Positions 1 to 64,000 of a stretch of DNA of 64,000 nucleotides are shown here, in pieces. The position numbers and the translations under genes are program-made. The notes beneath the pieces were generated by a model. It did not search any database. It saw only the letters and a list, made by a program, of their open reading frames with translations, and was not told where the DNA came from. Every line of letters begins with the position of its first letter. The first letter of the stretch is position 1. Origin of the DNA: Octopus vulgaris (taxonomy: Eukaryota); the NCBI GenBank assembly GCA_951406725.2, contig OX597831.1:40114001-40178000 (forward strand), given 5' to 3'.

Positions 1-453
1 ATTTATACATATGTGTATGTATATGTGTGTATGTATTTGTATACATATATGTGTATATGTATGTGTACGCATACGTGTGTATATATATATGGATACATAT
101 ATACGTGTGTATATATATATGGATACATATATACGTGTGTATATATATATGGATACATATATATGTGTGTATGTATATGTATACATATATATGTGTGTAT
201 GTATACATGTGTGTGTATATATATGTATGGATACATATATGTGTGTATGTATATGTATACATATATATGTGTGTATGTATACATGTGTGTGTATATATAT
301 GTATGTATACATATGTGTATGTATATATATGTATGTATAAATATGTGTATGTATGTGTGTATGTATGTATACACATGTATACAAATATATATGTATACAT
401 ATATGTATGCATGTATATGCATACATATATGTGCATGTATGTACATACGTATA

Positions 454-507
<54 letters not shown>

Positions 508-525
508 TACATACATACATATATG
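1..525. repeat. Compound (TA/TG/CA) microsatellite with a local ~30-bp unit
   Basis: Purine-pyrimidine alternation; unit atatatatatggatacatatatacgtgtgt repeated about three times. Similar compound tracts at ~1965-2320, 17770-18120, 27720-28290, 29975-30105, 40870-41780, 42210-42540, 48345-48860, 58850-59045. Confidence 0.95.
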
Positions 526-1203
526 GAAGGCCATCATATATCTGCAACTTCTGAATATCAACAACAGATGTTTTGCATTACTATATGAGGGAGAGAGAGA
601 GAGTTCCGGAAAGACCTGAATTCTCCTGAAGAACTCTTGTCTGTTTACATGTTTCGTGTTTTATAGTTAATTTATTTCTGTGTGTTTCCCTTTTGAAAAA
701 TTCTATATATTTATTTATTTGTCTCGTTTCTGGTTCGTCTCTCAGTTAATTATTTCTCCTTTTGAAGTTTCACGATCTGGTCGCTTTGAAGTTCCATGAA
801 ACTTAACCCCCCACCCCCCAACCTCTTCATCCTCATCCTCATCATTATTGTGTTTACTGTTGTTTCTATAAATTCTGGTGCATTGTGGAAACGGTGACGA
901 AAAAGTGTGCCTCGTGTATTTGTCAGGCAGTCGCCATTCACACTTTTGCCTCCCCCTCCGCCTCTACATCCTCCTCTTACTCTTACTCCTCCCACCCTAA
1001 TTCCCATACTCACAAGACTTTTGGACGACCCGAGGTTTATACATACATACATACATACATATATATATGAAATATAACCTGGTACAACCCTTTGGTTGGT
1101 CTGTTCTTATTGAAGCATCTAACTCATGCCAGCATGGAAAAGGAGATGTTAAATGATGATGGTGTGTGTTTATGTGTGTCTATATACATATATATACACA
1201 CAC

Positions 1204-1237
<34 letters not shown>

Positions 1238-1241
<4 letters not shown>

Positions 1242-1372
1242 TTTCTCTCCTTGTTTCTTTCTGTGGAAGAGCGTAGGCTCGAAACGTAAATTCCCAAGCG
1301 TTATACTAATACGTCTGTTTGTCTTCTACACCACCTGTCTTCATCTTTTGTTTTTTTCATGAATTCTCCCTG
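1238..1372 (+). mobile_element. Penelope-like pseudo-LTR fragment with minimal hammerhead-like motif (copy 1 of 3)
   Basis: TCTTT-CTGTGGA-A-GAGC-GTAG-GCTC-GAAAC-GTA followed by ...atactaatac...tacaccacctgtcttcatcttttg, shared with 14275-14430 and 38530-38705. Confidence 0.55.
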
Positions 1373-1964
1373 TATATATATATATATAATCTTATTCTTA
1401 TATTTACGTACATACATAGATAGATATATGTGTATATGATACAGTGTAATATAATATAATGAGATATCATCATTGTAAGGTTAGAAAACCCGTAATAATG
1501 GGTCTGAAAGTAATGAGAATGAAGATTGATACATAAAAAAAAATGTGTTGTTATTTTTAAAAAAATATATACCAATAAACAAGTGCACAAGCATAATATA
1601 TATATATATGCATACACACGTGTATATATATATTTACATAAACACTTTAACATATACACACACAATGGCAATATATACCGTAATGTATTATTAGACAATG
1701 AATGAATTTGAACACAGGATTATATTGTCAGTACGATAGAGATATATATTAGAGAGAAAATAGGCCTGCCCACACCATAGGTCTAGGGGGTGCGTAATTA
1801 TGAGGTTTGTAATGACAATATTATAGGCATAATGTGTGTGTGTGGCAAGGTATAATGATGTCTTTTTGAAAGGGGTTGCTGAGGGAACAGATTTATATCC
1901 CAATTTCAGGTTGCCAGTTTGTAATATTTTAACTGGGTTTATATGGCTTCATTGTTGTATACAT

Positions 1965-2001
<37 letters not shown>

Positions 2002-2133
2002 GTATTATATGTATGTATGTATGTATATGTATATATATATATATATATATACATATGTATGTATGTATATATATATATATATATATAATGTATGTATGTA
2101 TGTATATATATATATATATATATATAATGTAAG

Positions 2134-2171
<38 letters not shown>

Positions 2172-2510
2172 CATATATATGTATATACATATATATACAT
2201 ATATATGTATGTATATACATATATATATATATATATATATGTATGTATATACGTAGATATATATATGCATATGTGTGTTGTGTGCGTGTGTGTATATTTA
2301 GATATATATATATATATATATGACAGTCACTTAATTTTTTTGCCAATCACAAAACGCTTCAAGTTATGAGATATATCCAATTTTCAACAAAGAATATTTA
2401 AGAAACAGAAATTTCTTTAGGAAATATTTTCAGCCCTCCGGCAGCATTTGTCTGTGATTACTATCATCTTGTTCTTGATTTACTTAGCTCCCTTCGGCTA
2501 TTAGCACCTG

Positions 2511-2547
<37 letters not shown>

Positions 2548-4149
2548 CAAGCATTCAGGAATCCACTTATGACTACTTTATACGCAAAGCAAAGCAATTT
2601 TCAGTTTTAAATTATTAGATATAACTTTTTTTACTTTTGTTTTCTACGTACTTTGTTTGAGGTTCTTAAGTGTACAGTAAGATTATCTGTAATAACTAGG
2701 AAATATGTAGAGACTTGGAAGACTTTTAACAAGCCCTGTTTATGGCCTAGATTTCAGTTTTAATCTAAACCATTTATTTGTAGCAGTTTTTACTATACAT
2801 GGCTAAGTGTCCATGGTATTCAGTTCACAATCGTAAAGCCATGAATTTGATTCCTGGTGGCGTGTTCTGTCCTTGAGCAAGACACTTCAATTCTTGTTGC
2901 TCCTGTCTATTCAGATGGCGAAAATGAGCTGCACCTATAATTCAAAGAGCCAGCCTTGTTACTCTCTTTGTCTTGCTGAATCTCTTTGAGGGTACACAGG
3001 TCTGTGGAGTACTCAGCCACTTGCACATTAACCATTTGCATGCTGAAGGTGAATCATGTAGCCATATGTTGAGAGGAATTCTTTGGGGGTTTGGATAATT
3101 CACTTCTGGAAACACAGGTATTCCGTTCAACATCTTTAAACAACCCTTATTCAGGGAGCTTTTGAGCTGGATGGGTTACTCGACCTGAAGAAAATGCTAA
3201 CTGGGCCCCACCTGCAAGGTGATGCACGGTTTATCTTGATATGAGATCACCATGTCACGCACATATGGTTGTGATGCATGTGCTTTGTGTACCTTCATCA
3301 GATGGGTAGTCATGATGGGTATACTGGGCTTCATATATTTTACCCCAGTGTCACTTTAATGGTATGCTCTGCTGTCTCACTCAATAATAATAATGATAAT
3401 TCTTTCATGTTTTGGCAAAAGATAGCAGTTTTGAAGGAAAGGGGTGAGTCAATTATATTGCCCCTCAGTTCTTGACTGGTTCTTGTTTGACCCCACAAGA
3501 ATGAAAGGCAAAGTCGACCTCAGCAACATTTGAACTTAGAAGAAATGCCAGTAAGTATTATGACCAATGCACTAGCAATCCTGCCAACTCGCCATCTTAC
3601 TTGTAATAATTATAACAACAACAACAACAGCAGCAGTTTATTAATTATGTATTAATATATAACTGTTGGCAAATTTCTATATATTTGGTATTTGCGTTAG
3701 TTGATAAATAGTCTTTGAAGTCTCTATTTCCTCTGATCTTCCGATACTGGACAGATTTTCTGAGATATATATCAGAAATGGTGAAATACATAGCCATATT
3801 TTGCTTCTATTGTTTATTTACTAGCAACAAGTACCTAATAAGTGTCAACTGATGATTTAAATTCTATTTTAGTGTCTCTTCTACTTTTAGAAATTGATTT
3901 CTCCCTCTCTCTCTCTTTCTCTCTCAAATCTGATTTCCTTCACCATAGCCTAAAGAACTAACGTGTGTGAATAATGTCTCAAAGGTTAGGTATTTCACTT
4001 GAACCTTTGTTTTTTAAAACAATGCTATTGGAAAAACTAGGGTGTGTGTGTTCATTTGCTCAACCGCAAAACCTTCAAGCTGATGCCCCAGCATGGCTGC
4101 AGTCCAATGACTGAAGCAAGTAAAAGAAAAGAAGGAAAAGAAAACTAAT

Positions 4150-4918
4150 ATTCTTTCTACTCCAGGCACAAGGCCTGAGATTTTTGACCCCAGTATGAAA
4201 CTGGTACTTAATTTATCGACCCCGAAAGGATGAAAGGCAAAGTCGACCTCAGAGGAATTTGAACTCAGAACATAAAGACAGACTAAATCCTGCTAAACAT
4301 TTCTTTTTTACTCTAGGCACAAGGCCTGAAATTTTGTGGGAGGTGCCCAGTAGATTAGATCGACCCCAGTATGCAACTGGTACTCAATTTATCCACCTCA
4401 AAAAGATGTAAGGCAAAGTTGACCTTGGAGGAATTTGAAATCAGAGCATAAAGACAGACGAAATACCGCTAATCATTTCACCCAGCATGCTAACGTTTCT
4501 GCCAGCTTGCTGCTTTACCAAATTCACTATATTCTTTCCTAATTTAGGCACAAGGCCCTTAATTTTTGGGGAGGTGGGGGGCAGTCGATTAGATCTACCC
4601 CAGCAAACAAGTGGTACTCAACTGATCGATCCCGAGAGGATGAAAGGCAAGCTGACCTCAGCAGAATTTGAACTCAGGATGTACAGACTGCTGAAAAACC
4701 TATTTCTTTACTACCCACAAGGGGCTAAACAAAGACAGACAAGCGAATTAAGTCGATTATATCGACCCCAGTGCGTAACTGGTACTTATTTAATCGACCC
4801 CGAAAGGATGAAAGGCAAAGTCGACCTCGGCGGAATTTGAACTCATAACGTACAGACAGACGAAATACCACTAAGCATTTCACCCAGCATGCTAACGTTT
4901 CTGCCTGCTCATCGCCTT
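4150..4918 (-). mobile_element. Tandem cluster of tRNA-derived SINEs, family B (Meta-domain-like core)
   Basis: Repeated minus-strand GGCGAGC(A/T)GGCAGAAACGTTAGCA...GAGTTCAAATTCC (B box)...GCCTTTCATCCTTTCGGGGTCGAT...AAGTACCAG. Other copies at ~3410-3595, 10005-10662, 11403-11800, 26518-26750(+), 35488-35700(+), 39998-40220(+), 40268-40480(+), 49085-49330(+). Confidence 0.85.
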
Positions 4919-5446
4919 GGAAACTAACAATATTGAAAATGTGTTTGTTTTAGAAATGATATTTTGTTAGGAGATTACTGGAGTGCGGCAAATCACAATT
5001 TTGAAAAAATAATCAACAACAAATGTCGTTATATTTGGGAAGTGTCATAATTAATACTGCTTAAAAGCAAACACGTTGATTGGTTGTTGCTTGTTTATAT
5101 TTCACTTTTTCTTTTACCATGTCGTTGATGTTTTGTTTCACAACTGTTTTTCCATGTTTGCCTGAGTCTGATGGAATCTGTTGAAGTGGATTTTGTCGAG
5201 CTGTATGTCGTTCACTTTCACCAACCCTTGTTTGTTTTCAGACAAGGTCGCGCCTCCTCGTGGAAGGATGGAAATGAATGCTAGCACTCGTGCGATAGTG
5301 ATATTCGGTTACAACCCATCATGTAATATCAGAATGAGGAGCTACAAACACACTCACACACATACAAAAGCACATACACACACACACACAAAAAGAAAAC
5401 ACATGCACATACATACTCATACACATACATACACATGCACACGCAT

Positions 5447-5489
<43 letters not shown>

Positions 5490-5741
5490 CACGTGCATGC
5501 ACCCCTACTTACACGTACTCACACACACACACATTTGCTCAAAGTGCTATATATATAATAGGTGTAGGAGTGGCTGTGTGGTAAGTAGCTTGCTTACCAA
5601 CCACATGGTTCCAGATTCAGTCCCATTGTGGGGCACCTTGGGCAAGTGCCTTCTACTATAGTCTCAGGCCTTGTGAGTGGATTTGGTAGACAGAAACTGA
5701 AAGAAGCCCATCATGTGTGTGTGTGTATATATGTATATATA

Positions 5742-7028
5742 CGAGGGGCGTTCAATAAGTAATGCCCCTGATCCACTTCCCATAGCAGTAGAGCAACGAA
5801 ACTTGGCACAGTTATTAGTCTTTTTCTACATAGGAACCACCCAGAGTTACGCATTTTTTCCATCGTTTGATGCGGCTCTGGAGACCGTTTTTGTAGAAGA
5901 ACCCAGCTTGGTCCTCCAACCTCAGCGTGACTTCAGAAATCAAGGCTGCATCATCTGGGAAACGCTTTCCTTTCAAAAACAACTTCATGATTGGGAAGAG
6001 GTGAAAATCAGAGGGTGCAAGGTCAGGAAAGTAGGGGGGATGAGGAGGAGTTAATAGCCATACGCCTGTGCTTCTGATCTGGCGACAAGCGAGTTGTGGA
6101 CCGGAGCGTTGTCCTGCAGGAGGAGGATGCCTTTGCTGATCTTGCCCCGCCTCTTGATTTTGATAACTTCTCTTAATTTCCTCAAAAGTAAAGCATAATA
6201 GGCTCCTGCAATTGTGGTACCCTTTGCCAGGAAATCTGTCATCACTACTCCGTCCTGGACCCAGAAGACTGTGAGCATGACCTTGCCAGCGGAGGGCTGC
6301 ACCCTTGCCTTCTTTGGAGGGGGTGAGTCACGGTGCTTCCACTGCATTGACTGGGCTTTGGTCTCTGGATCATCGTGATGGACCCAGATTTCATCCTGTG
6401 TAATCAGTCTTTTGAAAAATTTTGACTCATCTTCTTGGCACATCTCCAAAATCACCCTCGAGCACTTGACGCGTTCTTGCTTCTGGAAAGGCGTGAGCAA
6501 CCTGGGAATCCATCTGGCAGACACCTTTTGCATATGCAAATGGTCGTGAATGATAGTTTCCACAGACCCGGTACTAATATTGACCTCATGGGCTATTTGG
6601 CGAATAATTATGCGTCGATCTTCCAAAATGGCAGCCTCAACTTGACGGACAGATTCCTCATCAATGGCAGAAGGGGGCGACCAGATCTGGGAGCTGTTTC
6701 CACAGAGTTCCGACCATGTTTGAATTCACGATGCCAGCGTTTTACAAGGTCATATGATGGGGCATCATCACCATAAGTTACTTTCATTTCATCAAAAGTC
6801 TCCCGTGGTGTGCGTCCTTTCAAATACAAAAACCGGATCACTGCTCGACACTCAACAGGCTCCATTTCACACTTGACTCGGTTCAAACACCTGTAAATCA
6901 GAAACCACAATTAGTTCAGAGCTGTAATTTGCCACTTACTCTATAGAGATATAAATGATTGCACATGCAAAATTTCAGCTAGATCAAACAACTGCAAGTG
7001 GGTCAGAGGCATTACTTATTGAACGTCC

Positions 7029-7031
<3 letters not shown>
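5742..7031 (-). mobile_element. Full-length Tc1/mariner (DD34D) DNA transposon, ~1.29 kb
   Basis: TA-flanked terminal inverted repeats CGAGGGGCGTTCAATAAGTAATGCCCCTGATCCACTT and its reverse complement at ~6995-7031; transposase inside. Confidence 0.95.
5815..6865 (-). pseudogene. Mariner transposase, disrupted by two frameshifts and one stop
   Basis: MEPVECRAVIRFLYLKG...RSGRP (HTH); WIPRLLT; ITQDEIW (D1); LQDNAPVH (D2); HPPYFPDLAPSDFHLF (D3); ends RWKKCVTLGGSYVEKD* at 5815; frameshifts near 6670 and 6045, TAA at 6051. Confidence 0.92.
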
Positions 7032-7072
<41 letters not shown>

Positions 7073-7496
7073 TGTATATATGTGTCTGTGTTTGTCCTGC
7101 CACCATCGCTTGACAATCGATGTTGATATGTTTACATCCCCATAACTTAGCGGTTCGGCAAAAGAGACCGATAGAATAAGTACTAGGCTTACAAAGGATA
7201 AGCCCTAGGGTCAATTTGTTTGATCCAGCATGGCCACAGTCAAATGACTGAAACAAATAAAAGATAAAAAATGTATATTATAGGTGTAAGTGTGGCTGTG
7301 TGGTAAGAAGTTTGCTTCCCAACCACATGGTTCCAGGTTCGGTTCCACTGCATGGCACGAAAGGATGAAAGACAAAGTCAACCTTGGCAGAATTTGAACT
7401 CAGAACATAAAGACAGACGAAATACCCCAAAGCATTTTGTCCAACATGCTAACGATTCTGCCAGCTCACTGCCCTTAAGTCTATCATTTGTCTATA

Positions 7497-8006
7497 TTAA
7501 CCCTTTTTTTACCATATTTCTGTTGTGATGCTCTGTGTTTCTTTCATTTAATTTTGAATATAATAAAGAATTAAGTAAAATAACTTAGTTATCATTAAGC
7601 TGTGTGGAGGCGCTTGGCTTAGGGGTTAAGGTGTTGAACTCATGATCATAAATAAGGTTGTGGTTTCGATTCCTGGACCAGGCGATATGTTGTGCTCTTG
7701 AGCAAAACACTTTATTTTCACATTGCTCCCATCCACTCAGCTGGCAAAAATTAGTAATCTTGCAACGGACCGGCGTCCCATCCAGGTGGGGAATTTCTAC
7801 ACCACTGAAACTGGGAAACTGGCCCTTATGAGCCTGGCATGGCTCAGGAAGGAACATTTATTTTATTTTTATCATTAAGCTAGTGTTACAAACATAAATT
7901 GCGACTAAAGTTTGGTGGAAGATTTTAATTTAAAACTTATGAAAACAAGACATTTGTACTACAGAGCCAGAGGTGGTTTCAACTGAGTTGGTATCAAAAG
8001 GGTTAA
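7497..8006. mobile_element. TTAA-flanked MITE (piggyBac-type ends) with a nested tRNA-derived SINE at ~7604-7855
   Basis: TTAACCCTTTT...ACCA and GGTATCAAAAGGGTTAA ends; interior similar to the uninterrupted copy at 36897-37125; TTATCATTAAGCT duplicated around the SINE. Confidence 0.7.
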
Positions 8007-8155
8007 TGCATCTGTTGTCTAAATTATAAGCCAAAGCCTAGGCAAAAATCTTATCTCTGCTACTCAACTTGTGAATGATGAAAAATGAACTTAATATTTT
8101 ATTCATGACAGTTGTCTTTCATTTGTAAGTTTTTTTTTTCCTTTTTTTCTTTCAG

Positions 8156-8279
8156 TGGTGGCTCTCACAACTGGGGATGGGCCTCTGGTGGTTGCTCAAT
8201 ATTGGCAGAATTTGGTTCTATCCACTTGGAATTCATATACTTGTCTAATATCACAGGCAACAAAATTTATGAGCAAAAG
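8156..8279 (+). CDS. MAN1A: GH47 mannosyl-oligosaccharide alpha-1,2-mannosidase (Golgi MAN1A-like), first internal exon seen in window
   Basis: Polypyrimidine tract + ttcag acceptor; encodes GGSHNWGWASGGCSILAEFGSIHLEFIYLSNITGNKIYEQK (GH47 ILAEFGxxHLEF motif); donor AAG|gtatgt; 124 bp. Confidence 0.95.
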
Positions 8280-9309
8280 GTATGTAATTCTTAATAATGC
8301 TCTGCACATCACCCTTCTCCTGTTGTCTATATGCTGTCTATGTCTGTCTAATCTCTCCTGCTTTCTCTTTTGTTTAACTCATTAAGACCCACTGTCCCAT
8401 AAATAGGGCACTACGTGAGAACATTAAATAAGCTATATCACATAGTCTTTGTGTCCTATTTATAGGACACCAAGTATTTCCATTTCTACTTGAAGTAAAG
8501 GAGTTTTTTATTAATTTTTTTTTTTTTTTCCTTTTAACCTGTTTTCAATCATTTGTAAAAATTTGAAAGTAATTTTCAGAAATTTAAGTATCTGGAACTT
8601 CATGGGTTAAATGGGCAAAGGCAGTCCTTCTTTGTCCAGACCTAAGTATCCTAGTGTATGCCTGTGTGAAGAGGGATTCCTTACTGCACTGGAATTGAGT
8701 ATACTCAGCTCCGTGCATTTGCACGGAACTCATTTTTGATAGTGGAGTACTTTCTGGAATTTTATTTTTATTTATTTTATTTTATCTAGTTTCAGCTCAC
8801 AAGCTGTGGCCATGCTGGGGCACCGCCATTTGTCCGTTTTTTCATATGACATAGTACACACATTTCATTTTTATTTTATTTTTTTCTGGTCAATACAAAG
8901 AGGTTTACGAGAACTGATTTGCATATGATTAGCATGTTGCATTACCAGTGCATGAGATGTATTTAATCAGCACAATGAGTCCCTTAAAAGAATCCCTTGT
9001 GGTTAGTGCCATTAATGCTTGGGAATCATTGAAGATTAATGGTTGGGGATTTGATTTTGCCACAGGCAGTCAAAGACATGCTGTTCACAGCTTTCTGTGG
9101 GAGTGTTTGAAACAGCATTAGTGTCACCTCAGATAATCTTCGTTGACTACAGTAATTAAATAAGTATATAAATAGAACCACCAAGTGAATGAGTTTTTTT
9201 TTGTTAGATTTTTCTTTTCAAGAATCATCATGCAACCATTTTTCCATGCTTACGTGAGTCAGATGGAAGTTGTTGAGAAAGAATTTTCTGTGGCTGGATG
9301 CCCTTCCTC

Positions 9310-9505
9310 TTATTTCGTTATTGCCCACGATGGGCCGAATATAGAGGGGACAAACAAGGACAAAGGGATTAAGTTGATTGCATTGACCCTGAAAGGATGA
9401 AAGGCAAAGCCAACCTCGGCAGAATTTGAACTCAGAACGTAAAGACAGACAAAATACCACTAAGCATTTTGCCCGGCATGCTAACGTTTCTGCCAGCTTG
9501 CCACC
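9310..9505 (-). mobile_element. SINE family B copy forming the 3' part of the 28S-SINE chimera
   Basis: Minus strand GGTGGCAAGCTGGCAGAAACGTTAGCATGCCGGGC...GAGTTCAAATTC...GCCTTTCATCCTTTC...GGGCAATAACGAAATAA. Confidence 0.9.
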
Positions 9506-9511
9506 TTTAAA

Positions 9512-9870
9512 TATTGACGAGAGGCTGTACACCTTGGAGACCTGCTGCAGATGGTGGGACTGACTCAAGAGCTGTGAATCGTTACAGACCTGGATTTTCC
9601 AGGGCTGCCAAAAGCACACCAGACACCGCCCGAGACGCGGTGCTCTACAGGCACCATATCTGTATCTCTGAACAAGCCGATTCCACAGACGCGAATCTTT
9701 ACAAAGAAGAGGGAATTCTTCCCGGGGCTCCTGGCAACATCTTTGGGCTCGCTTGCATTGCCACTGCTTCGCCCAGCCACCAGCTTTGACGACGGACACG
9801 CTGCATTCCCGCCACCGGACGAGCACTCTCTGAGTTCGGGTTCGGGAATATTAACCCGATTCCCTTTCAC
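9512..9870 (-). pseudogene. 28S rRNA fragment (retrocopy, ~360 nt, 5' part of 28S-beta)
   Basis: Minus strand has conserved LSU blocks in order: GAAAGGGAATCGGGTTAATATTCCCGAACC ... GAGCCCCGGGAAGA ... AGCACCGCG ... GAAAATCC ... GCAGCAGGTCTCCAAGGTGTACAGCCTCT; GC-rich island with CpG-decay-like changes. Confidence 0.93.
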
Positions 9871-12800
9871 TGCCCTTCCTCATGCTAACCCTCACCTGTT
9901 TTCAAACAAGGTAATTTTTCCCTACAGCTAGACATGTTTTTGTGGAAGACTGGAAATGAATTTCCCTTGCTTGTAAGACAATGATGCTCACTTCCAAGTA
10001 AGGTTTCAAATTCTGGCACAAGGATAGTAATTTCCAAGGAGGGGATAAATTGATTACATCAACCTCAGTTCGCAACTGGTACTTATTCTATTGACCCTGG
10101 AAGGATGAAGGGCAAAGTGCACCCCAGTGACATTTGAACCCAGAACATAAAACCAGAAGAAATGTCACTAAACAGTTTGCCCAGCATACTACTTATTCTC
10201 TTTTCTTTACTGCCCACAAGGGGCTAAACATAGCGGGGACAAACAAGGTCAGACAAAGGAATTAAGTCGATTACATCGACCCCAGTGCATAACTGGTACT
10301 TAATTTATCGACCCCGAAAGGATGAAAGGCAAAGTCGAACCCGGCGGAATTTGAACTCAGAACGTAACGGCAGACGAAATACGGCTAAGCATTTCACCCG
10401 GCGTGCTAACGTTTCTGCCAGCTCGCCACCCTGAGTAAGATAAATATGGATTTCAAATTTTTAGCACAAAGCCAGCAATTTCGGGGCAGAGAATAAAATG
10501 ATTTCATCCACCCCAGTACTCAACTGGTACTTATTTTATTGATCCTGAAAGGAGCAAAGGCAAAGTCAATCCCAGCAGCATTTGAACCCAGAACGTAAAC
10601 TTGTAAGAAATGCCGGTAAGCATTTTGCCTGGCACACTAATGATTCTGCCAATTCGCCACCTTAAATAAGGTAAATATTAACGTATAAAAGCATGTCAAC
10701 TTAAAGCAGCAAATTTAACGAGCAGAATAATTACATTTAAGATTAACGAATAGTTAAGCTGTAGTATAAATAGATGTTAATTTATGCCCCATCTCGGTAC
10801 CATATTTACATGTAATATACATAAATATACATATGCCAAATTTATAGGATATTTAAACTAATAATATGAAACTTGGGTTAAATTAAGGGTTATTTAAACT
10901 AATTTTTAAAATTTTTAATTAAATTTTTTATTTCTTAAATCAATCCCTTCTCTTTCCCCCCCTTTCCTTTCTCTCAGCTGCCATATTCTTAAAGCACTTT
11001 GGGAGAATGGAGTGGGGCTGGAGGTGGATTAAATGTCCCTGTAGAGGAGGTAGCGTAGGTGGAAGTTAAATATAATCATGGAAAATATCTAATTCTGAAA
11101 ATATCCTTTAAATACACTGGAATTTTTTAAGAATATTTTAAACTTTTTTTTGGTTTTTTTCTGGAAGCTTCATTAAATGTACTGAACATCAAATACATAA
11201 ATTTTTTTTCTTTTTTATTAACAAAATGAAAATAAATTTGTTGGTAATTAGTGCGTTTGCTGAGTTAAAGTGGTTTTTAATGATGAGACTAACCAATAAC
11301 ATTACCTGCATCAATCACACCCCCTCCTTTCGACAGCTCCCATCTTCTCCACCTCCATCATTACCATCACCTGCTGTCATCAAAGATAATAATAATAATA
11401 ATCTTTTCTGCTATGGGCACAAGTCCTGAAATTTTGTGGGAAGGGGCAAGTCAATTAGATCGACCCTGGCACTCAACTGGTACTTAATTTATTGACCCCC
11501 AGAAGGATGAAAGGCAAAGTCGACCTTGGCGGAATTTGAACTCAGAACGTACTGGCAGACAAAATACCTATTTCTTTATTGCCCACAAGGGGCTAAACAC
11601 AGAGAGGACAAACAAGAACAGACAAACGGATTAAGTCAATTAGATCAACCCCAGTGCGTAACTGGTACTTATTTAATCGACCCTGGAAGGATGAAAGGCA
11701 AAGTCGACCTCAGCAGAATTTGAACTCAGAACGTAGTGGCAGACTAAATACCACTAAGCATTTCACCCAACGTGCTAACCATTCTGCCAGCTTGCCACCT
11801 TAATAATAATAATAATAATGGTGAAGACAATTACAGTTTGTTTGTCAAGAGAGTTCAAACTCCTGAAGAACTTAAATATTTTGGTTGTGAAAAAGAGAAA
11901 AACACGAGGGGGGAAAAAAAAGGAAAAAAATCAAGCAATTAAGTGGAAAAAATAAAAAAATGAAAACAGGGAAATTTTTCCTTTCCTCATTGACATACAT
12001 CAAATAAAATGTTACAAGACGTGACATGGAATTGGTGCAAGTGTGAGGACACAAAAGACATGATTTTTTTTTTTTTTTTTTGTAATTTGAGAAAAAAACG
12101 CCCCTTTTTTTAACAGTGCCATATTTGGAAATAGTTAAAAATTAATTTAGAATATATCCTAAGAAATATTTGGGTGTGTGTGTACATAGTGGTGGTGGAA
12201 GAAAGTGAGTGTAGATGGGTTTCCAACATGGAGAATTTCAATGAAGGAACAAATATGTAAAAACTGCCCCTACCATATAATATAAATTATACACACACAC
12301 ACACTTATAAGTATATATATATAGATATACATATACACGCATATATATATATATGCATGTATATGTTTGTGTGTATATATGATTATATGTTTACATATAC
12401 GCATATGTGTGTATATATATATATATTCTTGTTTCAGTCATTTGACTGTGGCCATGCTGGAGCACCACCTTGGAGGGTTTTAATCATACAGTATATATAC
12501 ACACACATACATATATATATGTATGTGTGTGTAAGTATTATTTATTTATTCTGTTTTTCTACGCATGTGTACATGTGTAGAACATTTCTGGAATTATAAA
12601 TATAAACAAACAAAAACTTTTTAAAAAAAACAATCATGCCCACTCTCTAATTAAATTTTAATTACCCACTGAAATTTGTTCTACTCCTTTATAGTTTCAA
12701 TTGCCACTAATTAGTAACAATTTTAATTCCTCTTTCAATAGGGGCTAATTCCAGTACCTTTCATGCATTTCTTTTAAGTCTTTTAATTTTTCTTTTAATT

Positions 12801-13860
12801 ATTTCGCAAAGTTAGGAAAATTTGCAAAACCGGAATCTATAACAACAAAAATTCTCTTTACTGAAGCCAGAACAATGTCTGTCACAGCAAGCCAGGTGTA
12901 GCTTGTACAAAGGCGCCACCGAATTATATTTAGAACAATTGTGTTTTGTAACAAAACGCATGTGTGTATGACTCTTAACATTAATCAATGTGGGAGCAAA
13001 AGAAGTGAGGGGTGATGGTGGTAGTTTGGGGTTATGTCCCTGTTTCTCCATTCAGCGACTTTAGTTTTTCTCTTCCAGTCAGCAGTTGAGTGTATCAGTC
13101 CAAATATAGAATTGAAAATCTGGTGGATTTTTTCCAATAGTCTTAATCGTCAGCATTTAGGTTATTTCACCAATTGAACTCCTGCTTATGACAGAAGCAG
13201 CATTAATACTTAGAGGTGATGTCACTGCTATTTCTAGTAGTTGAGTGTCTATCATTGATGAGACCAAGGAATGTTGAAATCACGTGATATATATGAATGA
13301 CAGAGGTGGTTTTAACTTATTAGTGCCTAAATTTTTTTATTTGATTTGTTATGGAATCTCAAAGCTACAAGATAATACATGATTAATTCAAACGACTGTG
13401 AATAAAGATTAACATTTGACAGACTAATCTGAATGCTAAAAGGTTAAAGTTATCCCAAACTAAAATCTCCCAACCATGCATATTGCGGTGCTTAAGCACA
13501 TTGACCAACATGTAGGCTTTTCTGCTCTTTGCTCTACTTTCACTTTCCTCTTGTATATAACTGACATTTCTAGTCATCACTTTTCAACACTGAAACCACA
13601 CTTGGTAGGCATGTAGGCACTTTTTTCAAAGTGCAGTGTTATGGGTTCAAATCTGTAATTAAAACACCCTTGTCAGCTATTTACTAATATTTAATTGTTG
13701 TTTGTGGGCATGACTTTTTGGTTAAGAAGCTTGCTTTGCAACCAGGTGGCTTCAGGTTCAACCCCACTGCGTGGCAACTTGGGCAAGTTACTTCTATTAT
13801 AGCTCCAGGCTGACCAAAGCCTTGTGAGTGAATTTGATAGATGGAAACTATGTGGAAGCT

Positions 13861-13928
<68 letters not shown>

Positions 13929-13934
13929 GTAAAG

Positions 13935-14255
13935 GGCCCCCTTTGGTCATGAATGACCATGAGATTACACCTAGAAACTTACCCTCACATGCACAAGTCC
14001 AGGCTAAGCTGTTTTATGGAATACCAGCAGTTGCCCATGCATACCAGCCTCTTCTCTCTATGCCACCAATGTTTTCCAAGAGAAAAGCAAAGACCAATAC
14101 AGCACAGCACCAGCGATGTGGCAGCTCATTTCTATAGATGAATGAACTGGCACAATGTGAAATAGTTTCTTGCTCAAGAACACAACACAGCCTGGTCTAG
14201 GAATCAAACTCACTACTTCATGACAGTGAGTCTGGTGCTCTGAGCCATGCGTCTT
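13935..14255 (-). mobile_element. SINE family D (tRNA head, GTTCTTGAGCAAGA segment)
   Basis: Minus strand GCATGGCTCAG...GAGTTTGATTCC...GTGTTCTTGAGCAAGA...TTTCTAGGTGTAATCTCATGGTCATTCATGACC; related copies at ~36280-36635(-), 37505-37805(+), 50073-50375(+), 60557-60750(-). Confidence 0.75.
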
Positions 14256-14274
14256 CAATATATATATATATTTT

Positions 14275-14430
14275 TTTTTCTCTCCTTGTTTTTTTCTCTG
14301 TCCCTTTCTGTAGAAGAGCGTAGGCTTGCAACGTAAAAGACTTTTTCTATTCCTGAGCATTATACTAATACATTTGTTTGTTTTGTACACCACCTATCTT
14401 CATCTTTTGTTTTTTTCGTAAACTCTCCCT
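14275..14430 (+). mobile_element. Penelope-like pseudo-LTR fragment with decayed hammerhead-like motif (copy 2 of 3)
   Basis: CTTT-CTGTAGA-A-GAGC-GTAG-GCTT-GCAAC-GTA-AAAG plus the shared downstream sequence. Confidence 0.5.
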
Positions 14431-14439
14431 ATATATATA

Positions 14440-14690
14440 GCGCCGCCTTGGCTGGCTTCCGTGCCAGTGGCACGTTAAAAGCACCAACCAATCGTGGCCG
14501 ATGCCAGACCCCCCCCCCCCGGCACCTGTGCAGGTGGCACGTAAAAAGCACCCACTACACTCGCGGAGTGGTTGGCGTTAGGAAGGGCATCCAGCTGTAG
14601 AAACACTGCCAGATCAGACTGGAGCCTGGTCGAACCGTCCAACCCGTGCTAGCGCGGAAGACGGACGTTAAACGATGATGATGATGATAG
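14440..14690 (+). mobile_element. Retroposon 3' end with (GAT)n tail
   Basis: GGCACGTAAAAAGCACCCACTACACTC...GGCGTTAGGAAGGGCATCCAGCTGTAGAAAC...GGACGTTAAACGATGATGATGATG; related at ~25680-26040(+), 21950-22100(-), 22885-23060(-), 30105-30255(-). Confidence 0.7.
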
Positions 14691-16195
14691 GTATTTCATC
14701 ATATATGTGTGTCTTTATCCTCTATCACTGCTTGACAACTGGTGTTGGTTTGTTTATGTCCCCATAACTTAGCAGTTCAGCAAAAGAGACCAATAGAATA
14801 AGTACCAAGCAACAAGAAAATAAGTACTGGGGTTGATTCGTTGGACTAATCCTTTCAAGGCAGTGCCCCAGTATGGCCATGGTTTGATGACCAAAGCAAG
14901 TAGAAGATAAAAAGTAACGAAATAACAACATCTAGGTCCATTGAATTTTATTTTATTCTTCTTGTAATTCTTCCTTTTATTTCATACCCCACCCCCCATC
15001 TTGCCACTGTTTGCATGTGTATATATGTACTCAACTGCGGCTCTTTTGCATTGAATCTCTCCTATAAAGTTATGTAAGACATCCATGTACAAAAGGCTTT
15101 CTCTGTTCTGAAATCAATGTCTTGCTTCACGTTCCCCTCAAGCTGTCATTTGTGTGCTGCAGACAGAAAGACAGAAGATGTTGTCTTTTGTTCCGCTCTT
15201 GGTATTAAATCATATCTCCAGGGCGGAAAAAAAAAAAAAGATGACAAAATAGAAGAGGCCATCTAACTTCATTGAATGTACATATGTACTACAGCTTCAT
15301 TCATTAATTATGAAAGTGGCTCTGTGTGTGTGTGTCTGTGTACATACATACACATGTATGCATCTTTACATGTGTGTGCATACATAAGTATACATTTGTA
15401 CATATGTGTATGCATGGATATATATATATATATGTATGTATGTATGTATAGTCTATGTATGAATACATATGTATATGTTTGTATATATGTGCATGTTGTG
15501 TGTATGTATGTTTATTTCTTTCAATAAATATGCTCATTTAAATATTATATAAATATAGGTTTATATGTATGTGTATATGTATATGTCTGTGTAAACACAT
15601 ATTTAGGTGTATATGCATACACATACAGCCTCAAGTAAAACGTGATAAATAAAATGATTCTTTTTCTCCCCATTTGTTTTATATACCTTAATAAGAAGAA
15701 AGGTACATCAAAAATATATTAGTGTAATTGCTCTCAATAAAACTCTCAAAAACTCTCAAGATTCCACTCAATGAATGAAACTCTTTTACCCTCTTATGTA
15801 TACCAGTTCTCTTTCTAATACCTATAAATCACCTTCTTTTAAGTCCATGTTACCTCACAGACGCATTCTGTACATAATTCACAACAAATGTTCACCTGTC
15901 GTTTATAATTGTCCACATCGTCACCACCATTGCCATTATCATAGGTTTTAAGCTCGTTAGTTTCAGTTTGATTGATGAGCATCTAATCAGTATCACCTGT
16001 CGCTCTCTATCTATCTGTCTATACATATATGTATATAAGAGGGATGACCTCTTATATATATATATGTAATATAATTTTCTGAACCTTCTGATTTTAATAT
16101 GCTAGACCACTGGTTTTAAATTGATATTAATCAACTTAATATTCAATTTTCCACCCTCATTTTAAATTATATATATGTGTATATATATATATATA

Positions 16196-16590
16196 GGCAC
16201 AGGAGTGGCTGTGTGGTAAGTAGCTTGTTTACCAACCACATGGTTCTGGGTTCAGTCCCACTGCGTGGCACCTTGCGCAAGTGTTTTCTACTATAGCCTC
16301 AGGCCGACCAAAGCCTTGTGAGTGGATTTGGTAGACGGAAACTGAAAGAAGCCCGTCGTATATATGTGTATATGTATGCGTGTGTGTGTTTGTCCCCCTA
16401 GCATTGCTTGACAACCGATGCTGGTGTGTTTATGTCCCCGTTACTTAGCGGTTCGGCAAAAGAGACCGATAGAATAAGTACTGGGCTTACAAAAGAATAA
16501 GTCCCGGGGTCGAGTTGCTCGATTAAAGGCGGTGCTCCAGCATGGCCGCAGTCAAATGACTGAAACAAATAAAAGAGTAAAATAAAAAGA
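16196..16590 (+). mobile_element. SINE family A, near full length
   Basis: Complete head-core-microsatellite-tail. Other copies: 24886-25170, 25188-25580, 32320-32692(-), 34268-34650, 53110-53513(-), 54715-54905(-), 57765-58175, 58300-58720, 63735-64000. Confidence 0.9.
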
Positions 16591-16618
16591 GAGTAAAGAG
16601 TATATATATATATATACA

Positions 16619-17094
16619 CATGGTCTGATCAATAAGTATCTGGACTGTTGTCATAGTAACGAGCTAAAGCATGCAAAGTGAATCTGCTCGGCACCGATTG
16701 ACCTTGAACTCTGCTGTGCATGAGCACAAAATTTTAACATTCTAGCTCACTTCCGCTGTTTACAGCAGTGCTTGGAAGGAAGGTGTGTAGCGTGTGATTG
16801 TCGCATTGACCATGATAGAGAAAGTTGAGCAGAGAATTTGCATTAAATTTTGCCAAAAGCTTGATGATATCTGCTCAGAGGCCTATGCTAAGTTTTCAAA
16901 AAGTTTTCATTGTTCTCGACACAATCAAGGAGATCTTGTGCAACTGAAACCCCGAGTGTCTTTTTGGTCAGCTGAATGCAGTTTTGGCACAAATTTGACA
17001 GACACGCATCTCATACCCAAGTCTTCAGTGATAATGGACTGAACTGAACTGTAACTAATCTGCACATCCTCTGATAACTCACAGATGGTGATTC
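16619..17094. mobile_element. Truncated copy of the rearranged non-autonomous mariner family (see 51527-52321)
   Basis: TIR GGTCTGATCAATAAGTATC; + strand MIEKVEQRICIKFCQKL joined to minus-strand RITICELSEDVQISYSSVQSIITEDLGMRCVSVKFVPKL. Confidence 0.85.
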
Positions 17095-18806
17095 TATTTG
17101 GTAGACGGAAACTGAAAGAAGCCCGTCTCATGTATGTGTTTATATATGTGTATGTGTGTGTCTGTGTTTGTCCCACCAACATCGCTTGACAACCGATGCT
17201 GGTGTGTATAAGTCCCCGTAACTTAGCAGTTCGGCAAAAGAGACCGATGGAATAAGTACTAGGCTTACAAAGAATAAGTCCTGAGGTCGATTTGCTCGAC
17301 TAAAGGCAGTGCTCCAGCATGGTCACAGTCAAATGACAGAAACAAGTAAAAGAGTAAGAATAAAGAGAGAGAATTTTGGTAATTTGATATAAACACCAAG
17401 AAATTTGGTAAAAGTGAAGCCATAATTATTGCATGTATGCCACATGCCCAGGGTGGCAAAATTTTAATTCCAAACTATATCATCATAACAGGTGACACTC
17501 TGGGAGTAGGGAATCGAAAGGTTTTTGTAATTTCATTGTGTTGGTGTTAATATTTAAATAACTTGGCATATAAGATGTGGAAGGATTAAATTAAGACGGC
17601 TGTCCTTCACTAAACCGTTCTCTAAAACCAGGGCTTTGGCTGTCAGTTGCAGGCTACAGAATGTATCTTTTATAATCTGTTTTCAAGATATCACATGCGG
17701 ATATGTGTGTGTATGTATATATATTGTATGTATGAATGCATGGGTATATAACGTATATAATGTATATGTATATATATATGTGTGTGTGTGTGTGTATGTA
17801 TCTATATTTGTGTGTGTGTGTGTATGTATCTATATTTGTGTATGTGTATGTATCTATATTTGTGTATGTGTGTATATATGTATATATCTGTATTTGTGTG
17901 TGTGTGTTTATGTGCATGTATATATATATATATACACACATGCATATAAATGAATGTGTATATGTAAATATATGTATGTGTGTATGTATGTATATATATA
18001 TAAAAATATATGTATAACTATATGTATAAATATATTCATATATATGTATATGGTGTATAAAACAATAAAAATGTGGACATATTGGAAGTATATAATATAC
18101 ATGCATATATGTATATATATTAAACCATATGACTTTCATAAGGTTACAGCTGTTTCACAGCCTTCTTCATGTATTAATTTTAGAATGGAAGAAATTATGC
18201 ATACATGTTTGCATTAATATGTATGCTCAAGATTATACAATTATATACTGACTATGTATGTATATATAATGTATGTGTGTGTGTATATATATGTGTATTT
18301 GTATATGTGAATTCATATATATGAGCACAAGCCTGGTCATATGGTTAAGATGTTTGTAGTTCTGCGTTCAGTTTATCTGCACGGCACATTGGACAATTGC
18401 CTTCTACTGTAGCCCTGGGTTGATCAAAGCCTTATATGTGGATTTGGTTGGAGGAAACTGAAAGAAGCTCATTGTATGTAGTTGTGTCTCCTTGACTTGT
18501 CATGTAACCACTGTAAATATATGTCATCCTTTGATGACAGTGTTATGAAATTTTCAATATCTGACGCGTAAAGCTTATCCTGCCATTGGGGGAATATTAC
18601 TTAGTTTGGATACAATGAGGGTTGGCAACAAGAATGGTATCCAGCCTTAGAAATTCTACCAGAAGGAAGTCAGTATGATTTCTGTAACTGGAAAAGTGAC
18701 CCTTATCATGATAATGACCATGCATATGTGTAAGTAAATATATATATATGCATATTTTGTATTTGGATTTGGTTTGTAAGATTCTTTACGCGAGTTCATG
18801 TGTTGA

Positions 18807-19088
18807 AGCATACTCTGTTGTGTCTAGGGAGAGTCATTCTCTTTTGTTGCCAAATAATTTAACACACTCACCAGTAAAATTTCCACTTATTTCTTTTTAG
18901 TTTTCTAAAATTTTCGTTGCATCTTGCAACCTTTTCAATAGAGTCAACAACTATTGAAAAGGTTGCAAGACGCAACGAAAATTTTAGGAAAATAAAAAAG
19001 AAATAAGTGGAAATTTTACCGGTGAGTGTGTTAAATTATTTGGCACCAAAAGAGAATGACTCTTCCCAGACACAACAGAATGTATGCT
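18807..19088. repeat. Long near-perfect inverted repeat (~135-bp arms, 9-nt loop)
   Basis: 18807-18941 is the reverse complement of 18951-19088 with few mismatches (...GCAACCTTTTCAATAG agtcaacaa CTATTGAAAAGGTTGC...). Confidence 0.95.
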
Positions 19089-19169
19089 ATTATACAAGAC
19101 ATATAGTGATACATATTGCTCTCTCTCTTTCTCCATCTATATATGCAAACAAATACATTCACACATACA

Positions 19170-20227
19170 CAGGGTGTTCATAAATTATCTTTACAACTTG
19201 AATGTATTGTATCTGTTAAAAGTCGAGCTGTGTGGGAGACCTCCATGTCAAATAATTAGCCTGACATTTACTCTGCTTGTTGTAAAAGGCATTTGAAACA
19301 GGTTGAGGTAGGATTTGCATTCTGACCACGTAAAACTCACCAGCAATGACCACTAAGCATAGCTAGATGGGGCAGTACTTTTAAAGGGGCATCACTTTTG
19401 GGTCTACTGTAGGCAGTATGTTTTTTTTTTCTAGGGAAGAGTTACCCCAGACAAATGGAAGGGCCGTCCTGGACAGCACACACTCTAACTACACTAGTGG
19501 TAATGAATACCTGAACAGACTCATTAGTTGGAAGTTTGTCATGCTGCAAAGGTGTCATCTGTCAGGAGTAAGGAATCATCAACAAATGATGGATTCAGTG
19601 ATATGCTGTAACAGCATATGCCCCCTCACTGTTACTAATAATAATGATAATAATGGACTCTCCCATCGAAGACAATGTATGAACAATAAGCTTTTGCTAA
19701 ACGACTTGCTCGAATTATTTGCTTATAGTGATCGAACGTTTGTGCTGCACATTAGGTCACTCTCTCCATCAAATTGGCATTGTCTGAACAGGTGCACAAG
19801 TGCACCACACTGGTGTAATTTATTTATAGAGCAATGCGAGATGAAGTGTTTTGTTCAAAAACACAATGCACCACCCAGACTGGGAATTGAAACCACAATA
19901 TCGCGATTGTGAGTGCAATTCCCTAACCACCAGGCTATGTGCTCTCACAACAACAACAATAATAATACTTTTATTGGCTACAAGGGCCAAACACAAAACA
20001 AATAGGAACAATACAAGGGACAAGGGTGTTGAACAATGCAAAAAAAAATAATAATAATAAAGTTAAATCGATCGATTACCAATGGAGCCCACATTGAAGT
20101 GTTCTGATGTCTCAAAACTCAATTTGTTTTCCTATGTTTCCCAATAAATGCTGTTGAGTTATCCTTAGATTTCTTTTTTCCTTTTTTTTTTTTTTTTCAT
20201 GTGTAAAGATAATTTATGGACACCCTG
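19170..20227. mobile_element. Decayed Tc1/mariner-type element with 26-bp TIRs
   Basis: CAGGGTGTTCATAAATTATCTTTACA at left and TGTAAAGATAATTTATGGACACCCTG-TA at right; degenerate interior with nested SINE fragments; ends 56 bp before the 20284 exon. Confidence 0.8.
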
Positions 20228-20283
20228 TATTTCACCAAACGTGCATTGTTCAAAACTCTGTGATTCTTTGTTTTCTTTTTCAG

Positions 20284-20377
20284 GTTATGAAAATCCGAGA
20301 AACTCTACAGCAATTAAAACGCCCACAGGGACTGTATCCTATCTACCTTAATCCCAGAACAGGAAAATGGGGGCAGC
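20284..20377 (+). CDS. MAN1A: MAN1A-like exon
   Basis: tttcttttt cag acceptor; VMKIRETLQQLKRPQGLYPIYLNPRTGKWGQ; donor C|gtgagt; 94 bp; phase matches neighbouring exons. Confidence 0.95.
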
Positions 20378-21697
20378 GTGAGTACATCTTTTCCTCCTCT
20401 TTTTCTTACTGCTTCATGTACTGTTTACACTATCCCCACACATGATGGCAGCAACTCAAGTTTCAAGCAATGCCATCATTTCATGGTTCCCTTAACCTTT
20501 TTTATTATTTAAACCAGGAAATCCATCTGTTTTATGTTAAAACCAGCCAGATCTGGCCTCTCACGCCTACCCTACAGTGTCATCCAAAAGATATACAATC
20601 ACATCATTAAAGTATTGAAGTAGCATGAATGTGGCTTTACATTCCTGCTATGGAACTACACCCTTTTGTACAAGTGTAACAATGATGGGCACTTCTTACA
20701 GTAGGTGTTAGTTTACTGCCCATGGTTACACAAGCCTTCATTCTGTCATGAAATTTTTGAGTGTTTTGCCTTTTTTGGCCACAGCCAAAGACACTATGTG
20801 ACACATAACAGATGTTAAAAATCAAGTGTTCTCTATGCTTGAGGCTTTTTTTAAAGTGAAGAAAAACTTTGTACAGAGCCAATTCCACTATGTTAATGAT
20901 GTATGCATTCGCCTGAAAAGAACCAGTCTACATTATTGGATGCAAAAAAATGTTGCAGGTGTAACATTATTAGTTTTCCTCCTAGAGAGATGTCTAAACA
21001 AAGATTTGGTGTCTCTCTCTCTCTTGTTCCCAGCTGTTGGATGGATGTTAACTCTACTTGTCCAACAACAAGTTTTGTTTTTGCCCTGCAGGGTGCGGAC
21101 AGCCTTATCATATGACTAATTGTACTGGATTACATTACCTATAGCTCTGAGAGTGACCTGACTTAATTCTCTCTCTCTCTCTCTCACACACACATGTATG
21201 TAACAAGCTGGATATTGTTGTTTGGGTCAGACAAGAAAAAGTATGTACTTTTGTAGAAGTACAGGCTTAAACCTCCAGCTATTATACCCAGATTATAAAC
21301 TCTCGTTTATTCTAATTATATATAATTGGTGTGTTTGGTTTTGTTAGTAAGTGCTTAAGTGATAAGGATTTTCTGATGTAGAAATCGAACAGCTAACTCG
21401 CACGTCACAATTACAATTTGTAAGCAGAACTGTAAAAATATGTAAGACTTTTATAAAGTTTAACATGTTATATTGCTTTTCTTATCTACATTCCAACAAC
21501 AGAGTTTTGTATCATTGTTAGAAACCAGCTCCTTTATAATTGTTATATAGTTGAATATTTTCCAAATGTGTATTGGCACTTCATCAGGTGAAATACAATT
21601 CTTGCTGGATTTTTCTGAATACTCTTGGGTATATGATGTACGTTTCTTTCAACCAATCAGATTCTGGGGGAATTTTATATATCTATATATCTATCTA

Positions 21698-21738
<41 letters not shown>

Positions 21739-22566
21739 TATTAGGGTAATAAGAATTATAGAAATTATTATTACCAGTGGCCTAGCACAAAAAAAATAGT
21801 CAATAGACTATATATTATTTACATAAAAATATTGTGTACATTAGAACACATTAAGCGGCTTCCAAATAGGAAAGCCTTGTGCTAGAAAGAGCAGTAGAAA
21901 ACTCACACCACTAATTATGGATAAATTCTCGAAAGGACTGAAAATTATCATCAACATTGTTTAATGTCTGCCTTCCATGCTGGCATGGGTTGGATGGTTT
22001 GACAGAAGCTGGCAAGGCAGAAGACTGCACAAGGCTTTTGTGTCTGTTTTGGCACAGTTTTTACAGCTGGATGCCCTTCCTAACACCAACTACCCAGCAG
22101 AAATATATATATATATAGGAATAAAAGATTTCAAAGCACATATAAAGCTATAAATAATATGTTAATATTGGACTGAAAACCCCTTTTGAATCGAAAAAGT
22201 CAACTTTTTTACCTATCCAAAAGGAATTTGCATCCCAATATTTTACCTACTGTTGTTTACAGTTTTATGTGTGTTCCAACAAGAGAGCTATGTATCATTG
22301 TTAGAAACCAGCTCCTTCCTTACAAGAAGACTTCAAATAATTAAAAATAGAAGTGAACATACATACATACATATTTGCATGTTCTTTCTATCATTGTAAT
22401 ATCTTAATTAGTAATTAGCTGCTTCCTGTTTGTTCCTGCCCGTGTTTTATTTTTCATTGATTGAAATTCTCTTACTAAAACAATGTCAACAGCAATTAAT
22501 TTTTAAATCTTAATTCATGATTAATTAAATTTGTTTTTTGTTTCTCCCCTTGTATATCTATATCAG

Positions 22567-22682
22567 ACCACTTCTCAGTCGGAGCAATGGGCGACAGCTT
22601 CTACGAATACTTGCTGAAAACCTGGCTCTACACAGGAAAGAAAGACACTGTTGCACGACAGATGTATGACGAAGCCGTTATG
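22567..22682 (+). CDS. MAN1A: MAN1A-like exon with catalytic-region GDSFYEYLLK motif
   Basis: tatcag acceptor; (H)HFSVGAMGDSFYEYLLKTWLYTGKKDTVARQMYDEAVM; donor ATG|gtaagc; 116 bp. Confidence 0.97.
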
Positions 22683-24259
22683 GTAAGCACGAACCTAATA
22701 ACCACCTTTGCATGTGTCAAGCATTCTTGTTTTTCTAAGCTCATTTCTGTTAGAAATTGCAGCCAAATCTCCTCCAGATTACTGCATACCGTTGTCTTGA
22801 AATTGGAAATGTGCATTAGATTATGTGGTCCTTTGGAATTGGTCATGGCTAGAATGATTTTCTTCGTAGGTCCATGTGATGACTATCATCATCATCATTT
22901 TGCGTCTGCTTTCCATGGGTTAGACAGTTTGAATGAAACTGGTAAGCCGGAGAGCTGCAGGTTCTAATCTGATTTGGCATGATTTCTACGGCTGGATGCC
23001 CTTCCTGTAACCAACCACTCCAAGAGTATAATGGGTTCTTTTTACATCCTACTGGCACAGGTGCTTATTACTTGCCAGTGGCACAGATGCCAGTTACGTA
23101 ACACCAGTGTTGGCCATGGCTATGATTTCATTTGACTTGACGAGTCTTCGCAAGCTATTGCTAAAGGCTTCTGTTACTTATCACCTCCATGAGGCCTGAT
23201 GTTCGAAGGGTACATTTTATGTGCCACCAGTGCGGGTGCCTGTTGCCTGACACTGGCATTGGCCCTGACTCAGGATGAGAATTGACCTGGGGTTAAACAG
23301 ATAGCACCGACTACTCAATACTTTGTGAAACCTCAAAATGTTTTCAAACGGAAAGGACAAACAGACAGACAGAGAAAGACTTGTTTTCTGTTTCAAAGCA
23401 AAGTAATGAATGTTTACTCATATATATACGACAGGCTTCTTTCAGTTTCTGTCTACCAAATCCACTCACAAGGCTTTGGTTAGCCCGAGGCTATAGTAGA
23501 AGACATTTGCCCAAGGTGCCACGCAGTGGGACTGAACGTGGAACCATGTGGTTTGTAAGCAAGCTACTTACCACACAGCCACTACTACACCTACTTGAGT
23601 AATTTTAAAAAACACCTCCCTAAACAAATTCTTTATTAACTCTTCATCCAGAAGGAAGGAAGACTATGGTACCCACGCCAAAATTTGAACTTAGGAACTA
23701 ACTGGACCAACATAAAAGATACTGCAAGGCATCTTATCTCTAGCAAATTTCCTCCACTTAACTGCTTTTTGTTTGTTTGATTTTTTTCATCGACTATGCC
23801 CATCAGAAAAAAAAAAATGAGAGAACAAAGGGCAAAGTTTGGCACTCCTTTCAGACAAGATTTGAACTCTGTGCACAGACTACAGCACATTTCTATCCAC
23901 GGCTTTAACCACTTGGCCAACACCATTTCCTCTTACCTTCTTCATTATGGAAGTAGGTAAACAACATAAATCACATTTTCTTTCAAATTTTATGAGTTGG
24001 GGAAGGGGATGTGGTGGGGTGGGTACAAGGTAAGTGTTTGAGCTTTTGGTTTTTTTTTTCTCTCATTTTCTTCGTTTTTATTTTCATTTCTTCTGATGTT
24101 TCATTCTGTTGTATTTTCCTCCAAAGATTTATGACCAGCCTCCTCCTCCATCTTCTCCCTCCCCACTACCACCACCGGCCACTCCTCTCCCTTGTCTATT
24201 CTCCTTTCTTCCCTCCCACCTTTTTTTTTCTTTTCATCTTTCAGCATTTCTTGGAATTT

Positions 24260-24525
24260 TACTACTACTACTACCTTACTACAACCACCACCACCGCTAC
24301 CACTACAACCACCACCTAATACTACTGCCTCTACAACCACCACTACTGCTATCTCTACTGCCACTACTACTTCTGCTGCCACCACTGCTACTTCTGCAAA
24401 CACTATCACTACTACTATTACTACCTCTAGTACTACTGCTGCTGCTACTACCACTATCACCTTTACAAGCACCACATACTACTACTATCTCTACCTCCAA
24501 TACCACCGCCACTACTACTACTATA
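24260..24525. repeat. Degenerate (ACT/ACC/GCT)n trinucleotide repeat
   Basis: actactacc... tract giving poly-T/V/S/L ORFs in several frames. Confidence 0.9.
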
Positions 24526-26987
24526 TTCTTCTTCTTCTGTGTTCTTTATTTTCTCTTTTTCAATCCTCCACCCCTGCCACCCCCTTGAAGTTCTTCTCTT
24601 CTTATCATTCTTCACTTCTGTTTATCTTCTACTTTGTTCTGGAATTTCTCTTTGGGTGGGTGGGTGGAAGCTTAGCAAGATGCCTGTCATTGGGAGCAGA
24701 TTAGCCTTGATATAGGTTATATATCTCTGATATCGGTGTTTGCCTTGTTTGAACCTTATTCTTTAATCCTTTTACCTGTTTCAATCATTTGACTGCAGCC
24801 ATGCTGGAGCACCACCTTGAAGGGTTTTTAGTTGAAGAAATTAACCCCAGGACTTTTTTTTTTAATGCATAGTGTATATATATAGGCGCAGGAGTGGCTC
24901 TGTGGTAAGTAGCTTGCTAACCAACCACATGGTTCTGGAGCCTGTCGTATATATGTATATATATATATGTATGTGTGTGTTTGTGTTTGTCCCCCTAGCA
25001 TTGCTTGACAACTGAAGCTGGTGTGTTTACGTCCCCGTCACTTAGCGGTTCGGCAAAAGAGACCGATAGAATAAGTACTGGGCTTACAAAGAATAAGTCC
25101 CAGGGTCGATTTGCTCGACTAAAGGTGGTGCTATGCCGCAGTCAAATGACTGAAACAAGTAAAAGAGTAAAGATATATATATAAACAGGCACATGAGTGA
25201 CTGTGTGGTAAGTAGCTTGCTTACCAACCACATGGTTCCGGGTTCAGTCCCACTGTGTGGCACCTTGGGCAAGTGTCTTCTACTACAGCCTCAGGCTGAC
25301 CAAAGCCTTGTGAGTGGGTTTGGTAGATGGAAACTGAAAGAAGCCCGTCGTATATATGTATGTATGTATGTGTGTGTATGTTTGTGTGTCTGTGTTTGTC
25401 CCCCCACAACATCGCTTGACAACCGATGGTGGTGTGTCTACGTCCCTGTAACTTAGTGGTTTGGCAAAACAAACCGATAGAATAAGTACTAGGCTTACAA
25501 AGAATAAGTCCTGGGGTAGATTTGCTCGACTAAAGGCGATGCTCCAGCATGGCCACGGTCAAATGATTGAAACAAGTAAAAGTGAGTCACTTTTCCTGAA
25601 CCACCAAGTTACAGGGACGTAAACACACCAACACAAGTTGTCAAGCAGTGATGGTGAGGGGCAGACAAACACAGACACGTGGCTGAGTTCCTTTCAAGCG
25701 TTAGGCCTCAAGGAGGCAAAGTGACTGATTTCCTTTCGAGCACTGGGCCTCACAGAAGCAATGACTGAGACCTTTGTCATGCTTGAGAAGACAACCCATC
25801 AAGCTGAGCAAAATCACAGTCATGGCAAATACTGGGGTCATGCAAATGGTACCCATGCTAGTGGCACGTAAAAGCACCCATTACACTCTCAGTGTGGTTG
25901 GTATTAGGAAGGACATCCAGCCATGGAAAAACATGCCAAATCAGACTGGAGTCTGGTGCAGCCTTCCAACTTACTAGCCCTGGTCAAACCGTCCAATCCA
26001 TGTCAGCATGGACAATGGATGTTAAATGATGATGATGATATCTATATACAACAGGCTTCTTACAGTTTCTATTTACCAAATCCACTCACAAGGCTTTGAT
26101 TGGCCCAAGGTTATAGTAGAAGACACTTGGCCAAGGTGCTATGCAGTGAGACTGAACCCAGAACTATGTGTGTGGCTACGAAGCAAGCTTCTTACCACAC
26201 AGCCACGCCTGCACCTATTGTTAACATTTGCCCTCTCTATCTCTATCTCAGAAATAGCATTACCCCGATAGTGTTTGCCTTTTCTGTCTCTAATAAATTT
26301 CATGGACATAAACAAACCAACACCAATTGTCAAGTGTGTGTTGTATGGGGGCAGTTGATAAACAGACTCAATGATGCACATATATACATGTATGACAGGC
26401 TTCCGCATAGTTTCCATTGATGAAATTCCCACACAAGGTGTTTATTGGCATGGACCTATCGTGGAAGACACTTGGTGCAGGTGCTGCCACACAATGGGAC
26501 TGTACCTGGAGTCTAAAGGTGGCAAGCTGGCAGAAACGTTAGCACACAGGGCGAAAAGCGTAGCCGTATTTCATCAGCTGTTACGTTCTGAGTTCAAATT
26601 CCGCCGAGGTCGACTTTGCCTTTCATCCTTTCTGGGTCGATAAATTAAGTACAAGTTACGCACTGGGGTCGATGTAATCGACTTAATCCGTTTGTCTGTC
26701 CTTGTTTGTCCTCTCTGTGTTTAGTCTCTTGTGGGTTGTATGGAAATATGTACCTGGAGTCTTAACCACTCAGTCATTGGATAATGCTTTCTTAAAGATG
26801 TTTATTGCGTTGGTCATGGCTGGAACATCCTTCATATCCTCTGCTTAGTGCTACGATGATGACAACATCCAAAATGCAAATCTTCCAAGTAATTGATGAA
26901 TATTTTAAAAGATAACATCATTTCACTGTATTCTTGTTGCTGTTTGCAAAATAAAACTATAAAGAAAAGAACGACATAAATATTGGA

Positions 26988-27358
26988 TGGAAGCACTCCG
27001 TCGGTTACGACGATGAGGGTTCCGGTTGATCCGAATCAATGGAACAGCCTGCTCGTGAAATTAACGTGTAAGTGGCTGAGCACTCCGCAGACACGTGCAC
27101 CCTTAACGTAGTTCTCGGGGATATTCAGCATGACACAGAGAGTGACAAGGCCGGCCCCTTGAAATACAGGTACAACAGAAACAGGAAGTAAGAGTGATAG
27201 AAAGTTATGGTGAAAGAGTACAGCAGGGATCTCCACCACACCCAGCCGGAGCCTAGTGGAGCTTTTAGGTGTTAACGCTCAATAAACACTCACAACGCAC
27301 GGTCTGGGAATCGAAACCGCGAGTCCGCTTCCCTAACCACTGGGCCATTGCGCCTCCA
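26988..27358 (-). mobile_element. SINE family C (tRNA-derived), near full length
   Basis: Minus strand GGAGGCGCAATGGCCCAGTGGTTAGGG (A box)...GGTTTCGATTCCC (B box)...CCTGTATTTCAAGGGGCCGGCCTTGTCACTC...GTAACCGACGGAGTGCTTCCA; second copy at ~60750-61044(-). Confidence 0.85.
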
Positions 27359-27484
27359 CACATAAATATTACGTGTGTACGCAAACAAGAGAAAGGGCAT
27401 ATACAATATGTGAATAAATAAATATATATATATGTATGTATGTGTGTGTATCAATATGCATGAATATATATATGTGTATATATA

Positions 27485-27722
27485 TAGGGTGGCCCAAAAG
27501 TAGGTTTACAGTAATTCAACTATCTCTTTCGCATTCATATTTTAACAGTTTAGATCTTAATTATAAATAAAAAATACAAAACGATTATTCTATGCTAATT
27601 TAGTTAGTTTTGTCAAACTCCCTTTTCAGTTTGTAAGATAGGAATTTAAATGTAATAAAATATTTTAGAAGAAATGTAAAGTGCCTACATGATGACTGTA
27701 CACCTACTTTTGGGCCATCCTG
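27485..27722. mobile_element. Tc1/mariner-type MITE (~240 bp)
   Basis: TIRs AGGGTGGCCCAAAAGTAGGTTTACAGT and ACTGTACACCTACTTTTGGGCCATCCTG, set in a TA repeat. Confidence 0.85.
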
Positions 27723-27754
<32 letters not shown>

Positions 27755-27842
27755 TGCAAATAAGAGAAAAGGTATATACAAGGTATAAATAAAAATGTGT
27801 ATATATATATATATATATATATGTATTGTATTTGTATATGTA

Positions 27843-27873
<31 letters not shown>

Positions 27874-28151
27874 TATGTGTGTGTGTGTGTGTGTATGTAT
27901 GTCTATATATATATGTGTGTGTATATGTATATATGTGTGTGCATTTGTATAAGATATATATATATGTGTGTTTATATATATATGTATGCATGTATATATA
28001 TATATATATATGTGTTTATATATGTTTGTATATATGTGTGTGTGTATATATATATATGTATGTATGTATGTATAACTCTTAAAAACTGTCACTAAAAAGA
28101 CCAATGCCTAATGTTTTTGTCGTTGCTGTTGTTGCTTTCTTTATGTGTGAT

Positions 28152-28211
<60 letters not shown>

Positions 28212-29096
28212 GATAGATATGTGTTTGTGTATGTATATATATATGTGTGTGTATGTATGTATATATATATATGCATGTGTGTGTGTGTATATGATTTCTT
28301 CATTGGTGGGCGATGCAGGAGCTTTCCCTTTTGTGAATCAATTTGATGGCATTGATAAACTATTTGGCAAATCACTAATAGCTTTTAACAGCACTGCAAG
28401 CCTCCCCATTCACCCACCCACCTACCTATCTATCTTACCCACCTGTCTACCAACCTAATTACAAACCAACCTTGCATCTATCATTTGTTCATTCCATCAA
28501 TAAAACCTGCTGCTTGTTGTGTTTTTTTATATATTTTTTAATTGCATTATTCTTTTTTACGAAGAGGGCCTATTGTTGTTCTTGCTATTGTTGTTCTCAC
28601 TTATTTACCTCTTTTCATCTTCTTCTAATTAGTACGCTCTTGTTCTTCGTAAATGAAACAATATTTCTTTTTATATGCACTTCTCGTACTGTTTATTTAA
28701 CTTTGTTCATTACATTACTTACATTAAATTACTATTGTTAGTATTATTACTTTTATTGTGTTTTGAATAAACTGAAGTGCTAACATGCTATCTTAAAGGT
28801 AGTGTTTTGACTGTGGTGTTTCCTTTTACATAAAGCCATCATTGCTTGCCAACTGGTGTTGGTTTGTTTGTTTCTCTAACTTAGCACTTTGGCTTAAACC
28901 AATAGATTAAGTACCACACTTAATATGTACTTGAGTTGATTTCTTTGACTAGACTTTTCACTCTTGAAAGTGGTACCTCAGTATGGCTGCAGTCCAATGA
29001 CTAAAATAAGTAAGACATGTGTATACTGTTTTTTTTTGTTTTTTTTTTGTGATCAAACTAATCCTCTTTTTCCATTCTTTTTCTTTTTTTCAATAG

Positions 29097-29205
29097 CATA
29101 TTGAAGCCACATTGTTGCAAACCTCAAAAAGTGGTTTTAAATACCTTGCAGAATACAAAGTTAACCGAGTGGAACACAAAATGGATCATTTAGCTTGTTT
29201 TGCAG
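29097..29205 (+). CDS. MAN1A: MAN1A-like exon (absent from ORF track)
   Basis: Long T-tract + caatag acceptor; HIEATLLQTSKSGFKYLAEYKVNRVEHKMDHLACFA(G) contains the GH47 EHKMxHLACF motif; donor G|gttggt; 109 bp. Confidence 0.95.
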
Positions 29206-29967
29206 GTTGGTTCTCAATTCATGTGTGTGTGTGTGTGTGTGAGTGAGTAAGTGTGTCTGTGTGTGTGTGTGTGTGAGTGATTGAGTGAGTGAGTGATTGA
29301 TTGGTTTCTGTATACAAGCTGAATTTTTCAGACCAAACTTTTCAGGCATAAAAACAAAACATAGATTGACTTAAGCACAAAGACAACTTTCAAGGAATAA
29401 TTATTCCATGTGGAATGCAGCTGAATTTGGAAATATTGTGGTGAGGTTTGAATGCTTACACTCTCTTCTACTTCACCTTCTATGCCGGAAAAAACAGTAT
29501 ATATATATATATATACATACATATATATACATATATATATACATATATATATGTATAATTTTTATATAATGCCAGACTTACACAGTGACTCAGGAGCTGA
29601 GAGTTTCATGCACTGATAAGTTTGATAACTCTCAATTCATGAAACTCTTGCCCTTTATATTACTTTTGAACTTCTGCCAATTAGGTTATATATGTACTTA
29701 TGACATGGATGGAGGATATCTGCCTTTAATAGTGAATCACAACATTTGCTTCTGCACCTAATACCAGCTTTAAGTCGTTGCTGAGTTTCTGTTCGTATAC
29801 CATTAGAGAAGATTATTCTTTATAATTGTTATGTAGTTGAATATTTTCCAAATGTGTATTGGCACTTCATCAGGTGAAATACAATTAATTCTTGTTGGAT
29901 TTTTCTGAATACTTTGGGTATATGATGTACATTTCTTTCAGCAAATTAAATTATCAGATTCCAGGGG

Positions 29968-30034
<67 letters not shown>

Positions 30035-30053
30035 TATATACATATATATATAC

Positions 30054-30106
<53 letters not shown>

Positions 30107-30387
30107 TCAGCATCATTGTTTAATGTCTGCCTTCCATGCTGGCATAAGTTGGATGGTTTGACAGAAGCTGGCCAGGCAGATGACTGCACAAGGTTTCTGT
30201 TTTGGCACAGTTTTTACAGCTGGATGCCCTTCCTAGCACCAACTACCCAGCAGAAATATACATATACACTCACATATATATAGATATAGATATATATAGC
30301 TATAAATAATATGTTAATATTGGATTGAAAACCCTTTTTGGACAGAAATTTCTTTTCCTGGTGTGTGAACACTCTCAATTAACGCAC

Positions 30388-30477
<90 letters not shown>

Positions 30478-33124
30478 GGTGTCACAAATGACAGTGAAAT
30501 AGTTTGAGGAAAATTTATTTAAGAAGAAGATTCTAATTTCACAACAAATTGTTTCATAACTTGAAAACATGTAAATAATTTATATTATTATATTTAATAA
30601 TAAATTAATTACCTACATGCCTGAAAATTTTGGTCTGAAATCTTTCTTACTCACTTATGAATTCAAATCAGGGTCTTTACTTAAGTCATCACTTATGTTC
30701 TCTTGAGAAGAATGGAAAATCCAACTCTAATCCTTTAAACCCTTACATATTTATTTATTTATTTTTTCAACTCTTGATGTTATATTTCCAACTAATGTAC
30801 TACCCCCTGTGTGTTTCAATTACGTTCTAGAATAATGCAGAACTTTGATCAGTTTCGTAAAACAGCTGTAACTTATTTTTTGTTTATTGCTGTTTGATGT
30901 TGGGAGCGCAACTTAACAAAAGATTCTTAGATAAATTCTATGGCAGAACATTTGTTTCAAATAACTGTAATTACAGGCAAATTCTGTGAAATGCAAAATT
31001 ATTTAAATTTATTTAACTTATTTACTTTCCTTTTGTTTTCATTTTATTTTTTTTAATTTATTTAAAAATCACCATACGTAATGAGTTATGAGCCAATATT
31101 CAGCTGGGATGTATTTATATATGTATATATATATATATATATACGCACATATATATATATATAACAAAATTGTAGTCGTATGGAAGAATCATGTGCATTT
31201 TATTGGATTTTCATTTGAACTTGAGTGCATATAAAACAGGTGCATCACCAAGATAAAATTGTACAAAACACTGGAATTTATCAAATTGTTTGAAGAAAAC
31301 TTTAAAATCGAAATGAATTCACGCACACCTACATAAATTCATGCATGCACATGCAATAATGATTCACAGATACCAAAGATTCTCTAATGCAATTAAACAG
31401 AATTTGTCACTCACCTGAGGGATAAATTAAAGATTCAGTTTTATATATATATATATATATATAAAAATATTTAAAAATATATAAAATATTTTAAAATATA
31501 TAAAATATTTAAAAGAAGATAAATTTGAAAATAATGTATTTTTCCAAATTGAAATTATACATACGCAAATTAATATTTTCTTTCATGGAAACTTGCAGAG
31601 CTTTGCAACTTTGCATAATGCAATCCTGTTGAATGCACATTGGAAAGTTGTTTCAATTGATTCCCCACAGGGAGCTCTCCTTTCCTGATGTTGGCATTCA
31701 TAGCACAGTTTCTTGCCATCAACCTTTCTGTTACTCTATTTCTTTTGGAGTATGCTAGGTTTGTTTCGTTTAATTTTAAAGATAATGAAAAATATATATT
31801 GAAATAACTTTGTCAGGATTAAACTGGTGTTTCAAACATAAACTATCATGAAATATCGATGGGAGATTAAAGTTTACATTTCCTTAAAACAAGGAATTTG
31901 TATCATGCAACTTGGGGGTCATCTGATGTAGGTTGGTTGGTATTAAAAGGGTCAGTGCCATGGCCTGAATTTAAAGGGATATCCTTCTGTCAGACTTTTA
32001 TCTTTCTCCCAAAAGAATGTTTTTTTATGAACAGCCTGCCCTTAATTGTGTTGCATCATCTACAAAGAACTGCAGATAGCTGCATCATTTTTTAGCCAGT
32101 ATCATTATCATGGTTTTCTGTGCTTGCATGGATCAGACAGTATTTGACGTGGCAAATTTCCTGTGGTTGGACACCTTTACTGTTGCTAACCTTCACTTGT
32201 TTCCATGTAACCTCATGTTTCCATCTGCTCCAGACACGTTTTCTCAAAAGATTGAAACACAGATAAGGGGTGGGATAAGCATGCGTGCACACATAACTCT
32301 GCATTGATATCCTCTCTTTTACTTTCTTTTACTTGTTTCAGTCATTTGATTGTGGCCATGCTGGAGCACCACCTTTAGTTGAGCAAATCGCCCCCCCAGG
32401 ACTTATTCTTTGTAAGCCTAGTACTTATTCTATCGGTCTCTTTTGCCGAACCGCTAAGTTACGGGGACATAAACACACCAGCATCAGTTGTCAAGCGATG
32501 TTGAGGCAACAAACACATATACATAAATACGACGGGCTTCTTTCAGTTTCCATCTACCATATCCACTCACAAGGCTTTGGTTGGCTTGAGTCTATAGTAG
32601 AAGACACTTGCCCAAGATGCCACGCAGTGGGACTGAACCCAGAAGGATGTGGTTGGTAAGCAAGCTACTTACCACACAGCCACTCCTGCGCCTATAAAGC
32701 TATCACAGTTTTTAAAAAAATGGATGTTAACCCTTTCACTACCAACCTGCCTGTGATTTTATTTCCAAATTAACTGAAGCAAAAGTAGTGTGTTTCAACC
32801 AAAATATGGTACTAAAAGGGTTAGCTCTTAATACCAACGTTCCTAAGATTGCCCCTGGTTCTATGATACAAACTTCTCAATAATGACGAGTTTTTTTTTT
32901 TTTACTAAATTGTCCTTTATTTTAAAAATTAATTCAAGTCAAGTCAGTGTATTTAAGTGAAAATTATTATCATGAAATGTAAGATAAAGGGTGAACCCCT
33001 TTTGATACCAAATTACCTGAGACCACCCTTGGTCCTCATACGAACATACTTTAATTTAAAGTGGGTTACATTAAAACTTTCCATCAAAACTTTCATATTA
33101 AAATTGTTCTAAACACCATCTTAA

Positions 33125-33891
33125 CCCCTTAATGGATTATCCCAAGTTTACTCATGCATCGCAAATGTATCTTCTTAGAACCAGACGTGTATACTCGGTC
33201 AAAATTAACTTTTAATTTTAGCACTCAAACGAGTTTTGTGTCGTTTCATTTTTGAGCAATCATGAATTTACTCGCATTGTCGTACACCTGGCAGCACATA
33301 TTCTGGCACCATTTCAAAGAATTTATGCTTCTGAGTTTTGAACTTCTGCTTCAGTGCATACTCAGATTCAGGAGGAGGTTGATGCCATTTTAGAACCGTC
33401 TCAATTTGATTCTCTATTATTTATACAAATAAGAGAATTATTTACACATTTTTTTTTCTCTCAAAATGGATGAAGATTTAGATATATTCAGCAATCAAGA
33501 AAGCGATTTTTCATTTCCCGATCTGGAAAGCTCTGGGGAGGAATTAGACACGTGTAGTTCAGACTCCGACAATTTTTCAGAAGATGACAAAGAAGATAAT
33601 CAGATAGATGCACTTGCATGGCACAAAAAATTTTCCTTTGATTTGAAAGCAATACATCTTATAAAAAATCGAAGATAGTTAAGTTATATGTATTTTTTCA
33701 ATGTCCAAGTTAACTCGTTTAAAACCAAATGAGTAAAAGTACATTTTAATTTCTATAATAAAAAAATAAAGGAACAAGATAAAAAAAAAATTTTTTTTGT
33801 AATTAACACAGTGTATATAATTAAAAAAAGGAAATATAAAAATATGCTCTGAAATGAAATGCCTTGTCAAAATAATTGATCCATTAAGGGG
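33125..33891 (+). mobile_element. Non-autonomous piggyBac-like element
   Basis: TTAA on both sides (33121-33124, 33892-33895), TIR CCCCTTAATGGAT; internal acidic ORF 33466-33678 (MDEDLDIFSNQESDFSFPDLESSGEE...) resembles a piggyBac transposase N-terminus. Confidence 0.8.
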
Positions 33892-36761
33892 TTAACAACA
33901 ACAAAATTATTTTATTTAAACAAGCAAAGGAGCTAGTTAGAAAATCTCCATAAGAGATGAAAGTAGTGACTATACTGAGAAGCAATATTTATCGTTACTT
34001 CAACATGGCTGTTCTGTAGGACCCAATGTTACTAACCCCAGGAGAACTCCTCCTCCAGTTGGTTATTCAATGTAATCTGCACCTAATATATATTGCAAGC
34101 AGGGGAGTGAACCCCTACCATTTTCTAGTGATGACAATGAGACCACCAGACTGTCTGGTGTTTAGCTGTTTGTGCTCATCCTCAGTGGTGGACGCCTGTC
34201 TGCTAGAGGTAGCAGTAGTTTGCTATTTCCAAAATTGATGATCCTTTAGTATTTAAACTGGCCATACAAGCACAGGAGTGGCTGTGTGGTAAGTAGCTTG
34301 CTTACCAACCACATGGTTCCGGGTTCAGTCCCATTGTGTGGCACCTTGAGCAAGTGTCTTCTACTATAGCCTTGAGCCGACCAAAGCCTTGTGAGTGGAT
34401 TTGGTAGATGAAAACTGAAAGAAGCCCGTCATATGTATATGTGTGTGTGTTTATATGTTTGTGTTTGTCCTCCTAACATCGCTTGACAACCAATGCTGGT
34501 GTGTTTACTTCCCCGTAACTTAGTGGTTCGGCAAAAGAGACCGATAGAATAAGTACTAGGCTTACAAAGAATAAGTCCTGTGGTCGATTTGCTCGACTAA
34601 AGGCAGTGCTCCAGCATGGCTGTATTCAAATGATTGAAACAAGTAAAAGAGATATCCAGCCAAAATATTTTTAACAACTTCATATTCAAACCGTCCTGGT
34701 CTAGCCTCTCACACCTACCTACCTACCTACCTTACAACATCATTTTAGAACTAAACGATCAGATGAAATAAAGCAGGGTTAACCATCCAAAAGTGTGTCA
34801 GTAAATAAACATTGCATTCGACGGAGTTCTCTAAACACTGAAGGGTTAAGTGAAGAGACTGTTTCTCAGCAGAAATATAATTACAAAGCAAGATTTAATG
34901 GAATGAAACTGAGGCCGAGAGGAGAGCAACGCAGCACACTCAGCAACAACCATCGCCACCACCACCCCACAACCAGTACCGTACGCCACAAAGAAGGATC
35001 ACAATGTCGACAGTGTCAGACAACAGCTGATGGAAAGTAATTCATCTTCATAAGTCACACTGTATGATGTCAGCTCGACATGGTGCCATCTTGACATAGA
35101 ACTAGTGCCATTACCATTGCCATTCCTTATATATATCTGCAACCTGATCTCTTGTGTGTCAAACTCTAATGTCATCACGTTGCAGTAAAAGCCTTCTACA
35201 GTCGAGATATTCAATATATGCAACCTGCTATCTGTTTGATCAATGTTGATTGTTATTTTATCTTGGTTTTGTTTTTCATGTCATTTTTTTTTGATGGGGC
35301 GGGAAGAGAAGTGTGTATCTGTATTGTTTTCAATTGTGCGGGTGTTAAATGTGTTTTAGTGAGTACATGAGTTTGTATGTGTGTGTGTGTGTTTTAATTT
35401 TTTCGTACAGTAGGCACCAACCAATCGGTCAGTCACTCCCACGTATCTACATCGTCATCATAATTAATATTATTTTAACAGTTAGGCTACAAGCTGGCGG
35501 AATCGTTAGTATGTCAGGCAAAATGCTGAACAGCTGTTTGTCTGTCATTACGTTTTGAGTTCAAATTCCGCTGAGGTTAACCTTGCCTTTTCATCCTTAC
35601 AGGATCAATAAAATAAGTACCAGTTGAAAACTGGGAGTCGATGTAATCAACTTACTCCCTCCCTTGAACTTGCTGGCCTTGTTCCAAAATTTGAAATCAA
35701 TATTTAACAGTATTTTTTCTTTAGTTTTTGTTATCGAGAGTGAAAGGGTTGTAGTTGTTTGGTCCCAGGTTAGCTCAGAGTGAGCAGAATTATTACCCAA
35801 AAGCCTTATAGATTTAGTAAAGTTCCTTCCCAAGCCATAGACATAAAAGGTTGGTTTCCATGTCATATGTATTCCCCACCTGGACGGGACTCTAGTCCTT
35901 TGCAGTGTTACTCCGCTTTGCCAGCTGAGTGGACTGGAGCAATGTGAAATGAAGTGTTTTGCTCAAGAACAAAACACATTGCCCAGTCTAGGAATCAAAG
36001 CCACAATCTTATGATCATGAGTCCAACACCCTAACCATTAAGCAACATGCCTCCTAACCATCCAAGTTTTTTCTTCTTTTCCTCTTTTTCTCTAGGCATA
36101 GTATATCTAGGACAACATTCTTCATTATGCTTCTCTTTTATGAATTGAAATTTCTAATAGACTGAATTTTAGATTTTAGGCGAATGAACAAAAAATTATA
36201 CTCTCTATCGTGTATTGAGTGCTTTTCTCTTTTGCATATGAGTATCATGTGTGTGTGTGTGTGTGTGTGTGTCACACTCCTTACAGCATATCACCCGTAG
36301 TTGCCACACACCAGTAAATATGGCCTGGTGGTGTGTACCATGCTTTCACTAATTGTTTTTGTGCTTGTGTTGTCAAAAGCAGAGTCAGACACCGTCTCTC
36401 CTCCCCCACTACTTTGCCCAGTGCCAGTGAGATGTTCGAGATGTGGTAGATGAAGATAGAAAGGGCTGCATCAACACTAGGCTCATACTCATTTTCTCTT
36501 GAGTAGGCTGGAACAATGTGAAATGAAGTGCCTTGCTCAAGTACACAACATGCCATCCAGTCCAAGAATTGAACCGGTGGTCTTATGATCAGATCAGAAG
36601 ACCAACACCCTTATCACTAAGCAACGTGCCTTCACTACAACATATACTCAAATACAAGGAGACAGCTATACTTTTGGTTCCCAATAACAACAATGAATGA
36701 CAGACTTTTTTGTAAGGTCTTCAATGAACCCCTAATACCTGCCTCCTAACATGCACACATT

Positions 36762-37975
36762 TTAACTCTTCAGCATTCAGACTACCCTGTTAAAACTATT
36801 TTGGACTAATCATGCATTACCTCTTAGCTTCAAGATTTCAATAATGAATGACATTGTAGGGCAAGTGTAGGAGGCTGGATTGGGTCAGTTTCAACATTAA
36901 CCCTTTCGTTACCAACCTGGCTGAAACCTGCTTTGGCTCTGAGTACAAATGTCTTGTTTTCTTAAGTTTTGAATTAAAATCTTCCACCAAACCTTAGTCA
37001 CAGTTTATGCTCCTAACACTAGCTGAATGATAATTAAATTATTTTACTAAATTCTTTGATATATTTAAAATTAATTGAAAGAAACAGAGAGCATCTCAAA
37101 ATAAATACAGTAATGAAAGGGTTAAACAGGTGGAATATTTGGGGTCAGAGATGGTGGGTTTAAATGCTGAAGGGTTAAAGCAAACTTGGATGAACTTAGG
37201 ACAGTATATTTTGATTTAGAAGCAAGTACTTGAACCCCTTAGCATTCAGTTTACTCTGTCAAATGTAATGCTTATTTCTTCACATTGTTTTGAATTAATC
37301 TTGCATTGTCTTGTATCTTTGTGATTTCAATGGTGTGATTGTTTATTTTTGTTTGAATGACATTGTAGGTTCAGTGTGAAAGGCCAGATCTGGCCAGTTT
37401 GAACCTAAAATAGGTAAAATATTCAGGCTGGATGTGACCAGTTTAAATGCTCAAGGGTTGACTTTGTAGCATTCAGATTACTCTGTTATTTGCTCACTTT
37501 TGGGTAGGTGCATGGCTCAGTGGTTAGTGTCAGGCTTACAATCACGAGGTTGCAAGTTCATTTCCCAGACCAGGCTGTGTGCTGTGCTCTTGAACAAGAC
37601 ACTTTTTATTTCACGTTACTCCAGTTCATTCAGCTGTATAAATAAGTTTCAGCATCACTGGTGCCCAGCTGCTTCAACCTTTCCTTTGAACAACATCGAT
37701 GACATGGAGAAGGGAGACTTCTGGTCTTTCAGGACACAACCTTGCCTTGGAAGGGAACTGTCTAGGTGCAATGCCATGGTCTTTAATGATTCAAAAGGGG
37801 TCAAAGAATGTTGGATAGATACGAAAGGCCATATCTGGTGAATTTGAACATGAAACAGATAGAATATTTGGGTTGGATATGGCTGGTTTAAACGCTAAAT
37901 GACTAAGGGCAACAGAGTAATCTGAATGCTAAAGGCTCAACCCTTTAAGCGTTTAAACTGGTCACATCCACCCTG
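36762..37975. mobile_element. Stack of nested TTAA-type MITEs
   Basis: Recurrent ends AACCC(C/T)TTAGCATT / AATGCT(A/G)AAGGGTT at ~36763, 37165-37178, 37232, 37447-37460, 37925-37950; nested TTAACCCTTTCGTTAC...TAATGAAAGGGTTAA at 36897-37125. Confidence 0.7.
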
Positions 37976-37976
37976 A

Positions 37977-38207
<231 letters not shown>

Positions 38208-38529
38208 TAAAAAAAGAATCCTTTACTTTATTTTTTTCTAGAATGTAATAAGCACTCGTTATGGTCTCGGGCCTACGTTTTAATTGATTCCGGCTCAAGT
38301 CCAGTGGCTTTCAGTGTAGTTTTGAGTTGATCCTTGCATCTTTGAAGAGGACAACCCCATCGTCTTTTCCCTGAAATGAGCTCACTGAATGATATACACA
38401 CACAGACACAATTATATTATAACCTATTAAAATTTAAATGAATCTTTATTTATTGTCTATGCATTTTTAACTTCATTTATTTCTTATGTACCACTACATA
38501 GTACAATTTATGTGTGTGTATCGTTAGCT

Positions 38530-38705
38530 CCTACACGCATCTTTTTCTTTCCTTGTTTCTTTTCTGTGTATCTTTCTGTCGAAGAGCGTAGGCTCGAAAC
38601 GTAAAAGACTTGTTTTATTTCTATTCCCGAGAGCCATACTAATACAATTGTTTGTTTGTACTCCACCTGCCTTCGTCTTTTGTTTATTTTCGTAAACCTT
38701 CCCGT
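38530..38705 (+). mobile_element. Penelope-like pseudo-LTR fragment with minimal hammerhead-like motif (copy 3 of 3, best preserved; motif 38571-38608)
   Basis: TCTTT-CTGTCGA-A-GAGC-GTAG-GCTC-GAAAC-GTA-AAAGA: stem I TCTTT/AAAGA, stem II GAGC/GCTC, palindromic ACGT in place of stem III. Confidence 0.6.
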
Positions 38706-38771
38706 TATATATATATATATATATTTGTGTGTGTATGTATACTTACATATATGTTACTGTTCATTTTCTGA

Positions 38772-39089
<318 letters not shown>

Positions 39090-40555
39090 TAATTTTGTTT
39101 TTTTTACCTTTTTCTTTGGTAAGTCACTAGAATGTGAGTTGAGTGAGATTCTCTGCTGCTATGTCTAGCTGGTTGAGTGGCTACATAGAGGCTCCTTAAG
39201 CATTCATTGGCTGCGGCAGCAGTGGTAGTGGTGATAGTAATAGTAGATCTTCAGCACCTGGTTAGCCCTGATCAAGACAAGATGAGTAATTGTCAGAGAC
39301 ATTCAAGCTGTGACCATCCCTTCCTAAAACTTATGGATTGTATGTTTAGCTACATTATCAAATTTGTCCTTCTTAAGAACATTACAATTGGGTGTCATTT
39401 GAGTAAGAATTGTGTGCTATTTCTAGCAAACTAGATGCTACACGAGAGCCTCCTCATTGACTCCAATTGCTTCATGTTTCTCTTTACCATGCCCAATGTT
39501 CTAACTCTTGCTAGAACTGTTCCTCTCTTACCTGCCCCCTCTGCTTGCTTATTACCTTTCCAAGATTGTTCAGCTTCGTTTGTACCTTGACTTCCTCCAA
39601 GCAGAAACATTAGTACACTGGATAAAATGCTTAGCGGCATTTCATTCACCTATATGTTTCTGAGCTCAAATTTGCCTGTCATCATTTGGAGGTCGATTAA
39701 ATAAGTACAAGTTTTGCATTAGGGTCACTGTAATCGACTTAATCCCTTCCCCCAAGTTTGAGGCCTTGTGCTTCCTGTAGAAAGAATTATTATTATTCAG
39801 TAGTCTTATTTTTATCACATGTTTTCACTGCACTACTGAACACAGCTTTATGTGCTGTGGTTTGTTGTGGTGCTCTTATTTTCACTGTATTGAAAGTGTT
39901 TTACATTGAGTGTGTGTGGTGCCTAGTAGTGCTATTTTCTGCATGTTATATATATTCTGTATATTATTGTTATTATTATTACTACTACTATTATCAAGGT
40001 GGTGAGATGGCAGAATCGTTAGCACTCTGGATGAAATGCTTAATAGTATTTTGCCCATCACTATGTTCTGAGTTCAAATTCCGCCGAGGTTGACTTTGCC
40101 TTTCATTTTTTCGAGGTCGATGAATTAAGTACAAGTTGCCTACCGGGGTCAATCTAATTGACTGCCCCCCCCCCCCCACCTTCCCAAAAATTTCAGGCCT
40201 TGTGCCTATAGTAGAAAGTATTATCATTATTATTGTTATTATTATTATTATTATTAATATTATTAAAGTGGTTAGATGGCTGAATCATTAGCATACTGGA
40301 TGAATTGCTTAGCAGTGTTTCGCCTGTCGCTATTTCAAATTCTGAGTTCAAATTCTGCCGGGGTCAACTTTGCTTTTATTGTTTTGGGGTCAATAGATTA
40401 AGTACCAGTGAAACACTGGGGTTGATGTAATCAATTAGTCCCCTGCCCCAAAATTTCCGACCTTGTGCCTTTAGTAGAAAAGATTATTGTTGTTATTATT
40501 ATTATCATTATTATTATCATTATTATTATTATTATTATTATTATTGATTATCTAA

Positions 40556-40807
<252 letters not shown>

Positions 40808-42257
40808 CGTTAAATCAATTTGTACTACCGCTCGTCCCTAACTACCTCCCTTTCCCCTCATTTCTTCACACTTACATATATATATATATATATATATTTG
40901 TGTATGTATATACATGTACCATATATACATATATATGTGTGTATTTGTGTGTGTAATATGTTTTATATATATATGTATATATATATATATATAAAACATA
41001 TTTAATCTGACCTTTTTGTTTTGGAAGGGAAGTTTTTATGGGAGGGGGGATTTTTTTTTTTTTGTTTCTCGTTTGATTTTTTTTTTTTTGTGGGAGGGGA
41101 GGGTTAATAAAGAAAAATTTAAAAAAAAAAGAAGATAAAGGAAGCAAGGGAGAACGTAAAAAAAAAATTATAAAAGCAACAAAAAAAAGAATTAAAATTA
41201 AATAGGTGAATTACAATAAAACACACAAAAAAAAAAGATAAACAAGGAAGGAAGAGAGCAAACTTTATGAGAACGAAACGGTGCCTGTTATAAGAATATG
41301 TATGCATATATATATGTGTGTGTGTGTGTGTGCATGTATCAGTGTGTTATCTATATATGTATGTATGTGTATGCAGGTATCTGTACATATATATATATGT
41401 ATGTGTGTGTTTGTATATATATATTAGGTACTTTTATTGGTTTCTGCCATTTGCTTGTGGCCATGTTGACATACCACCATGTGGGTGTGCACATATATAT
41501 ATAAATGTGTGTTTGTGTATGCATGCATGTATATATATTATATATGTGTGTGTATACATTCACACATGCATATACATGTGTATGTATATATATAAATTTA
41601 TATTATCTATATATATGTATGTGTGATTGTGTAGTGTATGCATGTATGTATATATATATATATATATATATGTGTATGTATATACATTCACACGCATATA
41701 CATACATTTATATATAAATTTACATACACATATGCATATGTGTGTGTACATATATATATATGTGTGCATAGACATATACACACATTTTTTTGTTCATTAA
41801 AAGCTGATGAACCACAAGCCATAATGAAGGGCTCAATACTGGTTGACTAGGGTATATAAAAAAATTTGCTAATTTTCTTCTAATTACCCCTATTTACCTT
41901 TGAGAAACTCGTTGAGCATAACGACCAGGCTGTCGTCAGTACAAAGTTAACAAATGCTACAATGCATATATACAAATGTGTGTGTGTGTGTGTATATTTA
42001 CCACATTCAAGAAGTGTTGTGTTCCTGAACATTACTACAATGTAGAATTATGTCAAGGGGAACCTACCTCTCCCCCCACCCCACCCCACACCCATTTCAT
42101 TGGTTTCCATGTTCTGTAATATACAAATCAATGGGAAAATGGCTTACAAGTTGACAAAGAATCTTAAGAACTCAGTGCTTCAGTACAAAATATTTGCCAA
42201 TTCATGCATTATATATATATGTGTGTTTGTGTGTGTATGTATATATGAATGTATGTG

Positions 42258-42296
<39 letters not shown>

Positions 42297-42331
42297 GTAT
42301 GTGTATATATCTGTGTGTATGTATATATGTA

Positions 42332-42370
<39 letters not shown>

Positions 42371-42407
42371 GTGTATATACATATGTATGTATGCATATGA
42401 GTGTATA

Positions 42408-42444
<37 letters not shown>

Positions 42445-42858
42445 CCTTCTAATATACATATGTGTCAGCATCTCCCACTTATGTGTGTGTGTATATATAT
42501 ATATATATGTTTATATATATATATATGTATATATATATAGTGTATATAATTGAATTTAAAATACATTGACAAAGAAAATGAATAACTGAAGTTGATGTCA
42601 TTAAGTTGAGGAAAGATATTGATTTAAATAAAAAAAAAAAAGAAAGTCATTTGAAGGAGATGGGAGAGATGGGAAATGATCGTATCTATGGCAACAATGA
42701 TGGGGATGTATGAATGGGAGGCCATCTTTGCGAGGAGGAGAGGGAGCGGAAGATGTTATAGAAACTATGAGATAACGAGTAAAAAGTGACTGTGTGATAA
42801 ACCAGAGAGAGAGAGAGAGAGCTATTTATAGTATTTGATCTAATTCAGTTTAGTTGAA

Positions 42859-42894
<36 letters not shown>

Positions 42895-42985
42895 CATTAC
42901 TGTTATTTTGTTGTGCTGAGTGGTAGGTTTTCAAAATCGCTAGAACATTGGAAAAAAAATATTCTGCAAGAATTAAACAAACATA

Positions 42986-43029
<44 letters not shown>

Positions 43030-43284
43030 TATATACACACACACACTTATAATGGGGACATGTGTATATGTGTGTGTGAATGTTTTCAAAGATGATGCTC
43101 TGTGTGTTGTTACTCAATTCTGTTTGTACTTCCGCTCACTAAAGATCAAGCAGGGAGTAATGACATCGAGTAACAGCCTCAAACAGTTTCACCTTTGAAT
43201 AACTAGCATTCCACTGTACCTACCTGTACTGTGTCATTCTTATTTGTTGTATGAGACACCTGACACATTCAGTCATTACACACA

Positions 43285-43474
43285 CACACGCCTATATATA
43301 CATATATGGATAAATATGGGCGTGTATATATATATATATATATATATACACGCATGTCTATGTATATATACACACACACAGAATTAGAGAGGTACATTCA
43401 TGTGTTTTTATATATGTGTGTGTATAATGTATATACACACACGCCTATATATACATATATGGATAAATATGGGC

Positions 43475-43512
<38 letters not shown>

Positions 43513-43600
43513 GCATGTCTATGTATATATACACACACACACAGAATTAGAGAGGTACATTCATGTGTTTTTATATATGTATATATATATGTATATATAT
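43285..43600. repeat. Tandem duplication (2 copies, ~150-170 bp) of microsatellite-laced sequence
   Basis: acacgcctatatatacatatatggataaatatgggcgtg...gaattagagaggtacattcatgtgtttttatatatg present twice. Confidence 0.9.
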
Positions 43601-44891
43601 ATATAATTCACACATACTTGTACAGTTAGGTTAGGTGTATTGATATCCTTTATAACCATTATACCAATATCGTTATCACCAATATCTAAGTAGATATGTG
43701 TGTGTGTGTGTGTATGCGTGTGTAAATATATATATCCAAATATTTTACTGGTATTAAATACAAAAATTATAAATTAAAATTTTTTAAAAATCTAAAAAGA
43801 GAAACACACAATGAACCAGCAACACCATAACCAACCCCAAAACCAAAATATGAACGGAAAGCACCTTTCTTCAAGGAACCAAACAGTTTGAAACTGATAT
43901 AATTCTTCCGTATTTGCAAAAGATATTTTATTTCAATTTTTAAAAAAAAACAAAATCTTGTTTTTATTTTTAATTTGCTTTCTTTATCATTTTTATTGCT
44001 GTATTTTTTTTCTTTTAAAATATTTTAGTAGTGTGTAAATGTTGATTTATGTGTGGGTGGGTCTTTACGTATATGCATATATGTATGTATACATTAATTG
44101 TTGGTAGGGACATTGTATTTCGTTATGAAATTGCAGTAATACTATCAAGTATACGAAAGGCTCTCAAGCCAGTACTGTATCCCACATGTTAGAGATAGTT
44201 TTAAAAAGTGATATATTTATGTGTATAAATTTGATGATTTTAGTATGGATAGCTTAAGGAAAGGAAGAAGTAATACATGCAGCTGCTCATATTTCTCTCT
44301 GAATGCATATGCATGGTTGTGTGATATGTAAATTACAGACAAAATCTTCTAACCAATGTCTTGGGATTTCCTGTTTGGGAAGTTGACCTGCTGACATTCT
44401 TCGGGTTCTACCTCGTCCTTCCTAGGACTGAAGCAATGTTTGCAGGTCCACTCTACTGACGGGAAACCTAAAGAATCATTGATAAAATTTTAGTTATAAA
44501 TTATATAATAAATATTTACACTCTGCTCTTTTGGCATTGAGTACATTGACATGAGTGTGTATTTTACATATATATATGTGCACGTGTATGTATGACTGTG
44601 CTTATATGCATATATGTTTTTCTTTGAATCCCAGGGATTCATGAGGCTTGATGTGCCTAGCTCTGATCTTTGCACCACTTTACAGACAACCAATCTACAA
44701 TTCATTAGGAAGCTGGTCTCTCTTTCAGATGACTTTCCTTCATGTCCCCCCACCCCACAAAGGAGTTGATAATATTTGTGCAGCTTGTCTTAACTAAGGC
44801 AAGGACAATTCTATGTACGTAAGATATGGTGAAGCTACTCTCAAAAACTTCACAAAATTGGTGACCATTTTAATATAAATGTATGTGTATG

Positions 44892-44949
<58 letters not shown>

Positions 44950-45240
44950 GGGTTATATGTTTAATATTTGTCCAATTCACATTTATAGCATCATATGCAT
45001 CTTGATGTATATGAAATAAATTTAATGTTTAGTAAATGTGTGTATGCACACACACACACACACATATACCAACATATATGTGTGGACACATACACGTGTT
45101 GACATCTGCTTTGTGAGCATAGTTGTACACATATATATCTTTATATACACTAAATTTTGCTTAAGTGTCCGAGGAAACAATGATCACACTTGTGTGTGGT
45201 TTGATTCCAGGATAAGTAAGTCGTATTTAGAAGAAAACTG

Positions 45241-45445
45241 GAAAAATTGAAAAAGGAGACAAACGCTCGGGTTGTTATTAAAACATATCTTCACATCGTC
45301 TACATATGTTTCGAATTATGGTCAGCTATGCATAGCTGACCATAATTCTTCTTCTTGGACATATTTTGAATGCATCCATCGAAACATATGTAGAAGATAT
45401 GCTTTAATAACATCCTGAGCGTTTGTTTCCTTTTTCGGTTTTTCC
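45241..45445. repeat. Inverted-repeat element with an internal perfect 36-bp palindrome
   Basis: Outer arms aaaaggagacaaacgctc...acatatgtttcga / tcgaaacatatgt...gagcgtttgtttcctttt; inner GAATTATGGTCAGCTATG|CATAGCTGACCATAATTC at 45313-45348. Confidence 0.9.
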
Positions 45446-46388
45446 TATTTATACACTATATACATCTCACTGTATATACATATTTGTATACACACACCTA
45501 TATATATGTGTGTATGTATATATTTAGCCTTCATTTTATTATTTGTTAACCTTTTTTGCTTCTGTATTTATTTTTTTCTTCCTTTCCTTTTCTTGCCCCC
45601 TTTCTGAATTTTTTTGTTCTTTATTTTCAATAATTTTTCTTTTTTTTTTTTTGTTCTGTATTTCTTTGTGTCACTGACCAAAAGTTGGATAACTTGGCCA
45701 TGAAGGTTGATCTCTGAACATAAAATTATAATTTTTCTTCCATTTTCCCTGTTGTTGTTGTTGTTATTATTTATTATCATTTTATCATTGATGTTATTCC
45801 ACCGAAGTCGACTTTGCCTTTCTTTATGGGGGTCATTGTAATCAACTTAGTCGCTTCAACTAAATTTGCTGGCTTTGTGCTAAACTTTAAAACCATTATT
45901 AAGGCGGCAAGCTGGCAGAAACGCTAGTATCAGCTAGCCCTTTCCCTGGCAACTGTTGACCTTGTAACTAAATTAGAAACAGCTACTACTATTACTACTG
46001 CTACTACTATTAATCTAAGTTTTAATCACTAAAAATTTTATTCCTACTCACTTACACGCCACCTTATCTTAAGTCCAAACCACACTCCCTACATTTTCTC
46101 CGCTTCCCCAAACAAACTTGCTCAGGAAGCTTAACTGTTGATCACCAAATTTGTAGTCAATGAACCATTTGAGACTGAATATATGGTATTTAAGTAGGTC
46201 TGTATTCTGTGGTTAGCTATCATACACCAAAGTTAAAGTGTCACTAGTATGATTAATCAGTGTGAGTCAGCACCTTATTTCCAAAGCTGTAGCAGCCAGA
46301 TTTCATAATACATGCGCAGTGTATATGTATGTATACACGCATACACACACACACACACACATGCGCATACTCTTCATCTGAAATGCTA

Positions 46389-46701
46389 GGTGACTGTCAC
46401 TTTGAATTTTCACTGGCAGAAGCTCATCAGGCTCTCTAAGAAACCATGGTTAGTGACATTTCGAAGTTTCAGCCTCCACATTTCGTTTGAATAAGGCATT
46501 TAGACTAGACTGTACGCCCATATTGAGTCCTTCATTCGTTTATGTTACCCGGTGTTTCAAGGCTTCTCATAAACATACACTTCAGTTATGTAAATCCCGG
46601 AATACATACATCTGCATATCTATGAGGGATGGCAGGGATTTCGAAGTTTCGGTCTGTTTGACAAAGGCTAGCAGACCAAAAACTTCGAAGTCACTGTCAC
46701 C
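46389..46701. mobile_element. Possible MITE
   Basis: Imperfect inverted ends GGTGACTGTCACTTTGAATTTT / AAAACTTCGAAGTCACTGTCACC; internal TTTCGAAGTTTC repeats. Confidence 0.4.
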
Positions 46702-47703
46702 GTTCTTGTAAAAGTTAAATAAACTTCCACACTACTAAAAATTATTAAATGATTTTTCAATTTGATATTAATTTGTTTTTGTATTTAACGTCACATAAAA
46801 ACAAACATTATCATATGTGTGTATATATATATATATATATATGTATGTTTATATATATATATGTGTGTGTATTATATATATTAGCCAGCTTACTTTTGCT
46901 GTTCTGTAATCAGAAAAGGGTAGCATATTTTCTAATATGTCTGCACTATCCCTCTTTCATTTCAAAAAAGGATTGTAGTCTAGTTAGGTATCAAGACGTC
47001 TACCAAAAGAGAGCTTGTAGGGGCCTTCTGAACAGATTGCATTTGGAGCAGTTTCAAGGAAAAAAAAATAGCATATCGCAACTCTCGATCCTTCCGCAAA
47101 CTGCTGCGCCTCAGTGATTTCGTTACTCTCCACACACATACTCACCCTTCAGTAGATGTTCTCTATGGCCAGTCTTTGCTGTTGCAGATTCTAGTGCCCC
47201 CTCCCTCAACTGTTATTACTGTCCCGCTCCTTTGTACCCAGTCTGGTGACAGCATTGCCCCATTGCATACGTATGGTTGAGTTTGTGGGTACCCCTGTGC
47301 CATATTTCTCAGTTATATAAGTGTATAGGAAGTACAATGCCCCTTCAGGACCAACTTCCTTGTTTTAACGTACGCATCTCACTTCGGGGTTGTGTTACGT
47401 GGACATTAATATCATTCAAACTGGTGTAATGGAACAAAAAATTACAAGTAGAATATACTAAAGATATAGGCTGTACTTGATGGCAGAAATTGCTGACCTA
47501 TTAAAACCTTTGTGCTATTTTGATTATGTCCCTTCAAATTTCCTTTTATGCCTCCTTCGATTTTTTACTCATCCAAGATTAATAAATCGAATACTGAGAT
47601 TGATATAACCGTGTCCCCTAGCCCAACGAACTATACATAGATGGATTGTACCTCCAGCATAGCCAGTCAACTAAGTGAAACCAGTAATAAAAATTTGTGT
47701 GTG

Positions 47704-47741
<38 letters not shown>

Positions 47742-48339
47742 CATACACACAAACACGTATACACAATAGTGGTGAACGGTGAAAACGAGTGCTCAACTGC
47801 ATTTGGTAGGTATGTATATACTTTATTTTGTGGATTACTGATGTTAACATCGGCTTCATGCAGGAAATTCTGAAATTTCCAAGCATTCCACTTAATGCTG
47901 GTAATCTCATCCAATATGGAAAGCAATTATCAACATTCCTAAATAGAACACTTGACAATTGTAGAAGTACCCGCATGAAACCATTGGTAGCATTATTAAT
48001 CCCTAAATAAGCAGTGTGTTATATATATATATATGCATACATCAACAGTCAGTCATGTTTCAAGTTATCAAAAGGAATTTAACATAGTTGCGCAAGTATG
48101 TACGTGTATTTAAATATATCTTTGTATAAGAGTGTACACGTGAGAGAGAGAGGGGAGGAAAGCATGTGTGTGTCACTGGTGTGTTTGCTTGTCGCTGATT
48201 GAAGAGGAACAGCCTCAGATTAGAAGAGTGCGAAAGATGAGTATTACCACTTCAACATTTCCTAGCTCTTCTTGCTTTCTGGCTGTTGTTAGTCACTTAC
48301 TGGGCTTTATATCAAAAATATATATATTATTTATAATAT

Positions 48340-48370
<31 letters not shown>

Positions 48371-48561
48371 GGTATAACATGTATATAAATATACGTATAC
48401 ATATAACATTATATAGATATACCTATATATGTATATGATATAACGTATATACATATATATAATATAACGTACATAAATATATGTATATATAGATATATAT
48501 ATATATGTGTATGTATATATGTCTATATATATATATGTGTGTATATATATATATATCTGTA

Positions 48562-48604
<43 letters not shown>

Positions 48605-49240
48605 TTATATGTATATGTGTATATATATGTATGTATGTATTTATATGTATATGTGTATATATATATATGTGTATGTATATATGTATGTATGTATTTATAT
48701 GTATATGTGTATATATATATGTATATATACATGTGTATATATATATGCGTATATATATGTATGCGTATATACGTGTATATATATGTGTATATATATATAT
48801 ATGTGTGTGTGTGTATATATATGTATATATATATGCATATGTATAATATATGTGTGTATGTAAATACTTACAGACCTATATCCAGAATTAAATTTGTACA
48901 CAATGAACCTTTGAAAGTTGAAGTGCACACACTTTGAGGTTCGGTCATTTATATCCAGACATTACCACACTTAAATGCATATTCAACACACATACACTAA
49001 ATCCGTACATCAGCCTTTTCTTCCTTTATTATTATTATTATTATTATTATTGTTATCATCTTCATCGTCATCATCATCGTTGATAAGGGTGGATTATTGA
49101 CAGAATTGGTAGATCATCGGACAAAATACATCGCAATATTTGTGTCTTGCTTACATTCTGAGTTCAGTTCCCGCCAAGGTTGACTTTACCTTTAATCCTT
49201 CCAGGGTCGATAAAATAAAGTACCAGTCATGTTACTGGGG

Positions 49241-49274
<34 letters not shown>

Positions 49275-51526
49275 CGACTGCTCCATCCCCCACGAAGATT
49301 TTGAGGCTGTACGCCTCCATGTTAGTAACCATCATCATTGTTATTATTTTTACTATTATTATTATTTTAATTATTATTCTTATTAATTATTACTCTCAAA
49401 ATTTTTTTTTAATTCAAGCCGTTCCTTCAGAAAATAAAAATAATAATTTAAAAAAAACAATTGATCATAATAAAGTTTTAAATTAAAAAAATAATTCGCA
49501 GTTATTTTCAAAAAGAAAAAAAATGAAATAAAGACTTCCTTTTTTTTTTTTCTAAAATGGAAAAAAAAAGAAAATTTCTTTCCTAAACTCTAAGCCTCTA
49601 CCCCAACCCCTCACTTCCACACCCAGATCTCTCCAAGAAGATGAAAAATGAAAAGAAAAAAAAACAATCCAATTTCTCTCTTTCTCTCAGTCTGTCTCTA
49701 TCTCCGATGGAAACTGGATCCTTTTACTTGCAATTGAATAATAATAATAATAATATTCCATTTTATTACAATGAAGTTGAATATTTTTTGAAGACTTTGC
49801 TTTGAAATAAAGAAAAACAGAACCCCCCACCCCTCAAATAAAAAAAAAGATAATATGAATGAATAATCATTAATTAATAAAAATCATTTGTTTTAAATTG
49901 TTTTCAGAATTGTCTGTTCTTGTAAATGGAAAAGCCAAAAAAAAAAAATGTCACACGCACTCTCTTCGGAAGAAAAAAAAGTTGGTGGTGCTGGGGAGGG
50001 GTTAAAAACCCACTGGGTAGAACAATATAGATATATATATATGTATATAAAATATAATATAATATGTGAAGTCTCATGGCTCAGTGGTTAGAGCGTCGTG
50101 AGGTTGTGAGTTCGATTCTCGGACCGGGCTGGATGTTGTGTTCTTGAGCAAGACACTTTATTTCACGTTGCTCCAGTTATGAGTTGCGACATCACTGGTG
50201 CCAAGCCGTATTGGCCTTTTCCTTTCCCTTGGATGACATCAGTGGTGTCGAGAGGGCAGGCTGGTATGCATGGGCAACTGCTGGTCTTCCATAAATAACC
50301 TTGCCCGGACTTGTGCTTCGGAGGGTAACTTTCTAGGTGCAATCCCATGGTCATTCATGACCGATGGGGTCTCCCATAATATAAAATACATCAGTTGTGT
50401 GTGTAGGTGCGTGTCCTGTGGTTAGTGGACAGGATGATTCGTTGTGTTAAGCAAAATACATCTCACGTTGCACCCGCGAGCGTTTCAGTGTCTGGTGTGT
50501 GACATTCTATGGACCTGTACAGGCAATGTCGATTTGATGGATGGAGTGAGCTTATATAGAGCACATTCATATTGGATCACATATTGGTCTACAGCAGTGC
50601 TTGGAAGGAAGGTGTGTATTGTGTGATCCTCGCATTGACCATGACAGAAAGCTGAGAAGAGGATCTGTATCAAATTTTGCCCAATGATATAAACATCTGT
50701 GTAGTTTGTTTGGCAAGAAATTGCTGAACCCTCGCTTGTTTATCAGGAGAATCCACCCTGTGTGCATGCATTTTTGATTCTCCATCACAAGGGGTAAATA
50801 TATTTACATGCACATTCACACACACATACGTTTTTTTTTTACAAGGAAAAGGACAATAAGTACTTCAGTTTCATCGTCATTAGTCTGACGAAGACGACTT
50901 TGTTGAAACGGCGAAGTAACTGTCAAACTTCTTGTAAAAATTAAAGGAATGTGTTAATTTAATTAAAGGTTTTGAGTGATCTTCTGATTAATATTTTTTA
51001 TATATAATTATGCATAAAAAACAGTATATATTGAAAACGAAAGGAAAGATACTTTGAGAATTTTATCGCAAATTGAAGGAAAAATATTCACATTTTTATC
51101 AAAAGTGCTACCGGTATCAATTGTTTAAGTTGATTTAGTCATGCAATACGAGAAGGAAAAAATAAGTGAGACAAAGTAATCTTTCATGACATCAGTTTTG
51201 GAAGTTCACGCGTACAAACTCATGTGTGAGTGTGTATGTATGTAATATATATATATATATATCATCATTTAACGTCCGTTTTCCATGATGACATGGGTTG
51301 GGCGGTTTGACCGGAACCAGCGAGGTAGAAGAACATATTAATGTATGTATGTGAGAGTGAGAACAAAGTAGGAGTGTGTTTGTAATTAATGAGTAAATTC
51401 TGTTTTAATTTTTATAAATTGTACTCTAATCTCTCAAAGTATGTAGATCAGTGAAAGAAACTTGGGCCATAGTACAAGTTCTCGTCCAAATATTCTTTCA
51501 TCGTGAACTTCTGCAATATATATATA

Positions 51527-52321
51527 AGTGGTCTGATCAATAAGTATCCGGACTGATGCCATAGTAACGAGCCTAAAGCATGCAGAGAGTAAAGCCGATT
51601 GGCACAGATTGACGTTGAACTCTTCTGTGCATGTGCACTAGGTTTTAACGTTCTAGTTCACTTCCATTGTCTACAGTAGTGCTTGGAAGGAAGGTGTGTA
51701 TCGTGTGATCGTCGCATTGACCATGACAGAGAAAATTGAGCAGAGAATCTGCGTCAGATTTTGCCCAAAGCTTAGCGATACCTGCTCAGAGGCCTACGCA
51801 AGTATTTCAAAACGTTTTCATCGTTCTCGACACAATCAAGGAGATCTTGCGCAACTGAAACCCGGGTATCTTTTTCGTCAGCTAGAAGCAGTTTTGGCAC
51901 AAGCACGGCAGACACGCGTCTCATACCCAAATCTTCAGTAATAATGGACTGAACTGAACCGTAACTAATCTGCACATCCAACTGATAACTCACAGATGGT
52001 GATTCGACGATTTCCCCTCACAGCTGCACGCACATCTGCGATGTTTTTCTCAGTTCTGCTGGTTGCGGGTCTCCTAGAACGTTCACCACTATCGACGTTT
52101 TTTCTGCCATCTTGGAAACTCGTACACTTGTGTGCGGCTCAAATACTCCTCTCCATTCCCTTTCTGCAAATTTGCGTCGGCCTCTGAGCAGGTATCGCCA
52201 TGACAACTTTCTCTGTCGTGGTCAATGCGACGATCACACTCTACACACCTTCCTTCTTTACACTGCGTGCTTTAGCTTCGTTACTGTGGCAACAGTCCAG
52301 GTACTTATTGATCAGACCTCC
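51527..52321. mobile_element. Non-autonomous mariner derivative built from two inverted left ends
   Basis: TIRs GGTCTGATCAATAAGTATCCGGACTG / CAGTCCAGGTACTTATTGATCAGACC; transposase 5' sequence (GCATTGACCA(T/C)GACAGAGAAA...GATACCTGCTCAGAGGCC) present on both strands, converging. Confidence 0.88.
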
Positions 52322-52818
52322 TATATAATATGTGTGTTTGTGTATAACAAAAATCAATTCTATTAGCTGAAAATTAGTTCGACAAAAGAAGATGTACCAT
52401 GTTTTCTGGTAAAATAAATCTTAAAAACTTAACGTACATTCTACACATTGATGCTTGAATTTTTCTTCTTTTGTAAGCCAGCGGAGGTCACCGTGACTTA
52501 TTGTGGCTCCATAGCATAGAAAGTAAAAGAAAATATACCGACTATTAGAGATCACTACTAGAAAAAAAAAACATCTTAGTAATGTATGTGGTAGTACTGA
52601 GTCTTGGCTTTTATTTTTATTTTTTTCAAAAATTTCGAGTCAAATTGATGATCAGGACAAGATTGTTGCTGGAAATAGCAGGTAAGTTAGAGAACCATAA
52701 CGATGAGAAGAATCAAATATTTTAAGCAATCTTTCTCAAGAGATGAATTCTTTTGTAAATCATCAATCTTATTCTTTAAAACACACATCGCTCATTTGTC
52801 GTTTTACTATGGTCTTTT

Positions 52819-52890
<72 letters not shown>

Positions 52891-53697
52891 CAAAACCCAA
52901 CGGAATTCTTTTCGAACTCTTGAAACACTCAACATTTTCAATAGCATCATATGTTCTAACAAGGTAGCTTTTCTTTTCTACATGGTCGCTTAACCCTTCT
53001 ACTAGAAATAGCAGTTCATCTTCAAATCGCGTTCTGCTGTCTTGAAAGAAGGGCAGATGTAGTATGCAATACCTTTAATAGATGGTATAATCATGATTGA
53101 ATGACTTTACTCTTTTACTCTCTTTTACTTGTTTCAGTCATTTGACTGTGGCCATGCTGGAGCACCGCCTTTAGTCGAGCAAATCGACCCCAGGACTTAT
53201 TCTTTGTAAGCCCAGTACTTATTCTATCGGTCTCATTTGCCGAACCGCTAAGTTACGGAGACGTAAACACACCAGCATCGGTTGTCAAGCAATGTTGGGG
53301 GGACAAACACTGACACACAAACATACACACGCATATATATATATACACATATATACGACGGGCTTCTTTCAGTTTCCGTCTACCAAATCCACTCACAAGG
53401 CTTTAGTCTGCCCGAGGCTATAGTAGAAGACACTTGCCCAAGTTGTCACGCAGTGGGACTGAACCCGGAACCATGTGGTTGGTAAGCAAGCTACTTGCCA
53501 CACAGCCACTCCTAATAAATTTCTTTTTTCGAGATTGACCTGAAGTTAACCTTTTGCTTCCCATGTGTTTCATATGTGATACTCGGGACATATTTCTCCA
53601 GGCGTCCATACATCATATGTGTTACACATTCCCAGTTTTTCCGACTAAGAGATTGACTTTATACTTATGAAAGAAAAACTTGATATTACTCAGACCC

Positions 53698-54345
53698 AAG
53701 GGCTAACGGATCATATGAAACAAGAACTAACGGATTGTTTGAAACAAGGGCTAACTGATTATATGAAACTAGGGCTAACTGATTATATGAAACTGGGGCT
53801 AACTGATTATTTGAAACCAGGGTTACACGATCATTTGAAACAAGGGCTGACGGATCATTTGAAATAAGGGTTAAATGATCATTTGAAACAATGGGTAACT
53901 GATTATATGAAACCAGGGCTAACTGATTATTTGAAACCAGGGTTAACCGATCATTTGAAACAAGGGCTGACGGATCATTTGAAATAAGGGTTAAATGATC
54001 ATTTGAAACAATGGGTAACTGATTATATGAAACCAGGGCTAACTGATTATTTGAAACCAGGGTTAACCGATCATTTGAAACAAGGGCTGACAGATCATTT
54101 GAAATAAGGGGTAACTGATTATTTGAAACCAGGGTTAACCGATCATTTGAAACAAGAACTAACGGATTGTTTGAAACAAGGGTTAACTGATCATTTGAAA
54201 CAAGGGCTAACTGATTATATGAAACTAGGGCTAACTGATTATTTGAAACCAGGGTTAACCGATCATTTGAAACAAGGGTTAAATGATAATCTGAAACGGG
54301 CTAATGGATCATTTGAAACAAAGGCTAACGGGTCATTTGAAAATA
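53698..54345. repeat. 24-bp minisatellite (~27 units) with a 120-bp higher-order repeat
   Basis: Unit ~GGG(C/T)TAAC(T/G/C)GAT(T/C)AT(T/A)TGAAAC(C/A)A; 53881-53940 is identical to 54001-54060. Confidence 0.95.
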
Positions 54346-54914
54346 AGCATGACCGTTTAGAACAAACTTAGCATAAAAAACCTTGGACGGACAAAGTGTT
54401 AAACAGGCACAGTTGCATTACTGTTGTCCAGAATACAGCATATGTGATGCCGATACGTGTTTAATAAGCAGGGGATTGGTTTTGAGTCGTTACTGAGTTG
54501 TCTCGAACATGTGGACTTGGTTTACTTTGTGTGTGCCAGTCTGATGACGGCGAAGAAACTTCAAAGTAATTGTCAACTGGTAAAAACTGAATATTTGTAC
54601 CCTGTTAACAGGATTTAGTTGGCCTTCAGTTTTAATGCTAAAATGTTTTTATATATATAGCGATATAAAAACAAACACACACACATGTATATATATTCTT
54701 TTATTTTTTTTTAGTTGTTTCAGTCATTTGACTGCGGCCATGCTGGAGCACCGCCTTTAGTCGAACAATTCGACCCCAGGACTTATTCTTTGTAAGCCTA
54801 GTACTTATTCTATCGGTTCTCTTTTGCCGAAACCGCTAAATTATGAGGACGTAAACACACCAGCATCGGTGTCAAGTGATGGTGGGGGGACAAAACGCAG
54901 ACACACAAATTCAT

Positions 54915-54952
<38 letters not shown>

Positions 54953-55819
54953 ATATATATATATATATATAGATAGATATAGATATAGATATAGATCTAT
55001 ATATATATATATATACGCACCCATGAGTAGATACATAATATTATATTATGTTGTATTTTGCCACAAATGTATTTGTGCGTAGAAATTAATTAAATTTACA
55101 TATGTCTATGTACATATACAAAAAATTCATTAGTTGTGCTTCTTATTATTGCTATAACACATTAAAATAAAGTTAGACTACATTGTATATAGAACAATAG
55201 CCTCTGCTCAAAAAAGTTAAGTCCAATGCTACCAGGATTTTCGTAAACGTTAACTATATCTATTTCCATATTTATCATAAAGTGTTTAATAGAAACACCA
55301 GGAAGGTGAGCTACAGTTGCACTAGAACTTTTACTGGTTTACAGCCAGCATAAACAAAAGAAAATTTAGCGCGACTGCCTCAATTTTTGCCTTCTTTCAA
55401 AGTTATTTGTTTGTCGTGCTAAAGTCCTTCTTACACATAAAAGTGAAACAAAAAGTTTCACAGGATTACAGTCAATACCTTTAAAATACATTCTCGAAAC
55501 ATAACATTCAGACACTTAGAAGACACCTTACCATCTCACAATACAAAAAAATCTAGAATTTAAAGTATGATAGTAACAATTACATAATCCAATATTGAGC
55601 ATGCGTTCGTGTGATATTTTTCTTGGGGAAGTATAACATTCCTGTTACAGTCTCTCGAAACAAAAGACTGGAATTGGTGAATTCTTGCACATCTACTCAT
55701 ATTGAAGAATTTCCAAATACTAACTGTAATAGTTATTTCCTATTGAAGAAATTTGCCATACTCTGAAAAATAGGCACATTTTAAAAGAACATCATCTATT
55801 TTAAAAAAAACTGTATTAA

Positions 55820-56127
55820 CCCCTTACCCGGCAGAAACGAATATCTGCGTTTTGACCGAAATCGTTTTTTTCTATCTCTGGCGAGTTAACTCGTCAAAAG
55901 ATAGACTCGCCAAAATCGACAGCAAACGAGTTCCTTCGTCTAAAAACGGGTTAACTCGTTTCTGCCCAAAGCGGTAATTTAAAATCAATATTATTGAATT
56001 AAAATTCATAATAAATAAGGTTTGAAATATACCTCGAAATCACCATTCAAAACATAGTAAAATAAAACAATTAAAAAATATGTCTGAAAAAATACATTTA
56101 TTTTCAAAATAATTGTTGGGTAAGGGG
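55820..56127. mobile_element. piggyBac-like MITE (~310 bp)
   Basis: TTAA at 55816-55819 and 56128-56131; TIR CCCCTTACCC / GGGTAAGGGG; right subterminal region resembles that of 33125-33891. Confidence 0.8.
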
Positions 56128-56544
56128 TTAACAATACACACTTTCCTTGATTGTGTGTGTTTTACACATATGATACTGAAGACATGAAAATATAACTTTC
56201 TTTCACGTGAATCGAAAAATGCATTATGTGTTTTACGTCAAGCCACTCAATAGACGAACATGTGAGAGCAGTCAACAAGATCTCGATGATTGTCTAATTG
56301 CGCTGTCTTTACGAATATTTTTAATTTCTGTTTATCTTTAGTCATTAGAAATAATCAGCAACGAGAATTTGTGTACACGGAAGAGAATGCAATTAATACA
56401 TGGAATTTAATTTAATTTAATCATTCCTTTTGGTAATATGGTTCACGTTTGAATAAGATCCAAATAGTTTGAACTGAAATTATGCACCAATCAGCTTCTG
56501 TTCTCAAACATATGATCTCTCCAAGAGTTAGAAATTCAAAATAG

Positions 56545-57450
56545 CTTGTGTGAGTGTGTGTGTGTGTGTGTTCGTGCGTGCGTGCATGCGTGTGTATGTG
56601 TGCGTGTCTGTGTGAGAGAAAGAGAGAGAGGAAGAAAGACAGTACGTGTGTGTGTGTGTATGTGTGTGCGTGAGTGCTTGTATGTGCGCTCATGTGTGTG
56701 TTGTGTGCGTGCGTGTGTGTAAGAGAGAGAGATAAAAGCTTGTGTGCATGTGTACGTGTTTGTGTGTCTGTGTGAGAGAAAGAAGAACAGTGTGTGTGTG
56801 TGAGTGTGCGTGTGTGTGTGCGTGCTTGTGTGTGTGTAGGAGAGAGAGAGAAAAGAGACAGCATATGCGTGTGTGTGTGTTGTGTGCGTGCGTGTTTGTG
56901 TATGTGTATGTGTATGTGTGTGTGTGTGTGTGTGCGTGCGTATCTGTGAGAAAAATAGAGAGAGGAGGAAAGACAATGTGTGTGTGTGTGTGTGTGCACG
57001 CGTGTTTGTGTGTGTGTGAGAGAGAGAGAAAGAGAAAAGAGACAGCATGTACGCGCGTGTGTGTATTGTGTGCGTGCGTGTGTGTGTGTAAGAGAGAGAG
57101 AGAAAAGCGTGTGTTTGTGTGTGTGCGTGCGTGCTTATGTGTGTGTGCGAGAGAAAGAGAAAAGAGACAGTATGTGGTCGCGTATGTGTATTGTGTGCGT
57201 GTGTGTAAAAGAGAGAGAGAGAGAAAAGCGCGTGTGTGCGTGCGTGCGTGTCTGAGAGAAAGAGAGAGAGGAAGAAAGACAGTGTGTGTATGTATGCGTG
57301 CGTGTTTGTATGTGTGAGAGAGAGAGAGTGAGAGAAGAGACAGCATATGCATGCGTGTGTGTATTGTGTGCGTGTAAGAGAGAGAGAGAGAGAGAAAAGC
57401 ATGTGTTTGTGCGTGTGTGTGTGTGTGTGTATGCGTGTATATGTGCGTGT
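56545..57450. repeat. Composite tandem repeat of alternating (GT)n and (GA)n blocks with fixed linkers
   Basis: Recurring linkers GAGGAAGAAAGACAG, GAAAAGAGACAG(C/T)ATATGC and TTGTGTGCGTG. Confidence 0.9.
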
Positions 57451-58241
57451 GTTAGGATATGTGTGAAAGTTCGTGGTCTAGCGGTTAGAGTGTTGTACTC
57501 ACGATAGCAAGATCGCCGTTTCGATTCCCGAACCGAAAGGTATGCTATGTTCTTGAACAAAACAAATCACGTTGCTCCAGTCCACTCAGCTGTAAAACGG
57601 GAACCATGCGATGGATGTGTGGCAGGTGCTGATACGCCAGGACAAAGCAGACCTTGAAGCAATAGTAGCTAAGAAGTGGTCCACACTCCTCATAACCCTA
57701 GAAATCCCTAAACATAGACCCATTACTGGATGCAGTTTAAAGTTATACCCAGGTCTTGCCCTTGGGGCAGTGTGGTAGGAAGTTTCAGGTTCAGTCCCAC
57801 TGCGTGGCACCTTGCGTGTCTTCTCGTATAGCCTTGGGCCAATAAAAGCCTTGTAAGTGGATTTGCTATATGGAAACTGAAAGAAGCCTGTCGTGTATAT
57901 ATATATGTGTGTGTGTGTGTGTATGTCAGGGTGTGTGTGTTTGTCTGTGTGTGAGTGTGTGTATGTATTTGTGTGTCTGTGTTTGCCCTCCTCCACCATC
58001 ACTTGACAACCGATATTAATGTGTTTACGTCCCCATAACATTAGCGGTTCGGCAAAAGAGAACCGATAGAGCGAGTACTAGCCTTACAAAGAATAAGTCC
58101 TGGGGTCGATTCGTTCGACTAAATGTGGTGCTCCAGTATGGCCGCAGTCAAATGACTGAAACAAGTAAAAGAATAAATGCTAAAATAGCATTTTCTACCT
58201 TGACTTATTTTCCTTATACATACATACATACATATATATAC

Positions 58242-58297
<56 letters not shown>

Positions 58298-58883
58298 TAT
58301 AGGCACAGTCGTGGCTGTGTGGTAAGAAGCTTCCTCCCCTAGGCACAGTCGTGGCTGTGTGGTAAGAAGCTTCCTCCCCAACTACATGGTTGCAGGTTCA
58401 ATCCTTCTGCGTGGCAACTTGTGCAAGTGTCTTCTGCTATAGTCTCGGGCCGACGAAAGCCTTGTGAGTAGATTTGACAGACGGAAACTGAAAGAAGCCT
58501 GTCGTATACATATATATGTACAAGTTAGTATGTGTGTGTATTCGTGTTTATTCCCTACACTCCGCCATCGCATGACAACCGATGCCCCCGTAACTTAGCG
58601 GTTCGGCAAAATATACCAACAGAATAAGTGCAAGGATTACAAAGGACAAGTCCTGGGGTCGATTTCTTCGACAAACACCCTCTATGGTGGTGCTCCAGCA
58701 TGGTCTCAGTCAAATAACTGAATGAGGGAGAATGTGCATGTCTGAAGTGATGGTCTCAGTCAAATAACTGAATGAGGGAGAATGTGCATGTCTGAAGTAA
58801 AGTGTAAAGAATTATCGTAAATTTTGAATGCCTCTTTTTCTCAATATTTGTGTGTGAGTATATATATATGTGTGTGTGTGTAC

Positions 58884-58951
<68 letters not shown>

Positions 58952-58953
58952 GT

Positions 58954-58989
<36 letters not shown>

Positions 58990-59094
58990 TTGTATGATGT
59001 ATGTATGTATGTATGTATATATACATATACATATATACATATATAAATAAATGAAAGAATGGAGTCGAACGAAGATGTTAACAAAATTCCTTTA

Positions 59095-59176
59095 CTCTCG
59101 ACACATGTTTCGAAGACAGCATATTTTCATTCCAAAGGAATAAAGGGTGCATTATGCAATCTTCTCATCAGGAAAG
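59095..59176 (-). ncRNA. Type I hammerhead ribozyme with canonical core, in a Penelope-like pseudo-LTR fragment (~59045-59250)
   Basis: Minus strand CTTTC-CTGATGA-GAAGA TT GCATA..loop..TATGC TG TCTTC-GAAA-C ATGT G-TC-GAGAG: intact CUGAUGA/GAAA core, GUC cleavage triplet, stems I and II pair. Confidence 0.8.
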
Positions 59177-59262
59177 AAAGGGAGCCTCTCTCGACAACAA
59201 GACAAACAAAAATGTCGATGACGATAAACATAGGATAATTCATTCACCTACTTAAATATTCT

Positions 59263-59386
<124 letters not shown>

Positions 59387-59391
59387 GTATA

Positions 59392-60529
59392 TCTTTATAT
59401 ATATAAAACTGAGAATGTGTGTGTGTGTCTGTCTGTCTGTGTGTTTCCCTAAAACTTGAGAACTACACAATTAATTTCATTCAAATTTTACACATGCTTT
59501 ACTTAGGGTCCGGGGAGTGTCGTCGGCAAAATTTTTTTTAACTTTTTGCCTAGGGCAAGCCCACAGCAATATCATATCTTCTCCACTACGATTCCCTAAA
59601 ACTTGAGAACTACACAACCAATTTCATTCAAATTTTACACATGCCTTACTTAGGGTCCATGTAGTTTCATGGGCAAAAAAATGTTCAACTTCTTGCCTAG
59701 AGCGAGACCATAGCAATATCATATCTTCTCCACTATTTTAGTATTACGTGTTAAAAGTGAAACAAAAACATTTCTCTATTTTATGTCAGATACTTTCACT
59801 TTAACAACAAAAATAATATTGAATTATATGTAGTAAGTTATAATTAAAATCAAACTAAAGTAACATAAAAAAAGTAAAAATAGCAATTGGTATAAAATTG
59901 CATCAATGACTTGAACTTGAATAAGTGGTTTCACATGAATGGGAATAAATTAAAAATAAAATTAGCGTGCAGAAATGGAATAGTCCAGATGGATAATAAA
60001 AAATTAAATTGAAGAAAAGACTATTGTCTATAAAGTATACAATGTAGAGAAAAAAGAAGATTTGAACACATGGAGGAAAGCACCTTCGAAAAGTGTCTTG
60101 GTGCAACTATGAAAGGTAAATTCGCCACAATAGAAGCAAGGTTCGAATCAACGGAGCGTGCAAGGAAGTACTCGACTCGAACTTGCAAAATGGAAATATT
60201 TTATTTTTACCTTTATATCTGGGACATAGGACGTCCAGGAAAAAAATTCAAAGTAGAGGTAGAGGTAGGCTGGATTGTAGCCACACTTCTATACAAGAGG
60301 GAGGACAAGATACAATTGATCGAAATTACAAGAGACGAGCTAACAATTCCAGTCTGTTATATATTTTGAGTATTGTTATCACTAGCGATATCAAGATATA
60401 ACTTTGTATTTTGTATTTCATGTGTAGATGTATATATATAGATATACGTGTAATATGTACACATATATATATACACATATATACATGCACTCGCACTATG
60501 ACCCGGCAACGACGGGTCTTTAATGCTAG
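59392..60529 (+). mobile_element. Non-autonomous Helitron (~1.14 kb)
   Basis: 5' A|TCTTTATATATATAAAA then a (TGTC)n tract; 3' hairpin GACCCG-gcaacga-CGGGTC at 60500-60518 followed by CTAG|T at 60526-60530; no TSD; internal ~145-bp tandem duplication. Confidence 0.85.
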
Positions 60530-61041
60530 TATATATATATATATATATTGTTATGACACCCTTCGGTCATGAATGACCATGGGATTGCACCTAGAAAGTT
60601 ACCCTCCGAGGCATAAGTCTGGGCAAGGTTGCTTATGGAAGACCAGCAGTTGCCTGCGCCTACCTGCCTCCCCTCTCCATGCCACCGATGTTATCCAAGG
60701 GAAAGGCAAAGGCCAATACAGCTTGGCACAAGTGACGTTGCAGCTCATTTATTAACGTGCAAGTGGCTGAGCACTCCACAGACACGTGTACCTTTAACTA
60801 GTTCTTGGAAAGATTGAGCGTGACACAGAGTGTGACAAGGCTGGCCCTTTGAAATACAGGTACAACAGAAACAGGAAGAAAGAATGAGTGAAAGAGTACA
60901 GAAGGGTTCTCTACCACCCCTGCGGAGCGTCGTGGAGCTTAAGGTGTTTTCGCTCAATAAACACTCACAAAGTCCGTTCTGGGAATTGAGACCGCGATCC
61001 TACGACCACGAGTCCGCTGCCCTAACCACTGGGTCATTGCG

Positions 61042-61109
<68 letters not shown>

Positions 61110-61679
61110 CTTGAGCAAGACACTTTATATCGTGTGTGTGTTTTGTGTGCATACGCGCGCGCGCGTGCGTGTGTGTGTGAAGATTATGAATCGACTTGTG
61201 GGGAAAGGAATTAGCAAGGAGGGTTAATTGTGATTGACATCCCTTGCCAGACCCATTCAAAGCACATTATAATAGTTAAAGTAGGGTACGGTCGGAAGTA
61301 TTATTGTGATTGACGGAATAACATTTAGAAATATGAAAAAAAACAAACAATTTTATCGAATAAGTCAGGATAAATATACAAAAATAATATAATTATTGAA
61401 AATTATAAAAATTTGATAGAGAATGTAAGATAAGTTATGAAATTATTGATCGTATATTGGAAAATAAGTAGGAAAATACAAAATATTGGTATGCTCAGTT
61501 AAACAAATTTAAGAGTTGAAAGAAAAAAAGAGGTGTGAAATAATTGGGGGCGTGCAAATTTTTTAAAATAATGCTCAAACTTATAATTAACAAAAAAAAA
61601 ATGGGAGCTTAAGAAGCAGAAAAATGATAATATCCAATACTTCGCTGTAGTGCAACTCAATGTGGTGTTGCAGAATGTG

Positions 61680-62480
61680 ATTTCTCTGTTGTGTTGATGG
61701 TGATCAAAATACTGGAATGTACTTTATGAAGTGTGGGCAGTGTTGAATATCTCATTCTTAGTATTCAAGCAAATCCTTGCTTTTCGGAAGCTCTTTTGTG
61801 TAAAGCTCATGCATCTGCTACAATTTGTGTAGAGTCTGCATCTTTTCACGATCCTCCAGGTGATACAGTAGTCTGCAGTTTATTTTAAAATCTCATAATA
61901 ATTTGAAGATTTCACTGTACAGCGTTTGCTTAAATTTTTGAACGCAGAGTGTAAATATTAAGTCTTGCCTTGAATTCTCTTTCGGTCATGTCAGTATAAC
62001 GTTTTTGGTTGCCGCTGTGGTCTGGTTTCGTTACTTTGATTTCTGTTTCACATATGATAACCTTTGTTTGCAGGATTCATTGAATGGACACGTACTTTTG
62101 TTTCTATGTAAGAAACTGACCTCACTAGGTGGTGTACTTTTAAGTAGAGCTATTTGTTTTGCGTGAAGCGTTGACCTAAAACTAATCTTAAAGTTATACT
62201 TGTTACTGAAGTATTTAGTGTATCTATCAACTCTAGTAAGAACTTTAAATCTCTCTTCAATTCAATTAACCGATATATTATGTACTTCGGAAAATTTTAT
62301 GTTCTGTACATATGGGAAATTTTCTCACCATGCAGTTCGTTCAAAACAGAAGGAAAACCCAATTCCTTCTCACGTTTAATTATGTCTGACGATTTTGAGA
62401 TTAATGGTTGCAAAGATTTAATTCATTTCCATACGTATCTTTACAGTAGTTTATCTGACGCTAGCAATACGTTTTGAATG
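61680..62480 (-). pseudogene. Degenerate Penelope-like retroelement (GIY-YIG endonuclease and RT C-terminal region)
   Basis: Minus-strand fragments CPFNESCK, VIICETEIKV...KRYTDMTEREFKARL, YCITWRIVKRCRLYTNCSRC, LNTKNEIFN follow the PLE CP-x3-C / VIY / YIGxTExxFKxR / IxWxI / LLNxRxE order; many stops and frameshifts. Confidence 0.65.
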
Positions 62481-62517
62481 ATTCAATATGTTGTATCTGT
62501 CTGTATACACACACACA

Positions 62518-62585
<68 letters not shown>

Positions 62586-64000
62586 TATGTATGTATTGTG
62601 CAAAAGTAACAAAAAACACAACACAAACATGACCTTTGAAAATAGGGAAGAAAGACAGTAAGTTCGCTAACGTTTCGTGTATTCACTCTTCTTCCGAAAT
62701 ATAGAATAGACACGGAGAAATAGACGGGGAAAAACTGGAGGAATTGAAACGTGCGTGTACACACCTAAACACGCGCGCGCGCTCACATGCAAGAATGCTA
62801 GTGCAATGTATGTGTGTGTGTAACTTATTGCTTGTATGTCGACCTTGAAATGACACCAGATAACGAAGACCTGCAAGTTAATATGAGTATTATATTCAGC
62901 ATCTACGAATCATCTTTTCATAATTTCGAAAGACAAGATCACACTTTGTTGAGAAATTCAGGCAGTGGGGCATATGTAGACCACTCGGTTTTATAATTGT
63001 TAAGGTTATCTTTTAAATGCCAATATATTTAGATAGTTTGTGAGGCATTTTCCTAAACACCTAAATGCATAAATATGACGGGAGCATCTCGTTTTGAAAG
63101 TATTTGCAGTAAGCCCTAATTACAAGAGAGATCTTAATTCGATTAATTGATGTTTTAGTAAGATGCATGCCGGAATACCTCTGGTTTTGCTTGATCAGAG
63201 ATGTCCAGGAGCAATATATTTATAATATGTATTTTATAGTCCCAGGGAGAATAAAAAATAAAATCGTTCTCTTCACGGTTATAAAGTGAAACGTAAAATA
63301 ATGCAAAGTAAATGAATTTTCGTGAGGTATTTTGAAAGACCAGAAGGTTAAATCAGAAACTAGTAGGTTATATACCCCGGCTATCAGAACAGCGCCATTC
63401 TAAAACAGCTTCAAATGGATAACCAAAAACTACATGGCGAAGAGCATTCATAACCAACATGAGAGAGGTCAGTATCACATGACCGGATGTTGAGAAAATC
63501 ACAGCTAACAGAAACCAGTGGCGTTAACTTGTTGCCCAATGTGGTGGAAACCACAGGAGGAACTGAGACTGATTTTGTTAGACGAACACGGGAGCGATTA
63601 GCATACAAGAATCAGTAGAGTGACGGGTAAAATGCCTTTTGGTATTGAGTTATTTCCCTTTGTATTATCACAAAATGTACCAAATTCGGTCAACAACATC
63701 CACTGATATTACAAGCAATATCTACCTGTATAGATGCGAGCGTGGCTGTGTGGTAGGAAGTTAGCTTCCTATCCACATTCTCTCGGATACAATCCTATTG
63801 AGTGGTGACTTGGGCACGTGTCTTCTGCTATAACCTCGTGGCAACCAAAGCTGTGTGAGTGGATTTGGAAGATGGACACTGAAAGAAGCCCATCGTGTGT
63901 GTGTGTGTGTGTGTGAGTGTGTGTGTGACTTTCTATCTGTGTTTGTCCTTCACCACTGCTTAACAACCGGTGTTGGCGTGTTTACCATTAGCAGTTCAGC

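Follow-up and report, generated by a model that had tools for sequence, protein, structure and literature searches.

How a piece of 28S ribosomal RNA and a complete SINE came to lie end to end inside an older repeat, and whether the start of the rRNA piece records the protostome hidden break, are the questions raised by one insertion in the window (the whole 64,000-nt stretch of Octopus vulgaris DNA analysed here). The two copies of an 11-nt duplication enclose 561 bp (9310-9870; Table 1) and are the only exact matches to this 11-mer in the 64-kb window; with at most one mismatch there are eight matches, against 0.41 expected. Paralogs of the host repeat (2049 candidates, 40 of these scored, nine fetched) are collinear through a single copy of the insertion site in nine of nine cases. 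The duplication is therefore real and the flanks form one interrupted repeat, as the preliminary description of this DNA had proposed. For the insertion site in relatives, contigs of four runs compared with window positions 8700-10400 yielded repeat-derived pieces only, none of which crosses the site. No long coding frame related to the insert was found.

Table 1. Features of the composite insertion and its host repeat (positions in the window).
Feature	Position	Strand	Basis
Host repeat, left part (start approximate)	9225..9298	+	Collinear with paralogs L058-L066
Target-site duplication, SINE-tail side	9299..9309		Exact 11-mer; single copy in 9/9 host-repeat paralogs
Full-length abundant SINE (head 9505, tail 9310)	9310..9505	-	Aligns to 11-239 of a neighbouring copy; pairwise with L038
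A/T junction TTTAAA, 6 nt	9506..9511	-	Sequence; leaders of 31 full-length SINE copies
Decayed 28S rRNA piece	9512..9869	-	RF02543 match and alignment to own rDNA
Single base fitting neither rDNA nor duplication (G, minus strand)	9870	-	Comparison of junction, host and rDNA
Target-site duplication, 28S side	9871..9881		Exact 11-mer; same 9/9 paralogs
Host repeat, right part (end approximate)	9882..9997	+	78-86% matches, query 1-127, 39 other places scored

The 28S piece (358 nt) matches Rfam RF02543 with 120.5 bits (E 1.5e-29) and corresponds to rDNA positions 0 to +379, directly downstream of the D7a segment, where 0 denotes the C in the CGAAAGGG motif, or nt 2121 in a 28S of 4890 nt. It is 83% identical to the rDNA of this genome, carries deletions of 17 and 5 nt, and differs at 13 of 254 non-CpG and 31 of 104 CpG sites; three of the 13 non-CpG differences are older rDNA states common to many pieces. 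Bases 9870 and 9869 could together be a mutated extension of the duplication, giving a 5-nt microhomology with rDNA. Beyond the junction, the host reads the same five letters as rDNA does ahead of the CGAAAGGG motif, and the 28S-side join may therefore have arisen through microhomology.

The SINE has lost 32 nt internally, between two short direct repeats, and differs from the majority of 31 copies at 13 of 161 non-CpG and 12 of 33 CpG sites. Its tail is intact and the 28S part is in the same sense, with cellular RNA at the 5' side and retroelement at the 3' side. This minus-strand order of 28S, linker and SINE had been described correctly, although the "linker" is partly normal SINE leader: AA or TAA precedes the head in many of the 31 full-length copies compared, the last two to three junction letters being common in this position and the remaining ones likely untemplated. 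ARAGORN and Rfam found no tRNA within the insert; the SINE may be of tRNA ancestry, given A-box- and B-box-like motifs recognised by eye. At non-CpG sites the two parts do not differ in decay (13/254 vs 13/161, p=0.30), and since CpG decay is like that of neutral DNA, the window copy is dead.

Duplication, empty-site structure, similar decay and the finding of like composites joined at other points of the 28S make it likely that this 28S piece and full SINE, enclosed by one duplication, entered together in one LINE reverse-transcriptase event. The earlier proposal of a single retro-insertion thus stands, as does its remark that no separate duplication surrounds the SINE (the best exact match is 4 nt). 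Priming would have taken place on the SINE tail at the nicked host repeat. The enzyme would have read through the SINE RNA to its head, added a few untemplated A/T letters and switched to a broken 28S fragment at its 3' end, +379. Some 380 nt of 28S may then have been copied before the enzyme halted shortly ahead of the D7a stem-loop, and the cDNA joined to the target, perhaps via the 5-nt microhomology. End-to-end template jumping with untemplated additions is demonstrated for a non-LTR enzyme in vitro in the accessible text of PMC8594491. Genome-wide, the same process would sample free rRNA 3' ends.

Such joins recur. Of the 268 dispersed 28S pieces examined, 19 carry a same-sense SINE head directly at their 3' end, against 0.36 expected (one of the 19, L329, is doubtful because of a microsatellite at its join), and none has a sense SINE tail before its 5' end. 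The 19 joins fall at many different 28S positions, with enrichment at the 28S end, D7a and helix 88 (15/97 vs 4/171, p=1e-4); the window junction has no known break, and belongs to a small cluster (4/25 ends at 375-379). A duplication of at least 8 nt surrounds the whole composite in nine of the 19 and was absent from ten in that count, and L038 is a tenth chimera with a duplication, seen by eye across two loci. Junction letters are A/T-rich and variable (0-25 nt), and in L194 the 28S and the SINE head are joined through a 10-nt identity. Inverted twin-priming forms occur as well (L025, L109, L124). Opening letters shared by L025 and the window were considered as a common start, a reading that we rejected: in L025 they are readable as part of a longer duplication. 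Each chimera is most likely a separate reverse-transcriptase jump by an already known mechanism, and SINE-to-rRNA jumps are frequent in this genome.

Together with these recurrent joins, rRNA pieces that often stop at the same few spots mean that the genome likely records rRNA cut sites, for the most part at the 3' ends of the pieces. At the natural 28S end, the positive control (30 of 62 matches fetched, in list order), 16 of 33 nearby pieces stop at 2767-2770, the Rfam gene end being 2769, so the templates were mature RNA. At D7a, 3' ends lie in the loop for 40 of 58 pieces compared with 14 of 72 in the controls (p=1e-8), or 26 of 99 when two more controls are added (p=3e-7); the alignments break off at -54 to -60, in part owing to hypervariability of the loop, and the true ends are 0-20 nt inside it. 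The rDNA of this genome contains the helix-88 site motif, and at the top of that helix 33 of 71 pieces have their 3' end between 1940 and 1954 (24 of these within 1942-1945), against 9/130 (p=1e-10) and 15/157 (p=1e-9). The peak lies some 19 nt before the octopus-specific cut reported in the available part of PMC13321053, and at the edge of the search pattern, so that ends further upstream would be invisible. The end counts leave out pieces of at least 1200 nt, of which each set had 14-15, and the 0-2 rows per set that lacked an rRNA alignment; on reading, L121, L132 and L056 were reassigned from ending in D7a to spanning it, and L322 from starting after D7a to spanning it. Assembled contigs from two of four runs bridge the D7a region of the rDNA and the other two runs yielded none; contigs cannot show RNA ends.

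Many templates were uncut RNA or DNA, since 16 of the 58 pieces upstream of D7a reach or cross it and the 27 pieces on the 3' side of the helix-88 cut mostly (22) start more than 10 nt before it. Solo pieces rarely carry a duplication (3/42 at D7a, 2/33 at helix 88), so most of them may come from break repair rather than standard insertion; five (L029, L034, L039, L191, L218) fit tailless retropseudogenes. On the genomic sequence, the 3' pile-ups likely mark the natural 28S end, the one in D7a probably marks the end of 28S-alpha, and the one in helix 88 could well mark an rRNA end there. The hidden break seems to be recorded by the 3' ends of other pieces rather than by the start of the window's 28S piece. 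The larger reading, in which hundreds of independent 28S copies and SINE chimeras make the genome a readable and datable map of its rRNA ends (the mature end, 28S-alpha in D7a and a trimmed helix-88 end), is put forward tentatively. We found no mapped octopus 28S-alpha end in the literature searched, and a search that was thin on subscription journals gave no earlier study that infers break sites from rRNA copies in a genome.

The 3' pile-ups might instead reflect priming inside intact RNA, at single-stranded A-rich loops, as for tailless retropseudogenes, with no free ends involved. This alternative concerns the census only and not the one-event origin of the window's insert; we consider it a real possibility, albeit the lesser one. 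It is the mechanism preferred by Noll et al. in the text of PMC5322556 available to us, D7a is A-rich, and the five letters after D7a ends are 47% A compared with 29% elsewhere. An unbroken A-rich control was also clustered, with 5 of 13 ends within 10 nt (30 of 55 matches examined), and is indistinguishable from helix 88 (p=0.76). Against internal priming, pieces mark the natural 28S end with single-nucleotide precision, the letters after helix-88 ends are not A-rich (24%), and ends at a second control (-759; 14 pieces, 30 of 56 matches examined) are scattered. The SINE chimeras, which require a jump from a finished copy, prefer the same spots. At a further control, +1174, the R2 site confounds the count (7/13 ends at 1239-1247, with a 6-copy tandem array collapsed).

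For the chimeras themselves, a cut 28S fragment may first have been ligated to SINE RNA and the fused RNA then reverse-transcribed. Ligation and template switching give the same DNA, an identical same-sense product within one duplication, and nuclease-cut rRNA ends are plausible ligase substrates. However, the triphosphate 5' end of a Pol III transcript is a poor ligation partner, the variable A/T-rich junctions fit untemplated addition or oligo(A) tails, and the 10-nt identity in L194 fits a switch at the DNA level. We therefore regard ligation as unlikely, even if it is the alternative named for 28S/L1 chimeras in the consulted text of PMC13174262.

The preliminary description went further and had the enzyme run off the natural 5' end of 28S-beta, so that the boundary at 9869/9870 would be the hidden-break end itself. 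Starts just past D7a (-23 to +28) are mildly enriched over these 50 nt (10/23 pieces vs 37/182, p=0.018), and only 1 of 13 longer pieces starts between -97 and -22; L082 starts exactly at the published helix-88 cut, and L087 spans from -4 at that cut to just past the 28S end. The starts near D7a are, however, spread (-21, -18, -12, -10, 1, 1, 3, 8, 13, 17, 18 and 28, a row at -7 having been dropped because on inspection it spans D7a), independent pieces do not share one start nucleotide, and a narrower test is not significant (5/20 vs 19/154, p=0.16). L027 and L034, two solo pieces whose flanks are clearly not rRNA, begin further upstream than the window's 28S piece, at -10 and -12. An exact run-off is also argued against by the microhomology that may exist at the junction, by a GC-rich stem near the start that could stall the enzyme, and by the accessible text of PMC12880105 and PMC4671170, which puts the cut within the AU-rich loop of D7a, on the upstream side of the motif. 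No mapped octopus 28S-beta 5' end was found in the literature searched, no cephalopod names in the three supplement texts of PMC6925239 that were available, and no passage on a D7a gap in the available supplement of PMC13321053. Identity with the exact 28S-beta end, the strong form of the proposal, is thus unlikely, and the claim that the 5' end of the 28S piece marks the hidden break has weak backing. The stop of this copy possibly reflects a nearby 28S-beta 5' end, and is rather more probably a stall or an ordinary truncation.

Two successive insertions, a 28S piece with its duplication and later a SINE at its exact 3' edge, or the reverse order, are very improbable. Sequential cases exist, such as the antisense SINE inside the 28S piece L199, and a duplication at the element's own ends was found in only 2 of 31 SINE copies (about half of the 31 being chimeras or members of tandem arrays). 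Yet the excess of head-on same-sense joins over expectation, the lack of a SINE-specific duplication in the window and the equal decay of both parts speak against them. Membership in a 28S-headed SINE family, as once suggested, or an assembly artefact is scarcely plausible: L038 is a second chimera whose 28S join lies no more than 4 nt away, but it differs from the window insert in junction, start and deletions and shares no private non-CpG substitution with it (substitutions shared among pieces are older rDNA states in many unrelated pieces, not master-copy diagnostics), the SINE is present on only 2 of 25 dispersed pieces covering +347 to +371 (the window insert and L038), and 17% divergence, CpG decay and a clean duplication are unlike misassembled live rDNA.

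The nearest known systems are chimeras as well. In 28S/L1 chimeras, as far as the available text of PMC13174262 describes them, a few hundred nt of 28S (median 269) also lie 5' of the retroelement, mostly in the same sense, and are ascribed to one event of template switching or ligation; in octopus the partner is a SINE and the host a mollusc, and 3' junctions gather at the 28S end and two break-bearing loops, a pattern on which the text consulted has no statement. Accessible parts of PMC4476161 cover U6/SINE chimeras (U6-Mon-1 in platypus, U6-AnolisSINE2 in lizard and rare U6atac/Alu), in which cellular RNA was likewise copied after the SINE within one duplication, inverted twin-priming forms included. 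The human snRNA/Alu chimeras are described there as very rare, whereas the octopus acceptors are rRNA fragments and chimeras make up ~7% of the pieces examined.

Tailless retropseudogenes (PMC5322556, in the sections available) resemble the octopus pieces in lacking poly(A) and in 3' ends that gather at single-stranded regions. Only 10 human 28S cases with duplications are listed there and ascribed to internal priming, whereas most octopus solo pieces lack duplications and one peak is the true mature end. The window insert was considered as such a retropseudogene and rejected, its 28S 3' end being joined to a SINE. SINE28, going by the accessible text of PMC4994717, is also a dispersed 28S-derived sequence, and octopus too has pieces of the 28S 3' end; SINE28 is a proposed Pol III element from that end, while the window piece is internal and single-copy. 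The two loops with 3' pile-ups are the regions described for the protostome hidden break (PMC6925239) and octopus helix 88 (PMC13321053); the consulted parts of both studies use RNA, whereas the signal of our census is in DNA and its helix-88 peak is displaced from the published cut.

Taken alone, the window insertion is unremarkable, a dead chimera of a type already known, and the importance lies in the population of dispersed pieces. If 3' junctions mark real RNA ends, any assembled genome would offer a free map of rRNA cuts, including those of rare and deep-sea animals. Octopus would then keep the protostome break alongside the new helix-88 break, a common helix-88 product would end ~19 nt before the published cut, and the pile-ups predict where 28S-alpha ends in this animal. 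The oldest copies, down to ~80% identity, would date a break in species from which RNA is not obtainable, and would open a route to dating the helix-88 break, recently tied to translation accuracy. Frequent SINE-to-rRNA jumps are also a plausible nursery for rRNA-headed SINEs.

The window is part of contig C18 in the 2.8-Gb genome. The preliminary description of its insert (561 bp at 9310-9870, reading on the minus strand as a 28S rRNA piece, a TTTAAA linker and a SINE within an 11-bp duplication) was borne out as stated. The flanks are one older repeat, and all of the fetched paralogs (9/9) continue through one copy of the 11-mer site. The 28S part spans 0 to +379 of the rDNA with 83% identity; the differences are mainly CpG decay (31/104 CpG sites vs 13/254 other sites), and 3 of the 13 non-CpG differences are older rDNA states common to many of the dispersed 28S copies ("pieces") in the genome. 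The SINE is complete, with both head and tail, and the two parts of the insert show no difference in decay (p=0.30). At the 5' junction the host sequence goes on with the same five letters found before the motif in rDNA; we infer that the duplication may at first have measured 13 bp, with 5 nt of microhomology; two substitutions must then have followed, one of them a CpG change. The insert is likely a genuine 28S-SINE chimera of known type that arose in a single event and is now dead.

Landmarks and recurrent ends in window and rDNA coordinates (L, genomic loci)
Feature	Coordinates	Loci
Overlapping open frames, minus strand, resembling by eye a decayed mariner-type transposase	window 5815-6725	
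Cluster of more copies of the same SINE family adjoining the insert, minus strand like its SINE	window 10050-10600	
Zero of rDNA numbering, C of CGAAAGGG motif	nt 2121	
D7a variable loop, 27 distinct sequences of 21-58 nt	about -57 to -22	L002-L023, L033-L056, L319
Repeated 5' starts in 28S-alpha	-998 to -1000	L293, L301, L302
Repeated 5' starts in 28S-alpha	-926	L023, L046, L288, L296
5' end concentration	-160 to -200	L108-L152; spanning pieces e.g. L019, L043, L048
R2-site breaks	1225-1249	L078, L079, L081, L084, L089, L092, L094, L102, L103, L105, L156; L265, L282-L287
10-nt identity of helix-88 loop to the SINE's first bases	1951-1960	L194 (join passes through it)
Published helix-88 cut	1963/1964	
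Rfam 28S end	2769	
Secondary 3'-end cluster, 13 nt beyond mature 28S end	2782	L241, L249, L087
Secondary 3'-end cluster, 45 nt beyond mature 28S end	2814	L107, L254, L256, L334

A 28S-headed SINE family, also raised in the preliminary description, was not borne out. A genome-wide search with the 25-mer immediately upstream of the junction yielded 41 matches; among the 39 read, 2 of 25 dispersed pieces carry the SINE (the window and locus L038), and their junctions, starts and deletions all differ. A census at eight search sites yielded 268 unique dispersed pieces. Of these, 19 have the head of this SINE in the same sense directly behind the 28S 3' end, vs 0.36 expected; a sense SINE tail ahead of the 28S 5' end occurs in none of the 268. 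In 9 of the 19 the entire composite is enclosed by a duplication of 8-19 nt, with L038 a tenth by eye. Three further loci (L025, L109, L124) hold inverted joins of twin-priming type; L199 is a plain later insertion. The window's insert is one of many independent 28S-SINE chimeras. The same-sense joins and composite duplications fit a reverse transcriptase that would complete its SINE copy and then jump onto another RNA. Jumps of the same sort are described for U6/SINE and 28S/L1 chimeras in PMC4476161 and PMC13174262, and a template jump by an R2 enzyme was demonstrated in vitro (PMC8594491). RNA ligation ahead of copying may also be the source of such joins. In L038+L077, L026, L110 and L173, tandem repeats of SINE positions 59-239 (about ten in L038) come after the SINE, within the duplication where traceable; they would reflect either successive rounds of re-copying or a later expansion of the tandem at a short internal repeat.

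The insert's start had been read as a fossil of the hidden break, which separates 28S-alpha from 28S-beta. PMC12880105, PMC4671170 and PMC6925239 place the cut upstream of the motif, within the AU-rich loop of D7a, and 19-41 nt are excised there in two arthropods; we found no mapped octopus RNA end at D7a in the literature. Starts within 25 nt occur in 5/20 pieces covering +1 to +25 vs 19/154 at control sites (p=0.16), and, with a second search pattern, within about 50 nt in 10/23 vs 37/182 (p=0.018). They cluster loosely just downstream of D7a (-21 to +28), as expected if an RNA end were nearby or the enzyme stalled at the GC-rich stem. Two pieces clearly flanked by non-rRNA sequence begin at -10 and -12; if these derive from 28S-beta, the window's copy halted before the 28S-beta end. 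The stronger reading, in which the start marks the exact end, is not supported; the insert's start is plausibly near the 28S-beta end but probably not at it.

Other breakpoints recur. The 5' pile-up upstream of the motif holds 31/58 pieces, and its stretch matches a known cluster of 2'-O-methylated sites in yeast and human large-subunit rRNA; the pile-up could thus be a fossil of reverse transcriptase halting on modified bases, or of a further cut. At the R2 insertion site many rDNA-like copies break off and have foreign sequence to one side, among them dispersed ones and a tandem array on contig C29 (11 matches); these are R2-type elements and relics. L087 (contig C9) is an 820-nt piece that begins 4 nt ahead of the published helix-88 cut and ends 13 nt beyond the 28S end, possibly the third octopus 28S fragment copied in full, and L082 starts exactly at that cut. 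The two secondary 3'-end clusters may be intermediates of 3' ETS processing, or may mark where alignment to older rDNA gives out.

The 28S in this genome's rDNA is 4890 nt and contains the motif of helix 88, the octopus-specific break region, conserved among incirrate octopuses (PMC13321053). Matches are more numerous upstream than downstream of D7a (77 vs 39) and of the helix-88 cut (90 vs 48) because, as reading the loci revealed, many pieces end in the break regions. Ends fall within D7a in 40/58 dispersed pieces vs 14/72 in controls (p=1e-8), reaching 0-20 nt into the loop where traceable, and at 1940-1954 in 33/71 vs 9/130 (p=1e-10; 24 of the 33 at 1942-1945). Here and in the other tests the windows were picked after the data were seen, so the p-values serve as guides. 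As a positive control, 16/33 pieces near the 28S end stop at 2767-2770, two with A-tails; thus mature rRNA was the template, and natural 3' ends were retained to the nucleotide. SINE chimeras are enriched at the same three spots (8/18, 4/42 and 3/37, vs 4/171 elsewhere); the window's junction (+379) belongs to the "elsewhere" class.

Internal priming, by the mechanism in PMC5322556, is still a real rival for these pile-ups because an A-rich unbroken control clusters too (5/13 ends nearby; p=0.76 vs helix 88; 30 of 55 matches examined). In a second control ends were scattered (30 of 56 matches examined), and with both pooled in, the contrasts hold up well (helix 88 p=1e-9, D7a p=3e-7). The majority of solo pieces at D7a and helix 88 lack a duplication. 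Uncut precursor or DNA contributed as well, given that many pieces cross the breaks. The cut mapped in another octopus is about 19 nt downstream of the helix-88 peak, which lies at the search pattern's edge, where its upstream side is invisible; our guess is trimming back to the stem.

D7a loop sequence varies even between rDNA-length copies 98-99% identical, a very fast turnover, as an excised or unconstrained segment would show; this variation is a possible clock for dating copies. As a wider pattern, genomic copies appear to preserve the 3' ends of rRNA at the two loops that bear breaks; our literature searches found no earlier report of this, and the pattern is directly testable.
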